DNA from: Escherichia phage vB_EcoM_OE5505 | Length of the DNA: 64,000 bases | Sequence record: NC_054926.1 | Strand: one strand, 5' to 3' | Shown: positions 1 through 64,000 of the stretch, in pieces | How the letters are laid out: the number at the start of each line of letters is the position of its first letter | Numbering within the stretch: position 1 is the first letter of the stretch | Notes under the pieces: generated by a model | What the model saw: the letters and a program-made list of their open reading frames with translations, nothing else | Database searches by the model: none | Told to the model about the DNA's origin: nothing | Made by a program: the position numbers and the translations under genes

Positions 1-89
1 TATGTTTCCTTTAAATATTTTAATTAGTAATTTGTCTCTTCAAGCAACTGTGAATATACTATCACAATTCTAGGAGAAAGTAAACAACT

Positions 90-1058
<969 letters not shown>

Positions 1059-1077
<19 letters not shown>

Positions 1078-1547
1078 TCAGTGATAAAGTTATTTAAATT
1101 TTGAGTATATTTCTTTTCATCAAAAATCTTTTGTTGTCTGCGTAGCCGCCATGGCATTTCAATGAACGTGTACCATATCCCAGATAATATTGATGCTGTA
1201 AAAATATTAACAAGTATGGTTAAAAGAATCCAATCTCCTATTCTGTCCATTGGATTTTTTATAAAAAAGTAAAATACGAATGATGACACAGGAAGACTAA
1301 TGATATACCACAGAAGAGCCTTCTTATCTGTGAACCAATCAGCATTCGTTAACTTAGCGCGACCGTTTTGAATACATACGAACTTATCATCTGTTACAGT
1401 AAATGGCTTAGCTGCTTGATATCCCATTCTAAACTCCCTAATCAACAAATTTTTCATATCTTCGGAACAACCATTCCAGTCAACTCTATCAACTGAAATG
1501 CCATCATCCCCATCATCTAAATCATACCAGCGAGTTTTTAAAATCAT
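1059..1547 (-). CDS. Hypothetical membrane protein (T4 e.2 position)
   Basis: 162 aa ORF, hydrophobic C-terminal half, ends ...FITECRKLK; stop overlaps nudE start. Confidence 0.7.
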
Positions 1548-1906
1548 TTAATTTTCCTACAATCACTCACAAACTCTTCCATTGATTCTTTTTCAATATA
1601 AGACATATAGCTATTATATTCCTTTAATTGTATTTTGTAATCCTTTTTTCTTTGCCAATTTATTTTAAAATTATCATAATGAAAATATAACATGGTACCA
1701 AAGAATGAAAATAATGAAATCGCTATAGTAAAACGAAGTTCACTCCAAACCTCTGTTATAATTACTGTGCCGTCGATATTTAAAATAAAACAGTCAATTA
1801 ACAATCCAATAAGACTACCCGCAAGAGCTGTAAATACTGATACAGCAAGAATTAATAGTGCCTCAGGAAACGAATATTTGACTTTATTTAGTTTTGGCTT
1901 TTGCAT
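1544..1906 (-). CDS. Hypothetical membrane protein (T4 e.3 position)
   Basis: 120 aa ORF with 2-3 predicted TM segments, ends ...FVSDCRKIK; ATGA overlap with downstream gene. Confidence 0.7.
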   Translation of the reverse strand: MQKPKLNKVKYSFPEALLILAVSVFTALAGSLIGLLIDCFILNIDGTVIITEVWSELRFTIAISLFSFFGTMLYFHYDNFKINWQRKKDYKIQLKEYNSYMSYIEKESMEEFVSDCRKIK

Positions 1907-2301
1907 CGTGATTCCTTAACAAATTTCATAATTTCATCAAATTCATACATATCTAGCTTAAGCTGGTGTTCCTTTTTAATCTTTTTACACTGAGCTTTCC
2001 AATCACGTACACGTTTACGATAATGTCTTCCTTGATACCAGTATCCTACCCAATTTACGGGTACTAATAAAAGTGGAACTATTAATGGAAGAATTAGCAT
2101 TAACACAAGTATTTCGCCAGAATCAATATCAGTCATAACATCTAAAACACCTCCAATAATCAATAGAATTACAAATGATATGAGTATAACAGGACCTATT
2201 AACACATCAGTAGAAATTATCTGACGCTTTGGTTCATACTTCACAGGTTTACTTGGAAGGTATAGTGATGGTTTTGACATATTCTCTACATTCCTTAACA
2301 A
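1888..2301 (-). CDS. Hypothetical membrane protein (T4 e.4 position)
   Basis: 137 aa ORF, long hydrophobic core; true start may be internal Met at 2280. Confidence 0.65.
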   Translation of the reverse strand: MLRNVENMSKPSLYLPSKPVKYEPKRQIISTDVLIGPVILISFVILLIIGGVLDVMTDIDSGEILVLMLILPLIVPLLLVPVNWVGYWYQGRHYRKRVRDWKAQCKKIKKEHQLKLDMYEFDEIMKFVKESRCKSQN

Positions 2302-2857
2302 ATTTTTCTAGTAATAAATCACTTTCAAAATTGGGATTTTCTACAAATTTATCAAAAAGATCATCAACAATATTCAAGATATTTCTTTTACTAAGAATAC
2401 GTTTATTTTCATGCTTCGTTTCAGAATCAACTATAAGAGTAAAGAAATATTTCTTTCCCTGAAATTTTACTGTAGTATCAATATAGAATAAATTTGACTT
2501 TTGTAAATTACGTTTAAACCATGCGTCACTTAAACTATAAACACCGAGATAATCAAAATCGTCGTTTAAATAACAAACCGTCCATTCAGGAGAAATGAAA
2601 TCAGTAAATTCAACATCAAAATCACACGTCAATGAATGAATTGATTCAATACTGTTAATGAGTATTCCAGGACGTATTAAAGACTTTTTACCTCTAGAAA
2701 ATCTTCCGGAAAGGCTTTCATCAGTTTCATATGAAGACCCCCAATAGTAATTACGTCCTTCTGCCATGCGTTTAAGAGCATTTAGTAATTGGTCTGGAAC
2801 ATCAACCTGTCTTTGAAACTCTTCAAACATTGAATTGAAATCACTTTGCATTTTCAT
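2249..2857 (-). CDS. Hypothetical protein (T4 e.5 position)
   Basis: 202 aa ORF, soluble, ends ...KFVKECREYVKT overlapping next gene start. Confidence 0.7.
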   Translation of the reverse strand: MKMQSDFNSMFEEFQRQVDVPDQLLNALKRMAEGRNYYWGSSYETDESLSGRFSRGKKSLIRPGILINSIESIHSLTCDFDVEFTDFISPEWTVCYLNDDFDYLGVYSLSDAWFKRNLQKSNLFYIDTTVKFQGKKYFFTLIVDSETKHENKRILSKRNILNIVDDLFDKFVENPNFESDLLLEKFVKECREYVKTITIPSK

Positions 2858-2899
2858 TCCTATTTACTCCAAGTAATAGGGGCCCGAAGCCCCTTATCA

Positions 2900-3493
2900 T
2901 TATTTCAGAGAATTAATATATTCCTGAACATCGGCAGAGGTAGTTTCAACCCCAGAAATATTACCATTAAAGGTTTCAACTCGAGCAAGAGTATCTTCAA
3001 TATCAACCTTAGTCAGTGCTGCAATTTCAACTACATCATCAGCAGTACTAATTCCAAGGGCATTCGCTGCACGAGTTTCACGGATATATTCCAATTTAAC
3101 CGCAAGTTCTTGACGAGCATCATCTAACTCAACTACTTTCTTGGCGATTTCAATTCGCATTTCAGCATAACCGTCAGCCTTAGTAGTCAACTGCTCAGCT
3201 GTTCGACGATATAGTAAACCGAGTTTAGCATGCATTGTTACATCTTGGCCTTCGGAAAGAAGTTTACGAATTTCACGCTCTTTTGATTCGGCCTGTCGAT
3301 TCTTTTCGATAACAAGTTCACGAATACGTTTTTCTTCGTTAATAGATTTAACAGAAGCAGTTTTTAGATCTTTAATTTTATCAAGTAGTTTTGCTGCTGC
3401 AGCAGTATACTGTTCTTCGACAGATAGATTTTTAGCCATAGCAGAACCAAGTTTAGTGCGAATAAACTCAACAATTTTCTTCAGTGTGTTCAT
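2900..3493 (-). CDS. Hypothetical coiled-coil protein (T4 e.6 position)
   Basis: 197 aa ORF, strongly alpha-helical/charged heptad-like composition. Confidence 0.7.
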
Positions 3494-3594
3494 AGTATTT
3501 CCTTAGGTTAATTGAGATTTAAAATCCGTAGGAGTATAATACTCTATCGTCAAATTATAGGCTCATAATATCTCAATCATGAGCCTGCGTAAAC

Positions 3595-3978
3595 TTATTT
3601 CATATTATTGAAATATTCTTCTGCGATTTCGTCGTTATCATGGTAAACTTTAGAAGACAGTTTAACATAACCTTCTGCTGTGAACATATTAATCACAACT
3701 TTTACAGTATACCACTGACCGTCTTCATTACCCATTACTGCGTAAGTTTCAAACATCGGATGATCAGGACCGATAACTTTAATATCATTCACTGTACGAC
3801 CGAAATCTTCTGAAACGCATTTCATAAAGAAGTTGAACAGTTCGCCGTAATTATCCATTTCATTCTCCAAGTTGTTTTCTGTATCAGTAGTTGATAGTTG
3901 TATAGTACCATGGAAGAACAGAGATGTAAACAGTTTTGTGAAAAAATTTTTAGGGAATTCTAGGGCAGGGATGGGCAA
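3595..3978 (-). CDS. Hypothetical protein (T4 e.7 position)
   Basis: 127 aa ORF on same strand as neighbours. Confidence 0.6.
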   Translation of the reverse strand: MPIPALEFPKNFFTKLFTSLFFHGTIQLSTTDTENNLENEMDNYGELFNFFMKCVSEDFGRTVNDIKVIGPDHPMFETYAVMGNEDGQWYTVKVVINMFTAEGYVKLSSKVYHDNDEIAEEYFNNMK

Positions 3979-4054
3979 TTAAAGGATAGGATAATATATT
4001 ATAAAGGGTATAAACTAAATGATGCCTAGAGAGGTCCAGAAAGGCCTAGATACC

Positions 4055-4079
4055 AAAAAGCCCTATCATTTAGATAGGG
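4055..4079 (-). terminator. Rho-independent terminator
   Basis: Minus-strand hairpin CCCTATC-TAAAT-GATAGGG followed by CTTTTT, just downstream of ORF ending at 4088. Confidence 0.6.
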
Positions 4080-4087
4080 ATTTAAAA

Positions 4088-4333
4088 TTATTTACCTAGT
4101 TTACTTATTATAGCTTCTGCAGCAGCTTTTAGCTTAGATGCAGTGTTAATACGATTTTTAATTTCAGTATACGCATCGCCAAGAACATCAAGGCTATCAG
4201 AATAAACACTTACACTATTGCGTTCGCTATTTGAAATAGAACCTTTAGTTTTGCGGTCAAAATCGGTGTACACGTCTTGAAGATCGCGGGCTGCCTTCTT
4301 TGCATCATCCAATGCATCAAGAGCTTTATTCAA
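4088..4333 (-). CDS. Internal-protein-like ORF, probable C-terminal part of a frameshifted IP gene
   Basis: 81 aa ORF with no ATG (only TTG start); contiguous with 4330-4650 in a different frame. Confidence 0.5.
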   Translation of the reverse strand: MNKALDALDDAKKAARDLQDVYTDFDRKTKGSISNSERNSVSVYSDSLDVLGDAYTEIKNRINTASKLKAAAEAIISKLGK

Positions 4334-4650
4334 AGCATTAACGTATTTTTAGTGTCGAACATATTCTTAGAAATTTTAACAGGTGCGCGTTCAGGAGTAG
4401 CTAACACAGATTTAGGAACCTGAGCGCCAGATGCCAATTTCTTAGAAATTTTGAAAAATGCTTTATTGAATTTATTTTCTTGACTCATTGTAAAAGAACT
4501 ATTATCGATGTTGTACATTTCAATAGCTTTAGCTTTCCACTTAAGAAAATCGCCGCGGTCTTTTGGGTCCAATTGGAAGAATACTTTAGTAAGATCTGCT
4601 TCAGATGGTAATTTTGCTGCTTCGGTTAAAAATTCGGCATAGGTTTTCAT
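4330..4650 (-). CDS. Capsid-targeted internal protein (IP-like), N-terminal part
   Basis: Starts MKTYAEFLTEA, matching the T4 internal-protein capsid targeting sequence (MKTYQEFIAE-type); Ala/Lys-rich. Confidence 0.7.
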   Translation of the reverse strand: MKTYAEFLTEAAKLPSEADLTKVFFQLDPKDRGDFLKWKAKAIEMYNIDNSSFTMSQENKFNKAFFKISKKLASGAQVPKSVLATPERAPVKISKNMFDTKNTLML

Positions 4651-4740
4651 TTAAAATCCTTGAAATAATTTATCGGTTGGTTATTAATTATTTATTACTT
4701 TGTTACTATCCGTAACAGCGTTATCCGAGTGATTCAAACT

Positions 4741-4768
4741 AAAAAGCCCCAACCTTTCGGTCGGGGCT
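4741..4768 (-). terminator. Rho-independent terminator (copy 1 of duplicated element)
   Basis: Minus-strand AGCCCCGACC-GAAA-GGTTGGGGCT followed by TTTTT; downstream of ORF ending 4776. Confidence 0.65.
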
Positions 4769-4775
4769 AAGAATG

Positions 4776-5210
4776 TCATTTGATTTGTTTAGCAGACCAA
4801 ATGCGGTCTTTAATAATTTTTTGGATGTCTTCAACATACTCAAGAGAGTGAACATGTGGATTATCTTTGAAACTATAAGCACGGGCTAACTTTTGGCCTT
4901 CGGTTTTGATTACTAAAAGCTCTTTAAGGATAGCTTCATATTTAGCGATAATTCCTTTAACGATATTTTTTTCTTGTGCCGCTTTAGGATCTGCTTTAGG
5001 AGCAGGTTTACCCGAAGCCTTTGCAAAAGCAGCGCCAGTAGCAACTAAACTTTTCCAGGCCATACTAACTGCATTTCCCGTAAATCCTTCCGCTTTCATG
5101 TCGCGTGCAAACTGGAATCGCGATTCATCAGAAGCATCTTTATAGGAATAATTTACCCGCGGCAATGGCAGCTTTTGCAACAGCTTGAATTTCGGTGCTA
5201 GATGCTTCAT
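4776..5210 (-). CDS. Internal-protein-like protein, C-terminal part (frame-shifted relative to its CTS leader)
   Basis: 144 aa ORF; Ala/Lys-rich; N-terminal 22 codons overlap CTS-leader ORF in another frame. Confidence 0.6.
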   Translation of the reverse strand: MKHLAPKFKLLQKLPLPRVNYSYKDASDESRFQFARDMKAEGFTGNAVSMAWKSLVATGAAFAKASGKPAPKADPKAAQEKNIVKGIIAKYEAILKELLVIKTEGQKLARAYSFKDNPHVHSLEYVEDIQKIIKDRIWSAKQIK

Positions 5211-5250
5211 TTAACACCGCTTCATTTAAAAATTGAGTATATGATTTCAT
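5140..5250 (-). CDS. IP capsid-targeting leader ORF (MKSYTQFLNEA...), 36 codons then stop
   Basis: ATG at 5248-5250 preceded by AGGAAATAAG RBS and late promoter; CTS-like N-terminus; stops at 5140. Confidence 0.45.
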   Translation of the reverse strand: MKSYTQFLNEAVLNEASSTEIQAVAKAAIAAGKLFL

Positions 5251-5288
5251 CTTATTTCCTGTTTTAATTTGTAGATTTAATATACTAA

Positions 5289-5296
5289 TATTTATA
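5289..5296 (-). promoter_or_regulatory. T4-type late promoter box TATAAATA
   Basis: TATAAATA on minus strand about 40 nt upstream of CTS-leader ATG at 5250. Confidence 0.55.
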
Positions 5297-5298
5297 CC

Positions 5299-5326
5299 AA
5301 AAAGCCCCAACCTTTCGGTCGGGGCT
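5299..5326 (-). terminator. Rho-independent terminator (copy 2, identical to 4741-4768)
   Basis: Identical hairpin plus T-run; lies between the stable-RNA region and the IP late promoter. Confidence 0.6.
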
Positions 5327-5329
5327 AAG

Positions 5330-5633
5330 CCTTGCGGCAACCTTGTCGGGGTTCCACCTGCTAAGGCAAGTGTTTGTACGAAACGCCGGGATTCGAACCC
5401 GGTTATTAAGTAGTTGACGCTACTCAATATTTTTAAAAGGCCATATCTCGACCATATCCGAACGTTCCGTCAAAAACGCTACTCGGCTTACGGCAAAGAT
5501 ATTTCCTCGAATCGATAATTCGGTGCGCCGTTTCTGCTGTGATAGTAAAGAGCCAGAACACAGTAAAACTGTGGGAGGAAACTATACTCCAGGGAACATC
5601 AGTCCGACGACTTACCGGTAGCGACCCGGTTTC
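5330..5633 (-). ncRNA. Candidate stable small RNA(s) at the distal end of the tRNA cluster
   Basis: No ORF; tRNA-like T-arm CCGGG-TTCGAAT-CCCGG at 5386-5402 but no complete cloverleaf; position matches where T4 has stable RNA species 1/2. Confidence 0.3.
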
Positions 5634-5984
5634 TTAATATTCTTTTAAAGAATCAATATATTCACGGCGTTTACGCCACAAATCAATTGCTTCATACGCG
5701 GATTCAGCATTTCGAATTAGCCGGCATTTATGTAAAGACTTATGATTTTGATATTGTGTAGATAACGGAATTGTATCTAAAAGGTCTTTACGATCAAAAT
5801 ATTCGTAACCATCTAAACCAAATGAACGATTTTTGAGAAATTGCCAATGACCATATTCGTTTTCGACATAAACATAATCTGCATGCTGATAAAGCAAATT
5901 AATTACACGTTCAGAAATAACAGTATCATTATGATTAAAATAGAATGTTAAATCATGAACTACTAAATAAACATTACCTTTCAT
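5634..5984 (-). CDS. Hypothetical protein within tRNA cluster
   Basis: 116 aa ORF between tRNA-Arg and the RNA region, same strand. Confidence 0.6.
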   Translation of the reverse strand: MKGNVYLVVHDLTFYFNHNDTVISERVINLLYQHADYVYVENEYGHWQFLKNRSFGLDGYEYFDRKDLLDTIPLSTQYQNHKSLHKCRLIRNAESAYEAIDLWRKRREYIDSLKEY

Positions 5985-6002
5985 ATTTTCCTCACTTATA
6001 AT

Positions 6003-6078
6003 TGGTCGAGGCAGTAGGGATCGAACCTACGACCTAGGACTTAGAAGGTCCTTGCTCTTCCTTCTGAGCTATGCCCCG
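6003..6078 (-). tRNA. tRNA-Arg (anticodon UCU)
   Basis: Hand-folded cloverleaf, 76 nt, anticodon loop CUUCUAA, T-loop TTCGATC, CCA encoded. Confidence 0.85.
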
Positions 6079-6082
6079 TAAT

Positions 6083-6158
6083 TGGGGTGACCGATGGGAG
6101 TCGAACCCATGACTACGAGAATCACAATCTCGAGTTCTACCAACTGAACTACGGCCAC
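6083..6158 (-). tRNA. tRNA-His (anticodon GUG)
   Basis: 76 nt cloverleaf, anticodon loop UUGUGAU, discriminator C73 typical of tRNA-His; closely resembles E. coli tRNA-His as recalled. Confidence 0.8.
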
Positions 6159-6272
6159 ATTAATACCTACTCCAACAATCAAGATGTCTTCACACGAAAT
6201 TAAGAGAAGAGTGATCAGTTCAACCCCTATAATCGCGTCAAGTAGATATTAATGTGACAGTTGTCACAAATT

Positions 6273-6347
6273 TGGCGGACGTGATAGGATTCGAACCTAT
6301 AACCAATCGCTTAACAGGCGATCGCTCTGCCATTGAGCTACACATCC
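6273..6347 (-). tRNA. tRNA-Asn (anticodon GUU)
   Basis: 75 nt cloverleaf, anticodon loop CUGUUAA, T-loop TTCGAAT, CCA encoded. Confidence 0.8.
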
Positions 6348-6351
6348 AAAT

Positions 6352-6438
6352 TGGTGGGGAGTGGTGGAGTCGAACCACCCGAGTCGCAATGACAATGGAT
6401 TTACAGTCCACACCGCTACCTCTACGGGATAACTCCCC
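6352..6438 (-). tRNA. tRNA-Tyr (anticodon GUA), type II
   Basis: 87 nt with long variable arm, anticodon loop CUGUAAA, perfect acceptor GGGGAGT/ACTCCCC. Confidence 0.8.
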
Positions 6439-6447
6439 AAATTAATT

Positions 6448-6522
6448 TGGTGGCCCTGGGTGGAATTGAACCACCATCTGGCGATTATGAGTCGCTTGCT
6501 TGAACCTTCCAGCTACAGGGCC
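6448..6522 (-). tRNA. tRNA with CAU anticodon (Ile-lysidine type or Met)
   Basis: 75 nt cloverleaf, anticodon loop CUCAUAA; T4 tRNA-Ile also carries CAU. Confidence 0.75.
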
Positions 6523-6531
6523 AAATTTTTC

Positions 6532-7017
6532 TTATTTTATGTAATATTTATTTAAAAACTTTCTAGCTTGAGTATGGCTAACATTTATAGCGTTTGCATA
6601 ATTTTTAATAAAACCTCGTTCATCCATATTAAAATTTTCTAATATTTTTAATCGTCTAATTATCTCATCTTGGCTTAAGGTACTTGCATTATTTTTAGAA
6701 ATTTTTTCTAAAGACTGCACTGAGTGTTTTCGACCATTAAAATTAAAATTTTTAGGTTTTGGAGGAAATCTATCATTTAGTCTCGCATCTTTTGTATTTT
6801 GATTATTAGTTGCGCAATATATGTTATTTAATGAGTATGGTCCTTTATCACCAAAACGACACATACAGTATTCATGACCCTTTCTTCCACGCTTATCATA
6901 ATTTCCTGTTGATTTCCACCAATTTAACCACTCATCAAAAGTTAAATTCCATTCAATGTTTCTACGTATAGCAGAATTCCGCTGAGAAATATATTTTGCA
7001 TAATCTTCTTTCATCAC
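6532..7017 (-). CDS. Homing-endonuclease-like protein (degenerate HNH-like N-terminus, C-terminal HTH)
   Basis: 161 aa; Cys/His motif GHEYCMCRF...LNNIYCATNNQN; C-terminal ...NVSHTQARKFLNKYY resembles the HTH tail of the adjacent HNH ORF. Confidence 0.6.
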   Translation of the reverse strand: MMKEDYAKYISQRNSAIRRNIEWNLTFDEWLNWWKSTGNYDKRGRKGHEYCMCRFGDKGPYSLNNIYCATNNQNTKDARLNDRFPPKPKNFNFNGRKHSVQSLEKISKNNASTLSQDEIIRRLKILENFNMDERGFIKNYANAINVSHTQARKFLNKYYIK

Positions 7018-7061
7018 AAATTTCTCTACTTATTACATGCACTAAGCTAAATCAGCAAAAC

Positions 7062-7151
7062 TGGCGGAGGCGATAGGATTTGAACCTATGAGTCGCCGGA
7101 GCGACTGCCGGTTTTCAAGACCGGTGCATTAAACCACTCTGCCACGCCTCC
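7062..7151 (-). tRNA. tRNA-Ser (anticodon UGA), type II
   Basis: 90 nt, long variable arm, anticodon loop CUUGAAA, acceptor GGAGGCG/CGCCTCC, CCA encoded. Confidence 0.85.
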
Positions 7152-7153
7152 AG

Positions 7154-7227
7154 TCTCCATACAAGGATTTGAACCTTGGACCTCCTGATCCCAAATCAGG
7201 CGCTCTACCAAACTGAGCTACACGGAG
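7154..7227 (-). tRNA. tRNA-Pro (anticodon UGG), CCA not encoded
   Basis: 74 nt, anticodon loop UUUGGGA, only 2 nt from tRNA-Ser (Pro-Ser dimer as in T4). Confidence 0.8.
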
Positions 7228-7237
7228 TAAATTAAAT

Positions 7238-7311
<74 letters not shown>

Positions 7312-7316
7312 AAATT

Positions 7317-7403
7317 TGGTGCGAGAAGTGGGACTCGAACCCACAAGGAAATCATTCCGCAGCATTTTAAGTGCTGTGCCTTTACCAATTTGACCATTCT
7401 CGC
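7317..7403 (-). tRNA. tRNA-Leu (anticodon UAA), type II
   Basis: 87 nt, long variable arm, anticodon loop CUUAAAA, acceptor GCGAGAA/TTCTCGC. Confidence 0.85.
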
Positions 7404-7409
7404 GCTATA

Positions 7410-8018
7410 TTATTTATTACGTGAAAAAGACTGTTCTATCAATTCTGGACACTTTCGTTCTATCCATTTTCTAGCTTTTTGTGGGCTTATACCTATTATT
7501 TTAGCAGCTTTACTAACCCATCCAAATTTAAAATAATCGATTTTAACTAATTCTTCGTAAATTTCATCAGTTAAAATCTTTTCATTAATATTTACCAGTA
7601 AATGATATAATTTATTATCATTAGCAATTTTAATGAATCTTTTATAGTTTCCGCCTTTACTTAAACCTAATGAAGTAATTGCAGATGATATAGTAGCCGA
7701 ATTTAATAGTGCGTTTAAAATTTCTTCATCACTAACATTATAACGCTTTCTATTATTTTTAATATTTTTACCAGCAAAAGTATCAGTTTGCGAATGGCAA
7801 TTTGGACATAATAATCTTAAATTTGATTTAAGATGATTTTTGTTATTTCCATCAATATGGTCTAATTGTAGAACAATATGCTTATTTTGCCATTTTGAAA
7901 TTTTACAAATTGCACACTCATATGGAAAAATATTTTCTTTTATTATTTTGTCTTTTAGCTTTCCTGTACTAAAATTTGGATGTTTTCCTTCAAAAATTTC
8001 AGCTAATTTAGTATCCAT
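7410..8018 (-). CDS. HNH homing endonuclease
   Basis: CAICKISKW...LDHIDGNNKNH...LLCPNCH HNH/zinc motif; C-terminal HTH; ATG at 8018 (ORF track extends to a TTG at 8042). Confidence 0.85.
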   Translation of the reverse strand: MDTKLAEIFEGKHPNFSTGKLKDKIIKENIFPYECAICKISKWQNKHIVLQLDHIDGNNKNHLKSNLRLLCPNCHSQTDTFAGKNIKNNRKRYNVSDEEILNALLNSATISSAITSLGLSKGGNYKRFIKIANDNKLYHLLVNINEKILTDEIYEELVKIDYFKFGWVSKAAKIIGISPQKARKWIERKCPELIEQSFSRNK

Positions 8019-8128
8019 AATATGATTCCCAATTATTAACAAAGGCTCTTAAGCAAGAACCCTTGATGATAGAGGGTATTAATCAGTGCGATATGAGTTA
8101 ATAATAACAAATAATTCTTAAAGCATAT

Positions 8129-8416
8129 TTACCATTTATAATAATACATATTTACGATGCATTCAAGACCCAAAGGATTCTTGAAAATATCATATTCAAG
8201 AGGACCTTTTTCTGTTTCAATAAAGAAATCAAAATTTACTGTATTAAATTTACGTTCTTCCTTCACTAATTTAACTTGAGAAGATGAACGGTCAATGTAA
8301 ACCTTTTCAACTTCAAAACATGTTAAAATGCCATAATCATCAATCAAAGCTTTAGCCGCGTCTTGATCATATTTATATCCATTTTCAATGGATGATACTT
8401 TCGCATAAAGAATCAT
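8129..8416 (-). CDS. Hypothetical protein
   Basis: 95 aa ORF, tightly packed with neighbours on minus strand. Confidence 0.6.
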   Translation of the reverse strand: MILYAKVSSIENGYKYDQDAAKALIDDYGILTCFEVEKVYIDRSSSQVKLVKEERKFNTVNFDFFIETEKGPLEYDIFKNPLGLECIVNMYYYKW

Positions 8417-8418
8417 TA

Positions 8419-8817
8419 TCAGCCTTCATCAACAATAGTGTGAGTATTAGCATTTACGATTTGCCACCAATCAAAGCGATTAGAATCCATCGGTTTGTTT
8501 TCATTTTCTTTGATAATGTCACGGAGTTCATCTTCAGAGAATGCTTTAGCAATTAAATCGGTATACCCACCACGGGGATAATAATTATCACCTGCAAACA
8601 AAAGGAAATTTACCTTCCCGGAAGCAACATATGCTTCCTTAGGATACTTGTTTCCTGCGTGGTCAACCACTTCAATATAACGGTAAGGAATATCGGTTCT
8701 TTCAACCCATTGCCATGCCGCCGCAGGGGAATCGAAAGCATCTACACCTAAACGATTATCTTCATCTTTAGACGGATTATTTTCGTAATCCGCATATACA
8801 TAATATTCAACGTTCAT
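8419..8817 (-). CDS. Hypothetical protein
   Basis: 132 aa ORF; stop overlaps next gene start. Confidence 0.65.
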   Translation of the reverse strand: MNVEYYVYADYENNPSKDEDNRLGVDAFDSPAAAWQWVERTDIPYRYIEVVDHAGNKYPKEAYVASGKVNFLLFAGDNYYPRGGYTDLIAKAFSEDELRDIIKENENKPMDSNRFDWWQIVNANTHTIVDEG

Positions 8818-9002
8818 TATTCACCTTTAGAAATTTTATCCATAACAATAGCAATTAAACCAATTAAAAATGCTACTACAAGTGAAAACACATTTTCTGC
8901 TGTAGTCAATAATCCACATATAAATCCAACAAACATTGAAAAACTAAAAGCGGAAGCAGAAATTGCAATAGCAACATTTCGAATTAATTCACAACGTTTC
9001 AT
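8817..9002 (-). CDS. Hypothetical small membrane protein
   Basis: 61 aa, two hydrophobic helices (AIAISASAFSFSMFVGFICGLL / LVVAFLIGLIAIV). Confidence 0.55.
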   Translation of the reverse strand: MKRCELIRNVAIAISASAFSFSMFVGFICGLLTTAENVFSLVVAFLIGLIAIVMDKISKGE

Positions 9003-9021
9003 TTTATTCTCCTCAGTAGTA

Positions 9022-9049
9022 GATAGGGTAATAGTATCACTACCCTATC
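9022..9049 (-). repeat. Intercistronic hairpin module (copy C)
   Basis: GATAGGGTA-ATAGTATCAC-TACCCTATC, 9-bp stem; related copies at 9321-9352 and 9651-9678. Confidence 0.6.
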
Positions 9050-9060
9050 TAAAAGTAAAC

Positions 9061-9294
9061 TTATTTTTTACGAAAAATTGATTTATTTTCTGCTGCCCAT
9101 TTTTCAATAACTGCAGCAGGACCAGTAACAACAATTTTATCACCGTAATCTTCTGCGGCGAGTTGACCGAAATTATCTAATGCATCACGAAGAACTCCAT
9201 GAGGCATTTCACCCATTTTATCTTTCTTGCCAGTGTAAATAAACTCAACTTTTACATCAGCAGTTTCAGCAATAAATTCTTGGTAAGTTTTCAT
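9061..9294 (-). CDS. Capsid-targeted internal protein (IPI-like)
   Basis: Starts MKTYQEFIAE (canonical T4 IP capsid targeting sequence) at second ATG; 77 aa. Confidence 0.8.
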   Translation of the reverse strand: MKTYQEFIAETADVKVEFIYTGKKDKMGEMPHGVLRDALDNFGQLAAEDYGDKIVVTGPAAVIEKWAAENKSIFRKK

Positions 9295-9319
9295 TTTGAT
9301 TTCCATTTGGTTTTGTTTT

Positions 9320-9382
9320 GATAGGGTAATAGTATCACAACTAAAACCCTATGTAAACAACTTTGTGAAATTATTTTAAATC
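9320..9382 (-). repeat. Cassette junction repeat (hairpin plus 33-bp 3-prime-end module, copy B)
   Basis: 33 bp 9350-9382 identical to 9681-9713; preceded by hairpin ATAGGGT...ACCCTAT. Confidence 0.65.
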
Positions 9383-9628
9383 TTCTAATCGTTTCTTCAT
9401 CTTAGAACCATTTTTAGCAATTTCTCCTGCATCGGAGCATAATGCTAAAAGTGCTTTAACTTTAGTTTGGTCTCCTTTAAAAGATGAAGGATCGACCGCA
9501 GCAGCAAGTTCTTTAATACGAGAGAAAAGACGCTCAGCTTCAGCTAAAGCCATTCCAAGCTTTACTTCCATACCGTGGGAAGATTCAGTGATAGTAGTTT
9601 TTGTAGCAAACTCTTTGAAAGTTTTCAT
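9371..9628 (-). CDS. Internal-protein-like protein
   Basis: 85 aa, starts MKTFKEFATK (CTS-like), ends EDLK like 57B; preceded by AGGAAA RBS. Confidence 0.7.
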   Translation of the reverse strand: MKTFKEFATKTTITESSHGMEVKLGMALAEAERLFSRIKELAAAVDPSSFKGDQTKVKALLALCSDAGEIAKNGSKMKKRLEDLK

Positions 9629-9650
9629 TTTTATTTTCCTAATTAATTTT

Positions 9651-10386
<736 letters not shown>

Positions 10387-10387
<1 letters not shown>

Positions 10388-11112
10388 TATAGTACCTTTA
10401 GTGTATTTTTAATTTTAGAAAAAAGTTCTTCAAGAGAACCATCGTTTGTAATTACTAAATCGCCATCACGAATTGGCAATCCAGCTTCTGTAATATGTGT
10501 ATCATTGGATTTTTGACCAGGACGAACTACATGAATTACTGTAGCACCCATCGCCCTAGCCGCATCCATTTCATGATCTTGACGGGTATCAGGAACGATA
10601 TAATAATCATAACCTGAGTTAAATTTATCAAGATAATCTAAAGCAAATAATTTTACCCAGTACATGCGGTCGAAGTTATTAACAATCAAATCCGTACCTA
10701 GGGCTTGCATCAGACGACGGACTGACCATTGATCTTCAATATTATTTATAACGTCAATAATCTTGTTAAATGCTACGGAATTAACTGATTCTTGTCCTTC
10801 GTCATCAAAAACAAACACACCTTTAATTGGGCTTTTACCATTAAGATAGCAAAATGCTTGTTCCATAATCGTGATTACTTCTAATTTAGTTAGATTTAAA
10901 TTAGTCTCACGATCATAGTCAATTCCTTCAAACTCTTTACGAGTTAAGCAAGGATAGTCGGTATTTGCAGCAAATACTCCCCATGCATAAGCCAATGCAT
11001 CCTTAATAGGACCAGCAAGTTGGTATTTAACTGCAGAATAATTGCTCATGATAAAATCAGCAGTAGTATCTTTTCCACTACGCTTTACACCGCTTAAAAA
11101 GATTAGTTTCAT
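10387..11112 (-). CDS. 1: dNMP kinase (gene 1)
   Basis: 241 aa; P-loop GVKRSGKDT; length and position match T4 gp1. Confidence 0.9.
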
Positions 11113-11161
11113 ATGTTTCTCCTCAAATTTAGTTAAGATTATAACACATGAAACTGAAGCA

Positions 11162-11692
11162 TTAAACTTCCGCTATAATTTTTCCATCTTTTTCTACTTG
11201 AAAATACGTATAAGGAATCGTTGCTGTACATACTAAAGCCGGGTCTGAATCTTCTGTGTAGCTAAATTCTACTTCAGATAGGTCAGAAACCCAAGGCTTA
11301 TAAAAATTTATTGACATCACGATTTCAGTTTTGCTATTATCTAAAATGTAAAGCGTAATGTATTCAGGACCTGTTTTTTGGGCAGTATTTTCGCCTGTAA
11401 GATAGTTACTAGTTCCTAGCATCCATTCATACATTCCTATCCACGACTTAAGCTCTTCGTCAACTATAAATCTCACGATGAGTGGATCGTATTCAAATGT
11501 AACTCCTGGACGTTGTGCTCTGCCTAGTCCAAACGGCCCAGTCACGGTATCAGTAACAGGTATCCTAATTCCTGGAATAGGAACTGACTGAGCATTTAAA
11601 GTAAAAGCAGATGTAGTATTACTATGTGGTATTGATACTACAAAGTTAGTTGTATTTGCTTGGTTAAAAATTTGTTGCAGTGCTTGCGACAT
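11162..11692 (-). CDS. 3: Tail completion / sheath stabiliser gp3
   Basis: Position between genes 1 and 2; 176 aa from internal Met (MSQALQQIF), matching T4 gp3 length. Confidence 0.8.
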   Translation of the reverse strand: MSQALQQIFNQANTTNFVVSIPHSNTTSAFTLNAQSVPIPGIRIPVTDTVTGPFGLGRAQRPGVTFEYDPLIVRFIVDEELKSWIGMYEWMLGTSNYLTGENTAQKTGPEYITLYILDNSKTEIVMSINFYKPWVSDLSEVEFSYTEDSDPALVCTATIPYTYFQVEKDGKIIAEV

Positions 11693-11798
11693 ATATTCCT
11701 CATAATGCTTTATAAATGTTGGTGGTATAATGGGTCTAAGTCCCTTCCATTCAATTCCAATTAGAACAAACAATAGAAAAGAATGGAAGATAATAGAA

Positions 11799-12623
11799 TT
11801 AGATATTTGACCAGACTTTGTTTGCAGAGAAACGTTTTCCTTTTGAAACGAACTGCTGAAGTGGCATTAACACAACGTTCGCCCAGTCTTTCGGGGCGAT
11901 TTCAACAAGGCTACCCATAATATTACCGGGGATATATGCCTTAATCATTTGGTCTGCACCCCTAAATCCTTTCACTTGACTCCAATCAATTTTTAATTTC
12001 GTTTTATTAGTAATAGTAGGTGTATTTGAATATTGCTTTAAAAGCTCTTCTAGAAATTGCTGACGAGCTTTAGGTGGAATATAGTGCAAGTTTAATCCAT
12101 ACATTAAATTATGCTTACCTAAACCAAGGTAAATTATTAAAGGAAATTTATCCCAGTAAGGAAGAGTTTCCTTGTGTTTAGCATCATAAGCAAAAGCATA
12201 TATTCGTCCCGGCTGCGGGCGAACAACTTTATGTCCTTTTACTTGCTTAATAGTTTCAGCAAACCACTTTCTGGTTTTATTATTAATTGCTGCACCTTCA
12301 TTACGAATTTTATCACGCAATGTTTGTCTGAATGAATTTATCATAAGCAGTTGTCTTTCTTGCTTATTGAGTTTATTCATTGGTTTTGATTCAAGCTTTT
12401 GAATCTTTTCAGCCGTTTTAATTCCTGAAGCATATTTTGACATTGCTGAAGTAAACGTAGAGTATTTGATTCCTCTTTCTTCAGCAAATTGCTTTCCTGT
12501 CATTCCTTTTGCTTTGGCCTTTTTATATTCAAGACCTATCTGAATCCATTTCTTTTCGTTTAATGATTGCTTAACCTTTGGAACTTGGGGAGTGCTTTCA
12601 TTAATTATTTGAAAAATAGCCAT
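11799..12623 (-). CDS. 2: DNA end protector gp2
   Basis: 274 aa, same length and position as T4 gp2. Confidence 0.85.
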
Positions 12624-13075
12624 TATGCCCCCTTAAAGCCAAGAGCTCGTAATCCATCTTCTGTTAAAATTCTAAATTTTATTCCACGCTTTTCAGCTAA
12701 AGATTGTGCTGCTTTCCATTTGTCGGTGTTAACAGACCAGGTATAAATTTCATTCATAAATCTTTTCTTCGCTGCGGTTGTTAGATGCGCCGGTTTAACT
12801 GGTGGTTGTGTTTCTTTTTTAGGTTTTATTTCAATAAAAAATTCTTGTCCAGAAGAATCTTTCATCCAAATATCCATGAAGTATCTACGTTTTTTCCCTT
12901 CTGCATTACAAAAATAAGGAATTACTGCTGTTTCACTACCCCATGCAATAATTTCTGGATTTTTATCTAACCATTCAAAAAAGAATTTTTCCCAATTTGA
13001 TCTATACGTAATTTTTTTAGGGTCACCTCTATACTTTGATATATTTTTAGGAACCCATTTTCCAGAATATGCCAT
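12623..13075 (-). CDS. 4: Head completion protein gp4
   Basis: 150 aa, length and position as T4 gp4; ATGA overlap with gene 2. Confidence 0.85.
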
Positions 13076-13085
13076 TGGATTCTCC

Positions 13086-13093
13086 TTATAAAT
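13086..13093 (+). promoter_or_regulatory. Late promoter TATAAATA for gene 53
   Basis: Exact TATAAATA 30 nt upstream of gene 53 ATG. Confidence 0.6.
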
Positions 13094-13100
13094 AGATAAT

Positions 13101-13108
13101 ATATTTAT
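13101..13108 (-). promoter_or_regulatory. Late promoter TATAAATA for gene 4 (divergent)
   Basis: TATAAATA on minus strand upstream of gene 4 start. Confidence 0.55.
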
Positions 13109-13122
13109 AAACAGGAGGGCCC

Positions 13123-13713
13123 ATGCTCTTTACATTTTTTGATCCGATTGAATATGCGGCCAAAACGGTGAATAAAAACGCGCCGACTATTCCTATGACA
13201 GATATTTTTAGAAACTATAAAGACTATTTTAAACGCGCTCTTGCGGGATACCGCTTACGTACTTATTATATCAAAGGTTCACCACGCCCGGAAGAATTAG
13301 CAAATACTATATATGGAAATCCACAGTTGTATTGGGTTTTATTGATGTGTAATGATAATTATGACCCGTATTATGGATGGATTACTTCACAAGAAGCAGC
13401 TTATCAAGCATCTATACAAAAATACAAAAATGTAGGTGGAGACCAAATAGTATATCATGTGAATGAGAACGGTGAAAAATTTTATAATTTAATATCATAC
13501 GATGATAATCCATATGTTTGGTATGATAAAGGTGATAAAGCTAGAAAATATCCTCAATATGAAGGAGCACTTGCTGCTGTTAATACGTATGAAGATGCTG
13601 TTCTTGAAAATGAAAAACTTCGTCAAATAAAAATAATAGCAAAATCAGACATTAATTCATTTATGAACGACCTTATACGTATAATGGAGAAATCTTATGG
13701 AAATGATAAGTAA
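13123..13713 (+). CDS. 53: Baseplate wedge protein gp53
   Basis: 196 aa, same length as T4 gp53, directly precedes gene 5. Confidence 0.9.
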   Translation: MLFTFFDPIEYAAKTVNKNAPTIPMTDIFRNYKDYFKRALAGYRLRTYYIKGSPRPEELANTIYGNPQLYWVLLMCNDNYDPYYGWITSQEAAYQASIQKYKNVGGDQIVYHVNENGEKFYNLISYDDNPYVWYDKGDKARKYPQYEGALAAVNTYEDAVLENEKLRQIKIIAKSDINSFMNDLIRIMEKSYGNDK

Positions 13714-15424
13714 TAACCTTAATTGGTTTGTTGGTGTTGTTGAAGATAGAATGGACCCATTAAAATTAGGTCGTGTTCGTGTTCGTGTGGTTGGTCTGCA
13801 TCCACCTCAAAGAGCACAAGGCGATGTAATGGGTATTCCAACTGAAAAATTACCATGGATGTCAGTTATTCAACCTATAACTTCTGCAGCAATGTCTGGA
13901 ATTGGAGGTTCTGTTACTGGACCGGTAGAAGGAACTAGAGTTTATGGTCATTTTTTAGACAAATGGAAAACTAACGGAATTGTCCTTGGCACGTATGGTG
14001 GAATAGTTCGCGAAAAACCGAATAGACTTGAAGGATTTTCTGACCCAACTGGGCAATATCCTAGACGTTTAGGAAATGATACTAATGTATTAAACCAAGG
14101 CGGAGAAGTAGGATATGATTCGTCTTCTAACATTATCCAAGATAGTAACTTAGACACTGCAATAAATCCCGATGATAGACCACTATCAGAGATTCCAACC
14201 GATGATAATCCAAATATGTCAATGGCTGAAATGCTTCGCCGTGATGAAGGATTAAGATTAAAAGTTTATTGGGATACCGAAGGATATCCGACAATTGGTA
14301 TTGGTCATCTTATCATGAAGCAGCCAGTTCGTGATATGGCTCAAATTAATAAAGTTTTATCAAAACAAGTTGGTCGTGAAATTACTGGAAACCCAGGTTC
14401 TATTACGATGGAAGAGGCGACGACTTTATTTGAACGTGATTTGGCTGATATGCAACGGGACATTAAATCACATTCTAAAGTAGGACCAGTCTGGCAAGCT
14501 GTCAACCGTTCTCGTCAAATGGCGTTAGAAAATATGGCATTTCAGATGGGTGTTGGTGGTGTAGCTAAATTTAACACAATGTTAACTGCTATGTTAGCCG
14601 GAGATTGGGAAAAAGCATATAAAGCCGGTCGTGATTCATTGTGGTATCAACAAACAAAAGGCCGTGCATCCCGTGTTACCATGATTATTCTTACGGGAAA
14701 TTTAGAATCATATGGCGTTGAAGTGAAAACCCCAGCTAGGTCTCTATCAGCAATGGCTGCTACTGTAGCTAAATCTTCTGACCCTGCTGACCCTCCTATT
14801 CCAAATGACTCGAGAATTTTATTCAAAGAACCAGTTTCTTCATATAAAGGTGAATATCCTTATGTGCATACAATGGAAACTGAAAGTGGACATATTCAGG
14901 AATTTGATGATACCCCTGGGCAAGAACGATACAGATTAGTTCATCCAACTGGAACTTATGAAGAAGTATCACCGTCAGGAAGAAGAACAAGAAAAACTGT
15001 TGATAATTTGTATGATATAACCAACGCTGATGGTAATTTTTTGGTAGCCGGTGATAAAAAGACTAACGTCGGTGGATCAGAAATTTATTACAACATGGAT
15101 AATCGTCTTCACCAGATAGATGGAAGCAATACAATATTTGTACGTGGCGACGAAACGAAAACTGTTGAAGGCAATGGAACTATCCTAGTTAAAGGTAATG
15201 TTACTATTGTAGTTGAAGGTAATGCTGACATTACAGTTAAAGGAGATGCTACCACTTTAGTTGAAGGAAATCAAACTAACACAGTAAATGGAAATCTTTC
15301 TTGGAAAGTTGCTGGGACAGTTGATTGGGACGTTGGTGGTGATTGGACAGAAAAAATGGCATCTATGAGTTCTATTTCATCTGGTCAATACACAATTGAT
15401 GGATCGAGGATTGACATTGGCTAA
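13697..15424 (+). CDS. 5: Baseplate hub / tail-associated lysozyme gp5
   Basis: 575 aa; internal lysozyme domain paralogous to e (MAEMLRRDEGLRLKVYWDTEGYPTIGIGHL); C-terminal VxGxxxxx beta-helix repeats. Confidence 0.95.
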   Translation: MEMISNNLNWFVGVVEDRMDPLKLGRVRVRVVGLHPPQRAQGDVMGIPTEKLPWMSVIQPITSAAMSGIGGSVTGPVEGTRVYGHFLDKWKTNGIVLGTYGGIVREKPNRLEGFSDPTGQYPRRLGNDTNVLNQGGEVGYDSSSNIIQDSNLDTAINPDDRPLSEIPTDDNPNMSMAEMLRRDEGLRLKVYWDTEGYPTIGIGHLIMKQPVRDMAQINKVLSKQVGREITGNPGSITMEEATTLFERDLADMQRDIKSHSKVGPVWQAVNRSRQMALENMAFQMGVGGVAKFNTMLTAMLAGDWEKAYKAGRDSLWYQQTKGRASRVTMIILTGNLESYGVEVKTPARSLSAMAATVAKSSDPADPPIPNDSRILFKEPVSSYKGEYPYVHTMETESGHIQEFDDTPGQERYRLVHPTGTYEEVSPSGRRTRKTVDNLYDITNADGNFLVAGDKKTNVGGSEIYYNMDNRLHQIDGSNTIFVRGDETKTVEGNGTILVKGNVTIVVEGNADITVKGDATTLVEGNQTNTVNGNLSWKVAGTVDWDVGGDWTEKMASMSSISSGQYTIDGSRIDIG

Positions 15425-15953
15425 TATACTTCCAATGAGCGCTGATTTAGGAGAATCCATGGAAGGTTCTTCTATCGACGTCACCTTTACCGCTCAATTA
15501 GAAACAGGTGAAACGTTAGTATCTATAAATATAACTAGTTACGAAGAAACTCCTGGGGTTTTAGTAGAAGAAAATCGCTTATACGGAACATATGAATCTG
15601 TGTTTGGATTTGGAAATGACGCGTTGAAATATCGTTTAGGCGATGAATTTAAAACTGCTGCTTCATGGGAAGAACTTCCTACTGATTCTGATACTCAGTT
15701 GTATTTATGGAAAGCTCCTCAAAACCTCCAGAAGACATTCACTTACGAAGTAACATTAATATATGACTACCAAGAACAAAGTGAATCTGGAGGTTCTGGC
15801 AGTAATTCTAGGTCATCTTCTGATACTACTGAACCGACAGATCCTCCTGCTCCAGTAAGAAAAACTCTCGTTAAAAATTATACTAAAACTATAGTTGGAA
15901 ATTGGAGTCGTTGGGCTAATAAATTAAGAAGCTATGTGTATGAGAGGTCATAG
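15396..15953 (+). CDS. 5.1: gp5.1-position hypothetical protein
   Basis: 185 aa ORF between genes 5 and 5.4. Confidence 0.75.
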   Translation: MMDRGLTLANILPMSADLGESMEGSSIDVTFTAQLETGETLVSINITSYEETPGVLVEENRLYGTYESVFGFGNDALKYRLGDEFKTAASWEELPTDSDTQLYLWKAPQNLQKTFTYEVTLIYDYQEQSESGGSGSNSRSSSDTTEPTDPPAPVRKTLVKNYTKTIVGNWSRWANKLRSYVYERS

Positions 15954-16247
15954 ATGTCAGGATTAAGTTATGATAAGTGTGTTACTGCCGGCCATGAAGC
16001 ATGGTCTCCAACAGTTGTGAATGCTACACAAAGTAAAGTATTCACTGGAGGAATTGCTGTTCTCGTAGCAGGTGATCCAATTACAGAACATACAGAAATT
16101 AAAAAGCCATATGAAACACATGGCGGAGTGACACAACCTAGAACTTCTAAGGTATATGTCACTGGAAAGAAAGCGGTTCAAATGGCTGATCCAATATCAT
16201 GCGGTGATACTGTGGCTCAGGCATCATCTAAAGTATTCATTAAATAG
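15954..16247 (+). CDS. 5.4: gp5.4 PAAR-repeat spike tip protein
   Basis: 97 aa, same length as T4 gp5.4; Gly/Val-rich PAAR-like sequence. Confidence 0.85.
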
Positions 16248-16255
16248 GATTTAAA

Positions 16256-18238
16256 ATGGCAAATACCCCTGTAAATTATCAATTAACAAGAACAGCAAAT
16301 GCTATTCCCGAGATATTCGTCGGGGGTACATTTGCTGAAATAAAACAAAACCTCATTGAATGGCTTAATGGCCAAAATGAATTTTTGGATTATGATTTTG
16401 AAGGCTCAAGATTAAACGTTCTGTGCGACCTTTTGGCTTATAATACGCTGTACATTCAACAGTTTGGTAATGCTGCTGTGTATGAAAGCTTTATGCGTAC
16501 TGCTAACTTACGAAGTTCAGTTGTTCAAGCTGCACAAGATAACGGATATTTACCTACTTCAAAATCCGCTGCGCAGACCGAAATTATGTTAACATGCACC
16601 GACGCATTGAATAGGAATTACATTACTATTCCTCGCGGAACTCGCTTTTTAGCATATGCAAAAGATACTTCTGTTAATCCATATAACTTCGTTTCTACCG
16701 AAGACGTTATTGCTATTCGTGATAAAAATAACCAATATTTTCCGCGTTTAAAATTGGCCCAGGGACGTATAGTAAGAACTGAAATCATTTATGATAAATT
16801 AACACCTATTATCATTTATGATAAAAATATTGATAGAAACCAGGTTAAATTATACGTTGATGGAGCAGAATGGATTAACTGGACAAGAAAGTCAATGGTT
16901 CATGCTGGTTCTACATCGACAATTTACTACATGCGTGAAACTATTGATGGAAATACTGAATTCTATTTTGGTGAAGGTGAAATTTCTGTTAATGCTTCTG
17001 AAGGAGCTTTGACCGCTAATTATATCGGAGGTCTTAAACCTACTCAGAACTCTACGATTGTTATTGAGTACATCAGTACTAATGGTGCTGACGCGAACGG
17101 AGCAGTCGGATTTTCATACGCAGATACATTAACAAATATAACTGTCATCAATATTAATGAAAATCCAAACGATGACCCAGATTTTGTTGGGGCAGATGGC
17201 GGCGGTGATCCAGAAGATATTGAGCGTATCCGCGAATTGGGTACTATTAAACGCGAAACCCAGCAACGCTGCGTAACTGCGACTGACTATGATACATTCG
17301 TTTCAGAGAGATTTGGTTCTATTATTCAAGCAGTTCAGACTTTCACTGATTCTACTAAACCTGGTTATGCATTTATTGCTGCTAAACCTAAATCAGGTCT
17401 GTATTTAACTACTGTACAGCGTGAAGATATTAAAAATTATCTCAAAGACTATAATTTAGCTCCTATTACGCCATCAATTATTTCTCCTAATTATCTTTTT
17501 ATTAAGACTAATTTAAAAGTCACATATGCTTTAAATAAGCTGCAAGAATCCGAACAGTGGCTCGAAGGTCAAATAATTGATAAAATTGATCGTTATTATA
17601 CCGAAGACGTAGAAATTTTTAATTCATCTTTCGCTAAATCTAAGATGTTGACATATGTAGATGATGCAGATCATTCTATCATTGGCTCATCAGCGACAAT
17701 TCAAATTGTTCGTGAAGTACAAAACTTCTATAAAACGCCTGAAGCAGGTATTAAATACAATAATCAAATAAAAGATCGTTCTATGGAATCTAATACGTTT
17801 TCATTTAATTCTGGACGAAAGGTTGTAAATCCTGATACTGGTTTAGAAGAAGATGTATTATATGACGTTCGCATAGTATCAACAGACCGAGATTCTAAAG
17901 GAATTGGTAAAGTTATTATTGGTCCATTTGCTTCTGGCGATGTTACAGAAAATGAAAACATTCAGCCATATACAGGCAACGATTTTAACAAATTAGCAAA
18001 TTCTGATGGACGCGACAAATACTATGTTATCGGTGAAATAAATTATCCAGCTGATGTGATTTATTGGAATATCGCTAAAATTAATTTAACATCTGAAAAA
18101 TTTGAAGTTCAGACCATCGAATTATATTCTGACCCAACCGATGATGTTATCTTTACTCGCGACGGTTCACTGATTGTATTTGAAAATGACTTACGTCCAC
18201 AATACTTAACTATCGATTTGGAGCCTATATCACAATGA
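16256..18238 (+). CDS. 6: Baseplate wedge protein gp6
   Basis: 660 aa, length and order as T4. Confidence 0.92.
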   Translation: MANTPVNYQLTRTANAIPEIFVGGTFAEIKQNLIEWLNGQNEFLDYDFEGSRLNVLCDLLAYNTLYIQQFGNAAVYESFMRTANLRSSVVQAAQDNGYLPTSKSAAQTEIMLTCTDALNRNYITIPRGTRFLAYAKDTSVNPYNFVSTEDVIAIRDKNNQYFPRLKLAQGRIVRTEIIYDKLTPIIIYDKNIDRNQVKLYVDGAEWINWTRKSMVHAGSTSTIYYMRETIDGNTEFYFGEGEISVNASEGALTANYIGGLKPTQNSTIVIEYISTNGADANGAVGFSYADTLTNITVININENPNDDPDFVGADGGGDPEDIERIRELGTIKRETQQRCVTATDYDTFVSERFGSIIQAVQTFTDSTKPGYAFIAAKPKSGLYLTTVQREDIKNYLKDYNLAPITPSIISPNYLFIKTNLKVTYALNKLQESEQWLEGQIIDKIDRYYTEDVEIFNSSFAKSKMLTYVDDADHSIIGSSATIQIVREVQNFYKTPEAGIKYNNQIKDRSMESNTFSFNSGRKVVNPDTGLEEDVLYDVRIVSTDRDSKGIGKVIIGPFASGDVTENENIQPYTGNDFNKLANSDGRDKYYVIGEINYPADVIYWNIAKINLTSEKFEVQTIELYSDPTDDVIFTRDGSLIVFENDLRPQYLTIDLEPISQ

Positions 18239-21200
18239 CAGTAAAAGCACCTTCAGTCACTAGTCTCAGAATTTCCAAGTTATCCGCAAATCAGGTGCAA
18301 GTACGCTGGGATGACGTTGGTGCTAATTTCTACTATTTTGTAGAAATCGCTGAGACAAAAACGAACTCGGGGGAAAATCTCCCGAGTAATCAATACAGAT
18401 GGATTAACTTAGGATATACTGCAAATAACAGCTTCTTTTTTGATGATGCTGACCCATTGACATCATACATTATCAGAGTAGCTACAGCTGCGCAAGATTT
18501 TGAGCAGTCTGAATGGATTTATACCGAAGAGTTTGAAACTTTTGCTACAAATGCTTATACATTTCAAAACATGATTGAAATGCAATTAGCCAATAAATTC
18601 ATTCAGGAAAAATTTACTCTTAATAATTCTGATTATGTTAATTTTAACAATGACACTATAATGGCTGCATTGATGAATGAATCATTTCAATTCAGCCCAT
18701 CGTATGTTGATGTTTCATCAATAAGTAATTTTATTATTGGTGAAAATGAGTATCATGAAATACAAGGTTCTATTCAGCAAGTATGTAAGGATATTAACCG
18801 AGTTTATTTGATGGAATCAGAAGGAATTCTATATCTTTTTGAGCGCTATCAACCTGTAGTTAAAGTATCCAATGATAAAGGACAAACCTGGAAAGCCGTA
18901 AAGCTCTTCAATGACCGTGTAGGATATCCTTTATCTAAGACAGTATATTACCAATCTGCGAACACAACATACGTTCTAGGATACGACAAGATTTTCTATG
19001 GCCGTAAATCGACTGACGTTAGATGGTCAGCAGATGATGTCAGATTCAGTTCGCAGGATATAACATTTGCTAAACTTGGCGACCAGTTACATTTAGGATT
19101 TGATGTAGAAATCTTTGGTACTTATGCGACTTTACCAGCGAATGTATATCGTATAGCTGAAGCCATTACTTGTACGGATGATTATATCTATGTTGTTGCC
19201 AGAGATAAAGTTAGATATATAAAAACGAGCAATGCACCTATAGATTCTGATCCATTATCTCCAACATATTCGGAAAGGCTATTTGAACCTGATACAATGA
19301 CTATAACTGGAAATCCTAAAGCAGTATGCTATAAAATGGATTCTATTGGTGATAAAGTTTTTGCTCTTATTATCGGTGAAGTTGAAACATTAAATGCTAA
19401 TCCTAGAACATCAAAAATAATTGATTCTGCTGATAAAGGAATATATGTTTTAAATCATGGCACGAAAACATGGAAAAGAGTTTTTGGCAACACTGAAGAA
19501 GAAAGAAGACGTATTCAACCCGGATATGCAAATATGTCAACTGATGGTAAATTAGTTTCTCTGTCTTCGAGTAATTTTAAATTTTTAAGTGATAACATTG
19601 TTAATGACCCTGAAACTGTGGTGAAATATCAGTTAATCGGTGCTGTTAAATATGAATTTCCACGTGAATGGTTAGCTGATAAGCATTATCATATGATGGC
19701 ATTTATAGCAGATGAAAAATCTGATTGGGAAACTTTTACGCCTCAGCCGATGAAATACTATGCAGAACCATTCTTTAACTGGTCTAAAAAATCTAACACA
19801 CGCTGTTGGATAAACAACTCTGACAGAGCTGTAGTAGTTTATGCTGATTTAAAATATACCAAAGTTATTGAAAATTTTCCAGAAACATCGCCAGATAGAT
19901 TAGTTCATGAATACTGGGATGATGGTGATTGTACGATAGTAATGCCAAATGTTAAATTCACGGGATTTAAAAAATATGCGTCTGGGATGCTTTTTTATAA
20001 ATCTTCTGGTGAAATAATTTCTTATTATGATTTTAACTATCGTGTGAGAGATACAGTAGAAATTATTTGGAAGCCGACTGGAGTATTTTTAAAAGCATTT
20101 TTACAAAACCAAGAGCATGAGACTCCTTGGTCGCCAGAAGAAGAGCATGGATTAGCTGACCCTGATTTAAGACCATTAATTGGCACAATGATGCCTGATT
20201 CTTATTTGTTGCAGGATTCGAATTTTGAGGCATTTTGTGAAGCATATATTCAATATCTTTCTGACGGATACGGAACTCAGTATAATAATTTACGAAATTT
20301 AATTCGTAATCAGTATCCACGAGAAGAGCATGCGTGGGAATATTTGTGGTCAGAGATATATAAAAGAAACATTTATTTAAATGCTGACAAACGTGATGCT
20401 GTTGCAAGATTTTTTGAATCACGTAGTTATGATTTTTATTCTACTAAAGGAATTGAAGCATCATACAAATTTCTTTTTAAAGTTCTTTATAATGAAGAAG
20501 TTGAAATTGAAATTGAATCTGGGGCTGGTACTGAATATGACATAATCGTTCAATCTGATTCTTTGACTGAAGATTTAGTAGGACAAACGATTTATACAGC
20601 CACAGGAAGATGTAATGTTACTTATATAGAAAGAAGTTATTCTAATGGTAAATTGCAATGGACCGTAACTATTCATAATCTTTTGGGAAGATTAATTGCT
20701 GGTCAAGAAGTTAAAGCAGAAAGACTCCCTAGTTTTGAAGGCGAAATTATTCGTGGAGTTAAAGGAAAGGATTTGCTTCAAAACAATATAGACTATATTA
20801 ATAGAAGTAGATCATACTATGTAATGAAAATTAAATCCAATTTACCTTCTTCCCGCTGGAAATCTGACGTTATTCGTTTTGTTCATCCAGTAGGGTTTGG
20901 ATTTATAGCAATTACCCTTTTAACGATGTTTATTAATGTTGGTTTAACTCTTAAACATACAGAGACTATAATTAATAAATACAAAAACTATAAATGGGAT
21001 TCTGGATTGCCTACTGAATATGCTGATAGAGTAGCTAAATTAACTCCAACCGGTGAAATTGAGTATGATTCAGTAACAGGCGAAGCAATTTATGAGCCTG
21101 GCCCAATGGCTGGTGTAGAATATCCTCTTCCTGATGACTATAATGCTGAAAATAATAATTCAATATTTCAAGGTCAATTGCCGTCTGAACGACGTAAATT

Positions 21201-21333
21201 AATGAGTCCCCTATTTGATGCTTCTGGAACAACATTTGCGCAATTTAGGGATTTAGTTAATAAACGTCTAAAAGATAATATAGGAAATCCAAGAGACCCT
21301 GAAAATCCAACACAGGTTAAAATAGATGAATGA
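18235..21333 (+). CDS. 7: Baseplate wedge protein gp7
   Basis: 1032 aa, length and order as T4. Confidence 0.92.
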   Translation: MTVKAPSVTSLRISKLSANQVQVRWDDVGANFYYFVEIAETKTNSGENLPSNQYRWINLGYTANNSFFFDDADPLTSYIIRVATAAQDFEQSEWIYTEEFETFATNAYTFQNMIEMQLANKFIQEKFTLNNSDYVNFNNDTIMAALMNESFQFSPSYVDVSSISNFIIGENEYHEIQGSIQQVCKDINRVYLMESEGILYLFERYQPVVKVSNDKGQTWKAVKLFNDRVGYPLSKTVYYQSANTTYVLGYDKIFYGRKSTDVRWSADDVRFSSQDITFAKLGDQLHLGFDVEIFGTYATLPANVYRIAEAITCTDDYIYVVARDKVRYIKTSNAPIDSDPLSPTYSERLFEPDTMTITGNPKAVCYKMDSIGDKVFALIIGEVETLNANPRTSKIIDSADKGIYVLNHGTKTWKRVFGNTEEERRRIQPGYANMSTDGKLVSLSSSNFKFLSDNIVNDPETVVKYQLIGAVKYEFPREWLADKHYHMMAFIADEKSDWETFTPQPMKYYAEPFFNWSKKSNTRCWINNSDRAVVVYADLKYTKVIENFPETSPDRLVHEYWDDGDCTIVMPNVKFTGFKKYASGMLFYKSSGEIISYYDFNYRVRDTVEIIWKPTGVFLKAFLQNQEHETPWSPEEEHGLADPDLRPLIGTMMPDSYLLQDSNFEAFCEAYIQYLSDGYGTQYNNLRNLIRNQYPREEHAWEYLWSEIYKRNIYLNADKRDAVARFFESRSYDFYSTKGIEASYKFLFKVLYNEEVEIEIESGAGTEYDIIVQSDSLTEDLVGQTIYTATGRCNVTYIERSYSNGKLQWTVTIHNLLGRLIAGQEVKAERLPSFEGEIIRGVKGKDLLQNNIDYINRSRSYYVMKIKSNLPSSRWKSDVIRFVHPVGFGFIAITLLTMFINVGLTLKHTETIINKYKNYKWDSGLPTEYADRVAKLTPTGEIEYDSVTGEAIYEPGPMAGVEYPLPDDYNAENNNSIFQGQLPSERRKLMSPLFDASGTTFAQFRDLVNKRLKDNIGNPRDPENPTQVKIDE

Positions 21334-22330
21334 TTCAAGTGTTATCTATCGTGCGATAGTTACTTCAAAATTTAGAACAGAAAAAATGCTGAATTTTTAT
21401 AATTCAATTGGAAGTGGTCCGGATAAAAACACTATCTTTATCACATTTGGAAGATCAGAACCGTGGTCATCAAATGAAAATAAGGTGGGCTTTGCCCCAC
21501 CTTATCCAACCGATTCTGTATTAGGCGTAACTGACATGTGGACGCATATGATGGGAACAGTAAAAGTTCTTCCATCAATGCTTGATGCTGTTATTCCTCG
21601 CAGAGATTGGGGAGATACTAGATATCCGGATCCATACACATTTAGAATTAACGATATTGTAGTGTGTAACTCAGCTCCTTACAACGCTACTGAATCAGGC
21701 GCAGGCTGGTTAGTATATCGTTGTTTAGATGTTCCTGATACCGGAATGTGTTCAATAGCATCTTTAACTAATAAGGATGAATGCCTCAAATTAGGCGGAA
21801 AATGGACTCCTTCTGTTAGGTCAATGACTCCTCCTGAAGGTCGAGGAGATGCGGAAGGAACAATCGAACCTGGAGACGGATATGTTTGGGAATATCTTTT
21901 TGAGATTCCGCCCGATGTATCTATAAATAGATGCACAAATGAATATATCGTAGTTCCTTGGCCTGAGGAATTAAAAGAAGACCCAACTAGATGGGGGTAT
22001 GAAGATAATCTCACTTGGCAACAAGATGATTTTGGATTAATTTACCGGGTTAAGGCAAATACTATCCGTTTTAAAGCATATTTAGATTCAGTTTACTTTC
22101 CTGATGCTGCATTGCCAGGAAATAAAGGATTTAGACAAATATCAATAATCACAAATCCTCTTGAAGCTAAAGCTCATCCAAATGACCCAAATGTTAAAGC
22201 TGAAAAGGATTATTATGATCCAGAAGATTTAATGAGGCATTCGGGCGAAATGATTTATATGGAAAATAGGCCACCTATTATCATGGCAATGGATCAGACA
22301 GAAGAAATCAATATTCTGTTTACATTTTAA
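21326..22330 (+). CDS. 8: Baseplate wedge protein gp8
   Basis: 334 aa, length and order as T4. Confidence 0.92.
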   Translation: MNDSSVIYRAIVTSKFRTEKMLNFYNSIGSGPDKNTIFITFGRSEPWSSNENKVGFAPPYPTDSVLGVTDMWTHMMGTVKVLPSMLDAVIPRRDWGDTRYPDPYTFRINDIVVCNSAPYNATESGAGWLVYRCLDVPDTGMCSIASLTNKDECLKLGGKWTPSVRSMTPPEGRGDAEGTIEPGDGYVWEYLFEIPPDVSINRCTNEYIVVPWPEELKEDPTRWGYEDNLTWQQDDFGLIYRVKANTIRFKAYLDSVYFPDAALPGNKGFRQISIITNPLEAKAHPNDPNVKAEKDYYDPEDLMRHSGEMIYMENRPPIIMAMDQTEEINILFTF

Positions 22331-22335
22331 ATTAA

Positions 22336-22358
22336 GGGAGCCCATGGGCTCCCTTTTT
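22336..22358 (+). terminator. Rho-independent terminator after gene 8
   Basis: GGGAGCCCATGGGCTCCC hairpin followed by TTTTT. Confidence 0.65.
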
Positions 22359-22361
22359 CTT

Positions 22362-22369
22362 TATAAATA
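22362..22369 (+). promoter_or_regulatory. Late promoter TATAAATA for gene 9
   Basis: Exact TATAAATA about 25 nt upstream of gene 9 ATG. Confidence 0.6.
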
Positions 22370-22393
22370 CTATAAACTCATAAGGAAACCGCT

Positions 22394-23260
22394 ATGTTCA
22401 TTCAAGAACCAAAGAAATTGATTGATACCGGCGAAATTGGTAACGCTTCTACTGGTGATATCTTATTCGACGGTGGTAATAAAATTAATAGTGATTTTAA
22501 CGCAATTTATAATGCGTTTGGCGATCAGCGTAAAATGGCAGTAGCAAATGGCACTGGAGCAGATGGTCAAATTATCCATGCTACTGGATATTATCAAAAG
22601 CACTCTATCGCGGAGTACGCAACTCCAGTGAAAGTTGGCACTAGACATGATATTGATACCTCTACTGTAGGTGTTAAAGTTATTATTGAAAGAGGAGAAC
22701 TTGGCGATTGTGTTGAATTCATTAACTCTAATGGATCAATATCAGTTACTAATCCTTTAACGATTCAGGCTATTGATTCAATTAAAGGCGTTTCAGGTAA
22801 TTTAGTAGTAACTAGTCCATATAGTAAAGTTACTTTACGTTGTATTTCATCTGATAATTCTACGTCGGTTTGGAATTATTCTATTGAAAGTATGTTTGGT
22901 CAAAAGGAATCACCGGCCGAAGGTACATGGAATATTTCTACATCTGGGTCAGTTGACATTCCATTGTTTCATCGTACTGAATATAACATGGCTAAATTGT
23001 TAGTTACATGCCAATCAGTAGATGGAAGAAAAATTAAAACGGCAGAAATAAATATTCTTGTAGATACTGTTAATTCAGCGGTCATTTCTTCTGAATATGC
23101 TGTCATGCGGGTTGGAAATGAAACAGAAGAAGACGAAATCGCTAATATTGCATTTAGTATTAAAGAAAATTATGTAACGGCAACTATAAGTTCTTCAACT
23201 GTCGGTATGAGAGCAGCAGTTAAAGTTATCGCTACGCAGAAAATCGGGGTGGCTCAATAA
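22394..23260 (+). CDS. 9: Baseplate protein gp9 (long tail fibre socket)
   Basis: 288 aa, length and order as T4. Confidence 0.92.
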   Translation: MFIQEPKKLIDTGEIGNASTGDILFDGGNKINSDFNAIYNAFGDQRKMAVANGTGADGQIIHATGYYQKHSIAEYATPVKVGTRHDIDTSTVGVKVIIERGELGDCVEFINSNGSISVTNPLTIQAIDSIKGVSGNLVVTSPYSKVTLRCISSDNSTSVWNYSIESMFGQKESPAEGTWNISTSGSVDIPLFHRTEYNMAKLLVTCQSVDGRKIKTAEINILVDTVNSAVISSEYAVMRVGNETEEDEIANIAFSIKENYVTATISSSTVGMRAAVKVIATQKIGVAQ

Positions 23261-25065
23261 TGAAACAAAATATTAATATCGGTAATGTTGTTGATGATGG
23301 TACCGGTGACTACCTGCGTAAAGGTGGTATAAAAATAAATGAAAACTTTGATGAACTTTATTATGAACTTGGCGATGGAGATGTTCCATATTCAGCCGGT
23401 GCCTGGAAAACTTATAATGCTTCATCCGGTCAAACATTAAAAGCTAAGTGGGGAAAATCATACGCTATTAATACCTCTTCTGGAAGAGTAACTTTACAAC
23501 TTCCTAAAGGAACTGTTAATGATTATAATAAAGTAATTAGAGCTAGGGATGTATTTGCAACATGGAACATTAATCCAGTTACTTTAGTAGCTGCTTCTGG
23601 GGATACAATTAAAGGGTCGTCATCGTCAGTTGAAATTAATATTCAATTTAGTGATTTAGAGCTCGTTTATTGTGCTCCAGGACGTTGGGAATATGTCAAA
23701 AACAAACAAATTGACAAAATTATTAGTTCAGATATTAGTAATGTAGCACGTAAAGAATTTTTAGTCGAAGTTCAAGGACAAACAGACTTTTTAGATGTTT
23801 TCCGCGGAACTAGCTATAATGTTAATAACATCCGAGTAAAACACCGTGGTAATGAATTATATTACGGCGATGTATTTAGTGAAAACAGTGACTTTGGCTC
23901 TCCTGGGGAAAATGAAGGAGAATTGATTCCTCTTGATGGATTTAATATTAGGTTAAGACAGCCTTGTAATATTGGTGACACTGTTCAAATTGAAACATTT
24001 ATGGATGGTATATCACAATGGAGAAGTTCATATACAAGACGCCAAATAAAAGTATTAGATTCAAAATTAACGTCAAAAACTTCTTTAGAAGGAAGTATTT
24101 ACGTTACTGATTTATCAACAATGAAATCAATTCCATTCTCTGCATTTGGATTAATTCCTGGAGAACCTATTAATCCTAATTCTCTTGAAGTTCGTTTTAA
24201 TGGAATTTTACAACAACAAGCTGGAACAGCAGGATATCCTCTGTTTTTGTGTGAAGGTGCTAACTCAGATACGCAAGCAGGATGTATATCTCTTGGTGGT
24301 GAATGGAAAGAATCTAACACAGATTATTCTATAGAATATGAAGATGGAAAACCTGTCAGTCTTTTATTTGATAGAAAATTTGAATCAGGTGATATAATCG
24401 TTATAACATGGTTTAATAATGATTTAGGAACTCTTTTAGAAAAAGATGACATTATTGAATTAACTGATGACCGTTATGTTAGTAAAGGATCATCTACTGA
24501 AGTTACTGGGGATGTAGCCTTAACAGATTTTGATAAAATCGGTTGGCCAAATGTTGAAAAAGTTGATTCTTATACTAGAACGTATAATTCAATATCATCT
24601 ATTTTCGATAGCATTTATCCTGTAGGTTCAATTTATGAAAATGCTATAAACCCAAATAATCCGGTGACTTATATGGGGTTTGGTTCGTGGAAATTATTTG
24701 GTAAAGGACAAGTTTTAGTAGGATGGAATGATGATGTTACAGATCCAAACTTTGCATTAAACAATAATGATTTAGATTCTAGCGGAAATCCTTCACACAC
24801 TGCCGGTGGAACAGTTGGAACAACGTCAGTAACGCTTGAAAATGCAAATCTTCCTGCGACTAAAACTGACGAAAGAGTTTTAATTGAAGATGAAAATGGA
24901 TCAGTTATTATTGGAGGTTGTCAATATGACCCAGATGAAACTGGTCCTATATATACAAAATATCGTGAAGACTATGCAACAACAAACTCTTCACATACTC
25001 CTCCTACTAATATTAGTAATATTCAACCGTCTATTACTGTATACCGTTGGATAAGGATTGCATAA
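23260..25065 (+). CDS. 10: Baseplate protein gp10
   Basis: 601 aa, length and order as T4. Confidence 0.92.
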
Positions 25066-25724
25066 TGAGTTTACTTAATAATAAAGCGGGAGTTATTTCC
25101 CGCTTAGCGGATTTTCTTGGTTTTAGAACTAAGAAAAATGATATTTCGATTATGAATAATCAGCCAGTAGGCGCTGTAACAATTTCACAAATATCAAAAG
25201 GTTTTTATGATTCAAATGTAGAATCTGCTATCAATGACGTTAGAAATATGGCAGAGCAACCGGTTGGAGCTGTATTAGTTAATATAAGCGGCGTATCTCC
25301 TACTGGCGTGCAACAAACCGACTATTGGTCATTTGAAGGAACTGTTACTGATACTTCAGTCAAATCAGGTGACCCAGTTATTGTTAACATGTTTGGTATT
25401 CCAGTTAAAGCTACTAATGGAATGACTTCAATTGAATTTACTAGTGCCGTTAGAATAGCTCTACAGGAAATGGTTGTAAAATTTATTGCAATTGATTCAT
25501 TTGAAGACCATCCTACCATAGGAAATAAAATACAAGTTAAGTATTTAGATAACCAAGAACATATCTTAGAACAATACTCTGATAAAGGAATTACTTTCAA
25601 ACAGGAAATAATTTCTCCTTCTAAACCTGGGTATGGAACTTGGCAATTATTAGGTGCGCAAACTGTTACGCTAGATAGTCACACACAACCTACAGTATTT
25701 TATTATTTTGAGAGAGTAGCATGA
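25065..25724 (+). CDS. 11: Baseplate protein gp11 (short tail fibre attachment)
   Basis: 219 aa from ATG overlapping gene 10 stop (TAATG); ORF track extends 6 codons upstream. Confidence 0.88.
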
Positions 25725-27271
25725 GTAACAATACATATCAGCACGTATCAAATGAATCAAAATATGTTAAATTCGATCCTACTGGATCGAATTTTCCTGG
25801 CACTGTTACGACAGTACAGTCTGCATTATCAAAAATAAGTAATATCGGCGTAAATGGTATTCCTGATGCAACTATGGAAGTTAAAGGAATAGCAATGATT
25901 GCGTCAGAGCAAGAGGTTTTAGATGGAACTAATAATTCTAAAATCGTTACACCAGCTACATTAGCAACAAGATTATTGTATCCAAATGCTACTGAAACTA
26001 AATATGGTTTAACGCGTTATTCAACAAATGAAGAAACATTAAAAGGCTCAGATAATAATTCATCAATAACACCACAAAAACTGAAATACCACACTGACGA
26101 TGTGTTCAAAAATAGATATTCGTCTGAGTCATCAAACGGGGTTATTAAAATATCATCTACACCTGCAGCTTTGGCTGGAGTTGATGATACTACTGCGATG
26201 ACTCCGCTAAAAACCCAAAAACTTGCAATAAAATTAATTTCGCAAATAGCTCCTTCAGAAGACACTGCAACAGAATCGGTGAGAGGAGTAGTTCAATTAT
26301 CTACTGTTGCACAAATTCGTCAAGGAACTCTCCGCGAAGGATATGCAATTTCCCCGTATACCTTTATGAATTCTGTTGCAACACATGAATATAAGGGTGT
26401 TATACGCCTAGGAACGCAGACTGAAATTAATAATAATTTGGGTGGTGTTGCAGTAACAGGTGAAACACTAAATGGTCGAGGAGCTACCGGTTCTATGCGT
26501 GGAGTAGTTAAATTAACGACGCAAGCCGGTATTGCCCCTGAAGGTGATAGCTCTGGAGCATTAGCATGGAACGCAGATGTAATTAATACTCGTGGTGGAC
26601 AAACTATTAATGGTTCTTTAAATTTAGACCATCTTACAGCAAATGGAATTTGGTCACGCGGTGGAATGTGGAAAAATGGCGATCAACCTGTTGCCACTGA
26701 AAGATATGCGTCCGAACGAGTTCCGGTTGGAACTATTATGATGTTTGCGGGTGATTCAGCACCTCCAGGTTGGATTATGTGTCATGGTGGAACCGTGTCA
26801 GGTGACCAATTTCCTGATTATAGAAACGTAGTTGGAACAAGATTTGGTGGCGATTGGAATAATCCTGGCGTTCCTGATATGCGGGGTCTTTTCGTCAGAG
26901 GAGCTGGCACAGGCGGTCATATTTTAAATCAACGAGGACAAGATGGTTATGGAAAGGATAGACTTGGCGTAGGATGTGACGGAATGCATGTTGGTGGTGT
27001 TCAAGCACAACAAATGTCATACCATAAACACGCCGGTGGTTGGGGGGAATATAACAGAAGTGAAGGCCCATTTGGCGCGTCTGTTTATCAAGGATATCTT
27101 GGAACTAAAAAATATGCCGACTGGGATAATGCTTCATACTTCACTAATGATGGATTTGAATTAGGCGGACCGAGAGATGCCCTTGGTACACTTAATCGTG
27201 AAGGATTAATTGGTTATGAAACTAGACCATGGAATATATCATTAAACTATATTATTAAAGTTCATTACTAA
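25721..27271 (+). CDS. 12: Short tail fibre gp12
   Basis: 516 aa, order as T4; internal repeats (RGVVQLST / RGVVKLTT). Confidence 0.9.
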
Positions 27272-27280
27272 GGATTACAA

Positions 27281-28738
27281 ATGATTGAATTAAAAGATTT
27301 ACCTTTTGTTGATAGCGTTCCTGATGAAGGTCAGGAACGTATTTCATGGATTAAAAATGGTGAAGAAATATTAGGAGCTAGTACTAAGTATGGAAATGAT
27401 GGATCAATGAATAGACCTATTGTTTCCGTGTTTAAAAATGTCGAAGTTCTTGATGAAAATGTGGGAATTCTTAAAACTGCCATTGAAACATCGCAGAAAG
27501 ATATTAAAACAATTCAAGGAGTTTTAGATGTATCAGGAGATATAGAAGTACTAGCACAGATCAGTGTTAATAAAAATGACATATCAAATTTAAAGACACT
27601 TACTAATGAACACACTGATATATTAACTGGAACTAATAATACAGTTGACAAAATTATTGCTGATATAGGTCCATTTAATGATGAAGAAAACTCTGTTTAT
27701 AGAACAATTAGAAATGATTTATTGTGGATTAAACAAGAACTAGGGCAATATTCTGGCCAAGACATTAACGGTCTTCCTGTTGTTGGTAATGCTAGCACAG
27801 GAATGAAATATAGAATAATAACAAATAGTACATTATTATCTTCACAAGGCATTCGTTTAAGTGAATTAGAAAATAAATTTACTGAATCTGACGTAGGATC
27901 ATTGACGGTTGAAGTTGGTAAATTACGCGATGAACTTGGTAATAAACCAGTAGATTTTGGACCAAATATTTATAATAGATTAAACACTATAGATGATAAA
28001 CAAACTTTAATAAATTCTGATATAGCAGAAATTAAATCTTCTATTGGATACCCAGAAAATGTTTCTATAATAACAGAAATTAATAATAACAAAAGTAGCA
28101 TTGAATCTATTAATAATGAATTAAATCAGAGTGAAGGTGTTAAACAGCGCTTAACGGCTATTGAAACTTCTATAGGTTCAGATGATATTCCTTCTAGTAT
28201 TAAAGGAAAAATTAAAAATCACACAACTTCTATTGAGTCTTTAAACGGAATTGTTGGTGAAAACACTTCGTCTGGTTTAAGAGCGAATGTTTCGTGGTTA
28301 AATCAAATTGTTGGAACTGACTCCAGCGGAGGACAACCGTCTCCTTCTGGATCTCTATTAAATAAAGTTTCAGTGCTTGAAGGAGAAGTTTCAGTTTTAA
28401 ACAATAATGTTCAAAATATACAAGTTGAAATAGGAAATAATAGAACAGGAATTAAAGGTCAAGTTATTGAACTTACTTCACTTATAAATGGAAATAATCC
28501 TGACGGATCAACTGTTGAAGAACGAGGATTAACTAATTCTATAAAAACGAATGAAACTAACATTGCGGCAGTCACGCATGAAGTAAATACAGCTAAAGAC
28601 AATATATCCTCTTTACAGAGCAGCGTTCAAGCTCTACAAGAAGCGGGTTATATTCCTGAAGCTCCAAAAGATGGCCAAGCTTACGTTCGTAAAGACGGCG
28701 AATGGGTACTACTTTCTACCTTTTTATCACCAGCATAA
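27281..28738 (+). CDS. wac: Fibritin (whisker antigen control)
   Basis: 485 aa coiled coil; C-terminal foldon [27 protein letters not shown]. Confidence 0.95.
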
Positions 28739-28769
28739 CATGGGGCCGCAAGGCCCCAAAGGATTTTAA

Positions 28770-30471
<1,702 letters not shown>

Positions 30472-30512
30472 TAAATATTATAAACTAATTAAAGCCCAGA
30501 TTAGGAGAAATC

Positions 30513-33653
<3,141 letters not shown>

Positions 33654-33681
33654 TATTAAAGCATATTAAAGAGGATTAAAA

Positions 33682-35661
33682 ATGACTTTATTATCTCCGG
33701 GCATTGAGCTCAAAGAAACTACGGTTCAAAGCACCGTGGTTAATAACTCTACTGGTACAGCAGCTTTGGCCGGTAAATTCCAGTGGGGTCCTGCTTTTCA
33801 GATTAAACAGGTTACAAACGAAGTAGATTTAGTTAATACTTTTGGTCAACCTACAGCTGAAACTGCTGACTATTTTATGTCTGCAATGAATTTCTTACAA
33901 TATGGAAATGATTTGCGAGTTGTGCGCGCTGTCGATAGAGATACCGCTAAAAACTCATCTCCGATTGCTGGTAATATTGAATACACAATTTCTACCCCAG
34001 GTAGTAACTACGCGGTTGGAGATAAAATCACGGTCAAATATGTTTCAGAAGATGTTGAAACAGAAGGTAAAATTACCGAAGTAGATGATGATGGAAAAAT
34101 TAAGAAAATTAATATTCCTACCGCAAAAATTATCGCTAAAGCAAAAGAAGTAGGTGAATATCCAGCATTAGGTTCTAATTGGACCGCGGAAATTTCTTCG
34201 TCTTCCTCTGGTTTAGCTGCAGTAATAACTCTTGGAAAAATTATTACTGATTCTGGTATTTTATTAGCTGAAATTGAAAATGCCGAAGCTGCTATGACAG
34301 CTGTTGACTTTCAGGCAAATCTCGAAAAATATGGAATTCCTGGAGTAGTAGCTCTTTATCCAGGCGAGTTGGGCGATAAAATCGAAATTGAAATCGTATC
34401 TAAAGCTGACTACGCAAAAGGTGCTTCTGCATTACTTCCAATTTATCCAGGTGGCGGAACACGCGCATCTACTGCTAAAGCGGTGTTTGGATATGGACCG
34501 CAAACTGATTCACAATACGCTATCATAGTTCGTCGCAATGATGCTATTGTTCAAAGCGTTGTTCTTTCAACAAAGCGTGGTGAAAAAGATATTTACGATA
34601 GTAACATCTATATTGATGACTTTTTCGCAAAAGGTGGTTCAGAATATATTTTCGCAACTGCGCAAAACTGGCCAGAAGGCTTCTCTGGAATTTTAACTCT
34701 GTCTGGTGGATTATCATCAAATGCTGAAGTAACAGCAGGAGATTTGATGGAAGCTTGGGACTTCTTTGCTGACCGCGAATCTGTTGACGTTCAGTTGTTT
34801 ATTGCGGGTTCTTGTGCCGGTGAATCTTTAGAAACAGCATCTACTGTCCAAAAACACGTCGTTTCAATTGGAGATGCTCGCCAAGATTGCTTAGTATTGT
34901 GCTCACCACCGCGTGAAACTGTTGTTGGAATTCCTGTAACTCGTGCTGTTGATAACTTAGTCAATTGGAGAACCGCATCAGGTTCATACACTGATAATAA
35001 CTTTAATATCAGTTCAACCTACGCAGCAATTGATGGTAACTACAAGTATCAGTATGACAAATATAATGATGTAAATCGTTGGGTTCCATTAGCAGCTGAC
35101 ATTGCTGGTTTATGCGCGAGAACTGATAACGTTTCTCAGACTTGGATGTCTCCAGCTGGTTATAATCGTGGCCAGATTCTTAACGTTATTAAACTTGCTA
35201 TTGAAACTCGTCAGGCGCAGCGCGACCGTTTATATCAAGAAGCTATCAACCCAGTAACTGGTACAGGTGGTGATGGTTACGTATTGTATGGTGATAAAAC
35301 AGCTACTTCTGTTCCTTCTCCATTTGATCATATTAACGTTCGTCGTCTGTTTAATATGTTGAAAACGAATATCGGACGTAGTTCAAAATATCGTTTGTTC
35401 GAATTAAACAACGCGTTTACTCGTTCATCATTCCGCACAGAAACTGCCCAATACTTACAGGGAATTAAAGCTCTCGGTGGAATTTATGAATATCGTGTAG
35501 TTTGCGATACAACAAATAACACTCCGTCAGTAATTGATAGAAATGAGTTTGTTGCAACATTCTACATTCAACCGGCTAGAAGCATTAACTACATTACCTT
35601 GAACTTCGTAGCAACTGCTACTGGTGCAGATTTCGATGAGTTAACTGGTCTTACAGGTTAA
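33682..35661 (+). CDS. 18: Tail sheath protein gp18
   Basis: 659 aa, length and order as T4. Confidence 0.95.
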   Translation: MTLLSPGIELKETTVQSTVVNNSTGTAALAGKFQWGPAFQIKQVTNEVDLVNTFGQPTAETADYFMSAMNFLQYGNDLRVVRAVDRDTAKNSSPIAGNIEYTISTPGSNYAVGDKITVKYVSEDVETEGKITEVDDDGKIKKINIPTAKIIAKAKEVGEYPALGSNWTAEISSSSSGLAAVITLGKIITDSGILLAEIENAEAAMTAVDFQANLEKYGIPGVVALYPGELGDKIEIEIVSKADYAKGASALLPIYPGGGTRASTAKAVFGYGPQTDSQYAIIVRRNDAIVQSVVLSTKRGEKDIYDSNIYIDDFFAKGGSEYIFATAQNWPEGFSGILTLSGGLSSNAEVTAGDLMEAWDFFADRESVDVQLFIAGSCAGESLETASTVQKHVVSIGDARQDCLVLCSPPRETVVGIPVTRAVDNLVNWRTASGSYTDNNFNISSTYAAIDGNYKYQYDKYNDVNRWVPLAADIAGLCARTDNVSQTWMSPAGYNRGQILNVIKLAIETRQAQRDRLYQEAINPVTGTGGDGYVLYGDKTATSVPSPFDHINVRRLFNMLKTNIGRSSKYRLFELNNAFTRSSFRTETAQYLQGIKALGGIYEYRVVCDTTNNTPSVIDRNEFVATFYIQPARSINYITLNFVATATGADFDELTGLTG

Positions 35662-35755
35662 TACGGTGCATTCTAAAGGCCTGTTTCGGCAGGCCATATA
35701 AATACACTATATCCTTAATTCTTTAATTCTATATGCCCTAGGTTAAACATAGGGA

Positions 35756-35763
35756 TATAAATA
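35756..35763 (+). promoter_or_regulatory. Late promoter TATAAATA for gene 19
   Basis: Exact TATAAATA 15 nt upstream of gene 19 ATG; preceded by CCCTA/TAGGG hairpin. Confidence 0.55.
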
Positions 35764-35777
35764 CTACAGAGGCTAAT

Positions 35778-36269
35778 ATGTTTGTAGATGATGTAACACG
35801 AGCGTTTGAATCTGGTGATTTTGCTCGACCTAACTTATTCCAAGTAGAAATTTCTTATCTTGGACAAAATTTTACGTTTCAATGTAAAGCCACTGCTTTA
35901 CCAGCTGGTATTGTAGAAAAAATTCCAGTCGGTTTTATGAACCGTAAAATTAACGTAGCAGGCGATCGTACATTCGATGACTGGACTGTTACAGTAATGA
36001 ACGATGAGGCACATGATGCTCGTCAGAAGTTTGTTGATTGGCAAAGCATTGCTGCTGGGCAAGGGAACGAAATTACTGGTGGAAAACCAGCAGAGTATAA
36101 AAAGAGCGCTGTTGTTCGCCAATATGCTCGTGACGCTAAAACTGTAACAAAAGAAGTTGAAATTAAAGGCCTGTGGCCTACTAACGTGGGTGAACTTCAA
36201 TTAGATTGGGATTCAAACAATGAAATCCAAACCTTTGAAGTAACTCTCGCTCTCGATTATTGGGAATAA
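35778..36269 (+). CDS. 19: Tail tube protein gp19
   Basis: 163 aa, length and order as T4. Confidence 0.95.
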   Translation: MFVDDVTRAFESGDFARPNLFQVEISYLGQNFTFQCKATALPAGIVEKIPVGFMNRKINVAGDRTFDDWTVTVMNDEAHDARQKFVDWQSIAAGQGNEITGGKPAEYKKSAVVRQYARDAKTVTKEVEIKGLWPTNVGELQLDWDSNNEIQTFEVTLALDYWE

Positions 36270-36301
36270 AATGAATGGGGAGAAATCCCCATCCTGCTTA
36301 A

Positions 36302-37926
<1,625 letters not shown>

Positions 37927-37927
<1 letters not shown>

Positions 37928-38166
37928 TGGAAGGTTTAATTGAAGCTATTAAATCAAACGACCTCGTAGCCGCTCGTAAATTATTTGCTGAAGCCATGGC
38001 TGCAAGAACGATTGATTTAATTAAAGAAGAAAAAATCGCTATCGCTCGTAATTTCTTAATCGAAGGTGAAGAACCTGACGATGAAGATGACGAAGATAGC
38101 GATGATAAAGACGACAAAAAAGACAAAAACTCTGATGAAGATGACGAAGACGAGGATGATGAATAA
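37927..38166 (+). CDS. 67: Prohead core protein gp67
   Basis: 79 aa with extreme acidic C-terminus ([29 protein letters not shown]). Confidence 0.88.
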
Positions 38167-38591
38167 TGCTTCTGATCCCTGAAACTCATGAATTAGTTCT
38201 CGAGAATGTCGAAGCACTTATTCCTGAAGCACAGGGTCGCTTTGACGAATTGTCTTCTGCTTTAAATAAAGACGATATAAATACAATTGTCGAGAATATG
38301 CTTGATGATGAAACTGATTTAGCGGTTGCATTAGCTTCTATTAATGAAAATATGCCGTTAAATGAATTTATCGTTAAACATGTTTCTGCCCGTGGTGAAA
38401 TTACTCGCACTAAAGATCGCAAAACCCGCGAACGTAATGCATTTCAAACTACCGGGTTGTCTAAAGCAAAACGTAGACAAATTGCTCGTAAAGCTACCAA
38501 AACGAAGATTGCCAATCCAGCAGGTCAATCTCGTGCTCAGCGTAAGCGTAAAAAAGCTCTTAAACGCCGTAAAGCATTAGGATTAAGCTAA
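38166..38591 (+). CDS. 68: Prohead core protein gp68
   Basis: 141 aa, basic C-terminus, between 67 and 21. Confidence 0.88.
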
Positions 38592-39229
38592 TGAATGAAC
38601 CCCAATTACTAATTGAAACTTGGGGTCAACCTGGCGAAATTATTGATGGCGTGCCAATGCTTGAATCTCATGATGGAAAAGACCTAGGTTTAAAACCCGG
38701 TTTATACATCGAAGGAATATTCATGCAAGCGGAAGTCGTCAATAGAAATAAACGTCTTTATCCAAAACGCATATTAGAAAAAGCGGTAAAAGACTATATC
38801 AATGAGCAAGTTTTAACTAAACAAGCTCTCGGAGAATTAAATCATCCTCCACGCGCTAATGTTGACCCGATGCAAGCCGCTATCATTATAGAAGATATGT
38901 GGTGGAAAGGAAATGACGTATACGGACGAGCTCGTGTTATTGAAGGTGACCACGGTCCTGGAGATAAATTAGCAGCTAATATTCGTGCCGGATGGATTCC
39001 AGGAGTTTCTTCTCGTGGATTAGGTTCATTGACTGACACAAATAAAGGTTATCGTATCGTAAACGAAGGATTCAAATTAACTGTAGGTGTTGATGCAGTA
39101 TGGGGTCCAAGTGCTCCAGATGCATGGGTAACTCCTAAGGAAATTACCGAATCACAGACGGCGGAAGCCGATACAAGTGCCGATGACGCCTATATGGCTC
39201 TCGCAGAGGCCATGAAAAAAGCGTTATAA
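38591..39229 (+). CDS. 21: Prohead core protease gp21
   Basis: 212 aa, length and order as T4. Confidence 0.93.
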   Translation: MNEPQLLIETWGQPGEIIDGVPMLESHDGKDLGLKPGLYIEGIFMQAEVVNRNKRLYPKRILEKAVKDYINEQVLTKQALGELNHPPRANVDPMQAAIIIEDMWWKGNDVYGRARVIEGDHGPGDKLAANIRAGWIPGVSSRGLGSLTDTNKGYRIVNEGFKLTVGVDAVWGPSAPDAWVTPKEITESQTAEADTSADDAYMALAEAMKKAL

Positions 39230-39232
39230 ATA
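39225..39232 (+). promoter_or_regulatory. Late promoter TATAAATA for gene 22
   Basis: Exact TATAAATA spanning gene 21 stop codon, 28 nt upstream of gene 22 ATG. Confidence 0.6.
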
Positions 39233-39259
39233 TTATTATCTAAACAACAGGACTACAAA

Positions 39260-40069
39260 ATGCTTAAAGAACAACTGATTGCTGAAGCGCAAAAAATTGA
39301 TGCTTCCGTTGCTCTTGATAGTATTTTCGAATCAGTTAATATTTCTCCGGAAGCAAAAGAAACTTTCGGCACTGTATTCGAAGCTACCGTCAAGCAGCAC
39401 GCCGTTAAATTAGCTGAATCTCATATCGCTAAAATTGCTGAAAAAGCAGAAGAAGAAGTAGAAAAAAATAAAGAAGAAGCAGAAGAAAAAGCTGAGAAGA
39501 AAATCGCTGAGCAAGCTTCTAAATTCATCGACCATCTTGCGAAAGAATGGCTCGCTGAAAATAAATTAGCAGTTGATAAAGGCATCAAAGCCGAACTGTT
39601 TGAATCCATGCTTGGTGGATTAAAAGAGCTCTTTGTTGAACACAACGTTGTTGTTCCAGAAGAATCAGTTGATGTTGTAGCTGAAATGGAAGAAGAGCTG
39701 CAAGAACATAAAGAAGAATCAGCTCGTCTGTTCGAAGAACTCAATAAGCGTGACGCATATATCAATTATGTGCAGCGTGAAGTGGCATTGAGCGAAAGTA
39801 CTAAAGATCTGACTGAGTCTCAAAAAGAAAAAGTCTCTGCTCTGGTCGAAGGTATGGATTATTCAGATGCATTCTCAAGTAAATTGAGTGCCATCGTAGA
39901 AATGGTGAAGAAGTCTAATAAAGATGAAAGCACTATTACTGAGAGTATAAATACTCCTGATACTGAAGCAGCCGGACTGAATTTCGTCACTGAAGCTGTA
40001 GAAGATAAAACTGCACCTGGTGCAGAAGATATTGTAAGTGTATATGCGAAAGTCGCATCTCGTTTCTAA
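39260..40069 (+). CDS. 22: Prohead scaffolding core protein gp22
   Basis: 269 aa, Glu/Lys/Ala-rich helical, order as T4. Confidence 0.93.
   Translation: MLKEQLIAEAQKIDASVALDSIFESVNISPEAKETFGTVFEATVKQHAVKLAESHIAKIAEKAEEEVEKNKEEAEEKAEKKIAEQASKFIDHLAKEWLAENKLAVDKGIKAELFESMLGGLKELFVEHNVVVPEESVDVVAEMEEELQEHKEESARLFEELNKRDAYINYVQREVALSESTKDLTESQKEKVSALVEGMDYSDAFSSKLSAIVEMVKKSNKDESTITESINTPDTEAAGLNFVTEAVEDKTAPGAEDIVSVYAKVASRF
39956..39963 (+). promoter_or_regulatory. Late promoter TATAAATA inside gene 22 (candidate gene 23 promoter)
   Basis: Exact TATAAATA about 125 nt upstream of gene 23 ATG. Confidence 0.5.
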
Positions 40070-40087
40070 TTTTAAAGGTTAACACAA

Positions 40088-41653
40088 ATGACTATCAAAA
40101 CTAAAGCTGAACTTTTGAACAAATGGAAGCCATTACTGGAAGGTGAAGGTTTACCGGAAATTGCTAATAGCAAACAAGCGATTATCGCTAAAATCTTTGA
40201 AAACCAGGAAAAAGATTTCCAGACAGCTCCAGAGTACAAAGACGAAAAAATCGCCCAGGCATTTGGTTCTTTCTTAACAGAAGCTGAAATCGGTGGTGAC
40301 CACGGTTACAACGCTACTAACATTGCTGCTGGTCAGACTTCTGGCGCAGTAACTCAGATTGGCCCAGCTGTTATGGGTATGGTACGTCGTGCTATTCCTA
40401 ACCTGATTGCTTTCGATATTTGCGGTGTTCAGCCGATGAATAGCCCGACTGGCCAGGTATTCGCACTGCGTGCAGTATATGGTAAAGACCCAATCGCTGC
40501 TGATGCTAAAGAAGCATTCCACCCAATGTATGGTCCAGATGCAATGTTCTCTGGTCAGGGTGCTGCTAAGAAATTCCCAGCTCTGGCTGCTAGCACACAA
40601 ACCAAAGTAGGTGATATCTATACTCACTTCTTCCAGGAAACTGGTACTGTATATCTGCAAGCTTCTGCTCAAGTAACAATTAGTTCTACTGCAGATGATG
40701 CAGCTAAATTAGATGCTGAAATTAAGAAACAAATGGAAGCTGGCGCATTGGTAGAAATCGCTGAAGGTATGGCTACTTCTATCGCTGAACTTCAGGAAGG
40801 TTTCAACGGTTCTACCGATAACCCATGGAATGAAATGGGCTTCCGTATCGATAAACAAGTTATCGAAGCTAAATCTCGTCAGCTGAAAGCTGCTTACTCT
40901 ATCGAATTAGCACAAGACCTCCGCGCTGTTCACGGTATGGATGCTGATGCTGAACTGTCTGGTATTCTGGCTACCGAAATCATGTTGGAAATCAACCGTG
41001 AAGTTGTTGATTGGATTAACTACTCAGCTCAGGTTGGTAAATCTGGTATGACCCTGACTCCGGGTTCTAAAGCTGGTGTATTTGACTTCCAGGATCCGAT
41101 TGATATTCGTGGTGCTCGCTGGGCGGGTGAATCCTTTAAAGCTCTGTTGTTCCAGATTGACAAAGAAGCAGTTGAAATTGCTCGTCAGACCGGTCGTGGT
41201 GAAGGTAACTTCATTATCGCTTCCCGTAACGTAGTTAACGTTCTGGCTTCAGTTGATACTGGCATTTCTTATGCTGCACAGGGTCTGGCTACCGGCTTTA
41301 ACACTGATACTACCAAGTCAGTATTTGCTGGTGTTCTGGGTGGTAAATACCGTGTATATATCGACCAGTATGCTAAACAGGATTATTTCACCGTAGGTTA
41401 TAAAGGTCCGAACGAAATGGATGCTGGTATTTACTATGCTCCATATGTAGCTCTGACTCCGCTGCGTGGTTCTGATCCGAAGAACTTCCAACCGGTAATG
41501 GGATTCAAAACTCGTTACGGTATCGGTATCAACCCATTTGCAGAATCCGCTGCTCAGGCTCCGGCTTCTCGCATCCAGAGCGGTATGCCTTCTATTCTGA
41601 ATAGCCTTGGTAAAAACGCTTACTTCCGCCGTGTATATGTTAAAGGTATCTAA
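40088..41653 (+). CDS. 23: Major capsid protein gp23
   Basis: 521 aa, length and order as T4; E. coli-like codon bias typical of highly expressed gene. Confidence 0.97.
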   Translation: MTIKTKAELLNKWKPLLEGEGLPEIANSKQAIIAKIFENQEKDFQTAPEYKDEKIAQAFGSFLTEAEIGGDHGYNATNIAAGQTSGAVTQIGPAVMGMVRRAIPNLIAFDICGVQPMNSPTGQVFALRAVYGKDPIAADAKEAFHPMYGPDAMFSGQGAAKKFPALAASTQTKVGDIYTHFFQETGTVYLQASAQVTISSTADDAAKLDAEIKKQMEAGALVEIAEGMATSIAELQEGFNGSTDNPWNEMGFRIDKQVIEAKSRQLKAAYSIELAQDLRAVHGMDADAELSGILATEIMLEINREVVDWINYSAQVGKSGMTLTPGSKAGVFDFQDPIDIRGARWAGESFKALLFQIDKEAVEIARQTGRGEGNFIIASRNVVNVLASVDTGISYAAQGLATGFNTDTTKSVFAGVLGGKYRVYIDQYAKQDYFTVGYKGPNEMDAGIYYAPYVALTPLRGSDPKNFQPVMGFKTRYGIGINPFAESAAQAPASRIQSGMPSILNSLGKNAYFRRVYVKGI

Positions 41654-41667
41654 TCTTTGACGATTTA

Positions 41668-41696
41668 AGGGACCTTCGGGTCCCTTTAGTTGTTTT
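41668..41696 (+). terminator. Rho-independent terminator after gene 23
   Basis: GGGACC-TTCG-GGTCCC hairpin followed by TTTAGTTGTTTTT. Confidence 0.65.
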
Positions 41697-41702
41697 TATG
41701 GT

Positions 41703-41710
41703 ATAAATAA
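41703..41710 (+). promoter_or_regulatory. Late promoter TATAAATA for gene 24
   Basis: Exact TATAAATA 26 nt upstream of gene 24 ATG. Confidence 0.6.
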
Positions 41711-41736
41711 ATCATATAAACTGAAAGGAAAGCGCA

Positions 41737-43020
41737 ATGGCTAAAATCAACGAACTTCTGCGCGAATCAACCACAACGAATAGCAACTCAATCGGTCGCC
41801 CAAATCTCGTTGCTTTGACTCGCGCTACCACTAAATTAATATATTCTGACATTGTAGCAACGCAAAGAACTAATCAACCTGTTGCTGCTTTTTATGGTAT
41901 CAAATACCTTAACCCGGATAACGAATTTACATTTAAAACTGGTGCTACTTACGCCGGCGAAGCTGGGTATGTAGACCGAGAACAAATCACAGAATTAACA
42001 GAAGAGTCTAAATTAACTCTCAATAAAGGCGATTTATTCAAATATAATAACATCGTTTATAAAGTATTAGAAGATACACCATTTGCTGATATTGAAGAAA
42101 GCGATTTAGAATTAGCTCTTCAGATTGCAATTGTTCTTTTAAAGGTTCGTCTATTTTCTGATGCTGCAGTAACAAGCAAATTTGAAAACTCTGATAGCGA
42201 AATTGCGGATGCTAGATTCCAGATTAATAAATGGCAAACCGCAGTTAAATCTCGTAAACTTAAAACTGGCATCACAGTCGAATTAGCACAAGATTTAGAA
42301 GCAAATGGATTTGATGCTCCTAATTTCTTGGAAGATTTGCTTGCAACTGAAATGGCGGATGAAATCAATAAAGATATTCTACAGTCTTTGATTACAGTAT
42401 CAAAACGCTATAAAGTTACAGGAATTACTGATACTGGATTCATTGATTTGAGTTATGCATCTGCACCTGAAGCTGGTCGTTCATTATACCGAATGGTGTG
42501 TGAAATGGTTTCACATATCCAAAAAGAATCAACTTATACAGCAACGTTCTGTGTTGCTTCAGCTCGTGCCGCTGCGATTCTTGCTGCATCAGGTTGGTTA
42601 AAACATAAACCAGAAGATGACAAATATCTTTCACAAAATGCCTACGGGTTCTTAGCTAATGGTTTACCGCTTTATTGCGATACCAACAGTCCATTAGATT
42701 ATGTAATCGTTGGTGTAGTAGAAAATATTGGTGAAAAAGAAATTGTTGGATCAATTTTCTATGCCCCGTATACAGAAGGTCTTGACTTAGATGACCCTGA
42801 ACATGTAGGTGCATTTAAAGTTGTAGTTGATCCAGAAAGTTTGCAGCCATCTATCGGTTTATTAGTTAGATATGCTTTATCTGCAAATCCTTACACTGTA
42901 GCAAAAAATGAAAAAGAAGCAAGAGTAATTGATGGTGGAGACATGGATAAAATGGCGGGTCGTTCAGATTTGTCTGTTTTATTAGGTGTTAAGCTACCAA
43001 AAATTATCATTGATGAATAA
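41737..43020 (+). CDS. 24: Capsid vertex protein gp24
   Basis: 427 aa, length and order as T4; no segD ORF between 23 and 24. Confidence 0.95.
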   Translation: MAKINELLRESTTTNSNSIGRPNLVALTRATTKLIYSDIVATQRTNQPVAAFYGIKYLNPDNEFTFKTGATYAGEAGYVDREQITELTEESKLTLNKGDLFKYNNIVYKVLEDTPFADIEESDLELALQIAIVLLKVRLFSDAAVTSKFENSDSEIADARFQINKWQTAVKSRKLKTGITVELAQDLEANGFDAPNFLEDLLATEMADEINKDILQSLITVSKRYKVTGITDTGFIDLSYASAPEAGRSLYRMVCEMVSHIQKESTYTATFCVASARAAAILAASGWLKHKPEDDKYLSQNAYGFLANGLPLYCDTNSPLDYVIVGVVENIGEKEIVGSIFYAPYTEGLDLDDPEHVGAFKVVVDPESLQPSIGLLVRYALSANPYTVAKNEKEARVIDGGDMDKMAGRSDLSVLLGVKLPKIIIDE

Positions 43021-43023
43021 AAC

Positions 43024-43049
43024 AAAGGGACCGAAAGGTCCCCCTTTTT
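43024..43049. terminator. Bidirectional terminator between gene 24 and rnlB
   Basis: GGGACC-GAAA-GGTCCC hairpin flanked by A-run and T-run. Confidence 0.65.
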
Positions 43050-43051
43050 AT

Positions 43052-44056
43052 TTAACTTACCAATTCAATCCAAGCCGGACGAAGTACATCTTGTACCATT
43101 TTAACTAATTCCTTCTTAATCAAAGAAGGATTATCCGCTTGAGTTAGAGTAATACCTTCACGAGAAGTTTCTTCCAAAATATCTTGAACCGTTAGTCCCA
43201 TCACCTTTCCAAAATCTTTTGGACCAATTTCACCAATTTTAGAAATAACGTTATTTACTCGGTTCAGTGTAACGTAACAAGCTAAAATTCCAACCAATTT
43301 GTTATCAGCTTCTGACAACTCAACTTTAGCTTTAATAGGCTTATCAGACTTTTTCTTTTCACTAAATTTAGAGTTCTTGCATTTGATAGCTACGCGATTG
43401 CCATTAGGCATCCAAGAAGGATAACAAGGTTTCAATACATATCCTTCAGCGGTAAATACTTCGCCTTTTACTTCAGCATTCCAAACGCATTTATTTGCAT
43501 CAACTAATCCAGCATGGTCTACCGTAAAATTATAATCCTGGACGACAGAATCTAAATCATTTGGCAATTTAATAAGTTCTTCAAATTTACCGCGACCTAA
43601 AAGTGGAGCCATTTTAAATTTAAATGTATTGCAGAATGATTCCATCATATAATCATCGACATAAGTCACATCACCACTTTCTGTAGTAACAATAATGTCA
43701 AATACATAAAAATCTTTATCGCCATAATCGACATTCTTCTGAATGCCAGGTCCGGCGAATTCACCGAAGACTTGATAAGATACAACCGCTGAAGTTTCCA
43801 TAATATCTTGTACTGCTTTAATGGAATCAGCGTAATTCTTCAAAATAATTTCATACCCAAAGAAATCTTCAGCAGGAAGAATAGGACCAGTGCGTTTAGC
43901 ACAAGTTACTTTATCACGCTCAATAATTAATGAGAAATTTGTGCCATGAATCTTTTCACGAGCTACCCATTCGCCACCAGTCAATCCTAAACTATAAAGT
44001 TTTTCAATGAATTTAGAATTGTAATGATTTTCAAGACTGCTATACTTTTTAAACAT
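43052..44056 (-). CDS. rnlB: RNA ligase 2
   Basis: 334 aa; nucleotidyltransferase lysine motif KIHGTN; position as T4 rnlB (24.1). Confidence 0.92.
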
Positions 44057-44065
44057 AATTAATCC

Positions 44066-44344
44066 TCAAAATGTAATTTCTAACCAATCACCATCACGCT
44101 GATCACTATTGACTTTAAAGCTAAATCCTTCTTTTCTCAGCCAATCACCAATTTCTTCAGTAATCAATTTATCGCGAGCAGTACAATAATAACTAAAATA
44201 TGTTTTACCTTGTTCAGCTGCTTTATTAGCAAGTTCCGAAAAATCTTTAATAAAACACTCTAGCTTAAACTGTTTACTTTTAAGTGCTTTTTCGCGTAAT
44301 CGATTAGCAAAAGATTCATTTTCATAAAGATCATACTGTTCCAT
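44066..44344 (-). CDS. 24.2: Hypothetical protein 24.2
   Basis: 92 aa ORF between rnlB and 24.3. Confidence 0.75.
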   Translation of the reverse strand: MEQYDLYENESFANRLREKALKSKQFKLECFIKDFSELANKAAEQGKTYFSYYCTARDKLITEEIGDWLRKEGFSFKVNSDQRDGDWLEITF

Positions 44345-44347
44345 TTT

Positions 44348-44545
44348 TCACCTTTTATTAATATGTCTTTTTCTATAGACAACTTTTTCTCGAGTTTCAA
44401 ATTTATTCTTAGCAGTCATAGCTCGAGCCCATAATACAGCCACTTCTTTCGCCTGTAAGTTTAATTCACGAGCAATTTCAATGAATGACTTTCCAGACTC
44501 ATGAAGAGTAAACACCACAACCTCAGTTCTCATAATCAATCTCAT
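44348..44545 (-). CDS. 24.3: Hypothetical protein 24.3
   Basis: 65 aa ORF, basic. Confidence 0.7.
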   Translation of the reverse strand: MRLIMRTEVVVFTLHESGKSFIEIARELNLQAKEVAVLWARAMTAKNKFETREKVVYRKRHINKR

Positions 44546-44640
44546 GTTATCGAGTTGATGCCATTATATACATCATTTTCTGAGTATGTTTTGTGTGCTT
44601 TCAAAATGAAGAAAGGGGCCGAAGCCCCTTATGATTATGA

Positions 44641-45777
44641 TTATGGATAGGTATAGATGATACCAGTTTCTAAAGCAGTTTTATGAATGATGTATCCATT
44701 GCGTGATTCTTGAACATCAACTTCTGGATAGTCTTTCATCATCTTCTGAAGAGTGTAACGATGCAGGTAGTATTTACTGTCTGGATCTTCAGTTTTCCAA
44801 TCTTTACCTTCTTCGGTCATTTTTTGGATTTCATCCATAACCCACCAACCGCACCAGATATAAGCTGAAGTACGATGTGGAAGAGGATGAACATAAGGCA
44901 ATTCACCTTCTGGTTCCGGAGCAACTTTATCAGTTACCTGAACTTGGCCTGTTGCTTTAACTGTTTTACTATCATAGTCGGTTGCTGTAACGACAGCAGT
45001 AACTTCAATAGTTTGACTTCCAATAGATGAGGTGTCAATGGTGTATACGTTAGTTGACCCTTCTACAGGAGAAGAATCTTTCTTCCATGAATAAGTAATT
45101 TATGCTGCTTCAGGTGCTCCAGTAACATTAGCCGTAAATGTAGCCGAAGCATCTTGCTGAACGTTAATAGAAGGAGGAGTCAATGTAACCTGTGGATTCA
45201 TTGTCTTCTTATTAACTGTCAATGATACTTCATTAGAAGTAACTTCCTTTTCATTGTAATTTTCTGCAGTTACTTGCGCTACACATTTAATTCTTTTTAC
45301 TCCACTTGTAGTTGGAGTATAGTTAAATGTAGAGTTAGTTTCTCCACCAATTTGAGAATCATCTACATACCACTTATATGTAGCAGACGCTCCATCAGGT
45401 TGAGAAGCTAAGGCAGCAGTAAATTGAACTGGAGTTCCGATTACTCCTTCCGAAGGACTATCAGGAGTTACTGTTATTGTAGTAGTCTGTGTCTTATTTT
45501 GAACTGTGATAGTTGTCGTAGTTTCTGCTGTTTCAGGTTCAGCTTCAGATTCTGGAACTGTATTTGTTGCAACCACCTTAATAGTCTTTTGACCTGCAGG
45601 TCCTTTTAGTACATAGCTAAAAGTTGCTTCAGCTCCATCCTGTGGAACATTATCTACACTCCAAGCATAGGTAATAGTTCCACCTTCAGTTTGACCACTG
45701 GGTGCAGCAGTAAACTGCTTGGTTTCATCAATAACTCCTGTTGGGGTTTTAGGAGTTATATCAACTGTAAAAGTCAT
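44641..45777 (-). pseudogene. hoc: hoc (highly immunogenic outer capsid protein) with in-frame premature ochre stop at 45100-45102
   Basis: 225 codons of Ig-like domains, TAA, then 152 further in-frame codons ending ...IIHKTALETGIIYTYP. Confidence 0.85.
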
Positions 45778-45786
45778 AAGTTATCC

Positions 45787-46467
45787 TTATTTTAATGTTA
45801 CGAAAGAAGAATTGCGTGTTTCACGAATTAGAACTGATCCATCACGATTAATGTAGTAAATTAAGCTAAATAACGTTTGGTGCGCCGACGCGTGTTCAAA
45901 ACTAGTTGGGTGAGATTTCCAATCCGGAGTTTCAGCAATCCATTGATAAATCCACCAAGGAACAGTACAGAATCCTGGATTTTTTCCAATCAGCTGAAGA
46001 TTCGGACTAAAGTTTTCCGGAAGAGTAAATACAGACGGCTTTTCAAATTCAATAATCTCAGCTACAGCCTGTTCGAATTTTTCTTCAACAAAAGGAGTAT
46101 CTTCAATCAAAACATCAGTATTTTCAGGAATTTTATCCGTTTCTACTACTTCAATTTTAATGTCAGATTTAACCGGAGAATCAATCAGAAGTGCTGCCTC
46201 TGGATTGACTTCTTCATCGTCATATTTTAATCCGTCTGCGGCATCAGCAGCATCGATTAAGTCTTTAATAGATAACCCATCAGTCTCTGGCATAGGTTCA
46301 CTAGCGAGCTTCTGGAGGGCTTCTTCAATATCATTAACGATATTATCAAAAGATTTATTCTTTTTGACCTTTATACCAAACTGTTCAGCATATTCAGCTA
46401 ATTTAGCTTTAGCTTCTTTATTATCATCAAGAGCCTTCAGCTCTGCAATATAATCTTTATCTATCAT
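45787..46467 (-). CDS. inh: Inhibitor of prohead protease
   Basis: 226 aa, length and position as T4 inh. Confidence 0.9.
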   Translation of the reverse strand: MIDKDYIAELKALDDNKEAKAKLAEYAEQFGIKVKKNKSFDNIVNDIEEALQKLASEPMPETDGLSIKDLIDAADAADGLKYDDEEVNPEAALLIDSPVKSDIKIEVVETDKIPENTDVLIEDTPFVEEKFEQAVAEIIEFEKPSVFTLPENFSPNLQLIGKNPGFCTVPWWIYQWIAETPDWKSHPTSFEHASAHQTLFSLIYYINRDGSVLIRETRNSSFVTLK

Positions 46468-46480
46468 AATATTTCCTCAG

Positions 46481-46488
46481 TATAAATA
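46481..46488 (+). promoter_or_regulatory. TATAAATA box upstream of uvsW
   Basis: Exact TATAAATA 30 nt upstream of uvsW ATG. Confidence 0.5.
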
Positions 46489-46517
46489 TAGATATATTTA
46501 TTACATGGTATTTAGAC

Positions 46518-48029
46518 ATGACTGACATTAAAGTACATTTTTATGATTTTAGTCACGTGAGAATTGATTGTGAAGAAAGTACATTTCATGAACTCCGTGA
46601 TTTCTTTAGCTTTGAAGCTGATGGGTATCGTTTTAATCCGAAGTACAAATATGGTCACTGGGATGGACGAATTCGTCTTTTAGATTATAATCGCCTTCTT
46701 CCATTCGGTTTAGTCGGGCAAATTAAAAAGTTCTGTGATAACTTTGGCTATAAAGCCTGGATTGACCCGCAAATTAACGAAAAAGAAGAATTATCAAGAA
46801 AAGATTTTGATGAATGGCTTTCTAAATTAGAAATCTATTCAGGAAATAAAAGAATTGAACCGCATTGGTATCAAAAAGATGCAGTGTTCGAAGGATTAGT
46901 TAATCGTCGTAGAATTCTTAATCTTCCAACATCCGCAGGTAAATCTTTAATTCAAGCTTTGCTTGCTCGGTATTATTTGGAAAATTATGAAGGCAAAATT
47001 CTTATTATTGTTCCAACAACTGCTCTGACAACTCAGATGGCTGATGACTTTGTTGACTATCGTTTATTCAGTCATGCAATGATAAAGAAAATCGGTGGTG
47101 GAGCATCAAAAGATGATAAATATAAAAATGATGCACCGGTCGTTGTTGGTACATGGCAAACTGTAGTAAAACAACCGAAAGAATGGTTCTCACAGTTTGG
47201 AATGATGATGAATGATGAATGTCATCTTGCTACAGGAAAAAGTATTTCATCTATCATATCAGGTTTAAATAACTGCATGTTCAAATTCGGTTTGTCTGGT
47301 TCATTACGTGATGGCAAAGCCAATATCATGCAGTATGTTGGAATGTTCGGTGAAATATTTAAGCCAGTAACGACCTCTAAATTAATGGAAGATGGACAAG
47401 TAACTGAGTTAAAAATTAATAGTATTTTTCTTCGCTATCCCGATGAGTTCACTACTAAATTAAAGGGAAAAACTTACCAAGAAGAAATAAAAATTATTAC
47501 TGGGCTTAGTAAAAGAAATAAATGGATCGCTAAATTAGCTATTAAGCTTGCACAAAAAGATGAAAACGCTTTTGTCATGTTTAAACACGTATCGCACGGT
47601 AAAGCTATTTTCGATTTAATTAAAAATGAATACGATAAAGTTTATTACGTATCAGGGGAAGTTGATACCGAAACCCGCAATATAATGAAAACCTTAGCTG
47701 AAAACGGTAAAGGAATAATTATAGTAGCTAGTTATGGTGTATTTTCTACTGGTATTTCAGTTAAAAATCTGCATCACGTTGTTTTAGCACACGGTGTTAA
47801 ATCTAAAATTATTGTATTGCAAACAATAGGTCGCGTATTACGTAAACATGGTTCTAAAACAATCGCAACAGTCTGGGACCTCATAGATGATTGTGGTGTT
47901 AAGCCAAAATCTGCTAATACGAAAAAGAAATACGTTCATTTGAACTATCTTTTAAAACACGGCATTGATCGTATTCAGCGCTACGCAGATGAAAAATTTA
48001 ATTACGTAATGAAAACAGTTAATTTATAA
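46518..48029 (+). CDS. uvsW: UvsW DNA/RNA helicase
   Basis: 503 aa; Walker A PTSAGKS, DECH box MMNDECHLA. Confidence 0.95.
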   Translation: MTDIKVHFYDFSHVRIDCEESTFHELRDFFSFEADGYRFNPKYKYGHWDGRIRLLDYNRLLPFGLVGQIKKFCDNFGYKAWIDPQINEKEELSRKDFDEWLSKLEIYSGNKRIEPHWYQKDAVFEGLVNRRRILNLPTSAGKSLIQALLARYYLENYEGKILIIVPTTALTTQMADDFVDYRLFSHAMIKKIGGGASKDDKYKNDAPVVVGTWQTVVKQPKEWFSQFGMMMNDECHLATGKSISSIISGLNNCMFKFGLSGSLRDGKANIMQYVGMFGEIFKPVTTSKLMEDGQVTELKINSIFLRYPDEFTTKLKGKTYQEEIKIITGLSKRNKWIAKLAIKLAQKDENAFVMFKHVSHGKAIFDLIKNEYDKVYYVSGEVDTETRNIMKTLAENGKGIIIVASYGVFSTGISVKNLHHVVLAHGVKSKIIVLQTIGRVLRKHGSKTIATVWDLIDDCGVKPKSANTKKKYVHLNYLLKHGIDRIQRYADEKFNYVMKTVNL

Positions 48030-48042
48030 GGGCTTCGGCCCT

Positions 48043-48285
48043 TTGGAGAAAAAGATGTTACTAGAATTTAAACAATTTCTTTATGAAGCTTCTATTGATG
48101 AATTTATGGGTAAAATTGCCTCTTGTCAAACAATAGAAGGTCTAGAAGAACTTGAAGCTTATTATAAGAAAAGAGTTAAAGAAACTGAATTAAAAGATAC
48201 TGATGACATCTCAGTCAGAGATGCTTTGGCAGGAAAAAGAGCTGAATTAGAAGATTCAGACGATGAAGTAGAAGAAAGCTTTTAA
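48043..48285 (+). CDS. uvsW.1: UvsW.1
   Basis: 80 aa acidic ORF immediately after uvsW. Confidence 0.85.
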   Translation: MEKKMLLEFKQFLYEASIDEFMGKIASCQTIEGLEELEAYYKKRVKETELKDTDDISVRDALAGKRAELEDSDDEVEESF

Positions 48286-48340
48286 ATTAAAAAAGGCCCA
48301 ACCAAAAAGGAAGGGCCAAAACTATAGACTAAAGGTCACA

Positions 48341-48508
48341 CTATAGCAAAAGTTGTGTTTCATTTAATTGTTCTTCCGAACTTTCTGAAACTGGTAGTTC
48401 TTTAATGTAATTATAACAAGGCCCAGGATGTACAGGACCTTTGTCTGTTTCAACAACCAATGCAGAATCGATTGGAGTTTTACAGACAACGCAAATCTTA
48501 TCTGACAT
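48341..48508 (-). CDS. Small Cys-rich protein (uvsY-upstream small ORF), not in ORF track
   Basis: 55 aa, MSDKICVVCKTPID...HPGPCYNY; RBS GGAGACAATC before ATG; translated by hand. Confidence 0.55.
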   Translation of the reverse strand: MSDKICVVCKTPIDSALVVETDKGPVHPGPCYNYIKELPVSESSEEQLNETQLLL

Positions 48509-48536
48509 GATTGTCTCCTCTAAATTATATATCTAT

Positions 48537-48761
48537 TTATATAACTCTCATATGCATATCAATGCCCATATCTTTAGAATAAAAATATTCATCAAGATAT
48601 CCGGCAAATTTTCCTTTAATATAAAGAACATCTTCACCGCACGGGTGGTCGGCCAGGATACGAATATCCTGACGCTTAAGATTATGCTTTTTCATTAAGA
48701 ATTGAATTTCCGTTTCGAATTCTTCTTCATAATTAAAAGCATCATCAATGCTATATTTCAT
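48537..48761 (-). CDS. Hypothetical protein adjacent to uvsY
   Basis: 74 aa ORF, start overlaps uvsY stop. Confidence 0.7.
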   Translation of the reverse strand: MKYSIDDAFNYEEEFETEIQFLMKKHNLKRQDIRILADHPCGEDVLYIKGKFAGYLDEYFYSKDMGIDMHMRVI

Positions 48762-49174
48762 TATTTTCCAGCCTCAAATGCTCGCATGTCTTGAATATGC
48801 TTAATAGCAAATCCGCGTGATTTAATAGCATCAAGAGCTCCGCTACAGAAATCCAATAAAATTCCCCAATATTGCAATGAAGTATCAACTTTTAAAACAT
48901 CCTTATCAGCTGATAGAACTGTCTTCATTTCTGATTTCTCATAACGGTCCATACTAAATTCATCACCATCTCCTCGTCCCGAGTAGTAGTCTAATTTAGC
49001 TTTAAGAGCAACTTTTTTCTGTGCTTCAATTCTAAGCATTTCCTTTTTAATACTTGAATGCTTATTAAGCCATTTACTATATAACATCACATTATTAGCT
49101 GCTTCATACTGTAATTTAGTCGAATCTATAAACACATCTTTCTTCAATTCTTCTTGAAGATCTTCTAATCTCAT
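48761..49174 (-). CDS. uvsY: UvsY recombination mediator
   Basis: 137 aa, length and position as T4 UvsY. Confidence 0.93.
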   Translation of the reverse strand: MRLEDLQEELKKDVFIDSTKLQYEAANNVMLYSKWLNKHSSIKKEMLRIEAQKKVALKAKLDYYSGRGDGDEFSMDRYEKSEMKTVLSADKDVLKVDTSLQYWGILLDFCSGALDAIKSRGFAIKHIQDMRAFEAGK

Positions 49175-49240
49175 ATTGTTCTCTATTCAATTGTTATTGG
49201 ATGGACTTAGATTCATTATACCACGTTTATACGTGAAGCA

Positions 49241-49636
49241 TTATACTCTGTTACTGGAAGCCAGTTGTAGTTTTATCTGCTCAATATCATCAGGGTTATC
49301 GATGACTGAAAAGCGTATTTCTACTATCAGAGTATAATCATCATAAACCGGTATTACATTAACTGCTAATTTATCAATACGTGGCTCGTAGTTTCTTACT
49401 GCGCTTTCAATGTTACGCTCAACGGTATCAGCAGTAAGAGGAGTCATATTCTCAAAAAGCTGATCAGATAAATCGCATCCAAATTCAGGGTCAAACGGTC
49501 TTGAACCTTTTCTTGTTGTAATAATTCCTAAAAGACTATTTTTAATTGACCTTAATCCAAGTGATCTTGAAACGTCTTTGTTCCAATCCATTTTCATCTC
49601 TGGGTCAATATCAGAATAAAGCTTATTAATTGCCAT
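49241..49636 (-). CDS. 25: Baseplate wedge protein gp25
   Basis: 131 aa, position as T4 gp25. Confidence 0.92.
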   Translation of the reverse strand: MAINKLYSDIDPEMKMDWNKDVSRSLGLRSIKNSLLGIITTRKGSRPFDPEFGCDLSDQLFENMTPLTADTVERNIESAVRNYEPRIDKLAVNVIPVYDDYTLIVEIRFSVIDNPDDIEQIKLQLASSNRV

Positions 49637-50262
49637 TACAATAGCTCAAAGAATTCTTTGAGTCCTCTTATTACATGAGCGTGAGTTTTTCCACACTCTG
49701 GACATTTAATTGGAACAGCCAAATAAACAGTAGGCTTTAAAAGCATATCTTTTATAGCTACAATATCTGACTCTGTGATGATAGAATATAAATCTTCTAG
49801 TTCCTTTTCATTTAAGTCTTCAACTGGAATGCTTTCCCCGTTAGCATGAATCGTTTCTATACATGATACTATCATGTGGGCTATATTTTTATCATCAAAA
49901 ATTTTAGGGTATCGGAATTTAATTTTAATGTCACCCAGTGTATACCAAAGGTCTTCTGGTGCATCTATTTGTGTATGTAATAGATTTATATGGGTTGGTA
50001 TTTCAGTTCCGCAGGTGCACTTCCAGGAGTTTTCGTGATTAACTTCTCCAAGAGAATGCGCCCATAAATGAATCAACAATAGTTCTGATTCTTGGCGATT
50101 TAAATCTTTTGCATTTGTGCAGTCTTTGATTAGCTTTTTAACAATTACTTCTACAGAACCATTATTTTTGGCAGTAATAAGTTCTAGATATTCTTTAAGA
50201 GTAAATGCGCGACAGTTGATTATTTTAGAACCAACTCTCACATCAAATTTGTATTCATACAT
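49636..50262 (-). CDS. 26: Baseplate hub protein gp26
   Basis: 208 aa, same length as T4 gp26. Confidence 0.9.
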
Positions 50263-50283
50263 ATTTAGCTCCTTTATTTATCA

Positions 50284-50295
50284 TATTTATAAATA
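50284..50295. promoter_or_regulatory. Overlapping divergent late promoters (TATTTATAAATA) for genes 26 and 51
   Basis: TATAAATA readable on both strands within one 12-bp palindrome-like element. Confidence 0.55.
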
Positions 50296-50312
50296 GAATA
50301 AAAGGAGCATCT

Positions 50313-51065
50313 ATGGCAAACATTATTCGTTGTAAATTACCAGATGGTGTTCATCGTTTTAAACCATTTACGGTAGAAGATTATCGAGATTTTTTGTTAG
50401 TTCGAAACGATATAGAACATCGGTCACCACAAGAACAAAAAGAAATAATTACTGATTTAATTGATGATTATTTTGGAGACTATCCGAAGACTTGGCAACC
50501 ATTTATATTTTTGCAGGTATTTGTAGGTTCAATAGGTAAAACTAAAGTACCAGTCACATTTGTATGTCCAAAATGTAAAAAAGAAAAGACAGTTCCATTT
50601 GAAATATATCAAAAAGAATTAAAGGAACCTATTTTTGATGTAGCTAATGTTAAAATTAAATTAAATTTTCCTTCTGAGTTTTATGAAAATAAAGCAAAGA
50701 TGATTACTGAAAATATTCATTCTGTTCAAGTAGATGAAATGTGGTATGATTGGAAGGAAATTAGTGAATCGAGTCAAATAGAACTTGTTGACGCCATCGA
50801 GATAGAAACATTAGAAAAAATTCTCGATGCAATGAATCCTATTAATTTAACATTGCACATGTCGTGTTGTGATAAGTACATTAAAAAATACACTGATATA
50901 GTAGATGTGTTTAAGCTATTAGTTAATCCAGATGAGATATTTACTTTTTATCAAATTAATCACACGCTTGTAAAAAGTAATTATAGCTTAAATTCAATAA
51001 TGAAAATGATTCCTGCCGAGCGCGGATTCGTATTAAAACTGATTGAGAAGGATAAACATCAATGA
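50313..51065 (+). CDS. 51: Baseplate hub assembly protein gp51
   Basis: 250 aa, position as T4 gp51. Confidence 0.9.
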
Positions 51066-52237
51066 GTATGTTACAACGTCCTGGATATCCAAATCTCAGC
51101 GTTAAATTATTTGAGAGTTATGACGCTTGGAGTAATAATAGATTTGTTGAATTAGCTGCTACTATTACCACATTAACTATGCGTGACTCTCTTTATGGTC
51201 GAAATGAAGGAATGCTGCAGTTTTATGATTCTAAAAATATCCACACAAAAATGGATGGAAATGAAATAATTCAAATTTCTGTAGCTAATGCAAACGATAT
51301 TAATAATGTTAAAACACGAATTTATGGATGCAAGCATTTTTCCGTGTCAGTAGATTCAAAAGGCGATAACATCATTGCTATTGAATTGGGAACTATTCAT
51401 TCTATAGAAAATCTTAAATTTGGTAGACCATTTTTCCCTGATGCAGGTGAATCTATAAAAGAAATGCTTGGTGTCATTTATCAAGACCGCACATTATTAA
51501 CTCCAGCAATAAATGCTATAAATGCTTATGTTCCTGATATTCCATGGACTAGTACATTTGAAAATTATTTGTCCTATGTAAGAGAAGTTGCTCTAGCTGT
51601 AGGAAGTGACAAATTTGTATTTGTGTGGCAAGACATCATGGGAGTTAACATGATGGACTATGATATGATGATAAATCAAGAACCATATCCAATGATTGTA
51701 GGTGAGCCATCTTTAATAGGTCAATTCATCCAAGAATTAAAATATCCATTGGCATATGATTTTGTTTGGTTGACTAAATCAAACCCGCATAAACGTGATC
51801 CAATGAAAAATGCTACTATCTATGCTCATTCGTTTTTAGATTCTTCACTGCCAATGATTACTACAGGAAAGGGTGAAAACTCTATTGTAGTGTCAAGGTC
51901 AGGTGCTTATTCTGAAATGACTTATAGGAATGGCTATGAAGAAGCTATTCGTCTTCAAACTATGGCGCAATATGATGGCTATGCTAAATGTTCTACTGTC
52001 GGTAATTTTAACTTGACTCCTGGTGTTAAAATTATTTTTAATGATAGTAAAAACCAATTTAAAACAGAATTTTACGTTGATGAAGTTATCCATGAATTAT
52101 CAAATAATAATTCAGTAACTCATCTATATATGTTCACTAATGCAACGAAACTGGAAACAATAGACCCAGTTAAGGTTAAAAATGAATTTAAATCTGATAC
52201 TACCACTGAAGAAAGTAGTTCTTCCAATAAGCAATAA
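51062..52237 (+). CDS. 27: Baseplate hub protein gp27
   Basis: 391 aa, same length as T4 gp27. Confidence 0.93.
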
Positions 52238-52715
52238 AGAAGTTTCTATTCCTAAAATGGGTCTTAAACATTATAACATTTTAAAAGATGTTAAAGGCCC
52301 TGATGAAAATTTAAAACTTCTTATTGATTCTATTTGTCCGAATTTGTCACCGGCAGAAGTTGATTTCGTTTCTATTCATTTATTGGAATTTAATGGAAAG
52401 ATTAAATCTCGTAAAGAAATAGATGGCTATACTTATGACATTAATGATGTTTATGTATGCCAAAGATTAGAATTTCAATACCAAGGAAATACATTTTATT
52501 TTAGACCTCCTGGAAAATTTGAACAATTTTTAACGGTGAGCGATATGTTATCTAAATGCTTGCTTAAGGTCAACGATGAAGTTAAAGAAATTAATTTTCT
52601 TGAGATGCCAGCATTCGTTTTAAAATGGGCAAATGATATTTTTACAACTTTAGCAATTCCTGGCCCTAATGGTCCAATAACTGGAATTGGCAATATTATT
52701 GGATTATTTGAATGA
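52182..52715 (+). CDS. 28: Baseplate hub protein gp28
   Basis: 177 aa, same length as T4 gp28. Confidence 0.9.
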
Positions 52716-54484
52716 AAAAGCCACAAGAAATGCAAACGATGCGTAGAAAAGTTATTTCAGATAATAAACCAACACAGGAAGCGGCTAAATCCGCTTCCAA
52801 TACTTTATCTGGACTTAATGACATTTCTACAAAATTGGATGATGCTCAAGCTGCTTCTGAATTAATAGCTCAAACCGTTGAAGAAAAATCGAATGAAATA
52901 ATTGGAGCAATTGACAATGTAGAAAGCGCAGTGAGTGATACTACTGCTGGTTCTGAGTTAATTGCTGAAACTGTAGAAATTGGCAACAATATTAATAAAG
53001 AAATCGGTGAATCACTCGGAAGTAAATTAGATAAATTAACGAGTTTACTAGAACAAAAAATTCAAACAGCTGGAATTCAACAGACAGGAACCAGCTTAGC
53101 TGTAGTCGAAAGTGCTATTCCCGTTAAAGTTGTTGAGGATGATACAGCTGAATTTGTTGGTCCATTATTACCAGCTCCTGAAGCAGTTAATAATGATCCT
53201 GACGCTGATTTTTTCCCTGCCCCTCAACCAGTTGAACCTAAGCGAGAGTCACCGGAAGAAAAACAGAAAAAAGAAGCATTTAATTTAAAATTATCTCAAG
53301 CTTTAGATAAATTAACAAAGACTGTTGATTTTGGATTTAAAAAATCCATTTCAATTACTGATAAAATATCAAGCATGCTATTTAAGTATACTGTCAGTGC
53401 TGCTATTGAAGCTGCTAAAATGGTTGCATTAATAATGGCTGTTGTTATTGGAATAGACCTACTGATGGTTCATTTTAAATATTGGTCAGATAAATTTTCA
53501 AAAGCCTGGGATTTGTTTAGCACTGATTTTAAAACTTTTTCAAGCGAAACCGGAACTTGGGGTCCTTTATTACAGAGCATCTTTGAATCTATTGATGAAA
53601 TTAAAAAGTTCTGGGAAGCGGGAGATTGGGGCGGTTTGACGGTAGCTATTGTAGAAGGGCTTGGAAAGGTTCTTTATAATTTAGGAGAGCTTATTCAATT
53701 AGGTATGGCTAAATTATCTGCAGCAATTCTTCGAGTCATTCCTGGCATGAAGGATACTGCTGATGAAGTAGAAGGAAGAGCATTAGAAAATTTCCAAAAT
53801 TCTACTGGAGCATCTCTTAATAAAGAAGACCAAGAAAAAGTAGCAAATTATCAAGATAAACGAATGAATGATGATCTTGGCCCAATAGCAAAAGGATTAG
53901 ACAAAATTGCGAACTGGAAAACTCGTGCATCTAACTGGATTCGTGGTGTAGATAATAAAGAAGCATTGACTACTGACGAAGAACGTGCAGCAGAAGAAGA
54001 AAAATTAAAACAACTTTCACCGGAAGAAAGAAAAAATGCTTTAATGAAAGCTAATGAAGCCCGTGCCGCGATGATTCGTTTTGAAAAATATGCTGATTCA
54101 GCTGATATGAGTAAAGACTCAACAGTTAAATCAGTTGAAGCTGCCTATGAAGACCTTAAAAAACGGATGGATGACCCGGATTTAAATAATTCACCGGCAG
54201 TTAAAAAAGAACTTGCTGCTAGATTTTCTAAAATTGATGCTACTTATCAAGAGCTCAAGAAAAATCAGCCTAATGCCAAACCTGAAACTTCTGCTAAATC
54301 GCCAGAAGCAAAACAAGTCCAGGTAATAGAAAAGAACAAAGCACAACAAGCTCCTGTTCAACAAGCATCTCCTTCAATCAATAATACTAATAATGTTATT
54401 AAGAAAAATACTGTCGTTCATAATATGACACCCGTAACGAGCACAACTGCTCCTGGTGTATTTGGCGCGACTGGAGTTAATTAA
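52712..54484 (+). CDS. 29: Tail tape measure / baseplate hub protein gp29
   Basis: 590 aa, same length as T4 gp29. Confidence 0.93.
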   Translation: MKKPQEMQTMRRKVISDNKPTQEAAKSASNTLSGLNDISTKLDDAQAASELIAQTVEEKSNEIIGAIDNVESAVSDTTAGSELIAETVEIGNNINKEIGESLGSKLDKLTSLLEQKIQTAGIQQTGTSLAVVESAIPVKVVEDDTAEFVGPLLPAPEAVNNDPDADFFPAPQPVEPKRESPEEKQKKEAFNLKLSQALDKLTKTVDFGFKKSISITDKISSMLFKYTVSAAIEAAKMVALIMAVVIGIDLLMVHFKYWSDKFSKAWDLFSTDFKTFSSETGTWGPLLQSIFESIDEIKKFWEAGDWGGLTVAIVEGLGKVLYNLGELIQLGMAKLSAAILRVIPGMKDTADEVEGRALENFQNSTGASLNKEDQEKVANYQDKRMNDDLGPIAKGLDKIANWKTRASNWIRGVDNKEALTTDEERAAEEEKLKQLSPEERKNALMKANEARAAMIRFEKYADSADMSKDSTVKSVEAAYEDLKKRMDDPDLNNSPAVKKELAARFSKIDATYQELKKNQPNAKPETSAKSPEAKQVQVIEKNKAQQAPVQQASPSINNTNNVIKKNTVVHNMTPVTSTTAPGVFGATGVN

Positions 54485-54492
54485 GGAATAAT

Positions 54493-55587
54493 ATGGCAAT
54501 TGTTAAAGAAATAACTGCTGATTTAATTAAAAAGTCCGGTGAGAAAATTTCAGCCGGACAGAGTACTAAATCAGAAGTAGGAACTAAAACATACACAGCC
54601 CAGTTTCCAACTGGGCGTGCTAGTGGGAATGACACTACAGGGGACTTCCAGGTAACAGATCTATATAAGAATGGATTATTATTTACTGCATACAATATGT
54701 CATCTAGGGATTCTGGAAGTCTCAGAACGATGAGATCTAACTACTCTTCTTCATCTTCTAGTATTTTACGTACAGCCAGAAACACTATCAGTAATACAGT
54801 ATCAAAACTGTCAAATGGATTAATATCAGATAATAATTCAGGAACAATAAGTAAAGTTCCTGTTGCAAATATTCTTTTACCGAGATCTAAATCTGATGTT
54901 GATACATCATCACATAGATTTAACGATGTTCAAGATAGTCTTATTACAAAAGGTGGAGGTACTGCTACTGGCGTGTTAAGCAATATGGCTTCAACTGCAG
55001 TATTTGGAGCACTGGAAAGTATAACACAAGGTATAATGGCTGATAATAATGAACAGATTTATACGACAGCCAGAAGTATGTATGGTGGTGCTGAGAATAG
55101 AACTAAAGTGTTCACTTGGGATTTGACTCCGCGTTCCACAGAAGATTTAATGTCTATTATTAATATCTATCAATATTTTAACTATTTTTCTTATGGTGAA
55201 ACGGGTAAATCTCAATATGCTGCTGAAATAAAAGGATATCTAGATGAGTGGTACCGTTCTACTTTTATTGAGCCGTTAACTCCAGAAGATGCAGTTAAAA
55301 ATAAGACGTTATTTGAGAAAATGACATCGAGTTTAACTAACGTTCTTGTAGTTTCAAACCCGACAATTTGGATGGTGAAAAACTTTGGTGCAACATCTAA
55401 GTTTGATGGAAAAACGGAAATATTCGGTCCATGTCAAATCCAGAGTATCAGATTTGATAAAACACCTAATGGTAACTTTAACGGATTAGCTATTGCTCCA
55501 AATCTCCCTAGTACATTTACTCTCGAGATTACTATGAGAGAAATTATCACGTTAAACCGTGCTTCTTTATATGCGGGGACTTTTTAA
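54493..55587 (+). CDS. 48: Baseplate tail-tube junction protein gp48
   Basis: 364 aa, same length as T4 gp48. Confidence 0.93.
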   Translation: MAIVKEITADLIKKSGEKISAGQSTKSEVGTKTYTAQFPTGRASGNDTTGDFQVTDLYKNGLLFTAYNMSSRDSGSLRTMRSNYSSSSSSILRTARNTISNTVSKLSNGLISDNNSGTISKVPVANILLPRSKSDVDTSSHRFNDVQDSLITKGGGTATGVLSNMASTAVFGALESITQGIMADNNEQIYTTARSMYGGAENRTKVFTWDLTPRSTEDLMSIINIYQYFNYFSYGETGKSQYAAEIKGYLDEWYRSTFIEPLTPEDAVKNKTLFEKMTSSLTNVLVVSNPTIWMVKNFGATSKFDGKTEIFGPCQIQSIRFDKTPNGNFNGLAIAPNLPSTFTLEITMREIITLNRASLYAGTF

Positions 55588-56552
55588 TGTATTCTTTAGA
55601 GGAATTTAATAATCAAGCAATAAACGCAGATTTCCAACGTAATAATATGTTCAGCTGTGTTTTTGCTACAACTCCATCAACTAAAAGCTCTTCGTTGATA
55701 AGTTCAATTAGCAACTTTTCTTATAATAACTTGGGCCTAAATTCAGATTGGTTAGGATTAACTCAAGGCGATATTAATCAGGGAATTACTACGCTAATTA
55801 CAGCTGGCACACAAAAACTGATAAGAAAATCAGGGGTTAGTAAATATCTTATTGGTGCCATGAGTCAACGTACAGTTCAAAGTTTATTAGGCTCATTTAC
55901 AGTTGGTACATATTTAATTGACTTCTTTAACATGGCATATAACTCATCTGGATTGATGATATACTCTGTAAAAATGCCAGAGAATAGATTATCCTATGAA
56001 ACTGACTGGAACTATAATTCTCCTAATATTCGTATAACTGGGAGAGAATTAGACCCTTTGGTTATTTCATTCAGAATGGATTCAGAAGCTTGTAACTATC
56101 GTGCAATGCAAGACTGGGTTAACGCTGTTCAAGACCCAGTAACTGGATTGCGTGCTTTGCCGCAAGATGTCGAGGCAGATATTCAGGTTAATCTTCATTC
56201 TCGCAATGGATTACCACATACTGCGGTGATGTTCACTGGATGCATTCCAGTGTCCGTAAGCGCTCCTGAGTTATCATATGATGGAGATAACCAAATAACT
56301 ACATTTGATGTTACTTTTGCGTATAGAGTGATGCAGGCTGGAGCAGTTGATAGACAAGCTGCCATTGAATGGCTTGAATCTGCTACTATAAATGGTATTC
56401 AAAGCGTTCTCGGAAATAGTGGAGGTGTTACTGGACTATCTAATTCGCTTTCACGACTTAGTAGATTAGGGGGAACTGCAGGAAGCATTTCAAATATTAA
56501 CACTATGACAGGAATTGTCAATTCGCAAAGTAAAATATTAGGAGCAATATAA
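55587..56552 (+). CDS. 54: Baseplate tail-tube initiator gp54
   Basis: 321 aa, position as T4 gp54. Confidence 0.93.
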   Translation: MYSLEEFNNQAINADFQRNNMFSCVFATTPSTKSSSLISSISNFSYNNLGLNSDWLGLTQGDINQGITTLITAGTQKLIRKSGVSKYLIGAMSQRTVQSLLGSFTVGTYLIDFFNMAYNSSGLMIYSVKMPENRLSYETDWNYNSPNIRITGRELDPLVISFRMDSEACNYRAMQDWVNAVQDPVTGLRALPQDVEADIQVNLHSRNGLPHTAVMFTGCIPVSVSAPELSYDGDNQITTFDVTFAYRVMQAGAVDRQAAIEWLESATINGIQSVLGNSGGVTGLSNSLSRLSRLGGTAGSISNINTMTGIVNSQSKILGAI

Positions 56553-56556
56553 CAAT

Positions 56557-56580
56557 GGGGACCGAAAGGTCCCCATATTT
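56557..56580 (+). terminator. Terminator after gene 54
   Basis: GGGGACC-GAAA-GGTCCCC hairpin followed by ATATTTT. Confidence 0.6.
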
Positions 56581-56870
56581 TATTTACGGAATGAAATAAA
56601 AGCAGCAACTGAAGCAACAGAGGTTTCTTCAATATAAACCTCAATTTTTACCGGAGCTTCTGACTCAAATTTACCTGTTACTACACCTTGGAAAATACTT
56701 TCAGTCTGTTCTGGCTTTGAAAAATTTTCAGAAGGAAAAATTCCGAACTTTTTATCTGTTCCAAAAATTTTGATAAATTCATCATAAACTGCTTCATTAA
56801 AAGCGTTATCAGCAGGAATAACGCCTTCAACTACAAGTTCTTGACCTAAAAAGCGTAAAGAAGATTTCAT
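56580..56870 (-). CDS. Hypothetical protein in 54-alt interval (alt.-3 position)
   Basis: 96 aa ORF. Confidence 0.7.
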   Translation of the reverse strand: MKSSLRFLGQELVVEGVIPADNAFNEAVYDEFIKIFGTDKKFGIFPSENFSKPEQTESIFQGVVTGKFESEAPVKIEVYIEETSVASVAAFISFRK

Positions 56871-56930
56871 TTTGTGTTCCTCATGTTATGTCAGTAAGAC
56901 TACTATAACACAACACGAGGGACTTGTAAA

Positions 56931-58982
56931 CTACATTTTGAACTTTTTAGACATTCCGTTGATGTTAACCAAAGAAGCTAAGATTTGAGAAACTTCGCTT
57001 TCCTCTTCTTTTGATTCTTCTACAAGGAATTGATTAAATCCAGCCATTGGACGAACTTCACCAGTTTCCATTAGATGGTCGCCATCATATACTGATTCTT
57101 CTAATTGTTCAGAAGGAGGAACGATTGTACCTTCGATTAGATACTTGTTATAAGCAGTTTCTTTCATAAAGTAAGTACTTACTTTATTAATCTTCAGTAA
57201 AATTCCACGTGGTAGAATAATTTCAGCTTCTGACGGAAATCCTGATAAATGACCCGGAACGATAACTTTGATTCGCTCAGCTCCTTTAATTACCATACCC
57301 ACGCTAGTTTCAGCATCTTCATTAGCATATGTAGAATGACTACCCATATGCATCAAATCTTCTGCATCAACGGAACCTTCTCCTTCACCAGAAAATACTG
57401 CGCCGGAATCATCTAGAGCCATATAGTTTTTACCATGCTCACCGAAGATATTTGGTTTAAGCGATGTGGATACGAAGTTCTTGAAATAGAACATTTTATT
57501 TTCAATGTTATGACGCAAAGTTTTAAAGGTAACTTCTTGTCCACGGTAAAGTGTAGTTCCTGGAGGAAGAACTGAACCTTTAGCGAATGCAGAATCAAGC
57601 GTCTCAATATGTTTAATAGCTCGTTCCATATATTCTTCACGGGTAGAATCTGGTTTACCCAAAAGGAACGAGTTCATTTCAACATATGAATCTGCACAAT
57701 AATCTTCAATTACATCAGATTCAGCTTGAGTTAATCCTTTTGGAGTTACTTCAGTGCTTGCGTATTCATATGCCTGAGCAGCAGATTCATTAATCAATTT
57801 ATAAATGCCATTCATGACAAATTGAATAATAGCTGTCTTTTCATCTGGCGTAGCTTTAGAACCTTTAACCAAATCATTGATAATTTTCTTAATAACATCA
57901 AAGCTATTAGAAATATTAATATCAGCAAGATCGCTTAAAATTTTATCAGTCTTATAATCAAAGAATTCTTTATTCTTTAAATATTCTTGAGAACCTTGAT
58001 ATGTTATATCGCTCTGTAACTTGATAGATGGATCACGTAAACGTGCATGGGCTAATGCAATATGATTTCGGAAGCTTTCGAGTTCATAATCACTAGATTT
58101 AAAACGAGAAGCGCTTCTCATACCGCCTATAGCTCCTTTGCTGAAGTTTGAACCAATTTGAATAACGCCAGAGTTCATTGGTCCTTCTGCTTTATACACC
58201 GGAACTTTAGATTCAAACTCTTGATATTTCTTAGCAGCGAAGCTATCACCCTGAAGTGAAGCATCAACAGTAGAATATTGAGCTTGTGCTGCTAATCGAC
58301 GACTAATTTTAGTTTTCTGAATAACAGCTTGGTCCGTGCGCTTATCATTTTCTAAAGCAATAGAAGCAGCAACAGCTTTAGGAACAGCATTACCTGTTTT
58401 AACATCTACATAAACATCACCAACCTTTGATTCAACTTTTGTGAATAACTCAGTTGAAATAGGAGGTACACCTGGAATGTCTTCTAAATTGGCATTTTTA
58501 CGATAAACCATAATATATGCGTACTTTTTATCATAATCCCAGATTTCCTTTAAAAGAACATATCGACCTGCTCCTTTAGTACGTACTAAACGGTCAGCAA
58601 TAACTTGCATTTGACGAGCTGCGCCATTTGTTTTACTCTTTAGTACACGGAATAAGCACGCGTCAATTTTATACTGCTTCATTGTTTGAAGAGCAGTATC
58701 AAAAACGGCATTAATGACACCAATTGGATTTCCACCCAAGTTTTTAAGCTTAACTAATGATAGTTTCTCATTAACACCTATCATTACGATATGCATCATT
58801 TTATCGCCTGGCTTAACGTTTTTATTCGTATCACCACCAGAGGTGTATGTACAAAATCTAAATCCAGGAAGCACGCTTTCTTCGCCGGCTTGAATAGCAA
58901 AAATTTGTGGTATTTTATGCTTAGGATTTAAGTTAACAACCGGCGCCGAAGCGCCGTCAAATAATTCTGTAATAAGTTCCAT
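56931..58982 (-). CDS. Alt-like ADP-ribosyltransferase paralog
   Basis: 683 aa; N-terminus MELITELFD; R-S-ExE signature (LYRGQ, FVSTSL, EAEIILPRG); conserved C-terminal YDGDHLMETGEV. Confidence 0.85.
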   Translation of the reverse strand: MELITELFDGASAPVVNLNPKHKIPQIFAIQAGEESVLPGFRFCTYTSGGDTNKNVKPGDKMMHIVMIGVNEKLSLVKLKNLGGNPIGVINAVFDTALQTMKQYKIDACLFRVLKSKTNGAARQMQVIADRLVRTKGAGRYVLLKEIWDYDKKYAYIMVYRKNANLEDIPGVPPISTELFTKVESKVGDVYVDVKTGNAVPKAVAASIALENDKRTDQAVIQKTKISRRLAAQAQYSTVDASLQGDSFAAKKYQEFESKVPVYKAEGPMNSGVIQIGSNFSKGAIGGMRSASRFKSSDYELESFRNHIALAHARLRDPSIKLQSDITYQGSQEYLKNKEFFDYKTDKILSDLADINISNSFDVIKKIINDLVKGSKATPDEKTAIIQFVMNGIYKLINESAAQAYEYASTEVTPKGLTQAESDVIEDYCADSYVEMNSFLLGKPDSTREEYMERAIKHIETLDSAFAKGSVLPPGTTLYRGQEVTFKTLRHNIENKMFYFKNFVSTSLKPNIFGEHGKNYMALDDSGAVFSGEGEGSVDAEDLMHMGSHSTYANEDAETSVGMVIKGAERIKVIVPGHLSGFPSEAEIILPRGILLKINKVSTYFMKETAYNKYLIEGTIVPPSEQLEESVYDGDHLMETGEVRPMAGFNQFLVEESKEEESEVSQILASLVNINGMSKKFKM

Positions 58983-58985
58983 GAT

Positions 58986-61040
58986 TTATCCTTGAACGAA
59001 CTTGTAAGGCATGTTTGCAATATCTATACAAGACGCAATAATTCCAAGAGATGATTCTACTTTCTGTTTAACATTTGATGAAACAAATGATGCAAAGTCA
59101 ACTCTGTCTTCTACTTCAATATCACCTGTCATTGTAACTACTTCGCCGGTTTCCATTAGACGGTCACCGTCATAAATTACCGATTCGGTGAGTTCTTCTG
59201 TGGTCATAACTTCAGCTTGAATAAGCTTGTTGTTAGTTTTAACTGTTCCATCATTGTAAGATGCATCGGTTATTTTATTAACTTTGACCATTAATCCACG
59301 TGGCAAAATGACTTCCATTTCATTTGAAGGTGCTAAACTTCCACCTGGTAAAACAACATTGACTTTATCAGCCCCAGTAATAACCCATCCAATTCCAACT
59401 AAATTATCGCTAGAATTTACTAGTCCTTCATCAGTTTTATCAATAGAAACACTTAAACGCTTTTCGTCTGGTAAAACACCCACAGATGAATCAGTCATCC
59501 AGGTACCAAAAATATTTGGATATAATGATGTTGACACAAAATTTCTAAAATAAAAAACTCGATTTTTTACCAGTGCTTCATATATTGAAGGTAACATTCG
59601 TTGTGAACGATACAAAGTAATACCTTTTGGTAATCGTTCACCATTTTTAAAGGCTGAATCTAAATTATCAATAGCTTTTTCTATGTCAGATGCTGTCAAA
59701 ATACTTGTACGCTCATCTGGATTATATAATCCCAAAAGAGCATTATTTATGTCTACATATCCTGAACCTACGTATTCACGAATTCCGCGTTTTTGTGCTG
59801 GTGTGTATTTAGATGAATCTTTATTTTCGACTATAGGATGTAATGACCATCCAGCGGTAAGAGCATATCCACGCAATTCTCTTCGAATAATCTTTGTTTT
59901 TATTGCATTCCAAGAATTTTGTACTAACTCATTCGCAGCATCTTGATTTAAATGCGAATGCTTGTTAATGTTTCTTTCTAACCAAGCACCTTTATATTTT
60001 TCTAAAGTATCATCAACTATAGAAGCAATAGTTTCTAAAGTTTTTATTGAAGTAATAGATTCTTTTCGTAATCTTTCTAAAGCTTTATTTTTTATTTCTG
60101 CATTAACATCAGATTCTTTATCTTCAGGAATTATAGAAGCTTCTCTGAATGCCATTCCAGCTGTAACACTACTAAGAGCATTCTCTAATGCAAATCCTGA
60201 AGTAGAAATAACAGTTAATTCATTAGCGTCAGAAATTAAAGGAGCGTCAGCAGGTTTATTTAATTCTGCTGCTGAAGCCTCAAATTTTTGAAACATCGGC
60301 GTTTCAAATCTAGAAGATTCCAATGATTGACTTTGCGCAATTGCTCTACGGGAAATTTTAACTTTAACGATTACAGCTTGGTCAGAACGTTTATCATTTT
60401 CTTGCGCAATAGATGCTGCAATTGCCTCATTTTTAGTTACTTGAGCTCCAGTATCTTTATTGATATAAACATCACCGACCTTCGATTCAACTTTAGTAAA
60501 GAGCTCAGTACTAATTTCCGGAACTCCCGGAATGTCTTCTAGTGATACATTTTTGCGATGTATAAGAATATATGCATACTTTTTATCGTAATCCCAGAGT
60601 TCCTTAAGAAGGACGTATCTGCCACCTGAACGACTGCGGATAAGTCTATCAGCAATAAGTTGAATTTGACGAGCTTGACCAGCAGTTTTAGACTTAAGAA
60701 TACGGAGCATGCAGGCATCAATTTTATACTGACGCATCGTTTGCATTGCAACTGTAAAAACTGAATTGATATAATTAATTGGGCTTGGACCAAGACCTTT
60801 TAATTTAGCAATTGAACCTTTAGCAGTTAATGTAAAAGGAACAATATGCATCATTTTATCGCCCATCTTTAAATCGCGATTAGTATCACCTCCAGATGTA
60901 TAGGTACATAAACGAAAGCCTGGTTGTTCAATTGCATCATCAACATGAACTGAAAAAATTTGCGGTATTTTCTTCTTTGGATTTAAGTTTGTAATCGGAA
61001 GAGTAGTATCTTCGTCAAATAATTCTGTAATAAGTTCCAT
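58986..61040 (-). CDS. alt: Alt ADP-ribosyltransferase (virion-packaged, modifies host RNA polymerase)
   Basis: 682 aa from second Met; R-S-ExE signature (LYRSQ, FVSTSL, EMEVILPRG); adjacent to gene 30 as in T4. Confidence 0.9.
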   Translation of the reverse strand: MELITELFDEDTTLPITNLNPKKKIPQIFSVHVDDAIEQPGFRLCTYTSGGDTNRDLKMGDKMMHIVPFTLTAKGSIAKLKGLGPSPINYINSVFTVAMQTMRQYKIDACMLRILKSKTAGQARQIQLIADRLIRSRSGGRYVLLKELWDYDKKYAYILIHRKNVSLEDIPGVPEISTELFTKVESKVGDVYINKDTGAQVTKNEAIAASIAQENDKRSDQAVIVKVKISRRAIAQSQSLESSRFETPMFQKFEASAAELNKPADAPLISDANELTVISTSGFALENALSSVTAGMAFREASIIPEDKESDVNAEIKNKALERLRKESITSIKTLETIASIVDDTLEKYKGAWLERNINKHSHLNQDAANELVQNSWNAIKTKIIRRELRGYALTAGWSLHPIVENKDSSKYTPAQKRGIREYVGSGYVDINNALLGLYNPDERTSILTASDIEKAIDNLDSAFKNGERLPKGITLYRSQRMLPSIYEALVKNRVFYFRNFVSTSLYPNIFGTWMTDSSVGVLPDEKRLSVSIDKTDEGLVNSSDNLVGIGWVITGADKVNVVLPGGSLAPSNEMEVILPRGLMVKVNKITDASYNDGTVKTNNKLIQAEVMTTEELTESVIYDGDRLMETGEVVTMTGDIEVEDRVDFASFVSSNVKQKVESSLGIIASCIDIANMPYKFVQG

Positions 61041-61062
61041 CATAGCCTCTCTAGTGTTTATT

Positions 61063-61070
61063 CTATTTAT
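61063..61070 (-). promoter_or_regulatory. Late promoter TATAAATA upstream of alt
   Basis: TATAAATA on minus strand about 23 nt upstream of alt start. Confidence 0.5.
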
Positions 61071-61075
61071 AAAAT

Positions 61076-61093
61076 TAAAGGCCCGAAGGCCTT
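61076..61093 (-). terminator. Hairpin terminator after small ORF 61093-61281
   Basis: AAAGGCC-TTCG-GGCCTTT tetraloop hairpin. Confidence 0.5.
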
Positions 61094-61281
61094 TAATAAT
61101 CTAGTGGTAAGAGAGTACGGTATATTTCAAACTTTGGACCTTTTTCATAGGCATCAAATGTTTCTGTGAATTTATTATAAGCGTATGCATCTACAAATTC
61201 GAGAATGACTTGTGATACAGAAGTAGAAACATCTCCACCTTCTTTTTGAGCAATGACAATTGTTTCTAAGTAAGCTTTCAT
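61093..61281 (-). CDS. Hypothetical small protein between alt and gene 30
   Basis: 62 aa ORF; ATGA overlap with gene 30 stop. Confidence 0.65.
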   Translation of the reverse strand: MKAYLETIVIAQKEGGDVSTSVSQVILEFVDAYAYNKFTETFDAYEKGPKFEIYRTLLPLDY

Positions 61282-62741
61282 AAACCAGTTACCTCATGAA
61301 AATCACCAAATACATCCTCGAATGTATTAGCTTTAGTTTTATCTTCACGCAAACGAATCGCAATCGGAAGAAATAATTTAACGTAATCAGTGCGGCCATC
61401 AGATTTTAACCAACCGTTGCATTCGCACTCTAGAATTTTTCCAATATAATAATTTTGGTTTTCCATAATGCGAGTACGGTCAAGTTCATGCGATTTTACA
61501 CCGGCTTTATCTTTTAAGCCTGAACCAGCATTTACCTTAATTTTTCCACACTCTGATTCAAGAATAAATCCACCCGCTTTAGTAGGGTCTTTACGGTGAG
61601 GATAAATTCCTACAATTTTTAAATCAACATCAATTACTTCTTTAAATTTATAGAGATTTTTTGAACGAGCATTTTCCCATAATCCATCGATATTTTTGAG
61701 AATAATACCTTCAAGACCTTGGTCAATATACTTTTTATAAATTACCTTAGCTTCATCTAGGTTATTTACTACTTGGTTTTCAATTAAAATTACTTTATCA
61801 TATCCTGATGTCATTTGTTCTAGTTTAGAAAAACGTACATCATATTTTAAACGAAACGCCGGAAGACCGTATATTTCTACTAACGGGACATAATCCCAGA
61901 CCTGAAACTTCATGCATTGAGCTTCTTTTTCTGAAATAGTTCCCTTTAAAGATTTATTGGCAATTCCATTAGAAGCAGTACGAGATTCAGCTACTTCGGC
62001 GAATTCTTTAGCTTTACTAATTTCAGGATAAGCATCAAAAAGAAAATCTAGGCCTTCTGGTTCCTTTTCAACTTGCTCATGGTATACCAATTCGCCATCA
62101 ATTAACACACCTTCTGGATGAATCTGGCGGGCTTCAGCGGTCATTTTGATTAACTCTTCCTTAAGAAGGTCTAATCCTAGATATTCATTACCAGCTCGTG
62201 ATAAAAGACGAACATCATCTAATTCATCACCTCTAACTTCAGCAAAACACCGAGCTCCATCAGCTTTTAACTGGGCAAAGGCTGGAAATTTAATATTCTT
62301 ATTAATGCCTTTTTCATCATAAGAACTTGCCAGCATTTGAGGTTGTTCAGGAATTAAACCTGGCCAAACTTTGTTTGCAATAGATACTGAAGCACCACAT
62401 TCAAGGTCTCGCATCATCACTCGACGCAAAACTTCAACATCATCTTTTTTACCATCGGTGATGTATCCAGTTAATTCCTCAATTGCCGCATTTCCAGTCA
62501 ATTTCCGAGTAGCTAACGTGAATTCAATGAAGTCAAGCATATCGGTAAGAGTCAACATTCCAAAACTCTGGGTAGCAATACCAGGTTTAGGCCATTTCTT
62601 GATATAATACTGTAACCCACGAGAATAAGTCAGACGATATACTCGTTTAAGCAATTCATTATCTTTATTCTTTTCAAGAATTGCTTGCTTCTGTTTAGTT
62701 GAACCAATAGATGCTATTTCGTTCAGAATTTTAAGAATCAT
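61278..62741 (-). CDS. 30: ATP-dependent DNA ligase gp30
   Basis: 487 aa, same length as T4 ligase; adenylation motif KADGAR. Confidence 0.95.
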   Translation of the reverse strand: MILKILNEIASIGSTKQKQAILEKNKDNELLKRVYRLTYSRGLQYYIKKWPKPGIATQSFGMLTLTDMLDFIEFTLATRKLTGNAAIEELTGYITDGKKDDVEVLRRVMMRDLECGASVSIANKVWPGLIPEQPQMLASSYDEKGINKNIKFPAFAQLKADGARCFAEVRGDELDDVRLLSRAGNEYLGLDLLKEELIKMTAEARQIHPEGVLIDGELVYHEQVEKEPEGLDFLFDAYPEISKAKEFAEVAESRTASNGIANKSLKGTISEKEAQCMKFQVWDYVPLVEIYGLPAFRLKYDVRFSKLEQMTSGYDKVILIENQVVNNLDEAKVIYKKYIDQGLEGIILKNIDGLWENARSKNLYKFKEVIDVDLKIVGIYPHRKDPTKAGGFILESECGKIKVNAGSGLKDKAGVKSHELDRTRIMENQNYYIGKILECECNGWLKSDGRTDYVKLFLPIAIRLREDKTKANTFEDVFGDFHEVTGL

Positions 62742-63007
62742 TGTTCATCCTTTAGAGTTTGGTTTACAGCTCTATTATAAATCAATTCATCATTAAGCTC
62801 AGTCAAAGACCTGTGGTACGTGGTTCTAACTTTATTTCCTTGCATCCAGTGCTTGACGTAAATGAAACCTTGCTCTACACATTTTTTAAAAATTCGTTCG
62901 TCTTTTTGAGCTCGGAATTCTGGATTGCATCTAAAAAATTGATTTACGTGACCGTAATCACGTGTAGTATTACCTTCATTTTCATAAATAGTGTGAACAA
63001 CAAACAT
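62738..63007 (-). CDS. 30.1: Hypothetical protein 30.1
   Basis: 89 aa ORF overlapping gene 30 start. Confidence 0.75.
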   Translation of the reverse strand: MFVVHTIYENEGNTTRDYGHVNQFFRCNPEFRAQKDERIFKKCVEQGFIYVKHWMQGNKVRTTYHRSLTELNDELIYNRAVNQTLKDEQ

Positions 63008-63846
63008 TAGAATGCTCCTTGGAAAATATTATCACCACTAGTAGGTCTATTATACAAATACTCTATGCCACCAGGTTTAATATAGTTCCATGTCTGAAAC
63101 GGATGTGTCTGATATGGATGATATAGATGATTATAAGGATTAAATCCAGGAGTTCTCCAGGTAGTGTTCCAAGGAAAAGAATCGTTTTTGATCATCTTCT
63201 CGATTGCATCTTTTATAGCTTTTTCACTATCAAAGCTTTCTTTATTTTCCTTTGGTGAAAAAAGCTTATTCTCTACATCGTTCCATGTATAAACTCGCTG
63301 AGCAGTTTTTGGAATATTGTCACGCTCTCCTCGAGCCATCCAATAAACAGGAACATTTAATATTTCACTCGCGTGATCGCAGTGGTGAGCGAGATCGTCA
63401 ATATAACAAATTACGTTATATTTCTCTTTTGCCTTTTTGAACAACTCTTCTTTTGAAGAATCATGACCACACATCATTACTTCTGAGAAGGCACCAGGAA
63501 AAAGAGCATTCAAATTAAATTGACGATTCAGCAGAGCGTCAATAGAATCACCCAGTGCTGTAACAGCTACAAAATTATAATCTTCTTTTAATTTGTTAAT
63601 TACACACAGAGCATCTTTATATGGAGACAAGTAACGAATAAAATCCGAACGATTGTATTTTTCAATTAACTTGACGCCAAGTTCTTCATCACAATTAAAA
63701 AGTTTACCTGGAGAAATAAATTTCTCATCTTGGATCATTTTTAAAATATGTTCCAACGGAAGGTTATATTTCTGGGCAAAATAAGGAAGGCCTGATTGCC
63801 AGCTTAAACATACTCCATCAATATCAGTTAAAATAGTAGGCTTCAT
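63007..63846 (-). CDS. 30.2: Hypothetical protein 30.2
   Basis: 279 aa ORF, ATGA-coupled with neighbours. Confidence 0.8.
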   Translation of the reverse strand: MKPTILTDIDGVCLSWQSGLPYFAQKYNLPLEHILKMIQDEKFISPGKLFNCDEELGVKLIEKYNRSDFIRYLSPYKDALCVINKLKEDYNFVAVTALGDSIDALLNRQFNLNALFPGAFSEVMMCGHDSSKEELFKKAKEKYNVICYIDDLAHHCDHASEILNVPVYWMARGERDNIPKTAQRVYTWNDVENKLFSPKENKESFDSEKAIKDAIEKMIKNDSFPWNTTWRTPGFNPYNHLYHPYQTHPFQTWNYIKPGGIEYLYNRPTSGDNIFQGAF

Positions 63847-64000
63847 AAAGAGTCTCTTAATAGGTTTAACACATCAATAAATTCAGCTTCGGTTAGTATT
63901 GTATCATCTTTTGTTAGACCACTAGCCATGCTGTGCTTCAAAACTTTTCCTTTCGAGGCTTGTAATGCATCGCGAAAGCCCCTATTTTGGATCGCTGCTT
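63843..64000 (-). CDS. Partial CDS (30.3 position), 5-prime end beyond window
   Basis: Open frame ...MASGLTKDDTILTEAEFIDVLNLLRDSL ending in TGA overlapping 30.2 ATG. Confidence 0.5.
   Translation of the reverse strand, partial: AAIQNRGFRDALQASKGKVLKHSMASGLTKDDTILTEAEFIDVLNLLRDSL

Follow-up and report, generated by a model that had tools for sequence, protein, structure and literature searches.

A conserved C-terminal motif of small e.6-to-nudE proteins in T4-like phages overlaps the Shine-Dalgarno sites of downstream genes

Translational coupling in which the Shine-Dalgarno (SD) sequence of a downstream gene lies within the upstream ORF, with ATGA or TAATG overlaps, is a classical operon architecture. 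The internal proteins of T4 carry a short terminal peptide, the CTS, on unrelated bodies; it is N-terminal, and the prohead protease cuts after (L/I)xE. MinD and FtsA end in C-terminal amphipathic helices that target the membrane. The hyperplastic regions of T4-type genomes contain promoter-early stem-loops (PeSLs), intergenic elements of about 50 bp that consist of a sigma-70 promoter and a terminator hairpin and act on transcription (Arbiol et al. 2010, PMC2839356; Comeau et al. 2014, PMC4122927). We compared with these systems a block of small genes, e.2 to e.5, that are among the many T4-like phage genes without known function.

The window, the whole 64,000-nt stretch analysed (Escherichia phage vB_EcoM_OE5505, NC_054926.1), is from a Tequatrovirus. 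The gene names e.2 to e.5 agree with those of the annotated relatives PP01, T2 and Shfl2, which have the same synteny, e.6-e.5-e.4-e.3-e.2-nudE-e. Full-length PHROG matches, spanning essentially the whole proteins, were obtained for e.2 (E = 1.6e-77), e.3 (2.2e-58), e.4 (1.4e-70) and e.5 (2.4e-109) (Table 1). From e.5 to nudE all genes lie on the same strand with zero intergenic bases, the overlaps being 32 nt (e.5/e.4), 19 nt (e.4/e.3) and 4 nt (e.3/e.2 and e.2/nudE). The upstream edge of this gap-free block is the spacer preceding e.5, the sole intergenic DNA between e.6 and nudE. The e.6 gene is conserved in 1,098 phage records and lies directly upstream of a motif-bearing e.5-like protein in 12 of 12 genera examined; e.3 is present in about 660 genomes. 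Same-strand genes, overlaps of 4 to 32 nt and SD sequences located in the preceding ORF 5 to 10 nt before the starts are shared with classical coupling, and the arrangement suggests that the genes from e.5 to nudE are translationally coupled. The final gene of this putatively coupled block, nudE, has an alternative upstream ATG at 1077, inside the e.2 motif. Promoter-like sites in positions 1-5500 occur at chance level (24 versus 21.4 expected) with none at any junction, no terminator-like site was found on the minus strand of 1059-2310, and Rfam gave no match over 1-6000.

Table 1. Coordinates of the genes, spacer and junctions of the e.6-to-nudE region in the window.
Feature	Position	Strand	Description
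nudE (e.1)	622-1062	minus	NUDIX hydrolase; Pfam NUDIX E = 3.7e-13
e.2 CDS	1059-1547	minus	162 aa; phrog_2203
e.3 CDS	1544-1906	minus	120 aa; phrog_2330
e.4 CDS	1888-2280	minus	130 aa; phrog_2604
e.5 CDS	2249-2857	minus	202 aa; phrog_2607
e.6-e.5 intergenic spacer	2858-2899	minus	GC-rich UUCG hairpin 2878-2894
e.6	2900-3493	minus	197 aa, predicted helical
Junction 1, e.2 end/nudE start, TTTATCACTGAATGCAGGAAATTAAAATGA	1059-1088	minus	TTT ATC ACT GAA TGC AGG AAA TTA AAA TGA
Junction 2, e.3 end/e.2 start, TTTGTGAGTGATTGTAGGAAAATTAAATGA	1544-1573	minus	TTT GTG AGT GAT TGT AGG AAA ATT AAA TGA
Junction 3, e.4 motif/e.3 start, TTTGTTAAGGAATCACGATG	1904-1923	minus	TTT GTT AAG GAA TCA CGA TG
Junction 4, e.5 motif/e.4 start, TTTGTTAAGGAATGTAGAGAATATG	2278-2302	minus	TTT GTT AAG GAA TGT AGA GAA TAT G

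A sequence-only reading of this DNA had described an array of four small proteins, three of them predicted membrane proteins, with similar C-termini and recurring junction DNA that contains the ribosome-binding site of the next gene. The four peptides and four junction strings are present as it quoted them, all on the minus strand, and the head-to-tail packing, the recurrence of the junction DNA and the SD (AGGAAA or AAGGAA) within the upstream ORF were confirmed at all four junctions. The ATGA stop/start overlap that it mentioned holds for e.3/e.2 and e.2/nudE, the other two pairs having the longer overlaps given above. Two hydrophobic segments are found in each of e.2, e.3 and e.4 and none in e.5, which bears out the count of three membrane proteins, in agreement with the AlphaFold2 model of e.3. 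In e.2 an acidic domain at the N-terminus is followed by two TM segments (78-96 and 106-129), a basic stretch and a tail ending in FITECRKLK. A TM hairpin followed by a long cytoplasmic helix is predicted in e.3, which terminates with EEFVSDCRKIK (SMEEFVSDCRKIK); e.4 has two TM segments and a tail that ends in KFVKESRCKSQN/EIMKFVKESRCKSQN, Ser replacing Cys; and the C-terminus of the soluble e.5 protein is KFVKECREYVKTITIPSK/LLEKFVKECREYVKTITIPSK.

At junctions 1 and 2 the SD AGGAAA covers the R-K codons, and at junctions 3 and 4 the SD AAGGAA covers K-E; F, I/V, C/S and R still align. The best predicted duplexes with the anti-SD involve AGGAA for e.2 and nudE, at a distance of 6 nt from the start codon, and AAGGAA for e.3 (5 nt) and e.4 (10 nt), with energies of -4.2 to -6.1 kcal/mol over the four junctions. 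The junction DNA forms two pairs, the e.2/e.3 ends and the e.4/e.5 ends: TGYAGGAAA is found solely in the former and the exact 16-mer AAATTTGTTAAGGAAT solely in the latter. The arrangement differs from classical coupling in that the SD is laid over a conserved peptide and shifts between two codon pairs with the position of the start. A RegB (GGAG) cleavage site was considered and rejected, the SDs of the window being AAGGAA and AGGAAA, not GGAG.

The C-termini of e.2, e.3, e.4 and e.5 all fit F-[IV]-x-[DE]-[CS]-R. This pattern has four matches in the six frames of the window, all of them these C-termini, against 0.58 in shuffled sequences; as it was derived from the four ends, independent support comes from where it lies and from its conservation in relatives. 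In 127.5 kb of Tequatrovirus genome the motif occurs solely in e.5, e.3 and e.2, plus the Ser variant in e.4. Across 12 genera of T4-like phages, many small proteins encoded from e.6 to nudE, both two-TM and soluble, carry [FW]-[IVL]-x-x-C-[RK] at the C-terminus or close to it. Numbered from the F codon, the general form is hydrophobic(-3)-x-x-[FW]-[IVL]-x-x-[C, sometimes V/I/S/M/L]-[RK]. Among the ORFs of 12 representative stretches from ten genera, 28 matches lie in the last 20 residues and one in 19,356 internal residues. Chance origin of the four-fold motif is excluded.

Information content is highest at F, I/V, C and R, not at +2/+3, and the codons of these core residues vary synonymously (TTT/TTC, ATT/ATC/ATA, TGT/TGC and AGA/AGG/CGT/CGC/CGA). 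The Cys is not essential, since S, I or V stands in its place in the e.4 family, and I, L or M in some members from FBB1 and KP1. Glu occupies +3 in 21 of the 40 instances, and other +2/+3 pairs (KY, DQ, QM, HS) are seen outside a few genera; acidic residues often occupy -2, -1 and +3. The sole contiguous invariant run of e.5, when Tequatrovirus, Mosigvirus and Gaprivervirus/Dhakavirus are compared, is F-x-x-x-C-R-E-Y-x-K (F186, C190-Y193 and K195), with E189 at 90% or above. The tails of e.3 and e.4 align over 44 columns (hhalign 90%, E = 1.8e-6), and 32 carriers whose tails had been masked fell into 17 BLAST groups with two architectures. With these aligned tails and its spread over 12 genera, the similarity is part of a wider homology independent of the junction, contrary to what the sequence-only reading had supposed. 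The motif also persists at a distance of 40-95 nt from the next start, or before an intergenic gap, in KP1_111, Asfd1_116, phiR1-RT g130, a Dhakavirus 109-aa ORF and the RB43 e.5-like protein. In KP1_111, Asfd1_116, phiR1-RT g130 and the RB43 protein no downstream gene overlaps it; in the RB43 protein FIHSCK sits 25 residues before the stop.

The position of the SD was surveyed in 40 motif instances. If 17-23 nt separate the F codon from the next ATG, the SD core lies in codons +2/+3 in 18/19 instances, mostly as K-E. At 25-32 nt (n = 11) it lies in codons +5/+6, the Arg and the next codon, in 11/11 and in +2/+3 in 0/11, and at 40 nt or more (n = 9) it lies in neither codon pair and the motif is still there. 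The SD core is thus in +2/+3 in 18/19 instances at 17-23 nt versus 0/20 at 25 nt or more (Fisher p = 3e-10, a test that overstates independence, as many instances are orthologous), and K-E is found in 13/19 versus 1/20. The shift is also visible among orthologues. The e.3 protein ends in FVSDCRKIK (+26) in Tequatrovirus, FIKECRK (+20) in RB69 and FIKECKS in Gaprivervirus, and e.2 in FITECRKLK (+26) in Tequatrovirus, FITECRNLR in RB69 and FIEECRK (GAGGAA, +20) in Dhakavirus. The downstream genes differ among these orthologues; the SD shifts and the motif stays.

The core of the motif (F, I/V, C, R) is a protein-level feature, and only K-E and R-K are by-products of the SD. The sequence-only reading had regarded the conserved peptide as the product of a reused coupling cassette (SD, spacer and ATG(A)), which would place selection on the RNA. 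This is consistent with the SD found within every motif of the window, with the way in which K-E (AAGGAA) and R-K (AGGAAA) follow SD position, and with the Gaprivervirus/Dhakavirus ends ...AKEVQN (e.5) and ...IKEVRN (e.4), which are alike solely via GAGGTTC-nn-AATG. For these residues its claim stands. However, F, I/V and C, the most conserved positions, have no role in the SD, nor has the R; the SD codons and register differ between junctions; the core varies synonymously; and nine cases retain the motif 40-95 nt from the next start or before an intergenic gap. As an account of the whole peptide it is already largely refuted, and we hold it to be very unlikely.

More probably, an old protein-level motif was there first and the SD of the next gene was written into its tolerant codons, not the reverse. 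The motif would end a helical tail common to small accessory proteins, both two-TM hairpins and soluble e.5-like proteins, and this tail is judged cytoplasmic from the basic residues after TM2. Because the genes are packed without spacers and appear to be coupled, the downstream SD would have to sit within the upstream ORF, where it would take whichever tolerant codons fall 5-10 nt before the start. These would be either the two variable positions, with AAG-GAA read as K-E (e.4, e.5), or the Arg and the following codon, with AGG-AAA read as R-K (e.2, e.3). A protein motif with the SD placed in its tolerant codons would explain both the likeness of the peptides and the resemblance of the DNA. 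The region would then offer an unusually clean natural case of dual coding, in which the ribosome-binding site moves between two codon pairs and fixes the residues there. Annotation should not treat a K-E or R-K pair in such a position as functional residues, and in recoding or synthetic phage design synonymous changes at these ends would be expected to silence the next gene.

The resemblance of the junctions could also be a DNA-level legacy: tandem duplication, gene conversion or cassette insertion would have copied the sequence between neighbouring genes too recently for it to have diverged, and no selection on the peptide would be needed. The exact 16-mer common to the e.4 and e.5 ends fits this account, as does the common derived long form of the Tequatrovirus e.2 and e.3 ends, a terminal CRK[IL]K with AGGAAA, an A/T spacer and ATGA, which the e.3 orthologues of RB69 and Gaprivervirus lack. 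V at +1 in three Tequatrovirus genes versus I in Gaprivervirus hints at concerted change. A 15/19 match past the start codons, in different frames (1029-1047 versus 1513-1531), would also favour copying; it was rejected as a duplication footprint and is probably a coincidence, the N-termini being conserved in their own orthologues (e.2 RWYDLDDGD, nudE LSAGIIF). Yet the motif is kept in 12 genera by proteins that are otherwise 20-40% identical and use different codons, and the protein bodies are not alignable, so we find this explanation improbable. The long form of the Tequatrovirus e.2 and e.3 ends does point to some DNA-level copying between junctions.

The AlphaFold2 model of e.3 (pLDDT 86.7) comprises a helix at residues 13-45 and a continuous helix at 58-119 that runs from TM2 to the motif. 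About 45 residues of this helix project beyond TM2, with the motif at their end. The hydrophobic positions -3, 0, +1 and +4 fit one face of a helix, with a helical prediction and a hydrophobic moment of 0.45-0.68 over 11 residues. The most likely role of the motif would be that of an amphipathic helix for docking or oligomerisation, placed at the end of the cytoplasmic tail and binding one common partner. A search of BFVD with the e.3 model matched only relatives and generic helical hairpins. The AlphaFold2 model of e.5 is poor (pLDDT 58.5), and its BFVD matches were only uncharacterised T4-like phage proteins.

The motif resembles the MinD and FtsA helices in its predicted form, a short amphipathic helix flanked by K/R at the extreme C-terminus, and it co-occurs with membrane proteins. 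Instead of docking on a specific protein, it might attach the end of the tail, or an e.5-like soluble protein, to the inner membrane. We view this as unlikely: acidic residues are common at -2, -1 and +3, the identity of F, C and R is far stricter than amphipathicity requires, the motif of the e.3 model lies far out from TM2, and that of RB43 is internal. The T4 CTS offers another likeness, as a short terminal peptide on otherwise unrelated small proteins from the same part of the genome, and ...EFIAE of the CTS may be compared with ...EFIKE here. In contrast to the CTS, the motif is C-terminal, is mostly borne by membrane proteins and has an unconserved Glu, and the analogy is one of logic only. 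A prohead-protease site (I-x-E) was rejected on the same grounds.

Returning to the docking helix, the F-I-x-x-C-R tail could, as a tentative extension, be a portable tag that brings varied two-TM and soluble bodies to one hub. Candidates for such a hub would be a host machine, in the inner membrane or the cytoplasm, and the ever-adjacent helical e.6 protein. If so, the e.6-nudE region would be an arsenal of tagged accessory effectors in which bodies are swapped, fused and deleted and the tag is kept, together with the next start, as one dual-coded boundary unit. One strict C-terminal helix motif across 12 genera provides a handle on these genes, and a peptide of 12-15 residues could be used to seek the common partner.

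We searched for homologs of the proteins and of the tail. For e.2 to e.6, Pfam-A, NCBIfam, PADLOC and PDB sequences gave only sub-threshold noise; precomputed labels PF26873, PF26876 and PF26896 are attached to relatives, their models lying outside the Pfam-A set searched. A HMMER search with the tail profile against 1.84 billion representatives returned 12 matches at E <= 0.001, by a profile that is too short to reach beyond close relatives. The matches inspected, P0129 (2,996 aa) being outside the inspection, were all from T4-like phages except P0131, a eukaryote-like repeat protein with LSKFVANCRRKY that was taken as a chance likeness of a helix. A word-indexed search with the tail profile brought up just 14 sequences, all short fragments belonging to the same families, and is uninformative on wider spread. 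Literature searches on T4 e.2-e.5, on nudE and on C-terminal bias caused by the SD yielded nothing usable.

The junctions are genuine cassette boundaries, as had been proposed from the sequence, e.2 and e.4 each being lost exactly from junction to junction in some relatives. The e.2 gene is missing exactly in T2, PST, RB32 and PP01. In T2, PP01 and ZN18 the e.3 sequence continues to GATTGCAGGAAA and is followed by the e.2-type TTAAAATGAAAAC into nudE, and this contiguous e.3/nudE deletion junction was found in at least 55 phage records. RB69 and Dhakavirus retain e.2 upstream of nudE, thus the absence of e.2 is derived. Junctions 1 and 2 form an imperfect direct repeat (24/30 identical, core TGCAGGAAA) whose copies are 485 nt apart; junction 2 is the left-hand and junction 1 the right-hand copy at the e.2 loss in T2-type phages. 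The e.4 gene is missing in Dhakavirus-type phages, where AAAGAGGTTCAAAATG is joined to GAACGG between two SD-to-ATG repeats. Repeated independent deletion of e.2 was considered for T2/PP01 (FVSD) versus ZN18 (FVID) and found no support, as a later point mutation would explain this difference of one base beside the junction.

A side effect of the embedded signals is that successive junctions form short, imperfect direct repeats; recombination between them would remove a whole gene without disturbing the end of the upstream protein, the SD or the coupling. The crossover of e.2 in the longest identical block, TGCAGGAAA, is that expected of a short-repeat substrate and speaks against selection as the only cause. 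Nevertheless, deletions might arise anywhere, the precise losses of e.2 and e.4 being those that keep frame, SD and coupling, with no causal role of the repeats; we give this some credence, short of favouring it. The identity at the e.4 crossover is just ~4 nt (AATG), and the cluster has deletions with endpoints away from the junctions, namely the e.5::e.4 fusion in Shigella phage A2 and the e.4::e.2 fusion P0127. These fusions show that the junctions are not the sole breakpoints. Selection for viable, coupling-preserving deletions could alone enrich junction-to-junction events, and repeat-driven and selection-driven loss are not exclusive.

In this behaviour the junctions resemble PeSLs, which are also short conserved boundary sequences in plastic regions of T4-like genomes, at which insertions and deletions of whole accessory genes start and stop. 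Both carry an expression signal needed by the incoming or remaining gene. The likeness, seen in the e.2 and e.4 losses bounded by junction copies, is one of behaviour only: the junctions are part of coding sequence, their signal is one of translation, and they also encode a conserved peptide. We rejected membership of the PeSL class because the four junctions lack intergenic DNA and have neither a promoter nor a terminator. Gene loss in T4-type genomes, for which PeSLs offer an intergenic route, would have a counterpart within coding sequence in the e.5-nudE block. Just upstream of that block there are PeSL-like hairpin repeats (4046-4085, 4732-4771 and 5290-5329), and none lies within it.

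Tandem arrays of small paralogues ending in W-V-S-S-S-x-x-C were found in RB69, VR7, Marfa, IME523, X20 and phiR1-RT. These arrays are absent from the window and differ from the proteins described here in their motif, in the SD, which follows the stop, and in their members, which are paralogous over their full length. They occupy the same hyperplastic region, directly downstream of e.3, and similarly show a Cys-containing C-terminal peptide followed by TAAGGAAAnnnnATG.

The window is a genome segment of a Tequatrovirus (T4-like) in which the small genes between e and e.6 all lie on the minus strand. Gene names follow annotated relatives (PP01, T2 and Shfl2) and PHROG families 2203, 2330, 2604 and 2607. 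The stretch between the e.5 start and the nudE stop contains zero intergenic bases, and successive genes overlap; the sole spacer is the e.6/e.5 gap, which contains a GC-rich UUCG hairpin. In e.2, e.3 and e.4 two hydrophobic segments precede a basic stretch, and e.5 has no such segment, in keeping with the sequence-only reading that three of the four proteins are predicted membrane proteins. No match for e.2-e.6 was found among curated families, defence models or solved structures, and no RNA family matched at the locus; newer Pfam entries cover single families (PF26873, PF26876, PF26896). Structure searches with the e.3 and e.5 models matched uncharacterised phage proteins only.

Features of the e-e.6 neighbourhood and of related loci
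Feature	Coordinates	Strand	Remarks
e (lysozyme)	90-584	minus	
nudE/e.1	622-1062	minus	Pfam NUDIX, E = 3.7e-13
e.2	1059-1547	minus	intact, 162 aa; motif codons TTT ATC ACT GAA TGC AGG AAA
e.3	1544-1906	minus	motif codons TTT GTG AGT GAT TGT AGG AAA
e.4	1888-2280	minus	motif codons TTT GTT AAG GAA TCA CGA
e.5	2249-2857	minus	motif codons TTT GTT AAG GAA TGT AGA
e.6	2900-3493	minus	197 aa, predicted helical, without family match; compared with relatives' loci L005, L013, L025-L030, L033, L034
~40-nt element, copy 1	4046-4085		minus-strand hairpin 4079-4061
~40-nt element, copy 2	4732-4771		minus-strand hairpin 4768-4745
~40-nt element, copy 3	5290-5329		minus-strand hairpin 5326-5303
ORF with CTS-like N-terminus	4330-4650	minus	start 4650, MKTYAEFLTEAAKL...
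CTS-like N-terminus	~9640	minus	MKTFKEFATK...
e.5::e.4 fusion, Shigella phage A2	L003:2400-3137		245 aa
nudE-e read-through, T2 (LC348380.1)	L002:533-1504		annotated, 323 aa
Paralogue array, RB69	L005:2857-3652		
Paralogue array, VR7	L006:2851-4110		
Paralogue arrays, Marfa	L025:5067-6116, 6442-6639		
Paralogue arrays, further relatives	L026:5210-6276, 6606-6803; L028:5332-5891; L029:5059-5800		

The C-terminal peptides and junction strings reported from the sequence were all recovered at the positions given, and AGGAA(A) or AAGGAA inside the upstream ORF precedes each of the four starts, as had been proposed. The ATGA stop-start overlap holds at two junctions; at the remaining two the overlaps measure 19 nt and 32 nt. 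Anti-SD matching is best with AGGAA(A) for e.2 and nudE, 6 nt ahead of their starts, and with AAGGAA for e.3 (5 nt ahead) and e.4 (10 nt ahead). With this arrangement the genes of the e.5-nudE block would be translationally coupled. A six-frame search of the 64 kb for F[IV]x[DE][CS]R returned four occurrences (0.58 in shuffles), which are these four C-termini only. The junction DNA falls into two pairs: TGYAGGAAA is found only at the e.2 and e.3 ends, and the exact 16-mer AAATTTGTTAAGGAAT only at the e.4 and e.5 ends. When the peptides are aligned, the SD falls on the R-K codons in e.2/e.3 and three codons earlier, on the K-E codons, in e.4/e.5. Since its register differs between the pairs, an SD cassette cannot explain the aligned F, I/V, C/S and R.

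This sliding of the SD was followed across 40 motif instances by measuring the distance from the F codon (position 0) to the annotated next start and scoring GGA, GAG or AGG as the SD core. At 17-23 nt from the next ATG (n = 19), the core lies at codons +2/+3 in 18 instances (K-E in 13) and at +5/+6 in two. At 25-32 nt (n = 11) it is never at +2/+3 and always at +5/+6, with AGG-AAA, AGA-GGT, CGA-GGA, CGT-GAG and similar codons. At 40 nt or more (n = 9), none has it at +2/+3 and one at +5/+6, which we take as chance; this class includes 28-40 nt intergenic gaps and RB43, with its motif 25 residues before the stop, and here +2/+3 are diverse (AE, TE, KM, DQ, AK, DY, EY, HS) while F, I/V, C and R are kept. 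Fisher tests on these phylogenetically non-independent instances gave p = 3e-10 for the SD core and p = 4e-5 for K-E. Information content reaches 3.98 bits at F and at R, 3.31 at I/V and 3.16 at C, against ~2.0 at +2/+3, and the core is written in synonymous codons (TTT 24, TTC 11; ATT, ATC, ATA; TGT 20, TGC 9; AGA, AGG, CGT, CGC, CGA). Judged from the sliding SD, the information content and the synonymous codons, the motif core is under protein-level selection, and its K-E or R-K flavour is set by the downstream SD. Thus, the view of the motif as a by-product of a reused coupling junction survives for those two residues and fails for the core. No prior description of the sliding SD was found in the open-access literature.

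The orthologues follow the same pattern. The e.3 protein ends in FIKECRK in RB69 (Mosigvirus) and in FIKECKS in Gaprivervirus/Dhakavirus; in both groups an SD AAGGAA on K-E precedes an ATG 20 nt from the F codon, and it is a different gene that follows. Orthologues of e.2 are separated from e.3 by ~4 kb in RB69 and by ~2.3 kb in VR5 (Dhakavirus); ORF130c/121 follows them, and they end in FITECRNLR (RB69) or in FIEECRK with GAGGAA (Dhakavirus). A further two-TM protein, RB69 ORF133c, ends in FIKECRGK (TTC ATT AAA GAA TGT CGA GGA AAA; SD GAGGAAA). The Gaprivervirus/Dhakavirus protein in the e.5 position has ~20% identity to T4-type e.5, with a collinear body segment by hhalign (80%, E = 1.5e-5), and F-I-x-E-C-R-E-Y-x-K is nearly invariant between the two. 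Its motif lies 40 nt ahead of a start that has a separate SD, AAAGAGG; the x position varies freely (T, A, or K as AAA), and CGY encodes Arg.

We performed a wider survey anchored on the conserved e.6 (1,098 phage records), reading the downstream genes in Marfavirus, Kanagawavirus, Jiaodavirus, Winklervirus, Tegunavirus, Biquartavirus (Aeromonas phage), Roskildevirus and Pseudotevenvirus. Next to e.6, every one of these genera encodes an e.5-like protein with a near-terminal [F]-[IV]-x-x-C-[RK] (FIKHCR, FVDQCR, FIKYCR, FVKMCR, FIDQCR, FIDYCR, FINMCR, FIHSCK). Most encode several more small proteins, chiefly two-TM, with similar ends: FLKEIRK, FIKNVRRK, FIKEVRRK, WIRSCRK, WIKEMK, FIKECR, FIKGCRK, FITYCRGNK, YVKECRRK and FIKEVRQ. 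Among ORFs of 12 representative stretches from ten genera (FBB1 and RB43 outside the count), the C-terminal 20 residues (3,800 aa in total) hold 28 copies of the motif, against a single one in the 19,356 residues further inside. Its only carriers in 127.5 kb of Tequatrovirus (the window plus U115 1-63,500, excluding the last ~40 kb of structural genes) are e.5, e.3 and e.2, with e.4 as a Ser variant. With tails masked, 32 carriers fall into two architectures and 17 BLASTP groups, an upper bound on distinct families, given that members of one architecture are likely to be remote homologues. In an hhalign comparison the tails of e.3 and e.4 prove homologous across 44 columns (90%, E = 1.8e-6); e.2 and e.5 align with the others over the last 11-14 residues only. 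No description of this cross-family tail was found in the open-access literature. The only non-phage protein among the tail-profile matches inspected, a set without database protein P0129, was P0131 (metagenome, eukaryote-like, 378 aa), with four repeats each containing ...TPLSKFVANCRRKY... and E = 7e-4 summed over repeats; we took it as a chance likeness of a helix.

The junctions also delimit gene losses. T2, PP01 and ZN18 lack e.2, and their e.3/nudE junction has e.3 sequence through GATTGCAGGAAA, then e.2-type TTAAAATGAAAAC, the exact product expected of a crossover in the TGCAGGAAA core; the two junctions involved are 24/30 identical and 485 nt apart. The contiguous e.3/nudE junction is present in at least 55 phage records (T2, PST, RB32, RB33 and PP01 among them), and the number of Tequatrovirus-type matches agrees with this (~497 for e.3, 446 for e.2). 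As e.2 is kept upstream of nudE in RB69 and Dhakavirus, its absence is derived, a deletion. The Gaprivervirus VR7-type order is e.5-e.4-e.3, with ...AAAGAGGTTCAAAATGCGAACG at the e.4 start and ...AAGGAGGTTCGTAATGGAACGG at the e.3 start; the Dhakavirus type reads ...AAAGAGGTTCAAAATGGAACGG and e.4 is missing. Both losses remove one gene exactly from start codon to start codon, preserving frame, C-terminus and SD, and may have been caused by short-repeat recombination at the junctions. Other endpoints, in A2 and in P0127, suggest that coupling-preserving selection may contribute as much as repeat-mediated recombination. The A2 fusion is in-frame (...KRNLQKSNL|LYLPSEPVKYEL...), with the first 121 residues of e.5 ahead of e.4 from its residue 6; the joint is at a short microhomology of CTATA type, away from any junction motif. 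P0127 (metagenomic, 106 aa) is an e.4::e.2 chimera, with e.4 residues 1-31 and e.2 from ...SFVFYFFIKNP, and P0005 (phage OLB35, 60 aa) has an e.3 tail of the RB69 type (LLAKRENETIE) fused to one from e.4 (AVKKYEYEEAMEFVKEIRCKSLN); both are additional rearrangements within this cluster.

Tequatrovirus e.2 and e.3 ends have in common a derived long form, CRK[IL]K before the stop, that is not in e.3 orthologues, which makes some DNA-level copying between junctions likely. Junction likeness extends beyond the start codons (1029-1047 and 1513-1531, 15/19 identical, GCTGGTAT.AT.T..ATGA), where the reading frames differ (SAGIIF in nudE, RWYDLD in e.2). It is probably coincidental, since each N-terminus is conserved among its own orthologues; the tract lengthens the homology between the two repeats.

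The extended consensus is [LIV](-3)-[EN](-2)-x-F-[IV]-x-x-C-R-[K/G/E/R], with hydrophobic residues at -3, 0, +1 and +4 on one helix face. Position +4 also accepts V, I, S, M or L (whole e.4 family), which favours a packing contact over thiol chemistry. In the AlphaFold2 model of e.3 (33 sequences, pLDDT 86.7), residues 13-45 form a TM helix and residues 58-119 one single helix, which runs from TM2 for ~45 residues beyond the membrane, presumably on the cytoplasmic side, and has the motif at its end. For e.5 the model is poor (pLDDT 58.5), with a terminal helix predicted at 183-196. Tentatively, we prefer a putative helix for docking to, or oligomerising with, one common partner, a function that we hold to be possible rather than probable; a membrane-targeting helix is the main alternative. 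For a docking helix, e.6 is a candidate partner because in 12 of 12 genera it adjoins an e.5-like gene that bears the motif. The e.6 protein is at least 98% identical in most Tequatrovirus records and recognisable as far as RB43 (31%). The e.5-like gene directly after it varies in body from 95 to 306 aa and keeps the motif in every genus examined. No evidence was found to support the label 'host specificity protein' that e.6 has in several public records.

Coupling through an SD within the upstream ORF is textbook; unusual here is its superposition, in two alternative registers, on a conserved peptide. Already known are e.2-e.5 as hypothetical ORFs, and coupling and repeat-mediated deletion as processes. 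The tail is a neat case of dual coding and a testable handle on a phage gene block of unknown function, not a new kind of system. The N-terminal capsid targeting sequence (CTS) of T4 internal proteins (MKTYQEFIAE) follows a like logic, in which many small unrelated proteins share one short peptide at a terminus; the motif differs from it in terminus, cleavage site and protein type. Two CTS-like N-termini occur in the window, which together with the F-I-x-x-C-R tails would make the neighbourhood rich in short terminal peptide tags.

Modular shuffling mediated by PeSLs has been described in T4-type phages (PMC2839356, PMC4122927). The window junctions behave similarly at gene boundaries, and the intergenic location, promoter and terminator that define PeSLs were not found at them. 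The three copies of the ~40-nt intergenic element, in each of which a T-run follows a GC-rich hairpin (AGCCCCGACCGAAAGGTTGGGGCTTTTT), are PeSL-like terminator repeats of the e.7/e.8 part just upstream, unlike the spacer-free e.5-nudE block. They lie 558-686 nt apart, each after a small ORF, and two are 93% identical.

Three minor observations concern nudE and e.2. An alternative nudE ATG at 1077 (151 aa) lacks an SD and falls within codons of the e.2 motif (GA ATG CAG); relatives are annotated with the 146-aa form, whose start at 1062 has AGGAAA 7 nt upstream. In T4 (L004, OZ209057.1), a 1-nt loss in an A-run of e.2 (TATAAAAAATCC to TAT-AAAAATCC; window equivalent 1240-1247) gives ORFs of 102 aa and 63 aa, the latter keeping the FITECRKLK end. 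The T2 read-through ORF runs from the nudE start to the lysozyme e end beside a separate e CDS, and may reflect a real nudE stop loss or a sequencing or annotation artefact.

Other genera contain tandem arrays, absent in the window, of 65-100-aa paralogues after e.3 or after the two-TM motif gene that follows the e.5-like gene. Their members end in W-[VI]-S-S-S-x-x-C (variants W-Y-N-S-S-M-S-C and W-x-P-S-S-C), usually then TAAGGAAAnnnnATG. This end is a second conserved Cys-containing C-terminal peptide of the same hyperplastic region.

Follow-up and report, generated by a model that had tools for sequence, protein, structure and literature searches.

An apparent single-base deletion splits a gene with a predicted capsid-targeting sequence in Escherichia phage vB_EcoM_OE5505

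The diverse internal proteins of T-even phages are believed to counter restriction or to help take over the host. They form a varied, exchangeable set with only the capsid-targeting sequence (CTS) in common, and they are engaged in an arms race between phage and host (PMC3012670). The IP genes of phage T4 are non-essential, and published mutagenesis assigns CTS positions 4 and 7 to targeting and positions 8 and 10 to cleavage by gp21, which cuts after L/I-X-E (PMC9026906). In T4 IPII and IPIII, the CTS has the sequence MKTYQEFIAE (PMC8442874).

We analysed 64,000 nucleotides of Escherichia phage vB_EcoM_OE5505 (NC_054926.1), a stretch referred to below as the window. It is a Tequatrovirus (T4-like) segment that carries e, nudE, e.2-e.8, the tRNA cluster, the ipI locus, 57B/57A, and genes 1, 3, 2, 4, 53 and 5 onwards. 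Positions 1-30 aligned to no close relative in megablast, and all matches began at position 31. Two tandem ADP-ribosyltransferase (Alt-like) genes of about 2 kb each occupy approximately 57,000-61,100 (minus strand), as in phages U115 and DalCa; relative to PYps5T, these genes exhibit in-frame 6-nt length polymorphisms at 58367 and 59113. The window belongs to a lineage without T4 e.7 between e.6 and e.8 (2900-3493 and 3595-3858, minus strand; compare 5969-6304 in T4). In T4, the interval from e.8 to the tRNA cluster contains rnaC and rnaD alone; the window has three extra ORFs there, namely two genes with a CTS and a 116-aa ORF at 5634-5984.

The first of these CTS genes, at 4088-4650, appears as two overlapping ORFs (Table 1). 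A sequence-only reading of the region had given the coordinates, N-terminus, final residues (...KNTLML) and TGA stop of ORF 4330-4650 exactly as we found them. It was also correct that ORF 4088-4333 (minus strand, 81 aa) contains no ATG and that a TTG is its first possible start. This TTG (4331-4333) overlaps the TGA of the preceding ORF (4330-4332) within cTTTGA and corresponds to codon L107 of the intact protein described below. Inspection of the sequence upstream of the TTG revealed no Shine-Dalgarno motif.

Table 1. Features of the two CTS genes and small indels of the window. Small indels are those whose length is not a multiple of three; A6 and A5 denote runs of six and five A residues.
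Feature	Position	Strand	Description
Intrinsic-terminator-like hairpin and T-run	4061..4079	-	Closes gene cassette; annotated terminator in DalCa and fPS-90
3' part of disrupted gene, -1 frame	4088..4345	-	Native codons 103-187 and stop; phrog_2280 positions 101-178
5' fragment of disrupted gene	4330..4650	-	106 aa, ATG, MKTYAEFLTEA...KNTLML, TGA; phrog_2280 positions 1-95
Lesion, A6 to A5 on gene strand (T5 on plus strand)	4346..4350	-	Codons K101-K102; A6 in 13 of 13 fetched loci
Capsid-targeting sequence MKTYAEFLTE, codons 1-10	4621..4650	-	Predicted gp21 cleavage after L-T-E, before A11
Shine-Dalgarno-like AAGGA	4657..4661	-	6 nt before the ATG of 4330-4650; ribosome-binding site annotated at the corresponding position in U115
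24-nt terminator hairpin AGCCCCGACCGAAAGGTTGGGGCT, between the two CTS genes	4745..4768	-	Identical copy at 5303..5326
Neighbour gene, 3' part, out of frame with its own start	4776..5149	-	157 aa when intact
Neighbour gene, 5' fragment	5140..5250	-	Native to K33, then LFL and stop; 36 aa
Neighbour gene, second private lesion, extra T on gene strand	5150..5151	-	GGTAAATTATTCC; GGTAAATATTCC in relatives; 8 of 8 loci lack the extra T
Consensus T4 late promoter TATAAATA	5289..5296	-	39 nt upstream of neighbour ATG; fPS-90 annotates a predicted late promoter there
Upstream copy of 24-nt terminator hairpin AGCCCCGACCGAAAGGTTGGGGCT	5303..5326	-	Identical to 4745..4768
Indel	618		Intergenic; T4's own allele
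Indel	2883		Intergenic terminator; in 20 other records
Indel	4346		187-aa gene; in no other public sequence
Indel	5150		Neighbour gene; in no other public sequence
Indel	22354		Intergenic; common to U115 and DalCa
Indel (2 nt)	43040		Intergenic terminator; left out of sharing check
Indel	44353		Last codons of small ORF; in 36 other records
Indel	56578		Intergenic terminator; in 17 other records

The N-terminus had been taken to be of the capsid-targeting type, and this is borne out by MKTYAEFLTE, which is identical to the IPII/IPIII CTS at 7 of 10 positions and retains Y4, F7, L/I8 and E10. The putative cleavage site L8-T9-E10/A11 (the slash marks the cut) is the sole L/I-x-E in the 187-aa protein. 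After removal of the CTS, the intact form would be a 19.6-kDa protein with a pI of 9.54 (K+R 32, D+E 23). The description of the gene as IP-like thus stands for its targeting peptide, size and basic charge, but fails past residue 12: BLASTP against T4 IPIII and IPII aligned residues 1-12 only and found no similarity beyond them. T4 IPI, IPII and IPIII match their own PHROGs (phrog_4363, phrog_7857 and phrog_5341), which are annotated as 'internal virion protein', whereas the gene in the window matches phrog_2280, a family with no function assigned; homology to the three T4 proteins was not found. By these assignments, the gene belongs to none of the IPI, IPII or IPIII families. Searches of Pfam, NCBIfam and PDB sequences returned no match above threshold for the 187-aa protein, a literature search found no paper mentioning it, and all 163 records that carry it label it 'hypothetical protein'.

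Its signal peptide, size and charge suggest that the gene product is probably packaged in the manner of an internal protein. By analogy with T4 IPIII, the CTS would dock the protein onto the prohead scaffolding core, the gp21 protease would then cut on the C-terminal side of L-x-E to release the CTS, and the resulting 19.6-kDa mature protein (pI 9.5) would stay in the head to be injected with the DNA. The gp20-gp24 block of the window, which includes the gene annotated 'prohead core scaffold protein and protease', aligns frameshift-free to PYps5T, U115 and DalCa.

We found that relatives carry this region as one gene. A 651-nt query over the region matched 163 phage records, each over at least 80% of the query length, and the best nucleotide matches showed 99.8% identity over 652 record bases, which amounts to one gap. 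DalCa, fPS-90, PYps5T and U115 each have one 564-nt CDS of 187 aa. With the intact protein as the tblastn query, every one of the 163 Tequatrovirus records carrying the gene gave a single-piece match, which covered the full 187 aa in 160 of them; two others covered residues 1-173, and one had a shorter, 85%-identical allele. In none of the 163 did tblastn reveal a split at the window's frameshift point. The 178-position profile of phrog_2280 was matched over its full length by an intact relative (positions 1-178, E 2e-53), and by the two halves in the window over 1-95 (E 8e-28) and 101-178 (E 8e-18). Because both halves match this one profile, we conclude from homology that 4088-4650 is one gene broken by a 1-nt frameshift and not a chance pair of ORFs. 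The sequence-only reading had proposed precisely such a split, attributed to a homopolymer, and had looked to T-even homologues for an answer; alignment to related T-even phages upholds the proposal, as they have an intact, one-piece gene of the predicted 187 aa.

The same comparisons bear on a second possibility that had been raised, namely that the region contains two genes, one encoding a 106-aa CTS protein and the other an 81-aa protein initiated at the rare TTG start, perhaps via termination-reinitiation. A TTG that overlaps a TGA can allow weak reinitiation. However, all 163 matches are in one piece and none is split at this point, and the TTG is simply L107 within the intact gene, with no Shine-Dalgarno motif before it. 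The arrangement is private to the window and hence lacks any evolutionary record as a gene pair. No record among the 163 had homologues arranged as two genes with the same boundaries, and the two-gene reading is therefore out; we regard it as scarcely credible.

Alignment also located the lesion. The window is identical to DalCa and fPS-90 over approximately 1,250 nt save for two single-base indels, a change from A6 to A5 in this gene and an added T. The gene strand of the window has ACT AAAAA TACG at the site where DalCa, fPS-90 and PYps5T have ACT AAAAAA TACG; in codons, ACT AAA AAA TAC GTT AAT GCT TTG in the relatives is ACT AAA AAT ACG TTA ATG CTT TGA in the window. Restoring one A at 4346-4350 yielded a 187-aa protein identical to DalCa_133. 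Repair had previously been proposed at CTTTG (4332-4334), and insertion of a T there does fuse the ORFs to 187 codons. The resulting protein is nonetheless wrong at five residues, with ...TKNTLMLLNKAL... in place of the true ...TKKYVNALNKAL..., and we rejected CTTTG as the repair site: the alignment puts the lost base in the A6 run, 12-18 nt upstream.

A break at an A-run could in principle be bypassed during expression, by programmed -1 ribosomal frameshifting or by transcriptional slippage, with restoration of the full-length protein. The shift required is indeed -1, on the A-rich sequence ACT AAA AAT, and in E. coli lysine tRNA is slippery on A-rich stretches, such as dnaX-type sites. On the other hand, T AAA AAT does not fit the heptamer X XXY YYZ, slipping by -1 places the P-site tRNA on TAA, and efficient polymerase slippage requires a run longer than A5. 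In addition, the split layout is found in 0 of 163 relatives, and the neighbouring gene described below would need a separate +1 shift, for which there is no known signal. We consider such a bypass very improbable.

Read without a bypass, the gene is predicted to give a product of 106 aa that consists of 101 native residues and five out-of-frame residues (NTLML) before the TGA; without its CTS, this truncated product would be 10.8 kDa. The exact 106-aa sequence is absent from protein records, as is the e.5-like protein of the window. AlphaFold2, run on a shallow alignment of 9 sequences, produced a model of low confidence (pLDDT 58.9, pTM 0.30), too uncertain to support a fold search, from which we took the secondary-structure layout alone: a helical module at the N-terminus (residues 17-73), followed by a disordered linker (76-98) and a long C-terminal helical hairpin (100-186). 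In this layout, the shift at codon 102 would remove the whole predicted C-terminal hairpin. The 106-aa product would keep the CTS and the N-terminal helical module, and the stump may still be packaged because its CTS is intact; most likely, it is non-functional. We view the 3' ORF of 81 codons as a relic whose translation is not expected, with trace reinitiation possible as the TTG overlaps the TGA.

The neighbouring CTS gene (4776-5250, minus strand) is split as well. In relatives, it encodes a 157-aa protein beginning MKSYTQFLNE/AVLNE/A...; in the window, it consists of a 36-aa stub and a 144-aa ORF that starts with ATG in another frame. Removal of the extra T at 5150-5151 yielded a protein identical to DalCa_134, and the intact neighbour matched phrog_2280 over its full length (E 2e-60). 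Both proteins match phrog_2280, yet compared pairwise they are alike in the CTS only, which weakens the label 'paralogue' for the neighbour. Its propeptide (5206-5250, minus strand) contains two tandem gp21-type sites, FLNE/A and VLNE/A, and in one relative (L013, 2127-2615) a duplication of AVLNE provides a third such site in a protein of 162 aa.

The two genes differ in their flanking signals. The neighbour lies behind a consensus late promoter (Table 1), whereas upstream of the 187-aa gene there is just a 7/8 late-promoter variant, AATAAATA, and a terminator hairpin stands between the two genes. The identical hairpins bracket the upstream cassette, and relatives with both genes carry two copies. 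A relative without the 157-aa gene (L018) retains one hairpin copy, an arrangement that fits loss of the cassette by recombination between the repeats.

Gene content at this locus varies among relatives: one gene or the other may be missing, and a truncated 119-aa allele and a 5-aa duplication also occur. The truncated allele, of the 157-aa gene, is found in the metagenomic relative L010 (2147-2506), which is without the 187-aa gene; a 202-aa ORF resembling HNH-type endonucleases lies nearby (388-996). Natural metagenomic chimeras exist as well. In one (P0010), the C-terminal half of the 187-aa protein is joined to an unrelated N-terminus; in the other (P0011), residues 97-122 are joined to the C-terminus of nudE, a fusion implying that several kb across e.2-e.8 were deleted. 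The locus adjoins the tRNA/segB recombination hotspot, and the SegB paper makes no mention of the two CTS genes. Judged from these comparisons, the locus is visibly dispensable and in flux.

We took a census of all indels between the 64-kb window and three relatives, among which eight small ones had lengths that are not multiples of three (Table 1). The alleles at 44353, 56578 and 2883 were searched with allele-specific 45-nt queries and double as positive controls. Corresponding allele-specific searches of 50,697 phage records found neither the 4346 nor the 5150 allele, and the 4346 allele was also absent from IMG/VR, metagenomes and GTDB genomes. One of the 63 A/T runs of at least six nucleotides is privately altered in the window. 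We rejected the idea that the assembly is generally indel-rich: apart from the two private lesions there are six small indels, and the five checked for sharing (all except the intergenic one at 43040) recur in other records.

Both lesions are thus private to this record, and two explanations for them have to be weighed. According to the first, both lesions in the record stem from errors of sequencing, assembly or consensus, and the phage itself carries A6, lacks the extra T and has two intact genes. One of the lesions, at 4346-4350, is a change in homopolymer length, the commonest class of platform error, and both private lesions sit on a 1.25-kb background with zero substitutions relative to DalCa and fPS-90, as consensus errors would look. 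The variable gene content of relatives also argues against genuine mutation, as a mixed phage population in the lysate could weaken the consensus locally and cluster errors there. Moreover, split genes occur in other deposited relatives, for example RNA ligase 2 in DalCa. In that record (MH992510.1; L021:42117-43121, records 104716-105720), RNA ligase 2 is given as two CDSs, DalCa_173 and DalCa_174; in U115 and PYps5T it is one 1,005-nt gene.

Other features of the window speak against error. Elsewhere in the 64 kb no private indel was confirmed, the five small indels checked for sharing (all but 43040) being natural alleles that other records share, and 62 of 63 long A/T runs are unaffected. 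The second lesion, in which a single T became two, is not a typical homopolymer error. The probability that two random errors would hit both of these adjacent, related genes once each is approximately 1e-4, a post hoc figure. Because the second private frameshift lies in the adjacent CTS gene of an otherwise clean assembly, we tilt towards genuine mutation. We therefore favour, with slightly better than even confidence, genuine, recent, strain-private loss-of-function mutations in two dispensable genes; error in the record, the less probable explanation, retains a substantial share of our expectation.

We propose the following course of events for the genuine double knockout. Between e.8 and the tRNA cluster, the phage would have carried two accessory cassettes, each encoding a small basic protein with a T4-type CTS. 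One A would have been lost from the A6 run of the gene at 4088-4650 by slippage of the Streisinger type, such that translation would now stop after 101 native and 5 foreign residues. Independently, the neighbouring CTS gene would have been knocked out by a T inserted at codon 34.

A further question is whether the two losses were selected. Loss of two injected proteins could have been advantageous on the host used for isolation or propagation, if the proteins trigger host defence or are costly, or if one loss relaxed selection on the partner. Consistent with selection, the sole two confirmed private indels in 64 kb strike adjacent genes with a common CTS and PHROG, and two indels in a 1.25-kb stretch free of substitutions exceed the neutral expectation; T-even internal proteins also take part in the host-phage arms race described above (PMC3012670). 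Set against this, the observation comes from one genome (n=1), no defence is known to sense these proteins, and either neutral decay of dispensable genes in laboratory passage or error explains the data alone. We judge it quite unlikely that both knockouts are real and selected. Similarly, we consider unlikely a coordinated, selected loss, which would imply that the CTS proteins of phrog_2280 work jointly or are detected jointly by a host defence, and that the phage could grow on its isolation host once both were gone.

We take the break to be an ordinary strain-private knockout (or, less likely, a sequencing slip); the layout of the genes is not a novel one. Its main relevance is to annotation: the region should be recorded as one frameshifted gene or pseudogene instead of two hypothetical proteins, and the neighbour likewise. 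In addition, phrog_2280, which is 'hypothetical' in 163 of 163 records, bears what reads as a T4-type capsid-targeting and cleavage signal, and its members are thus candidate injected proteins. Provided that the mutations are real, the phage represents a naturally occurring double knockout, and comparison with the near-identical, intact DalCa, fPS-90 and U115 could be used to find the function of the proteins. The coincidence of the two knockouts is the one mildly interesting point.

Streisinger-type frameshifts at A/T runs are known in T4 from rII and lysozyme e genetics. The change from A6 to A5 in an AT-rich T-even genome resembles them closely, as a textbook slippage product; the second lesion differs, as it duplicates a single T outside a long run. 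Relative to T4 IPII and IPIII, the 187-aa protein is alike in its CTS (7 of 10 positions identical) and in the size and charge predicted for its mature form (19.6 kDa and pI 9.5, compared with 20.4 kDa and pI 9.65 for mature IPIII), and its gene is likewise accessory and dispensable and shares a T-even genome with the gene for gp21. It differs in belonging to another PHROG and in its site, between e.8 and the tRNA cluster and not between denV and e. T4 itself is without the gene, its e.8-tRNA interval holding only rnaC and rnaD.

A further parallel is offered by the polymorphic, CTS-bearing IP genes described from T-even phages (Repoila et al. 1994, as related in PMC3012670 and PMC9026906). 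The locus in that account is the ipI region, which in the window holds two other, intact IP genes, each with a product identical to its DalCa counterpart: one at 9061-9294 (minus strand; 77 aa, MKTYQEFIAE/T..., phrog_8111), and one at 9371-9628 (minus strand; 85 aa, MKTFKEFATKTTITE..., a CTS or propeptide, phrog_3499). Both of these PHROGs carry the annotation 'internal virion protein'. The pattern, as given in those sources, is one of highly diverse small basic proteins that have the CTS alone in common and are swapped between close T-evens. The locus between e.8 and the tRNA cluster fits this pattern, which it displays as presence or absence, truncation and chimeras.

What the first reader, a model, noticed from the sequence alone, without database searches (positions are those of the whole stretch)
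4776..5250. Second IP-like gene: capsid-targeting leader ORF out of frame with its body
A late promoter (TATAAATA, 5289-5296), an RBS and an ATG at 5250 open an ORF MKSYTQFLNEAVLNEASSTEIQAVAKAAIAAGKLFL that stops after 36 codons at 5140. The 144-aa ORF 4776-5210 overlaps it in the +1 frame and continues as an Ala/Lys-rich protein. Removing one base in the run GGTAAATTATTCC would join leader and body. The ORF-track entry 5140-5427 is an artefact that runs upstream through the terminator at 5299-5326. With the hoc stop, this makes three dispensable virion-protein genes in the window that look disrupted by point lesions.
Basis: seen in the sequence. Interest (0 to 1): 0.5.

Follow-up and report, generated by a model that had tools for sequence, protein, structure and literature searches.

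The report
Frameshifted internal-protein-like gene in T4-like phage
A small late gene of a T4-like coliphage, whose product carries the signal that loads proteins into the phage head, is broken by one extra base seen in no other sequence searched; this is an ordinary knock-out (or a sequencing slip) of a dispensable accessory gene, not a new mechanism.

Summary
On the minus strand a late promoter (TATAAATA, 5296-5289), an AGGAA ribosome-binding site and an ATG at 5250 open a 36-codon ORF (stop 5142-5140). The 144-aa ORF 4776-5210 lies in the +1 frame. Exact protein look-up identifies the window as Escherichia phage vB_EcoM_OE5505 (MK373785). Every fetched relative that carries the wild-type site has one uninterrupted 474-nt gene (157 aa). 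The window differs from the commonest allele by a single inserted T (AAATATT to AAATTATT, 5151/5150) after codon 33, inside the invariant AGKYSYKD motif. The mutant allele was found in no other phage record, viral contig, metagenome contig or bacterial genome. Nothing supports programmed frameshifting. The intact protein is basic and helical, and shares only the 10-residue capsid-targeting leader with T4 IPI, IPII and IPIII. It sits in a promoter-gene-terminator cassette inserted after the rnaC terminator. Intact alleles are under strong purifying selection (dN/dS about 0.05), yet other phages carry independent truncations or lack the cassette. The neighbouring leader-bearing gene (-1 in an A6 run) and hoc (nonsense codon) are also broken. 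A real loss-of-function mutation is more likely than a consensus error, but the reads are needed to settle it. Interest is low.

The parts
5377..5515 (-). Homolog of T4 rnaC (species 1 RNA). It is the upstream neighbour, and the artefactual ORF 5140-5427 starts inside it.
   Evidence: 99.3% identical over 139 nt to T4 rnaC. The rnaD homolog lies at 5634-5522 (79%).
5303..5326 (-). Intrinsic terminator after rnaC (AGCCCCGACCGAAAGGTTGGGGCT followed by a T run). It is the upstream copy of the 40-nt direct repeat 5290-5329 that bounds the cassette.
   Evidence: Terminator scan, repeat family D1, and conservation in T4.
5289..5296 (-). T4-type late promoter TATAAATA, immediately after the terminator T run and 39 nt upstream of the ATG.
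   Evidence: The same site is annotated as a predicted late promoter in the Yersinia phage fPS-65 record.
5256..5260 (-). Shine-Dalgarno sequence AGGAA, 5 nt before the ATG.
   Evidence: Read directly from the sequence. A ribosome-binding site is annotated at the same place in phage U115.
5140..5250 (-). Truncated reading frame of 36 codons plus stop. It holds the capsid-targeting leader MKSYTQFLNE, two LNE|A cleavage motifs, and the first helix of the N-terminal domain, followed by three out-of-frame codons (LFL).
   Evidence: with the alignment to homologs.
5150..5151 (-). The lesion: TT where relatives have a single T (AAATATT to AAATTATT). This is a +1 insertion after codon 33 (Lys), inside the invariant motif AGKYSYKD.
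   Evidence: The mutant allele is absent from 207 matching phage records and from three large collections.
4776..5150 (-). Out-of-frame body of the gene (codons 34-157 of the intact protein, plus stop). It is 100% identical in nucleotides to the intact allele of DalCa, U115 and PYps5T. The annotated 144-aa ORF 4776-5210 is this body plus 20 spurious codons from an internal ATG that has no recognisable Shine-Dalgarno sequence.
   Evidence: The 144-aa ORF is QBQ79463.1 / YP_010072423.1 and occurs on one contig only.
4745..4768 (-). Downstream terminator with a hairpin identical to 5303-5326. It is the downstream copy of the 40-nt direct repeat (4732-4771).
   Evidence: Contigs L009 and L011 lack the gene exactly between the repeats and keep a single copy.
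4088..4650 (-). Neighbouring second leader-bearing gene (187 aa when intact). In the window it is split into 106-aa and 81-aa ORFs by loss of one A from an A6 run (plus-strand T run at 4346-4350).

Best explanation
Window 5250-4776 (minus strand) is one late-transcribed gene for a T4-type internal-protein-like product of 157 aa. The product has an N-terminal capsid-targeting leader (MKSYTQFLNE) followed by Leu-x-Glu sites of the kind cut by the prohead protease. The mature part is a basic (pI about 9.5), Ala/Lys-rich, all-helical two-domain protein. By analogy with T4 Ip1-3 it would be loaded into the prohead core, trimmed, packaged with the DNA and injected, probably to counter a host defence. 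In phage vB_EcoM_OE5505 the gene is knocked out by a private single-T insertion after codon 33. Translation from the proper start ends after 36 codons. The body has lost its leader and its ribosome-binding site, so no functional protein is expected to reach the head. Shown here: the lesion, its uniqueness, the intact state in relatives, purifying selection on intact alleles, and the dispensability of the gene. Inferred: packaging, cleavage and injection; the anti-defence role; and that the insertion is a real mutation rather than a consensus error. I rate a real mutation at about 2:1.
For: Intact 474-nt/157-aa CDS in relatives. The window differs from it by one inserted T and nothing else. No record carries the mutant allele: 0 of 207 matching phage records, and 0 hits in viral, metagenome and genome collections, against 2+2 hits for the wild-type 29-mer. 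The exact 144-aa ORF occurs on a single contig, OE5505, whereas the exact intact protein occurs on 43 contigs. Leader motif: 3 copies in the window against 0.02 expected. The only similarity to T4 IPI, IPII and IPIII is the leader. Late promoter and terminators are confirmed. pI 9.5, with 27 Ala and 21 Lys. The AlphaFold model is helical, with residues 1-15 disordered. dN/dS is 0.04-0.07 between divergent intact alleles. The frameshift site lies in the invariant AGKYSYKD motif. Dispensability: independent truncations at an A7 run in fPS-65, ph0021, PsgM02F, G28, T4_ev240, SfPhi01 and metagenome contigs, and clean absence of the cassette in L009, L011 and T4. For a real mutation: in the roughly 85% of the window that has close relatives, the only private 1-nt indels are the two in the adjacent leader-bearing genes, and no other gene in that part carries a private 1-nt indel. 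In addition, hoc carries a substitution-type nonsense codon. Background: T4 Ip1-3 each inhibit a distinct GmrSD type IV restriction enzyme and share only the leader (PMC12373910; PMC3012670).
Against: No reads are available. The source paper sequenced its phages by either PacBio RSII/HGAP3 or MiSeq/SPAdes and does not say which for OE5505, which had 74x coverage. PacBio-only consensus typically leaves a few single-base indels, and the neighbour's A6-to-A5 change has that signature. The body has accumulated no second lesion, so the event is either very recent or not real. There is no proteomic or genetic evidence that this family (phrog_2280, 'unknown function') is packaged at all. No fold match suggests a function.
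Confidence: 0.62

Rival explanations
1. Consensus or assembly error: the real OE5505 phage has the intact 157-aa gene, and the extra T (together with the missing A in the neighbouring gene) was introduced during sequencing or assembly.
For: The allele is unique to one deposited record. The flanks are 100% identical to many phages. The study used PacBio RSII/HGAP3 for some of its phages, and coverage was only 74x. The neighbouring lesion is a homopolymer deletion (A6 to A5), the classic PacBio residual error.
Against: Within the roughly 54 kb of the window that is comparable with close relatives, the only private 1-nt indels are these two, and both fall in about 1 kb of adjacent dispensable genes. 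For randomly placed errors the chance is about (1038/54600)^2, or 4e-4. The T insertion is not in a long homopolymer. hoc in the same genome carries a nonsense substitution, which is not an indel-type error. Both genes are independently broken in other isolates and assemblies, so real null alleles of them are common.
Confidence: 0.33
2. Programmed +1 ribosomal frameshifting or another recoding event joins leader and body, so a full-length protein is still made.
For: The geometry allows it: a +1 shift at AAA-U would restore the wild-type reading.
Against: The split arrangement is not conserved: every relative examined at this site has the plain in-frame gene. No known +1 shifty site is present. 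The codon after AAA is UUA, for which the phage itself encodes a tRNA-Leu(UAA), so no slow codon is expected there. No stimulatory Shine-Dalgarno-like element or adjacent stop is placed as in prfB.
Confidence: 0.02
3. Two separate functional genes: a 36-aa leader peptide and a 144-aa protein started from the ATG at 5210, as the GenBank and RefSeq records annotate it.
For: The 144-aa ORF is annotated as a CDS (QBQ79463.1 / YP_010072423.1).
Against: The first 20 codons of that ORF are an out-of-frame reading of a conserved coding sequence. No Shine-Dalgarno sequence precedes 5210. The exact 144-aa product occurs on a single contig, OE5505. Without the leader the product could not be targeted to the head. 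Purifying selection acts on the fused frame.
Confidence: 0.03

Closest known systems
T4 internal proteins IPI, IPII and IPIII (Ip1-3): capsid-targeted, gp21-processed, injected anti-restriction proteins
   Same: An N-terminal leader of the MKTYQEFIAE type (here MKSYTQFLNE) followed by Leu-x-Glu|Ala. A late promoter. A small basic protein. A non-essential gene in a hyperplastic region next to the tRNA cluster, with only the leader shared between families, as described for Ips (PMC12373910, PMC3012670).
   Different: The body is unrelated to IPI, IPII or IPIII. The locus differs: it lies between rnaC and e.8, where T4 has no gene. PHROGs files the family as 'unknown function' rather than internal virion protein. 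Packaging, cleavage, injection and target are all untested. In this window the gene is a null allele.
The additional ip genes of T-even phages recognised by their leader (Repoila et al. 1994, as cited in PMC12373910)
   Same: Identification rests on the conserved leader, in a polymorphic accessory locus that varies in presence from phage to phage.
   Different: I could not read that paper, so I cannot say whether this family or this locus was among the roughly ten it reported.
PeSL regulatory cassettes that mediate modular shuffling in T4-type phages (Arbiol et al. 2010, PMC2839356)
   Same: The gene is a self-contained promoter-gene-terminator cassette bounded by 40-nt direct repeats containing a GGGG..CCCC stem-loop. 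Some contigs lack it exactly between the repeats and keep one repeat copy.
   Different: PeSLs carry early sigma-70-type promoters. Here the promoter is a late TATAAATA, and the repeat is essentially the terminator itself. Recombination between the repeats was not demonstrated.
Ordinary frameshift pseudogenes of accessory genes in deposited phage genomes
   Same: A single private 1-nt indel in a dispensable gene, annotated as two or more short hypothetical proteins.
   Different: Nothing differs materially; this is the category it belongs to.

Membership tests
T4-type internal (capsid-targeted, injected) proteins | N-terminal capsid-targeting leader resembling MKTYQEFIAE | tested here: met
   MKSYTQFLNE matches. 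The motif is found 3 times in the window against 0.02 in shuffles. BLASTP similarity to T4 IPII and IPIII is confined to residues 1-13. hhalign to the neighbouring gene aligns the leader only.
T4-type internal (capsid-targeted, injected) proteins | Prohead-protease (gp21) cleavage motif Leu/Ile-x-Glu at the end of the leader | tested here: met
   L8-N9-E10|A11 and L13-N14-E15|A16 are both present. E15 is invariant across the seven full-length family members. This is a sequence-level test only; cleavage itself was not tested.
T4-type internal (capsid-targeted, injected) proteins | Late transcription together with the head genes | tested here: met
   TATAAATA at 5296-5289, 39 nt upstream of the ATG. 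The same site is annotated as a late promoter in fPS-65. Expression itself was not measured.
T4-type internal (capsid-targeted, injected) proteins | Physical presence in the mature head and injection with the DNA | not testable with these tools
   I found no virion proteome that lists this family. Mass spectrometry of a phage with the intact gene is needed.
T4-type internal (capsid-targeted, injected) proteins | Dispensable for growth on laboratory hosts | tested here: met
   Viable isolates carry null or truncated alleles (OE5505, fPS-65, ph0021, PsgM02F) or lack the cassette (T4, L009, L011).
T4 IPII / IPIII / IPI sequence families (phrog_7857, phrog_5341, phrog_4363) | Homology of the mature part | tested here: not met
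   There is no similarity beyond the leader. The T4 proteins hit their own PHROGs, whereas this protein hits only phrog_2280. It is therefore not an ipII or ipIII ortholog.
Programmed ribosomal frameshift genes | The split-frame arrangement is conserved among homologs | tested here: not met
   All relatives examined at this site are in frame, and the mutant allele occurs nowhere else.
Programmed ribosomal frameshift genes | A recognised shifty site with a stimulator (slow codon or stop, upstream Shine-Dalgarno-like element, or downstream structure) | tested here: not met
   The AAA-UUA-UUC context has no known +1 signal. UUA is read by a phage-encoded tRNA-Leu(UAA).
PeSL-type mobile regulatory cassettes | Gene flanked by repeated promoter-plus-stem-loop elements, with presence/absence variation at the repeats | tested here: inconclusive
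   Flanking 40-nt repeats (93% identical, identical hairpins) and a clean absence that leaves one copy are seen. However, the promoter is late rather than the early type that defines PeSLs (PMC2839356).

The most novel reading that the evidence does not exclude
The two leader-bearing cassettes may behave as contingency loci. Both genes carry A-runs whose length varies among natural genomes: A5/A6/A7/A10 in the 187-aa gene, and shorter, wild-type A7 and longer versions in the 157-aa gene. Independent off-alleles sit on different sequence backgrounds. Frequent slippage might therefore let Tequatrovirus populations switch injected proteins on and off, for instance to escape host defences that sense them, or to make short and long isoforms, since the A7 run lies at the boundary between the two predicted domains. 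OE5505, with both cassettes and hoc off, would be one extreme of that variation.
Probability: 0.06. Interest if true: 0.6.

Novelty: new member of a known kind. Interest (0 to 1): 0.2.

Why it matters
There are three modest gains. First, an annotation fix for MK373785 / RefSeq: three 'hypothetical proteins' (144, 106 and 81 aa) are fragments of two frameshifted genes. Second, a family present in more than 200 Tequatrovirus genomes and labelled 'unknown function' (phrog_2280) carries the capsid-targeting leader. It is therefore a candidate injected anti-defence protein, worth testing against GmrSD-type restriction systems in the way Ip2 and Ip3 were recently assigned. Third, natural null alleles (OE5505 against the near-isogenic locus in D5505 or DalCa) are ready-made material for such tests. 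Nothing here changes the understanding of frameshifting or of head assembly.

Tried and rejected
Programmed frameshifting was rejected because the arrangement is not conserved and there is no shifty signal.

Orthology to T4 ipII or ipIII was rejected. T4's ipII and ipIII lie on the other side of gene e, and their bodies are unrelated.

Functional coupling of the two cassettes (A lost only when B is lost) was rejected. fPS-65, ph0021 and PsgM02F have a truncated A with an intact B.

Paralogy of the two cassettes was rejected. Although both hit phrog_2280 over their full length, hhalign aligns only the 10-residue leader. A possible link through the 177/178-aa variants is not significant (E = 1.3).

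The search for a function led nowhere. There was no Pfam or NCBIfam hit. The AlphaFold model (pLDDT 73) gave no significant PDB match (best E = 0.9), and in BFVD it matched only its own family.

Rfam has no family for the upstream RNAs; they were identified by alignment to T4 rnaC and rnaD instead.

I could not find out which sequencing platform was used for OE5505. I could not read Repoila et al. 1994. I found no virion proteome that covers this protein.

Full report
**What is in the sequence.**

All features lie on the minus strand. Reading 5' to 3', the order is:
- a homolog of T4 rnaD (5634-5522) and of T4 rnaC (5515-5377, 99% identical to T4);
- an intrinsic terminator (5326-5303);
- directly after its T run, TATAAATA (5296-5289);
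- AGGAA (5260-5256);
- ATG at 5250.

The frame opened there reads MKSYTQFLNEAVLNEASSTEIQAVAKAAIAAGKLFL and stops at 5142-5140. The 144-aa ORF 4776-5210 is in the +1 frame. A second terminator with an identical hairpin follows at 4768-4745. The ORF-list entry 5140-5427 begins at a TTG inside rnaC and crosses the terminator, so it is an artefact.

**Where the window comes from.**

Exact-sequence look-up of the window's ORFs finds three GenBank proteins:
- the 144-aa ORF is QBQ79463.1 / YP_010072423.1;
- the 106-aa ORF is QBQ79462.1;
- the 81-aa ORF is QBQ79461.1.

All three belong to Escherichia phage vB_EcoM_OE5505. This phage is MK373785, 168,756 bp, with 9 tRNAs and 74x coverage, isolated from surface water in Braunschweig. 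The window also has 9 tRNAs. The lesion is therefore in the public record and was not introduced later.

**The lesion.**

Megablast of 4600-5450 gives 401 phage records covering at least 80% of the query. All 30 records listed are 99.9% identical and span 850 bases against the 851-base query. In DalCa, U115, PYps5T and D5505 the region is annotated as one 474-nt CDS of 157 aa.

Alignment shows that the window differs from that allele by a single inserted T and nothing else: AAATATT becomes AAATTATT at window 5151/5150, after codon 33.

An 80-nt query centred on the lesion matches 207 phage records, none of them perfectly. The mutant 30-mer has no hit in IMG/VR, JGI metagenomes or GTDB genomes. 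The wild-type 29-mer has two hits in each of the two collections in which it was tried. The exact 144-aa product exists on one contig, whereas the exact intact 157-aa protein exists on 43. The insertion is private to OE5505.

**What the gene is.**

In T4 the interval between rnaC and e.8 is 284 nt and holds no gene. Its first 83 nt (terminator included) match window 5376-5294, and the rest matches 4079-3859. Window 5293-4080 is therefore a 1.2-kb insertion relative to T4. It consists of two cassettes, each with a ribosome-binding site, a leader-bearing ORF and a terminator; the first also has an exact late-promoter consensus.

The first cassette is bounded by 40-nt direct repeats, 5290-5329 and 4732-4771, which are 93% identical. 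Two contigs, L009 and L011, lack the gene exactly between the repeats and retain a single copy.

The intact product shares only residues 1-13 with T4 IPII and IPIII. That stretch is the capsid-targeting leader, and two Leu-Asn-Glu|Ala sites of the kind cut by the prohead protease follow it. The leader motif occurs three times in the window: at 9294 (an intact 77-aa protein that hits a PHROG named 'internal virion protein'), at 5250 and at 4650. The expectation in shuffled windows is 0.02.

The protein is basic (pI 9.5, with 27 Ala and 21 Lys). It has no Pfam or NCBIfam hit. It hits only phrog_2280, 'unknown function'. Its family is small, 13 clusters, all from T4-like phages of enterobacteria.

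An AlphaFold model (pLDDT 73) shows four parts:
- a disordered leader (residues 1-15);
- a four-helix N-terminal domain;
- a Pro/Lys linker;
- a long C-terminal helical hairpin.

The model has no significant structural neighbour.

According to Silas et al. 2025 (PMC12373910) and Rao & Black 2010 (PMC3012670), T-even internal proteins are a diverse set. They share only this leader, are injected with the DNA, and in T4 each blocks a specific GmrSD type IV restriction enzyme. The gene therefore meets the sequence-level criteria of that class but is not an ortholog of ipI, ipII or ipIII. Its packaging is inferred, not shown.

**Is the intact gene functional, and is it dispensable?**

Divergent intact alleles differ almost only at synonymous sites (dN/dS 0.04-0.07). 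The frameshift falls in the invariant motif AGKYSYKD. Where the gene is intact, it is maintained by selection.

The gene is nevertheless often lost or shortened:
- An A7 run at nt 271-277, at the boundary between the two predicted domains, is lengthened in metagenome contigs L007 and L008 and in phages ph0021, PsgM02F, G28 and T4_ev240, giving 97 aa.
- The run is two bases longer in fPS-65, giving 112 aa.
- In SfPhi01 the product (111 aa) changes frame at the same point.

These alleles are documented. Those alleles keep the leader and the N-terminal domain. The OE5505 lesion does not, and is a complete null.

**Consequence in OE5505.**

Translation from the authentic start yields a 36-residue peptide, which would be 21-26 residues after leader removal. 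The body frame has no Shine-Dalgarno sequence before the ATG at 5210 or before the next in-frame Met. Even if it were made, it would lack the leader. Restoring the frame would need a +1 shift at AAA-U. There is no known signal for that, and the next codon, UUA, is read by a phage-encoded tRNA-Leu(UAA). The arrangement is also not conserved. I therefore reject programmed recoding.

**Real mutation or error?**

The source paper used either PacBio RSII/HGAP3 or MiSeq/SPAdes and does not say which for this phage. A PacBio-only consensus at 74x could leave a few indels.

Three observations argue against error. First, a k-mer comparison with three close relatives covers 85% of the window and finds 31 isolated private point differences. 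The length-21 runs are substitutions; the only private 1-nt indels are this +T and the -A in the A6 run of the adjacent leader-bearing gene, and one further difference is a 3-nt in-frame deletion. Two random errors would both land in that 1 kb with probability of about 4e-4, whereas real frameshifts can only survive in dispensable genes. Second, hoc in the same window has an in-frame nonsense codon (GAPEAA* against GAPEEAQ in relatives), which is a substitution. Third, independent null alleles of both cassette genes exist in other isolates and assemblies.

I put a real mutation at roughly two to one over an artefact. Only the reads or an amplicon can decide.

**Comparison with the known, and verdict.**

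This gene works like, and by sequence criteria belongs with, the leader-bearing internal proteins of T-even phages. It is a previously unlabelled family in a locus that T4 lacks, and here it is a pseudogene. The flanking repeats resemble the PeSL shuffling cassettes of Arbiol et al. 2010 (PMC2839356), but with a late promoter.

The finding is ordinary: a frameshifted accessory gene. Its practical value lies in annotation and as a lead for anti-restriction screening. Interest is 0.2.

The only less ordinary reading is that the A-runs of the two cassettes act as on/off switches. It rests on a handful of alleles, and I rate it at about 6%.

Noticed in passing
window 4088-4650 (minus); A-run at plus-strand 4346-4350: The neighbouring leader-bearing gene (187 aa when intact) is split into 106 + 81 aa because its A6 run is A5 here. 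In other assemblies the same run is A7 (L007, L009-L014, on at least two sequence backgrounds) or A10 (L008). The 40 best-matching records in the phage collection all have A6. The tract is either hypervariable or error-prone.
   Followed up: partly
window 45100-45102 (minus), within hoc 44641-45777: hoc has an in-frame nonsense codon at codon 226 (GAPEAA* against GAPEEAQ in D5505, U115 and PYps5T). The remaining 150 or so codons stay in frame. This is a substitution, not an indel.
   Followed up: partly
window 5290-5329 and 4732-4771; loci L009 and L011: 40-nt direct repeats (identical terminator hairpins) bracket the 157-aa gene. L009 and L011 lack the gene exactly between them and keep one copy. 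Relative to T4, the whole 1.2-kb two-cassette block (5293-4080) is inserted just after the rnaC terminator, and the late promoter starts within the terminator tail (GGGGCTTTTTGGTATAAATA).
   Followed up: yes
gene positions 271-277 of the 157-aa gene (window about 4974-4980); loci L007, L008, L023-L025: An A7 run at the boundary between the two predicted domains is a hotspot for independent changes (one or two bases longer, or shorter), giving 93-112-aa products that keep the leader and the N-terminal domain. These could be short isoforms rather than nulls.
   Followed up: partly
window 6532-7017 (minus): A 161-aa ORF sits inside the tRNA cluster between tRNA-Met and tRNA-Ser, where D5505 and U115 have tRNA-Thr. 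The window has 9 tRNAs; D5505 and U115 have more in the same cluster, including tRNA-Thr and tRNA-Gln. PYps5T has a similar ORF at this place. It is probably a homing-endonuclease-type insertion, but I did not test that.
   Followed up: no
window 5377-5515 and 5522-5634 (minus): These are homologs of the T4 small stable RNAs rnaC (99% identical) and rnaD (79%). Rfam has no family for them, so an Rfam scan leaves this stretch blank.
   Followed up: yes
proteins P0049 and P0050 (Yersinia phage fHe-Yen9-01, Klebsiella phage KP01): These 177-178-aa relatives have the N-terminal domain of the 157-aa family joined to an unrelated, longer C-terminal part. This suggests domain shuffling at the Pro/Lys linker. 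Their weak resemblance to the neighbouring 187-aa gene is not significant (E = 1.3).
   Followed up: partly
window 49630: A private 3-nt in-frame deletion (TTAATATTTGCC to TTAATTGCC) relative to PYps5T, D5505 and U115. I did not identify the gene.
   Followed up: no
window 9294 (minus), 77-aa ORF: This is the third leader-bearing gene of the window (MKTYQEFIAETADV...). It lies at the classical ipI locus, is intact, and hits phrog_8111 'internal virion protein'. Of the three leader-bearing genes in the window, only the two in the rnaC-e.8 insertion are broken.
   Followed up: partly

Follow-up and report, generated by a model that had tools for sequence, protein, structure and literature searches.

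Orthologues of the T4 stable RNAs rnaD and rnaC in Escherichia phage vB_EcoM_OE5505: covariation-based folds and possible roles

On sequence comparison, the region at positions 5330-5633 of the 64,000-nt stretch of Escherichia phage vB_EcoM_OE5505 (NC_054926.1) analyzed here (the window) represents minus-strand orthologues of the two small stable RNAs of phage T4, rnaD and rnaC. Both elements are already known and annotated in T4 and are ordinary cargo for a T4-like phage; their presence as such is expected. The joint account of their identity, structure, and biogenesis given below is considered very probable; a possible decoy function is graded separately. A first-pass annotation had described the region as an ORF-free structured stretch with an isolated T-arm, and had proposed either a counterpart of the stable RNAs found at the end of the T4 tRNA cluster or a decayed tRNA. 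The structure was confirmed, but the boundaries had to be moved, as the unit extends from 5637 to about 5298 on the minus strand.

Identity and genomic context

The region matched 808 phage records by blastn, and its T4 match falls on the misc_RNA features rnaD ("species 2 RNA") and rnaC ("species 1 RNA") of MT984581.1. The proposed correspondence was thus upheld by direct alignment to both annotated T4 genes, from which the ends of the mature RNAs were also taken. In pairwise alignments, rnaC is identical to T4 rnaC (MT984581.1) at 138 of 139 nt, the single difference being one base in hairpin P2 (U in T4, C in the OE5505 phage). Identity between the rnaD copies is lower (95/118, 80.5% overall): the copies agree fully over the 5′ 46 nt and the 3′ 25 nt, and the central ~45 nt, the tip of a long rod, have diverged and represent a different allele. 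The gene order is the same as in T4 (tRNA cluster, rnaD, rnaC, terminator; Table 1). T4 rnaC is the same gene on the same strand and in the same position, after rnaD and ahead of the same trailer and terminator, and the comparative fold and kissing loop described below hold equally for the T4 copy. T4 rnaD is an orthologue with shared architecture and position; however, it directly follows tRNA-Arg, whereas in the OE5505 phage rnaD follows a 116-aa ORF. The first bases of the rnaD unit (5637) overlap the stop codon of this upstream ORF.

Table 1. Features of the rnaD/rnaC unit and its surroundings (positions in the window).
Feature	Position	Strand	Basis or remark
Nine tRNA genes, upstream of and co-oriented with rnaD/rnaC	6003..7403	-	
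116-aa ORF (phrog_3355, function unknown), between tRNA-Arg and rnaD	5634..5984	-	Absent from T4
rnaD (T4 species 2 RNA) orthologue, 116 nt	5522..5637	-	T4 alignment, R2 104.9 bits, compensatory changes; overlaps TAA of upstream ORF
rnaD 5′ hairpin ACCGG-GUCGCUA-CCGGU, 5-bp stem, 7-nt loop	5614..5630	-	Covariation
rnaD 3′ strand CGGCGCAC, partner of GUCGUCG (5605-5611), closes long rod	5523..5530	-	Fold and covariation
Spacer GAAUUA between rnaD and rnaC, 6 nt	5516..5521	-	
rnaC (T4 species 1 RNA) orthologue, 139 nt by T4-annotated ends	5377..5515	-	T4 138/139; R1 167.5 bits
rnaC acceptor-like stem, 5′ strand CGAUUCG, partner 5379-5385	5508..5514	-	Covariation
rnaC long hairpin P2, ~25 bp with bulges, in place of tRNA D-arm	5438..5507	-	20/25 pairs compensatory
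P2 apical loop UUGACG, putative kissing partner 1	5468..5473	-	Covariation
rnaC hairpin P3, 10-bp stem, 6-nt loop, in place of tRNA anticodon arm	5404..5429	-	9/10 pairs compensatory
P3 loop CGUCAA, putative kissing partner 2, exact complement of 5468-5473	5414..5419	-	Covariation
rnaC T-arm CCGGG-UUCGAAU-CCCGG	5386..5402	-	Stem covaries
3′ strand of rnaC acceptor-like stem, CGUUUCG, next to T-arm on its 3′ side as in tRNA	5379..5385	-	Covariation
Tail U-ACA in place of discriminator and CCA	5375..5378	-	T4-annotated 3′ end = 5377
Conserved 3′ trailer with small hairpins, includes CTTGC/GCAAG repeat	5327..5374	-	Kept right after rnaD in Dhakavirus
Intrinsic terminator of tRNA/rnaD/rnaC unit: 10-bp GC-rich stem, GAAA loop, U5	5298..5326	-	
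T4 late-promoter box TATAAATA for next gene	5289..5296	-	
Second identical terminator copy, after next gene	4745..4768	-	

Covariance models built here from homologues scored 167.5 bits for rnaC (model R1) and 104.9 bits for rnaD (model R2). A check against Rfam had been suggested; no Rfam 15 family was found for either RNA at the gathering threshold, which only the nine tRNAs of the window passed, and it was the home-built models that detected the structures. A relaxed Rfam search (E up to 10) returned snoRNA, lncRNA, and sRNA families for the region (E 0.6-9); these sub-threshold matches were taken as chance.

Accumulation of RNAC in T4 infection has been observed by Northern blot, and both T4 RNAs have been classed as late, with their function stated as unknown (PMC9697503, PMC3014915). 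No paper giving rnaC or rnaD a function was found in our literature search.

The reported lack of coding potential held, as no ORF of at least 60 aa lies wholly within 5330-5633, and the duplicated terminator was found as described (GCCCCGACCGAAAGGTTGGGGC at 5304-5325 and 4746-4767; 0 expected by chance). Frames within the region reach only 32-42 aa on both strands; a 95-aa TTG-started frame at 5140..5427 extends the next gene upstream in frame and crosses the terminator. The short frames, together with the CDS ("hypothetical protein") carried by some records, could be taken to mean that small protein-coding genes lie over rnaC and rnaD. This can hardly be credited: no frame is preserved among the homologues, substitutions track base-pairing and not codons, and the length of rnaD varies (116-123 nt) through shifts in its centre that are not multiples of three.

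Folds of rnaC and rnaD

As shown by covariation, rnaC has the predicted form of a 139-nt tRNA-shaped RNA composed of an acceptor stem, a T-arm, and two hairpins, one long and one short. At least 10 T4-like genera were represented among the 24-39 homologues compared. The extreme 5′ and 3′ ends make a 7-bp acceptor-like stem adjoining a canonical 5-bp/7-nt T-arm; a ~70-nt hairpin (P2) replaces the D-arm and a 10-bp hairpin with a 6-nt loop (P3) replaces the anticodon arm. In 19 distinct homologues 94.4% of the cells were paired, and compensatory changes were detected at 22 of 53 pairs (2-5 in slid controls); with 24 homologues the values were 94.7% and 37 of 53 pairs (6-11 in controls). The T-arm had been recognized at 5386-5402, where CCGGGATTCGAACCCGG is indeed present on the plus strand and the minus strand reads CCGGG-UUCGAAU-CCCGG. 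It is not isolated, however, being part of rnaC and adjoining the 7-bp acceptor-like stem; no cloverleaf could be folded around it because that stem is made by the two ends of a 139-nt RNA. The inverted repeat CTTGC...GCAAG, another element of the first-pass annotation, exists as well (5331-5335 and 5366-5370), but it sits in the 3′ trailer (5330-5374), outside both mature RNAs.

Variation among the homologues follows this fold. The acceptor stem occurs as CGA:UCG and CGG:CCG, and perfect 7-bp stems are found in Tegunavirus (CAGUCCG/CGGACUG) and Jiaodavirus (CGGUAUG/CAUACCG). The T-stem covaries through CCGGG/CCCGG, CCUGG/CCAGG, and CUUGG/CCAAG. The 3′ tail reads U-ACA in the OE5505 phage and T4; Tegunavirus has U-UCA, and the Marfavirus and Jiaodavirus copies have U-CCA. 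Non-canonical T-loops (UGCAUGC, UGCAUCC) were observed in two Kanagawavirus/Winklervirus variants.

An 8-bp internal acceptor (ACGGAACG/CGUUUCGU), which would give a tRNA-Sec/tRNA-Lys-like element from nt 46-139, was considered as an alternative pairing and rejected, as it is weakened in most genera and abolished in Tegunavirus, with the end-to-end stem preserved. A further contact, in which T-loop position 55 would meet the GG in the internal loop of P2, can be suggested tentatively: the combination U55/GGCC is replaced by G55/CGCC in the Kanagawavirus/Winklervirus variants, a pattern seen in four sequences and possibly reflecting a single event.

Covarying complementary 6-nt loops (UUGACG, CGUCAA) indicate a putative 6-bp kissing contact between P2 and P3. 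The loops are complementary at 6 of 6 positions in all 24 + 15 homologues, the additional 15 having been recovered by a collection scan in which the two variable loop positions were left free. Four covarying versions were found (UUGACG/CGUCAA, UUGAUG/CAUCAA, UUGGCG/CGCCAA, and UUGCAG/CUGCAA), so that two loop positions covary through four pair types. The predicted pairing could be an intramolecular kissing contact or an intermolecular dimerization, between which covariation does not discriminate.

Covariation also shows rnaD as a separate structured family, unrelated to rnaC, with a small 5′ hairpin and a long irregular rod whose core is conserved and whose tip is hypervariable. In an alignment fitted to the model, 92.7% of the cells were paired and 19 of 35 pairs had compensatory changes; this count takes in weak homologues found within tRNA clusters in five other lineages (four named genera and the unclassified Erwinia phage COW86c), these distant homologues scoring only 17-30 bits, with rough E-values. 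The 5′ loop GUCGCUA is invariant among the 11 close (high-scoring) homologues of alignment A5. The closing pair of the 5′ hairpin covaries (A-U/G-C), and other genera keep the hairpin with a different sequence; in the GUCGUCG/CGGCGCAC stem that closes the rod, one pair changes from G-C to C-G in other genera. The folding energy of rnaD alone was no better than that of shuffled sequence (z = -0.19), so the structural claim for rnaD rests on covariation. The rnaC sequence alone folds at -50.2 kcal/mol (z = -4.56 against chance), and the entire segment 5290-5640 gave z = -5.29.

Two possible contacts between the RNAs were tried and set aside: pairing of the rnaD 5′ loop (GUCGCUA) with the repeated GAGUAGCGU motifs of rnaC, and pairing of the rnaD-like loops of other genera with rnaC loop 2. 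No consistent covariation was detected for either.

Distribution, processing, and possible roles

From sequence comparisons, rnaC is under strong purifying selection and is better conserved than the neighboring tRNA genes. Of 765 records, 692 have an rnaC with an identity of at least 95%, and between the window and Mosigvirus the identity is 98.6% for rnaC, 80.5% for tRNA-Arg, and 62.7% for the gp1 protein. These values bear on the earlier proposal of a decayed tRNA. A tRNA pseudogene or non-functional spacer would fit a T-arm without a cloverleaf and the failure of tRNA finders; it is contradicted by the conservation within and between genera, by compensatory changes at 37 pairs, by the accumulation of the RNA in T4 infection (PMC9697503), and by the fact that no homologue has a D-arm or anticodon arm. 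We regard it as practically ruled out.

In several other lineages (Erwinia phage COW86c, Winklervirus, Moonvirus, Karamvirus, and Jiaodavirus) rnaC is located 6-9 nt after a tRNA gene, and in three of five genera checked the next tRNA gene follows a few nt past rnaC. True tRNAs give weak scores with the rnaC model, owing to their acceptor and T arms; the alignments shown place their anticodon arm on P3. Dhakavirus keeps rnaD, the trailer, and the terminator, with rnaC absent from the tRNA region. In the 12 kb that follow gene 1 downstream, no rnaC was detected in Dhakavirus, Gaprivervirus, Krischvirus, Slopekvirus, Acinetobacter Lazarusvirus, or Aeromonas Tulanevirus, a result that leaves room for a copy elsewhere in these genomes. 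As the Dhakavirus and Gaprivervirus phages examined showed no rnaC in their tRNA regions, the two RNAs are probably independent modules. Candidates for rnaC-like elements outside T4-like phages were obtained with a loop-agnostic pattern in three bacterial genomes and five metagenomes; they misfit the rnaC model and were dismissed as chance.

It is proposed that rnaD and rnaC are co-transcribed with the tRNAs and excised from a polycistronic precursor, as the architecture and the known maturation of T4 tRNAs suggest. The rnaC moiety would probably be taken as a tRNA by RNase P at the 5′ end and by 3′-trimming/CCA enzymes at the U-NCA end; in other genera it is located between tRNA genes, at tRNA-like spacing. 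RNase P reportedly takes part in the maturation of species 1 RNA, according to the literature of the 1970s. The ACA tail of the T4 group and the variant T-loops mean that recognition of rnaC by tRNA enzymes is not guaranteed.

Since T4 mutants with the tRNA region deleted grow on laboratory hosts, any function of rnaC and rnaD should be conditional. Growth of such deletion strains would also be expected if the two structured RNAs were passive by-products, that is, a module for processing and 3′-protection of the tRNA precursor with no role in trans. The structured trailer is compatible with this, as is the location of the pair as the last element of the operon, just before the terminator, in T4-like Tequatrovirus. 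However, the tRNA arrays of at least six other genera carry rnaC internally and not at the end, and Dhakavirus, with rnaD, trailer, and terminator, lacks rnaC, which is therefore dispensable for 3′-end formation. Loops and single strands, and not stems alone, are near-invariant; the tRNAs to be protected are less conserved than rnaC itself; and a point mutation in rnaD altered host-specific virulence (PMC12685909). A passive role is thus considered unlikely.

The comparison with canonical tRNA (RF00005) helps to define what rnaC could do. Shared features are the 7-bp end-to-end acceptor stem, the 5-bp T-stem with a UUCGAAU loop, the discriminator-like base with NCA/CCA, and the placement inside tRNA arrays. 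In contrast to tRNA, rnaC is 139 nt long and has no D-arm, 7-nt anticodon loop, or variable region; the anticodon/D half is replaced by two large hairpins joined by the predicted kissing loop. Acceptor/T-arm modules formed from the two ends of an RNA, or embedded in a larger RNA, and borrowing tRNA-processing or tRNA-binding proteins are known from the TLD of tmRNA and from the bacterial Y-RNA-like YrlA. However, rnaC has no sequence or model similarity to either, and lacks a tag ORF, a G3-U70 pair, and a Ro-binding stem; no tmRNA or YrlA match was found in the region (Rfam up to E 10; ARAGORN for tmRNA).

Could rnaC be a chargeable molecule, either an unusual tRNA or a tmRNA-like rescue RNA? 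Its acceptor and T arms and the CCA encoded in the Marfavirus and Jiaodavirus copies would allow it, one RefSeq record labels nt 46-139 as tRNA-Lys(ttt), and the same span gives a weak Rfam tRNA-Sec match (17 bits; gathering score, 47). Yet ARAGORN detected no tRNA or tmRNA (nothing at 5375-5637), nor did Rfam at its threshold, and the "anticodon loop" CUUUUAA is not kept, other genera having UCUU, UUUG, UUAC, or UUCU. The P3 loop has 6 nt instead of 7, an ORF or tag is lacking, and the T4-group tail is ACA. Charging is accordingly rated as very improbable.

Base-pairing regulation, with rnaC and rnaD acting as sRNAs antisense to phage or host mRNAs, has more to recommend it. The RNAs have been called regulatory and classed as late (PMC9697503), a conserved single strand of rnaC (UUUAAAAA, 5430-5437) is rich in A/U, and the hypervariable tip of rnaD could serve as a target-specific seed. 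Nevertheless, the two most conserved loops of rnaC would be occupied by their mutual pairing, an acceptor/T-arm architecture has no antisense role, and the complementarity between the rnaD 5′ loop and rnaC is not consistent across genera. We judge an antisense role quite unlikely.

The reading we put forward, tentatively and at well below even chances, is that rnaC and rnaD may be host-specific accessory RNAs, with rnaC acting as a non-decoding tRNA mimic or decoy. The rnaC molecule would present its acceptor/T-arm surface to a host factor that binds tRNAs and would itself be unusable in translation. Candidate targets include a tRNA-targeting defense nuclease, a transferase, or a processing enzyme. 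In its most specific form the proposal is more doubtful: rnaC would be a dedicated tRNA mimic, possibly with a G18G19-like contact at the elbow and with its non-decoding half locked by an intramolecular kissing loop, and would serve as a decoy or sponge for a host immunity factor aimed at tRNAs or for an enzyme that binds them, and rnaD, conserved in its core and hypervariable at its tip, would be a second host-specific determinant.

For rnaD, host specificity is suggested by a single SNP in the gene, common to all three lines, which raised the virulence of BW1, a T4-like phage, from 0.17 to 0.98 on E. coli ECOR34 (PMC12685909); this adaptive SNP could also predate selection and derive from the ancestral stock. 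For rnaC, a parallel is offered by phage T5: according to two reports (bioRxiv 10.1101/2023.03.15.532788; PMC11464382), tRNA-Tyr acting against retron Ec78 and tRNA-Lys acting against PARIS are phage tRNA-type RNAs that neutralize tRNA-targeting immunity. The T5 molecules, however, are genuine tRNAs that decode and take the place of host tRNAs that have been cleaved, whereas rnaC cannot decode and is not known to interact with any defense system; the parallel is an analogy, not evidence.

Implications for T4-like phages

The stable RNAs of T4 represent a long-standing question, being abundant and more conserved than the phage's own tRNAs. In most records of T4-like phages rnaC and rnaD are left blank or are mis-annotated as "hypothetical protein", "tRNA-Lys", or "tRNA-OTHER", and both are missing from Rfam; the comparative model would let an Rfam-style family be defined. 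It also gives experimental handles, namely the end-to-end acceptor stem, the T-arm, and the covarying putative kissing loop of rnaC, and the separate family of rnaD. The decoy/host-determinant reading, if true, would provide a function for two RNAs that have been orphaned for ~50 years.

Identity and layout of the RNAs downstream of the tRNA cluster

The window belongs to a T4-like phage, and its positions 5280-5680 are 100% identical to Escherichia phage YUEEL01, a Tequatrovirus. Nine tRNA genes (6003-7403) were found by both ARAGORN and Rfam, all on the minus strand. The region studied lies immediately 3' of this cluster in the direction of transcription and therefore has to be read on the minus strand. 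A blastn search with 5280-5680 matched 808 phage records. In T4 (MT984581.1) the match falls on two misc_RNA features directly following tRNA-Arg, rnaD ("small, stable RNA; species 2 RNA") and rnaC ("species 1 RNA"), as the first-pass annotation had proposed for an ORF-free structured stretch at 5330-5633. Alignment to T4 establishes the identity, strand and homology-based boundaries of both RNAs (see table). The window rnaC is identical to that of T4 at 138/139 nt, whereas rnaD is identical in its 5' 46 nt and 3' 25 nt and diverged in the middle (80.5% overall). The sole organizational difference from T4 is the presence of the phrog_3355 ORF, which overlaps the start of rnaD with its stop codon. 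Neither RNA is new: both are annotated in T4, and their presence in a T4-like genome is an expected, ordinary finding.

Features of the rnaD-rnaC locus (window coordinates unless marked as rnaC nt)
Feature	Position	Strand	Description
116-aa ORF, phrog_3355	5984..5634	minus	between tRNA-Arg and rnaD
rnaD	5637..5522	minus	116 nt; alignment to T4
rnaD 5' hairpin	5630..5614	minus	ACCGG-GUCGCUA-CCGGU
rnaD long irregular rod	5611..5605 with 5530..5523	minus	closed by GUCGUCG with CGGCGCAC
rnaD-rnaC spacer		minus	6 nt; alignment to T4
rnaC	5515..5377	minus	139 nt; alignment to T4
rnaC acceptor-like stem	rnaC nt 2-8 with nt 131-137		CGAUUCG with CGUUUCG, 7 bp; alignment
rnaC P2	rnaC nt 9-78		hairpin of ~70 nt after acceptor 5' strand; alignment
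rnaC P3	rnaC nt 87-112		10-bp stem and 6-nt loop, precedes T-arm; alignment
rnaC T-arm	rnaC nt 114-130		directly abuts acceptor 3' strand, as in tRNA; stem covaries
trailer	5374..5327	minus	48 nt, almost the same as in T4
terminator	5326..5298	minus	downstream of trailer

The T-arm CCGGG-UUCGAAU-CCCGG (5386-5402), the CTTGC/GCAAG inverted repeat (5331-5370) and the duplicated terminator (5304-5325 and 4746-4767; none expected by chance) were all recovered where they had been described. No ORF of meaningful length was found inside the region, the 95-aa TTG frame (5140..5427) being no more than the next gene extended upstream through the terminator, and a small-ORF reading is effectively excluded. 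That next gene, phrog_2280 (4776-5251, minus), is broken into the frames 5251..5140 and 5210..4776: compared with its YUEEL01 counterpart, to which it is otherwise 99.6% identical, it carries a 1-nt insertion near 5151, which is a frameshift or else an error in sequencing. The gene and terminator look tandemly duplicated, since a paralogue (4650..4330) lies beyond the second copy of the terminator.

Rfam 15 contains no family for rnaC or rnaD: the gathering threshold was passed by tRNAs only, and at E up to 10 all matches in the region, including a 17-bit tRNA-Sec, scored far below gathering.

Folds of rnaC and rnaD

Folded on its own, rnaC reaches -50.2 kcal/mol, far below shuffled versions of the sequence (z = -4.56). 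Homologues were collected from annotated phage records and, by pattern search, from IMG/VR and metagenomes; they represent Tequatrovirus, Mosigvirus, Karamvirus, Kanagawavirus, Moonvirus, Winklervirus, Tegunavirus, Jiaodavirus, Marfavirus, and an unclassified Erwinia phage. Their alignment supports a single fold made up of an acceptor-like stem, a T-arm and two hairpins, P2 and P3. In a plain MAFFT alignment of 19 distinct sequences, 94.4% of cells were paired, with compensatory change in 22/53 pairs (2-5 in slid controls). With 24 sequences these values were 94.7% and 37/53 (6-11 in slid controls), although this alignment was fitted to the secondary structure of the model and so favours the fold. 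The T-arm was thus present but not isolated, as it had first appeared: the acceptor strand that partners it is found 125 nt further 5' in rnaC. For this reason, and because the fold contains neither D-arm nor anticodon arm, no cloverleaf could be folded. The acceptor-like stem has two central U-U mismatches in the T4 group, is perfect in Tegunavirus (CAGUCCG/CGGACUG) and Jiaodavirus (CGGUAUG/CAUACCG), and elsewhere shows a change of CGA:UCG to CGG:CCG.

The apical loop of P2, UUGACG (5473..5468), is the exact complement of the P3 loop, CGUCAA (5419..5414), and the complementarity ends precisely at the loop boundaries. Four versions are known, matched in every case: UUGACG/CGUCAA in most genera, UUGAUG/CAUCAA in Tegunavirus, UUGGCG/CGCCAA in Marfavirus, and UUGCAG/CUGCAA in Jiaodavirus. 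The interaction is absent from the covariance model, so that the complementarity is an independent test. A scan of viral and metagenome collections with the two variable positions per loop left free gave 15 further homologues, all with complementary loops. The comparative evidence for a putative 6-bp loop-loop contact, within one molecule or between two, is good. An antisense regulatory role for rnaC or rnaD is quite improbable.

The folding energy of rnaD alone is unremarkable (z = -0.19), and its fold is supported by covariation. The inner core is conserved (a GACUGA/GAAA internal loop, UGUU/CAGC, and a CCC bulge); at the tip both sequence and length are hypervariable, so that the RNA measures 116-123 nt overall. 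A model built from 11 variants gave weak matches (17-30 bits) in tRNA clusters of Karamvirus, Moonvirus, Kanagawavirus, Marfavirus, and Erwinia phage COW86c. These distant matches retain AAGUCGUCGG, UCCCUG and ACGGCGC, with compensatory changes in the stems, and are suggestive, not certain.

Conservation, modularity and tRNA context

At least 95% identity to rnaC was found in 692 of 765 records. Against a Mosigvirus, identity was 98.6% for rnaC, 80.5% for tRNA-Arg and 62.7% for the gp1 protein; against Karamvirus it was 83.5% for rnaC and 68-77% for tRNAs. Conservation above that of tRNAs rules out a decaying tRNA, the other identity proposed in the first-pass annotation, and a pseudogene is effectively excluded. 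Either extreme constraint on rnaC, module exchange among co-infecting phages, or both would account for this pattern.

In Dhakavirus, rnaD is followed directly by the trailer and rnaC is cleanly absent. In Dhakavirus vB_EcoM_005 (2831-3010, against window 5300-5637) the gap falls exactly between ...CACCGAA and CACUUGCC..., fusing rnaD to the trailer; this clean junction suggests that the rnaC module was precisely deleted or inserted. A Gaprivervirus phage has unrelated sequence after rnaD, and in several genera rnaC is distant from any rnaD-like element. Therefore rnaC and rnaD are independent genes that happen to lie side by side in Tequatrovirus and Mosigvirus.

The tRNA-array context of rnaC is established in other genera, where it lies inside the array 6-9 nt after a tRNA gene, the next tRNA gene following within a few nucleotides in 3/5 genera checked: Trp-rnaC-Gly in Karamvirus and Erwinia COW86c, Phe-rnaC-Trp in Winklervirus, Met-rnaC-Gly in Moonvirus, and Pro-rnaC in Jiaodavirus. 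Genuine tRNAs match the rnaC model weakly through the acceptor and T arms, with the anticodon arm on P3 in the alignments shown. After the acceptor stem, rnaC ends in U + ACA in the window and the T4 group, U + UCA in Tegunavirus, and U + true CCA in Marfavirus and Jiaodavirus, CA being invariant. The T-loop is mostly UUCGAAU, with UGCAUGC or UGCAUCC in Kanagawavirus and Winklervirus variants. Since these variants coincide with a GGCC to CGCC change in the P2 basal internal loop, there is a tentative hint of a G18G19-like elbow contact between the two loops. A chargeable tRNA-like or tmRNA-like RNA is highly improbable.

Nucleotides 46-139 of rnaC are labelled "tRNA-Lys(ttt)" in a RefSeq record, which is regarded as a mis-annotation. 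Neither the internal pseudo-acceptor pairing of the tRNA-Lys(ttt)/tRNA-Sec reading is kept in other genera nor is the "CUUUUAA anticodon loop" of the tRNA-Lys(ttt) reading conserved. Part of rnaC is labelled "tRNA-Lys(ttt)" or "tRNA-OTHER" in phage G4507 (NC_054919.1, 446-539), MK327928 and NC_054920, and "hypothetical protein" CDSs are placed over rnaC and rnaD in many other public records; these also look like mis-annotations.

Further observations concern the tRNA clusters themselves. The 114-nt spacer between tRNA-Asn and tRNA-His (6159-6272, minus) has a folding energy of -32.7 kcal/mol, much lower than chance would give (z = -4.36), and no Rfam family. It is conserved across 354 phage records; among these, Klebsiella Jiaodavirus and Enterobacter phages show 81-83% identity. 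Its 14-bp closing stem (AUUAAUAUCUACUU/GGAGUAGGUAUUAAU), immediately 5' of tRNA-His, has three pairs with compensatory change and encloses a variable interior in six phages of at least four genera (two unclassified). The spacer could represent either a third structured RNA or a hairpin used in processing the cluster. An HNH homing-endonuclease ORF (phrog_14736; 7410-8042, minus) lies just upstream of tRNA-Leu, and the tRNA-Ser and tRNA-Met genes flank a weakly related 161-aa ORF (phrog_16521; 6532-7017, minus). In YUEEL01, the closest relative, these positions hold tRNA-Gln and tRNA-Thr instead of ORFs, and the cluster appears to have been remodelled by mobile endonuclease genes with loss of two tRNAs. 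In Aeromonas phage Aes012 (NC_020879.1; 7691-7784, minus) an unannotated 94-nt element in the tRNA-Lys/tRNA-Asn gap combines a GGAUACU/AGUAUCC acceptor stem with a T-arm and an encoded CCA; it could be a tRNA with a long arm or some other tRNA-like RNA.

Proposed biogenesis and possible function

rnaD and rnaC would be transcribed together with the tRNAs, because no terminator lies between these genes, the first strong one being that downstream of the trailer; they would then be excised from the precursor. An acceptor/T minihelix is the substrate form for RNase P and for the 3'-end and CCA enzymes in tRNA processing, and the 12-bp minihelix of rnaC would be presented to these enzymes. Such processing presumably extends to species 1 RNA, in line with the T4 literature of the 1970s. 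It is unlikely that rnaC and rnaD serve only in cis, as a module for processing or stability.

In T4, both RNAs are dispensable on laboratory hosts. Together with a single rnaD SNP in the T4-like phage BW1, this suggests a role that is conditional and specific to particular hosts. The SNP was common to three independent BW1 lines adapting to E. coli ECOR34, and virulence on this host rose from 0.17 to 0.98 in the lines carrying it (PMC12685909). Accumulation of rnaC in T4 infection has been seen by Northern blot, and both RNAs have been classed as late with no function assigned (PMC9697503; PMC3014915). The preferred, though doubtful, reading is that rnaC would be a non-decoding tRNA mimic engaging a host tRNA-binding factor, its kissing-loop domain blocking use in translation; the host partner could be a defence enzyme that targets tRNAs or a processing enzyme. 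The guess is made by analogy with phage tRNAs, which have been described as countering tRNA-cleaving defences (bioRxiv 10.1101/2023.03.15.532788; PMC11464382).

The present analysis contributes the exact anatomy of rnaD and rnaC in the window, their phylogenetic spread, and the covariation-backed folds with the kissing loop, although the original T4 papers may already describe the fold and the loop contact. Both RNAs have been largely missed by public annotation and Rfam. These results touch an old unanswered question about the small RNAs of T4, which is now easier to test.

Follow-up and report, generated by a model that had tools for sequence, protein, structure and literature searches.

What are the three small open reading frames (ORFs) that separate an HNH endonuclease gene from a pair of internal-protein-type genes in Escherichia phage vB_EcoM_OE5505, and what could they contribute to infection? 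We analysed a 64,000-nt stretch of this genome (NC_054926.1; hereafter, the window), for which a first-pass annotation had called ORFs of 95, 132 and 61 aa within 8129–9002. All three are real minus-strand ORFs, lying exactly where that annotation had placed them, and their neighbours had also been named correctly:

8129–8416, minus strand: trna.2, 95 aa, acidic, pI 4.8; in the model, a strand and a helix followed by an SH3-like beta-barrel
8419–8817, minus strand: trna.3, 132 aa, acidic, pI 4.4; a variable N-domain and a conserved C-domain
8817–9002, minus strand: trna.4, 61 aa; a predicted inner-membrane hairpin of two hydrophobic helices
7410–8042: HNH endonuclease gene, neighbour of trna.2
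9061–9306: internal-protein-type gene 1, neighbour of trna.4
9371–9628: internal-protein-type gene 2
9702–10160: Acb1/57B gene
6003–7403, minus strand: tRNA cluster (Leu, Gly, Pro, Ser, an ORF, Met, Tyr, Asn, His, Arg), from ARAGORN and Rfam

The three ORFs are the T4 genes trna.4, trna.3 and trna.2

The first-pass annotation had called these ORFs unknown, which holds for function, none being described, but misses their identity: judged by sequence, it is near certain that they are the T4-type early accessory genes trna.4, trna.3 and trna.2 (UniProt P13322, P13323 and P13324 in T4), forming one translationally coupled unit. Trna.4 is 100% identical to its T4 counterpart (61/61 residues), Trna.2 is 94% identical over 95 aa (E 1e-68) and Trna.3 is 64% identical (E 4e-54). 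The match to phage Bas37 (KarlGJung) is closer overall, with 94/95, 132/132 and 61/61 residues of trna.2, trna.3 and trna.4 identical to bas37_0257, 0258 and 0259, respectively. Full-length relatives are found in 802 (trna.2), 762 (trna.3) and 789 (trna.4) phage records, which, together with protein detection in T4, argues that these are not chance ORFs. The block is not new: its sequence was determined decades ago as part of the T4 tRNA region, hundreds of genomes now carry the annotation, and as a sequence feature it is ordinary. The translational coupling proposed earlier can be read directly in the sequence: the trna.4 stop and the trna.3 start share a TAATG overlap, and just two nucleotides, TA, separate the trna.3 stop TGA from the ATG of trna.2 (TGAtaATG). 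A Shine–Dalgarno-like motif precedes each of the three starts (GAGGAG, AAGGTG and GAAGG).

In PHROGs, Trna.2 belongs to phrog_2023 (E 2.2e-47, residues 1–95), Trna.3 to phrog_1411 (E 2.7e-55) and Trna.4 to phrog_1692 (E 6e-35), all three families labelled 'unknown function'. Scans of the ORFs against Pfam, NCBIfam and PADLOC gave no match above cut-off, in agreement with the earlier statement that no functional motif is recognizable; the only near match was DUF5092, for Trna.2 (E 0.004, 17.6 bits against a cut-off of 27). Pfam families of their own now exist for two of the proteins, PF27001 (Phage_T4_Y07B, Trna.2), which is present in all Trna.2 relatives found, and PF26894 (Phage_T4_Y07C, Trna.3). 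Searching PDB sequences with the Trna.2 and Trna.3 family profiles found no relative, and no paralogue of either family was found among all ORFs of the window. An Rfam search of 4500–10500 returned the tRNAs and sub-threshold noise alone, with no match inside 8129–9002.

An early promoter ahead of the block and a middle-promoter motif behind it

The block is bounded by the following promoter elements:

9003–9060, minus strand: PeSL-type element upstream of trna.4, comprising early promoter, stem-loop and Shine–Dalgarno sequence (SD)
9060–9055 and 9036–9031, minus strand: its T4-type early promoter, GTTTAC and the TG-extended -10 TACTAT
About 9051–9041 and 9030–9020, minus strand: arms of its stem-loop
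9014–9009, minus strand: its SD, GAGGAG
8101–8125, minus strand: MotA-box middle-promoter motif (TGCTTTA, 12 nt, TATTAT), starting 4 nt past the trna.2 stop

In T4-type phages, PeSL (promoter-early stem-loop) elements are early promoters overlapped by a stem-loop and repeated between small early genes (PMC2839356, PMC4122927), and this is the arrangement in the window. Its three copies, ahead of trna.4 and of each of the two internal-protein genes, align with the elements before T4 trna.4 and ipI; GTTTAC and GTGATACTATTACC are invariant in this alignment, and the stem arms vary between copies on both sides. The RNA of the trna.4 element folds at -19.5 kcal/mol (z = -4.2), and the window copies span z = -3.6 to -4.2.

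At the other end, the MotA-type motif after trna.2 points toward the HNH gene and the tRNA cluster, the conserved downstream neighbour of the block on the same strand. The same pattern matched 13 times in the window, against 2.3 expected. The T4 tRNA precursor is reported to be driven by a middle promoter immediately ahead of its tRNA cluster (PMC2330249, citing Broida and Abelson 1985). It is near certain that the unit has a predicted PeSL early promoter at its start and the tRNA-cluster middle promoter at its end. An intrinsic terminator between trna.2 and the tRNA cluster was rejected, as 6900–10300 holds no terminator-like site; transcripts started at the early promoter may for that reason run on into the tRNA cluster.

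The order internal-protein locus, trna.4, trna.3, trna.2, tRNAs is conserved at the T4, ACG-C40, Dhakavirus and Bas37 loci; for the Marfavirus and Gelderlandvirus loci, the check covered a trna.2 homologue beside tRNA genes alone. T4 and Bas37 share with this phage the gene order, the coupling, the PeSL promoter upstream and the tRNA cluster downstream. This phage differs from T4 in having the HNH endonuclease gene at the place of T4 tRNA-Gln and in carrying a Bas37 or PYps-type trna.3 allele, with trna.3 DNA 55–70% identical to T4 whereas its flanks are 95–98% identical. The earlier placement of the ORFs in a variable segment between the tRNA locus and the internal-protein genes is therefore right as to position, but the ORFs themselves form a conserved block, and what varies is the internal-protein cassette, the HNH insertion and the trna.3 allele.

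Each of the neighbouring T4-type internal-protein genes has the same PeSL element ahead of it and, like the trna ORFs, is small and non-essential. Their products, however, begin with a capsid-targeting sequence that is cleaved by the prohead protease (MKTYQEFIAE and MKTFKEFATK here), whereas the three ORFs begin with MILYAKVSS, MNVEYYVYA and MKRCELIRN; the possibility that they encode internal proteins was rejected because this sequence is absent.

Early expression and dispensability

The T4 trna genes are early, with Trna.2 and Trna.3 detected as early proteins and trna.4 detected as early RNA but not as protein (PMC9697503 supplement). Published transposon sequencing (Tn-seq) hit nearly every TA site in trna.2, trna.3 and trna.4 of both T4 (23/25, 39/40 and 16/17) and Bas37 (25/25, 28/31 and 16/16), marking all three genes as non-essential. 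In Bas37, bas37_0257–0259 gave log2 fold changes of -0.25 to +0.06 with an adjusted p of 1 on uropathogenic CFT073, CFE299 and CFE303, and no fitness change on K-12 either; in the same experiments their neighbours bas37_0260 and bas37_0261 did respond, and the phage tRNAs were likewise without phenotype on the four hosts. It is near certain that the block is dispensable in laboratory and several clinical E. coli hosts; the assays sampled few hosts, and superinfection is not among their readouts.

Trna.2 is a predicted SH3-like barrel whose family accompanies tRNA genes

Trna.2 is confidently predicted to be an SH3-like barrel. The best structural matches of its model are all SH3-like or KOW beta-barrels (ribosomal uL24, Spt5/NusG KOW and bacterial SH3b), and a Foldseek search against BFVD returned uncharacterised viral homologues alone. 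Structure prediction, suggested in the first-pass annotation as a check, yields a barrel for Trna.2 and a model with pLDDT 85 for Trna.3 (AF2).

In the window, trna.2 is followed by the middle promoter, the HNH gene and the tRNAs, and it is similarly placed in T4 and other genera. Among PF27001/phrog_2023 loci in IMG/VR, 17/22 have a same-strand tRNA within 900 nt; in a control set of loci encoding the stand-alone version of the Trna.3 C-domain, 3/18 have a tRNA within 1.6 kb. The gene sits inside tRNA clusters in Roskildevirus Cronus, a T4-like contig, the jumbo phages XbC2 and pEa_SNUABM_44 and L008-type contigs, and in two N4-like contigs tRNA genes follow it at a distance of 32 nt. In Mydovirus-type phages it abuts, or lies ~800 nt from, the gene for the CCA-adding tRNA nucleotidyltransferase, and in one metagenomic phage, a single case, it lies 2.1 kb downstream of RtcB. 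Loci of the kind formed by phage tRNA genes, the CCA-adding enzyme, RtcB and T4 Pnk/Rnl1 are thus adjoined repeatedly by this family, in at least five phage lineages, and family members that are only 25–40% identical still lie next to tRNA-related genes in phage families unrelated to one another. A single, recently transferred module of tRNA-Asn, Y07B and tRNA-Ile was considered and rejected, as the flanking tRNA-Asn genes are only about 60–70% identical between lineages. Members with no tRNA-related neighbour also occur (L072/L073, beside a DNA methylase and RecU, and L015 and L045). Unlike tRNA-repair enzymes, the 95-aa barrel has no catalytic motif, homology or predicted enzymatic site, and its likeness to them is one of position only. 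That the trna.2 family recurs next to tRNA genes or enzymes of tRNA repair, in several phage groups without relation to one another, is a new lead.

Trna.3 resembles a tandem duplication and Trna.4 a membrane hairpin

Trna.3 divides into two halves of equal length:

8620–8817, minus strand: Trna.3 N-domain, variable, residues 1–66
8422–8619, minus strand: Trna.3 C-domain, conserved, residues 67–132, with the motif FLLFAGDNYYPxGG...FDWWQIVN

Pairwise identity averages 47% over the N half and 75% over the C half. The extended motif NFLLFAGDNYYPxGG...FDWWQIVN, whose columns are invariant in 21 sequences, is present in the window protein; trna.3 alleles are mosaic, with a hypervariable, recombining N-terminal half. 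The C-domain also exists as a stand-alone family of ~65 aa with 552 representatives (phrog_1411, phrog_17649 and phrog_4811; [FY]LLFAGxxYYPxGGxxD...WW[QH]IVD), of which it is a typical member. Most of these proteins are single-domain and scattered across unrelated phages, with some fused to an XRE-type HTH, and 18 such loci showed no recurrent neighbour outside closely related phages. Aligning the N-domain with the C-domain family (hhalign) gave a probability of 76% and an E of 2.3e-5, which is moderate support for a relationship, and the AF2 model has its secondary-structure elements in the same order in both halves. Trna.3 therefore looks like two tandem copies of a phage domain of ~65 aa that is widespread, the N-terminal copy being apparently degenerate and hypervariable.

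In Trna.4, hydrophobic segments span residues about 9–32 and 35–54, and two hydrophobic 19-residue windows score above 1.9, predicting two transmembrane helices and bearing out the earlier designation of the 61-aa product as a membrane protein. It is at least 99% identical in 427 records.

A candidate accessory of phage tRNA supply and repair

Our best guess is that Trna.2 is an accessory of tRNA supply or repair. It would be a small SH3-like-barrel protein working with the phage toolkit for these tasks, may bind tRNA, or a host protein that handles or attacks tRNA, and would keep phage tRNAs usable in the face of tRNA attack or depletion by the host. Trna.3 would be a fused pseudo-dimer in which the C-terminal copy carries the activity or contact common to the ~65-aa domain and the hypervariable N-terminal copy adapts the protein to a variable host partner, and Trna.4 would be a two-helix inner-membrane protein whose visible link to the other two is co-translation. 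We give this joint mechanism a probability of roughly 35%. Phage tRNAs are currently viewed as counter-measures to tRNA-cleaving immunity; if the tRNA link is true, a protein would join them in that role. The company that the family keeps across unrelated phage families suggests tRNA-targeting hosts and defences as the relevant ones. Trna.3, with its one hypervariable half, is a handy entry point to the whole uncharacterised domain family.

Several observations count against a tRNA role. Linkage is guilt by association, and tRNA clusters lie in hyperplastic regions that gather small accessory genes; an acidic protein such as Trna.2 is atypical for an RNA binder; the family members away from tRNA-related genes and the solitary RtcB case weaken the pattern; and Tn-seq saw no phenotype on four hosts, the predicted condition lying outside the hosts sampled.

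It is also conceivable, though rather doubtful, that at least one of the three proteins directly inhibits a host immunity unrelated to tRNA, in line with the counter-defence role proposed in the first-pass annotation; Trna.2 might act, for example, on DRT1-type reverse-transcriptase systems, or Trna.3, with its N-domain in an arms race, might serve as a sponge or binder. All three genes are early and dispensable, Trna.2 and Trna.3 are both soluble and acidic, the recombining N half of Trna.3 fits such a role, and the block is flanked by proven counter-defence genes, namely Acb1 and bas37_0260, which inhibits McrBC and is identical to window 9061–9294. Further, in a pull-down, DNA-adducted DRT1 recovered more T4 Trna.2 than the RT-dead control did, and only one other T4 protein was enriched with the active form, although the authors did not follow up the hit and saw no link to sensitivity (PMC13275509); we count this enrichment for the tRNA reading as well. 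Against this, Pfam and PHROGs show no homology to described anti-defence families (Acb1, Acb2/Tad1, Ocr and others), the Bas37 genes had no conditional fitness effect on the three uropathogenic hosts where neighbouring genes responded, and hundreds of phages carry Trna.2 and Trna.4 almost unchanged (94% and 100% identical to T4 here), unusually static for arms-race genes. That the Trna.2 family tracks tRNA loci also points to a more specific role. The tRNA reading of Trna.2 could be carried further, to a version that we consider unlikely: phage modules for tRNA supply and repair would include PF27001 as an accessory that had gone unrecognised, and the protein would bind either tRNA or a host nuclease directed at tRNA, contributing to phage resistance against tRNA-directed immunity. 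The DRT1 enrichment could then be the earliest sign of a host immune sensor that recognises Trna.2.

T4 has small early membrane proteins, Imm and rI, with roles at the membrane, and Trna.4, alone or with partners, might likewise act in superinfection exclusion, in controlling the injection of DNA or protein, or in setting the time of lysis, its linkage to tRNAs being merely positional. Its two-helix hairpin with charged ends, early transcription and extreme conservation would suit such a role, which we nevertheless judge improbable: a Pfam scan of Trna.4 at E ≤ 1 gave three unrelated sub-threshold matches alone, with no match to Imm, a family that Pfam includes, to Sp or to any other described family; the protein went undetected in T4 proteomics; and the gene is non-essential and neutral in Tn-seq, in assays that do not measure superinfection. 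Slightly less probable again is that the ORFs are near-neutral cargo, persisting because a recombinogenic PeSL promoter lies on one side of them and the tRNA cluster on the other, and contributing little to fitness or acting only in cis, for instance by translation that stabilises a long early transcript. The lack of phenotype in the T4 and Bas37 screens, a site between repeated PeSL elements known to shuffle cassettes, and the occasional proximity of the control Trna.3 C-domain family to tRNAs would all be expected of hitch-hikers. Yet the ORFs are intact and full-length in about 800 genomes of several genera with strong amino-acid conservation, Trna.2 has a confidently predicted compact fold, proteins are detected in infection, and the Trna.2 family, at only 25–40% identity, has been kept next to tRNA-related genes in phage families that are unrelated.

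The three ORFs are the T4 genes trna.2, trna.3 and trna.4

The first-pass annotation had placed three coupled small ORFs, one encoding a membrane protein, between an HNH endonuclease gene and genes for T4-type internal (injected) proteins (IPs), close to Acb1/57B; this arrangement holds. The features of the region, including promoter-early stem-loop (PeSL) elements, are as follows.

6532–7017, minus strand: 161-aa ORF between tRNA-Met and tRNA-Ser (phrog_16521, no function assigned)
7410–8042, minus strand: HNH endonuclease gene (phrog_14736, T5 F-TflIV-like)
8101–8125, minus strand: MotA-box middle-promoter motif, TGCTTTA-N12-TATTAT, 4 nt past the trna.2 stop
8129–8416, minus strand: trna.2 ORF, 95 aa
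8419–8817, minus strand: trna.3 ORF, 132 aa
8817–9002, minus strand: trna.4 ORF, 61 aa
9003–9060, minus strand: PeSL-type element (58 nt) upstream of trna.4
9061–9306 (annotated start 9294), minus strand: 'Ip6-like' IP gene, leader of the MKTYQEF / MKTFKEF type
9307–9370, minus strand: PeSL copy preceding an IP gene
9371–9628, minus strand: 'Ip5-like' IP gene, leader of the same type
9629–9701, minus strand: PeSL copy preceding an IP gene
9702–10160: Acb1/57B (Pfam Acb1, E = 2.7e-60)

Stop and start overlap as TAATG between the 61-aa and 132-aa ORFs, and the TGA of the latter is followed by TA and the ATG of the 95-aa ORF, with a Shine-Dalgarno-like motif at all three starts. The 95-aa and 132-aa products are acidic (pI 4.8 and 4.4), and the 61-aa product is predicted to be a membrane hairpin of two hydrophobic helices with charged ends. 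Positions 7400–9700 match Yersinia phage PYps5T at 100% identity and many Tequatrovirus genomes at about 99%, and the annotated relative ACG-C40 labels the ORFs as similar to T4 Trna.2, Trna.3 and Trna.4. Direct comparison with T4 gives amino-acid identities of 94%, 64% and 100%, and the BASEL phage Bas37 (KarlGJung) encodes near-identical products (bas37_0257, 94/95; bas37_0258, 132/132; bas37_0259, 61/61). These identities settle, at the level of sequence, that the ORFs previously called unknown are long-catalogued T4 genes; the trna.4–trna.3–trna.2 operon structure is likewise settled.

The earlier remark that the ORFs lack a recognizable functional motif was borne out: nothing exceeded threshold in the local Pfam copy, NCBIfam or PADLOC, and PHROGs returned only 'unknown function' families (phrog_2023, phrog_1411 and phrog_1692, respectively). 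Precomputed Pfam labels of relatives are PF27001 (Phage_T4_Y07B) for Trna.2 and PF26894 (Phage_T4_Y07C) for Trna.3; Trna.4 has no described relatives in Pfam, PHROGs or PADLOC. The segment does not vary by presence or absence; about 800 records carry the genes, and the variation lies in the trna.3 allele. tblastn matched 802, 762 and 789 phage records for Trna.2, Trna.3 and Trna.4, compared with 1413 for the core dNMP kinase, approximately 680 of which share 60% identity or more with the window copy. These record counts, which are not per-genome co-occurrences, suggest that the block is general in the T-even group of E. coli, Shigella and Yersinia. Further matches came from Klebsiella, Enterobacter, Salmonella, Serratia, Edwardsiella and Erwinia phages; the organisms listed for tblastn matches include no Aeromonas or Acinetobacter phages. 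Trna.4 identity reaches 99% or more in 427 records. The block is a known, annotated feature and no new type of element; what is new is modest and comes from comparative data, namely the apparent linkage of PF27001 to tRNA genes across families and the probable duplication and mosaicism of Trna.3.

Transcription and flanking insertions

The element at 9003–9060 combines a T4-type early promoter (GTTTAC, 18 nt, TG-extended TACTAT), an overlapping stem-loop and a strong Shine-Dalgarno sequence, and is by its sequence a PeSL cassette. It recurs ahead of each IP gene and, in T4, ahead of trna.4 and ipI; the stem arms vary on both sides from copy to copy, with significant folds (z = −3.6 to −4.2). 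Such cassettes are described in T4-type phages as promoter-terminator and recombination modules (PMC2839356, PMC4122927). Compared with T4, the trna.4 copy lacks part of its 5′ side.

The MotA-box motif occurs 13 times in the window against 2.3 expected, and the T4 tRNA precursor is reportedly driven by a middle promoter that immediately precedes the tRNA cluster (PMC2330249). A search of 6900–10300 for terminator-like sites found none, so early transcripts could continue through the HNH gene into the nine downstream tRNA genes. The HNH homing-endonuclease gene lies between trna.2 and tRNA-Leu, where T4 has tRNA-Gln, a tRNA absent from the window. The 161-aa ORF occupies the segB position, which differs by phage, holding segB in T4 and tRNA-Thr in ACG-C40. 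Because the C-terminal half of the HNH protein also weakly matches phrog_16521, this ORF could represent another endonuclease-related insertion, perhaps a degenerate one.

Trna.2 homologues lie near tRNA genes

A Trna.2 profile search, seeded with divergent homologues from phage records, yielded 73 clusters down to about 25% identity. The AlphaFold2 model from that alignment is confident (pLDDT 92, pTM 0.81) and predicts a small β-barrel preceded by an N-terminal strand and helix. Part of the genomic placement is inherited T4-like synteny. Beyond it, homologues lie within tRNA clusters of Roskildevirus Cronus and another T4-like contig, of two jumbo phages, the Mimasvirus XbC2 and the Eneladusvirus pEa_SNUABM_44, and of a further metagenomic type (L008); in two N4-like contigs they lie 32 nt ahead of tRNA genes. 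In Mydovirus-type phages the homologue overlaps the start of a tRNA nucleotidyltransferase gene or lies about 800 nt from it, and in one metagenomic phage with no nearby tRNAs an RtcB RNA-repair ligase lies 2.1 kb upstream.

Of 22 loci sampled from IMG/VR, 17 have a same-strand tRNA within 900 nt; for a control family, the stand-alone Trna.3 C-domain, 3 of 18 have one within 1.6 kb. Counted per lineage, roughly six of nine or ten neighbour something tRNA-related, where the background is about 10–15% (p < 0.01 by a rough binomial estimate, an informal figure and not a formal test). Exceptions are loci L072/L073 (DNA methylase and RecU adjacent), L015 and L045. The flanking tRNA-Asn genes are only about 60–70% identical between lineages, which argues against a single recent module transfer.

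In N4-like, jumbo and T4-like phages (loci L012, L044, L048, L049, L008, L047 and L004), tRNA-Asn(GTT) and tRNA-Ile(GAT) recur on the flanks of the Y07B gene. In loci L008, L013 and L014, a 76-aa gene with a Pfam Acb2_Tad1_hairpin domain lies in the same tRNA cluster as the Y07B homologue, about 1 kb upstream, which shows that counter-defence genes and tRNAs occupy common islands in other phages too.

Probable domain duplication and mosaicism in Trna.3

DNA identity to T4 falls abruptly from about 97% in trna.4 to 55–70% in trna.3 and returns to 93–100% in trna.2. Within the Trna.3 family, mean pairwise identity is 47% (minimum 19%) for the N-terminal half and 75% for the C-terminal half, and the halves combine differently (for example, 98% N with 73% C, or 31% N with 88% C). 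A profile search of 1.84 billion representatives returned 552 proteins at E ≤ 0.001, almost all matching only profile positions 64–127 and most 55–110 aa long. These stand-alone C-domain proteins share the signature [FY]L[LV]F[AG]GxxYYPxGGxxD ... WW[QH]IVD and fall in phrog_1411, phrog_17649 and phrog_4811, all unknown-function families; a few carry a fused XRE-type HTH, and across diverse phages their genes have no recurrent neighbour.

The AlphaFold2 model (pLDDT 85) predicts two small α/β domains with secondary-structure elements in the same order; its low pTM (0.49) would be expected of two loosely packed domains. In hhalign the N-domain matched the stand-alone family (probability 76%, E = 2.3e-5, 51 columns), with no significant match to its own C-half alone. 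From these sequence and model comparisons we infer duplication and mosaic structure. Some T4-like phages have a short 60–70-aa ORF at the trna.3 position, as in Gelderlandvirus locus L007 (2289–2501) and in locus L047 (976–1158). The L047 ORF is a 60-aa PF26894 member that adjoins Acb1 and is separated from the Y07B gene by about 3 kb. Short ORFs at the trna.3 position fit a modular two-domain origin.

Candidate functions

In a time-resolved T4 omics study, trna.2 and trna.3 are early as RNA and as protein, and trna.4 is early as RNA with no protein detected (PMC9697503). A HIDEN-SEQ transposon-sequencing preprint (10.1101/2025.11.20.689424) scores all three genes as non-essential; fold changes are given below for three of its six Bas37 host comparisons.

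Transposon insertions in the three genes: TA sites hit in T4; TA sites hit in Bas37; log2FC for K-12 versus CFT073, CFE299 and CFE303 (adjusted p = 1 throughout; 10.1101/2025.11.20.689424)
trna.2 (bas37_0257): 23/25; 25/25; −0.13, −0.15, −0.23
trna.3 (bas37_0258): 39/40; 28/31; −0.06, −0.09, −0.25
trna.4 (bas37_0259): 16/17; 16/16; +0.06, +0.01, −0.01

One host comparison for the T4 genes is likewise neutral, and the neighbours bas37_0260 and bas37_0261 respond strongly in the same tables (10.1101/2025.11.20.689424). The 'Ip6-like' product is identical to bas37_0260 (77/77 aa), an injected-protein-type McrBC inhibitor whose deletion mutant becomes McrBC-sensitive according to a 2025 preprint, so this cassette has an experimentally assigned counter-defence function. 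The 'Ip5-like' product is identical to bas37_0261 (85/85). E. coli CFT073 is a classic GmrSD host. In the Tn-seq tables, bas37_0261 insertions are depleted on CFT073 (log2FC −2.09, adjusted p about 0), with no depletion on CFE299 or CFE303; the gene may therefore be the functional analogue of IPI* in OE5505.

Our preferred reading, to which we give a probability of about 0.35 as a whole, is that Trna.2 would be an accessory to the phage tRNA supply and repair toolkit, binding tRNA or a tRNA-directed host factor; that Trna.3 would be a pseudo-dimeric binder whose variable half follows a variable host partner; and that Trna.4 would be a membrane protein, with no role assigned. The first-pass annotation had put the ORFs forward as candidates for host-defence countermeasures or superinfection exclusion. 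[quoted passage not shown] The readings overlap: action against tRNA-targeting immunity would fit this one and the preferred one alike. That Trna.4 acts in membrane-level exclusion or lysis is improbable, and that the block is hitch-hiking cargo slightly more so.
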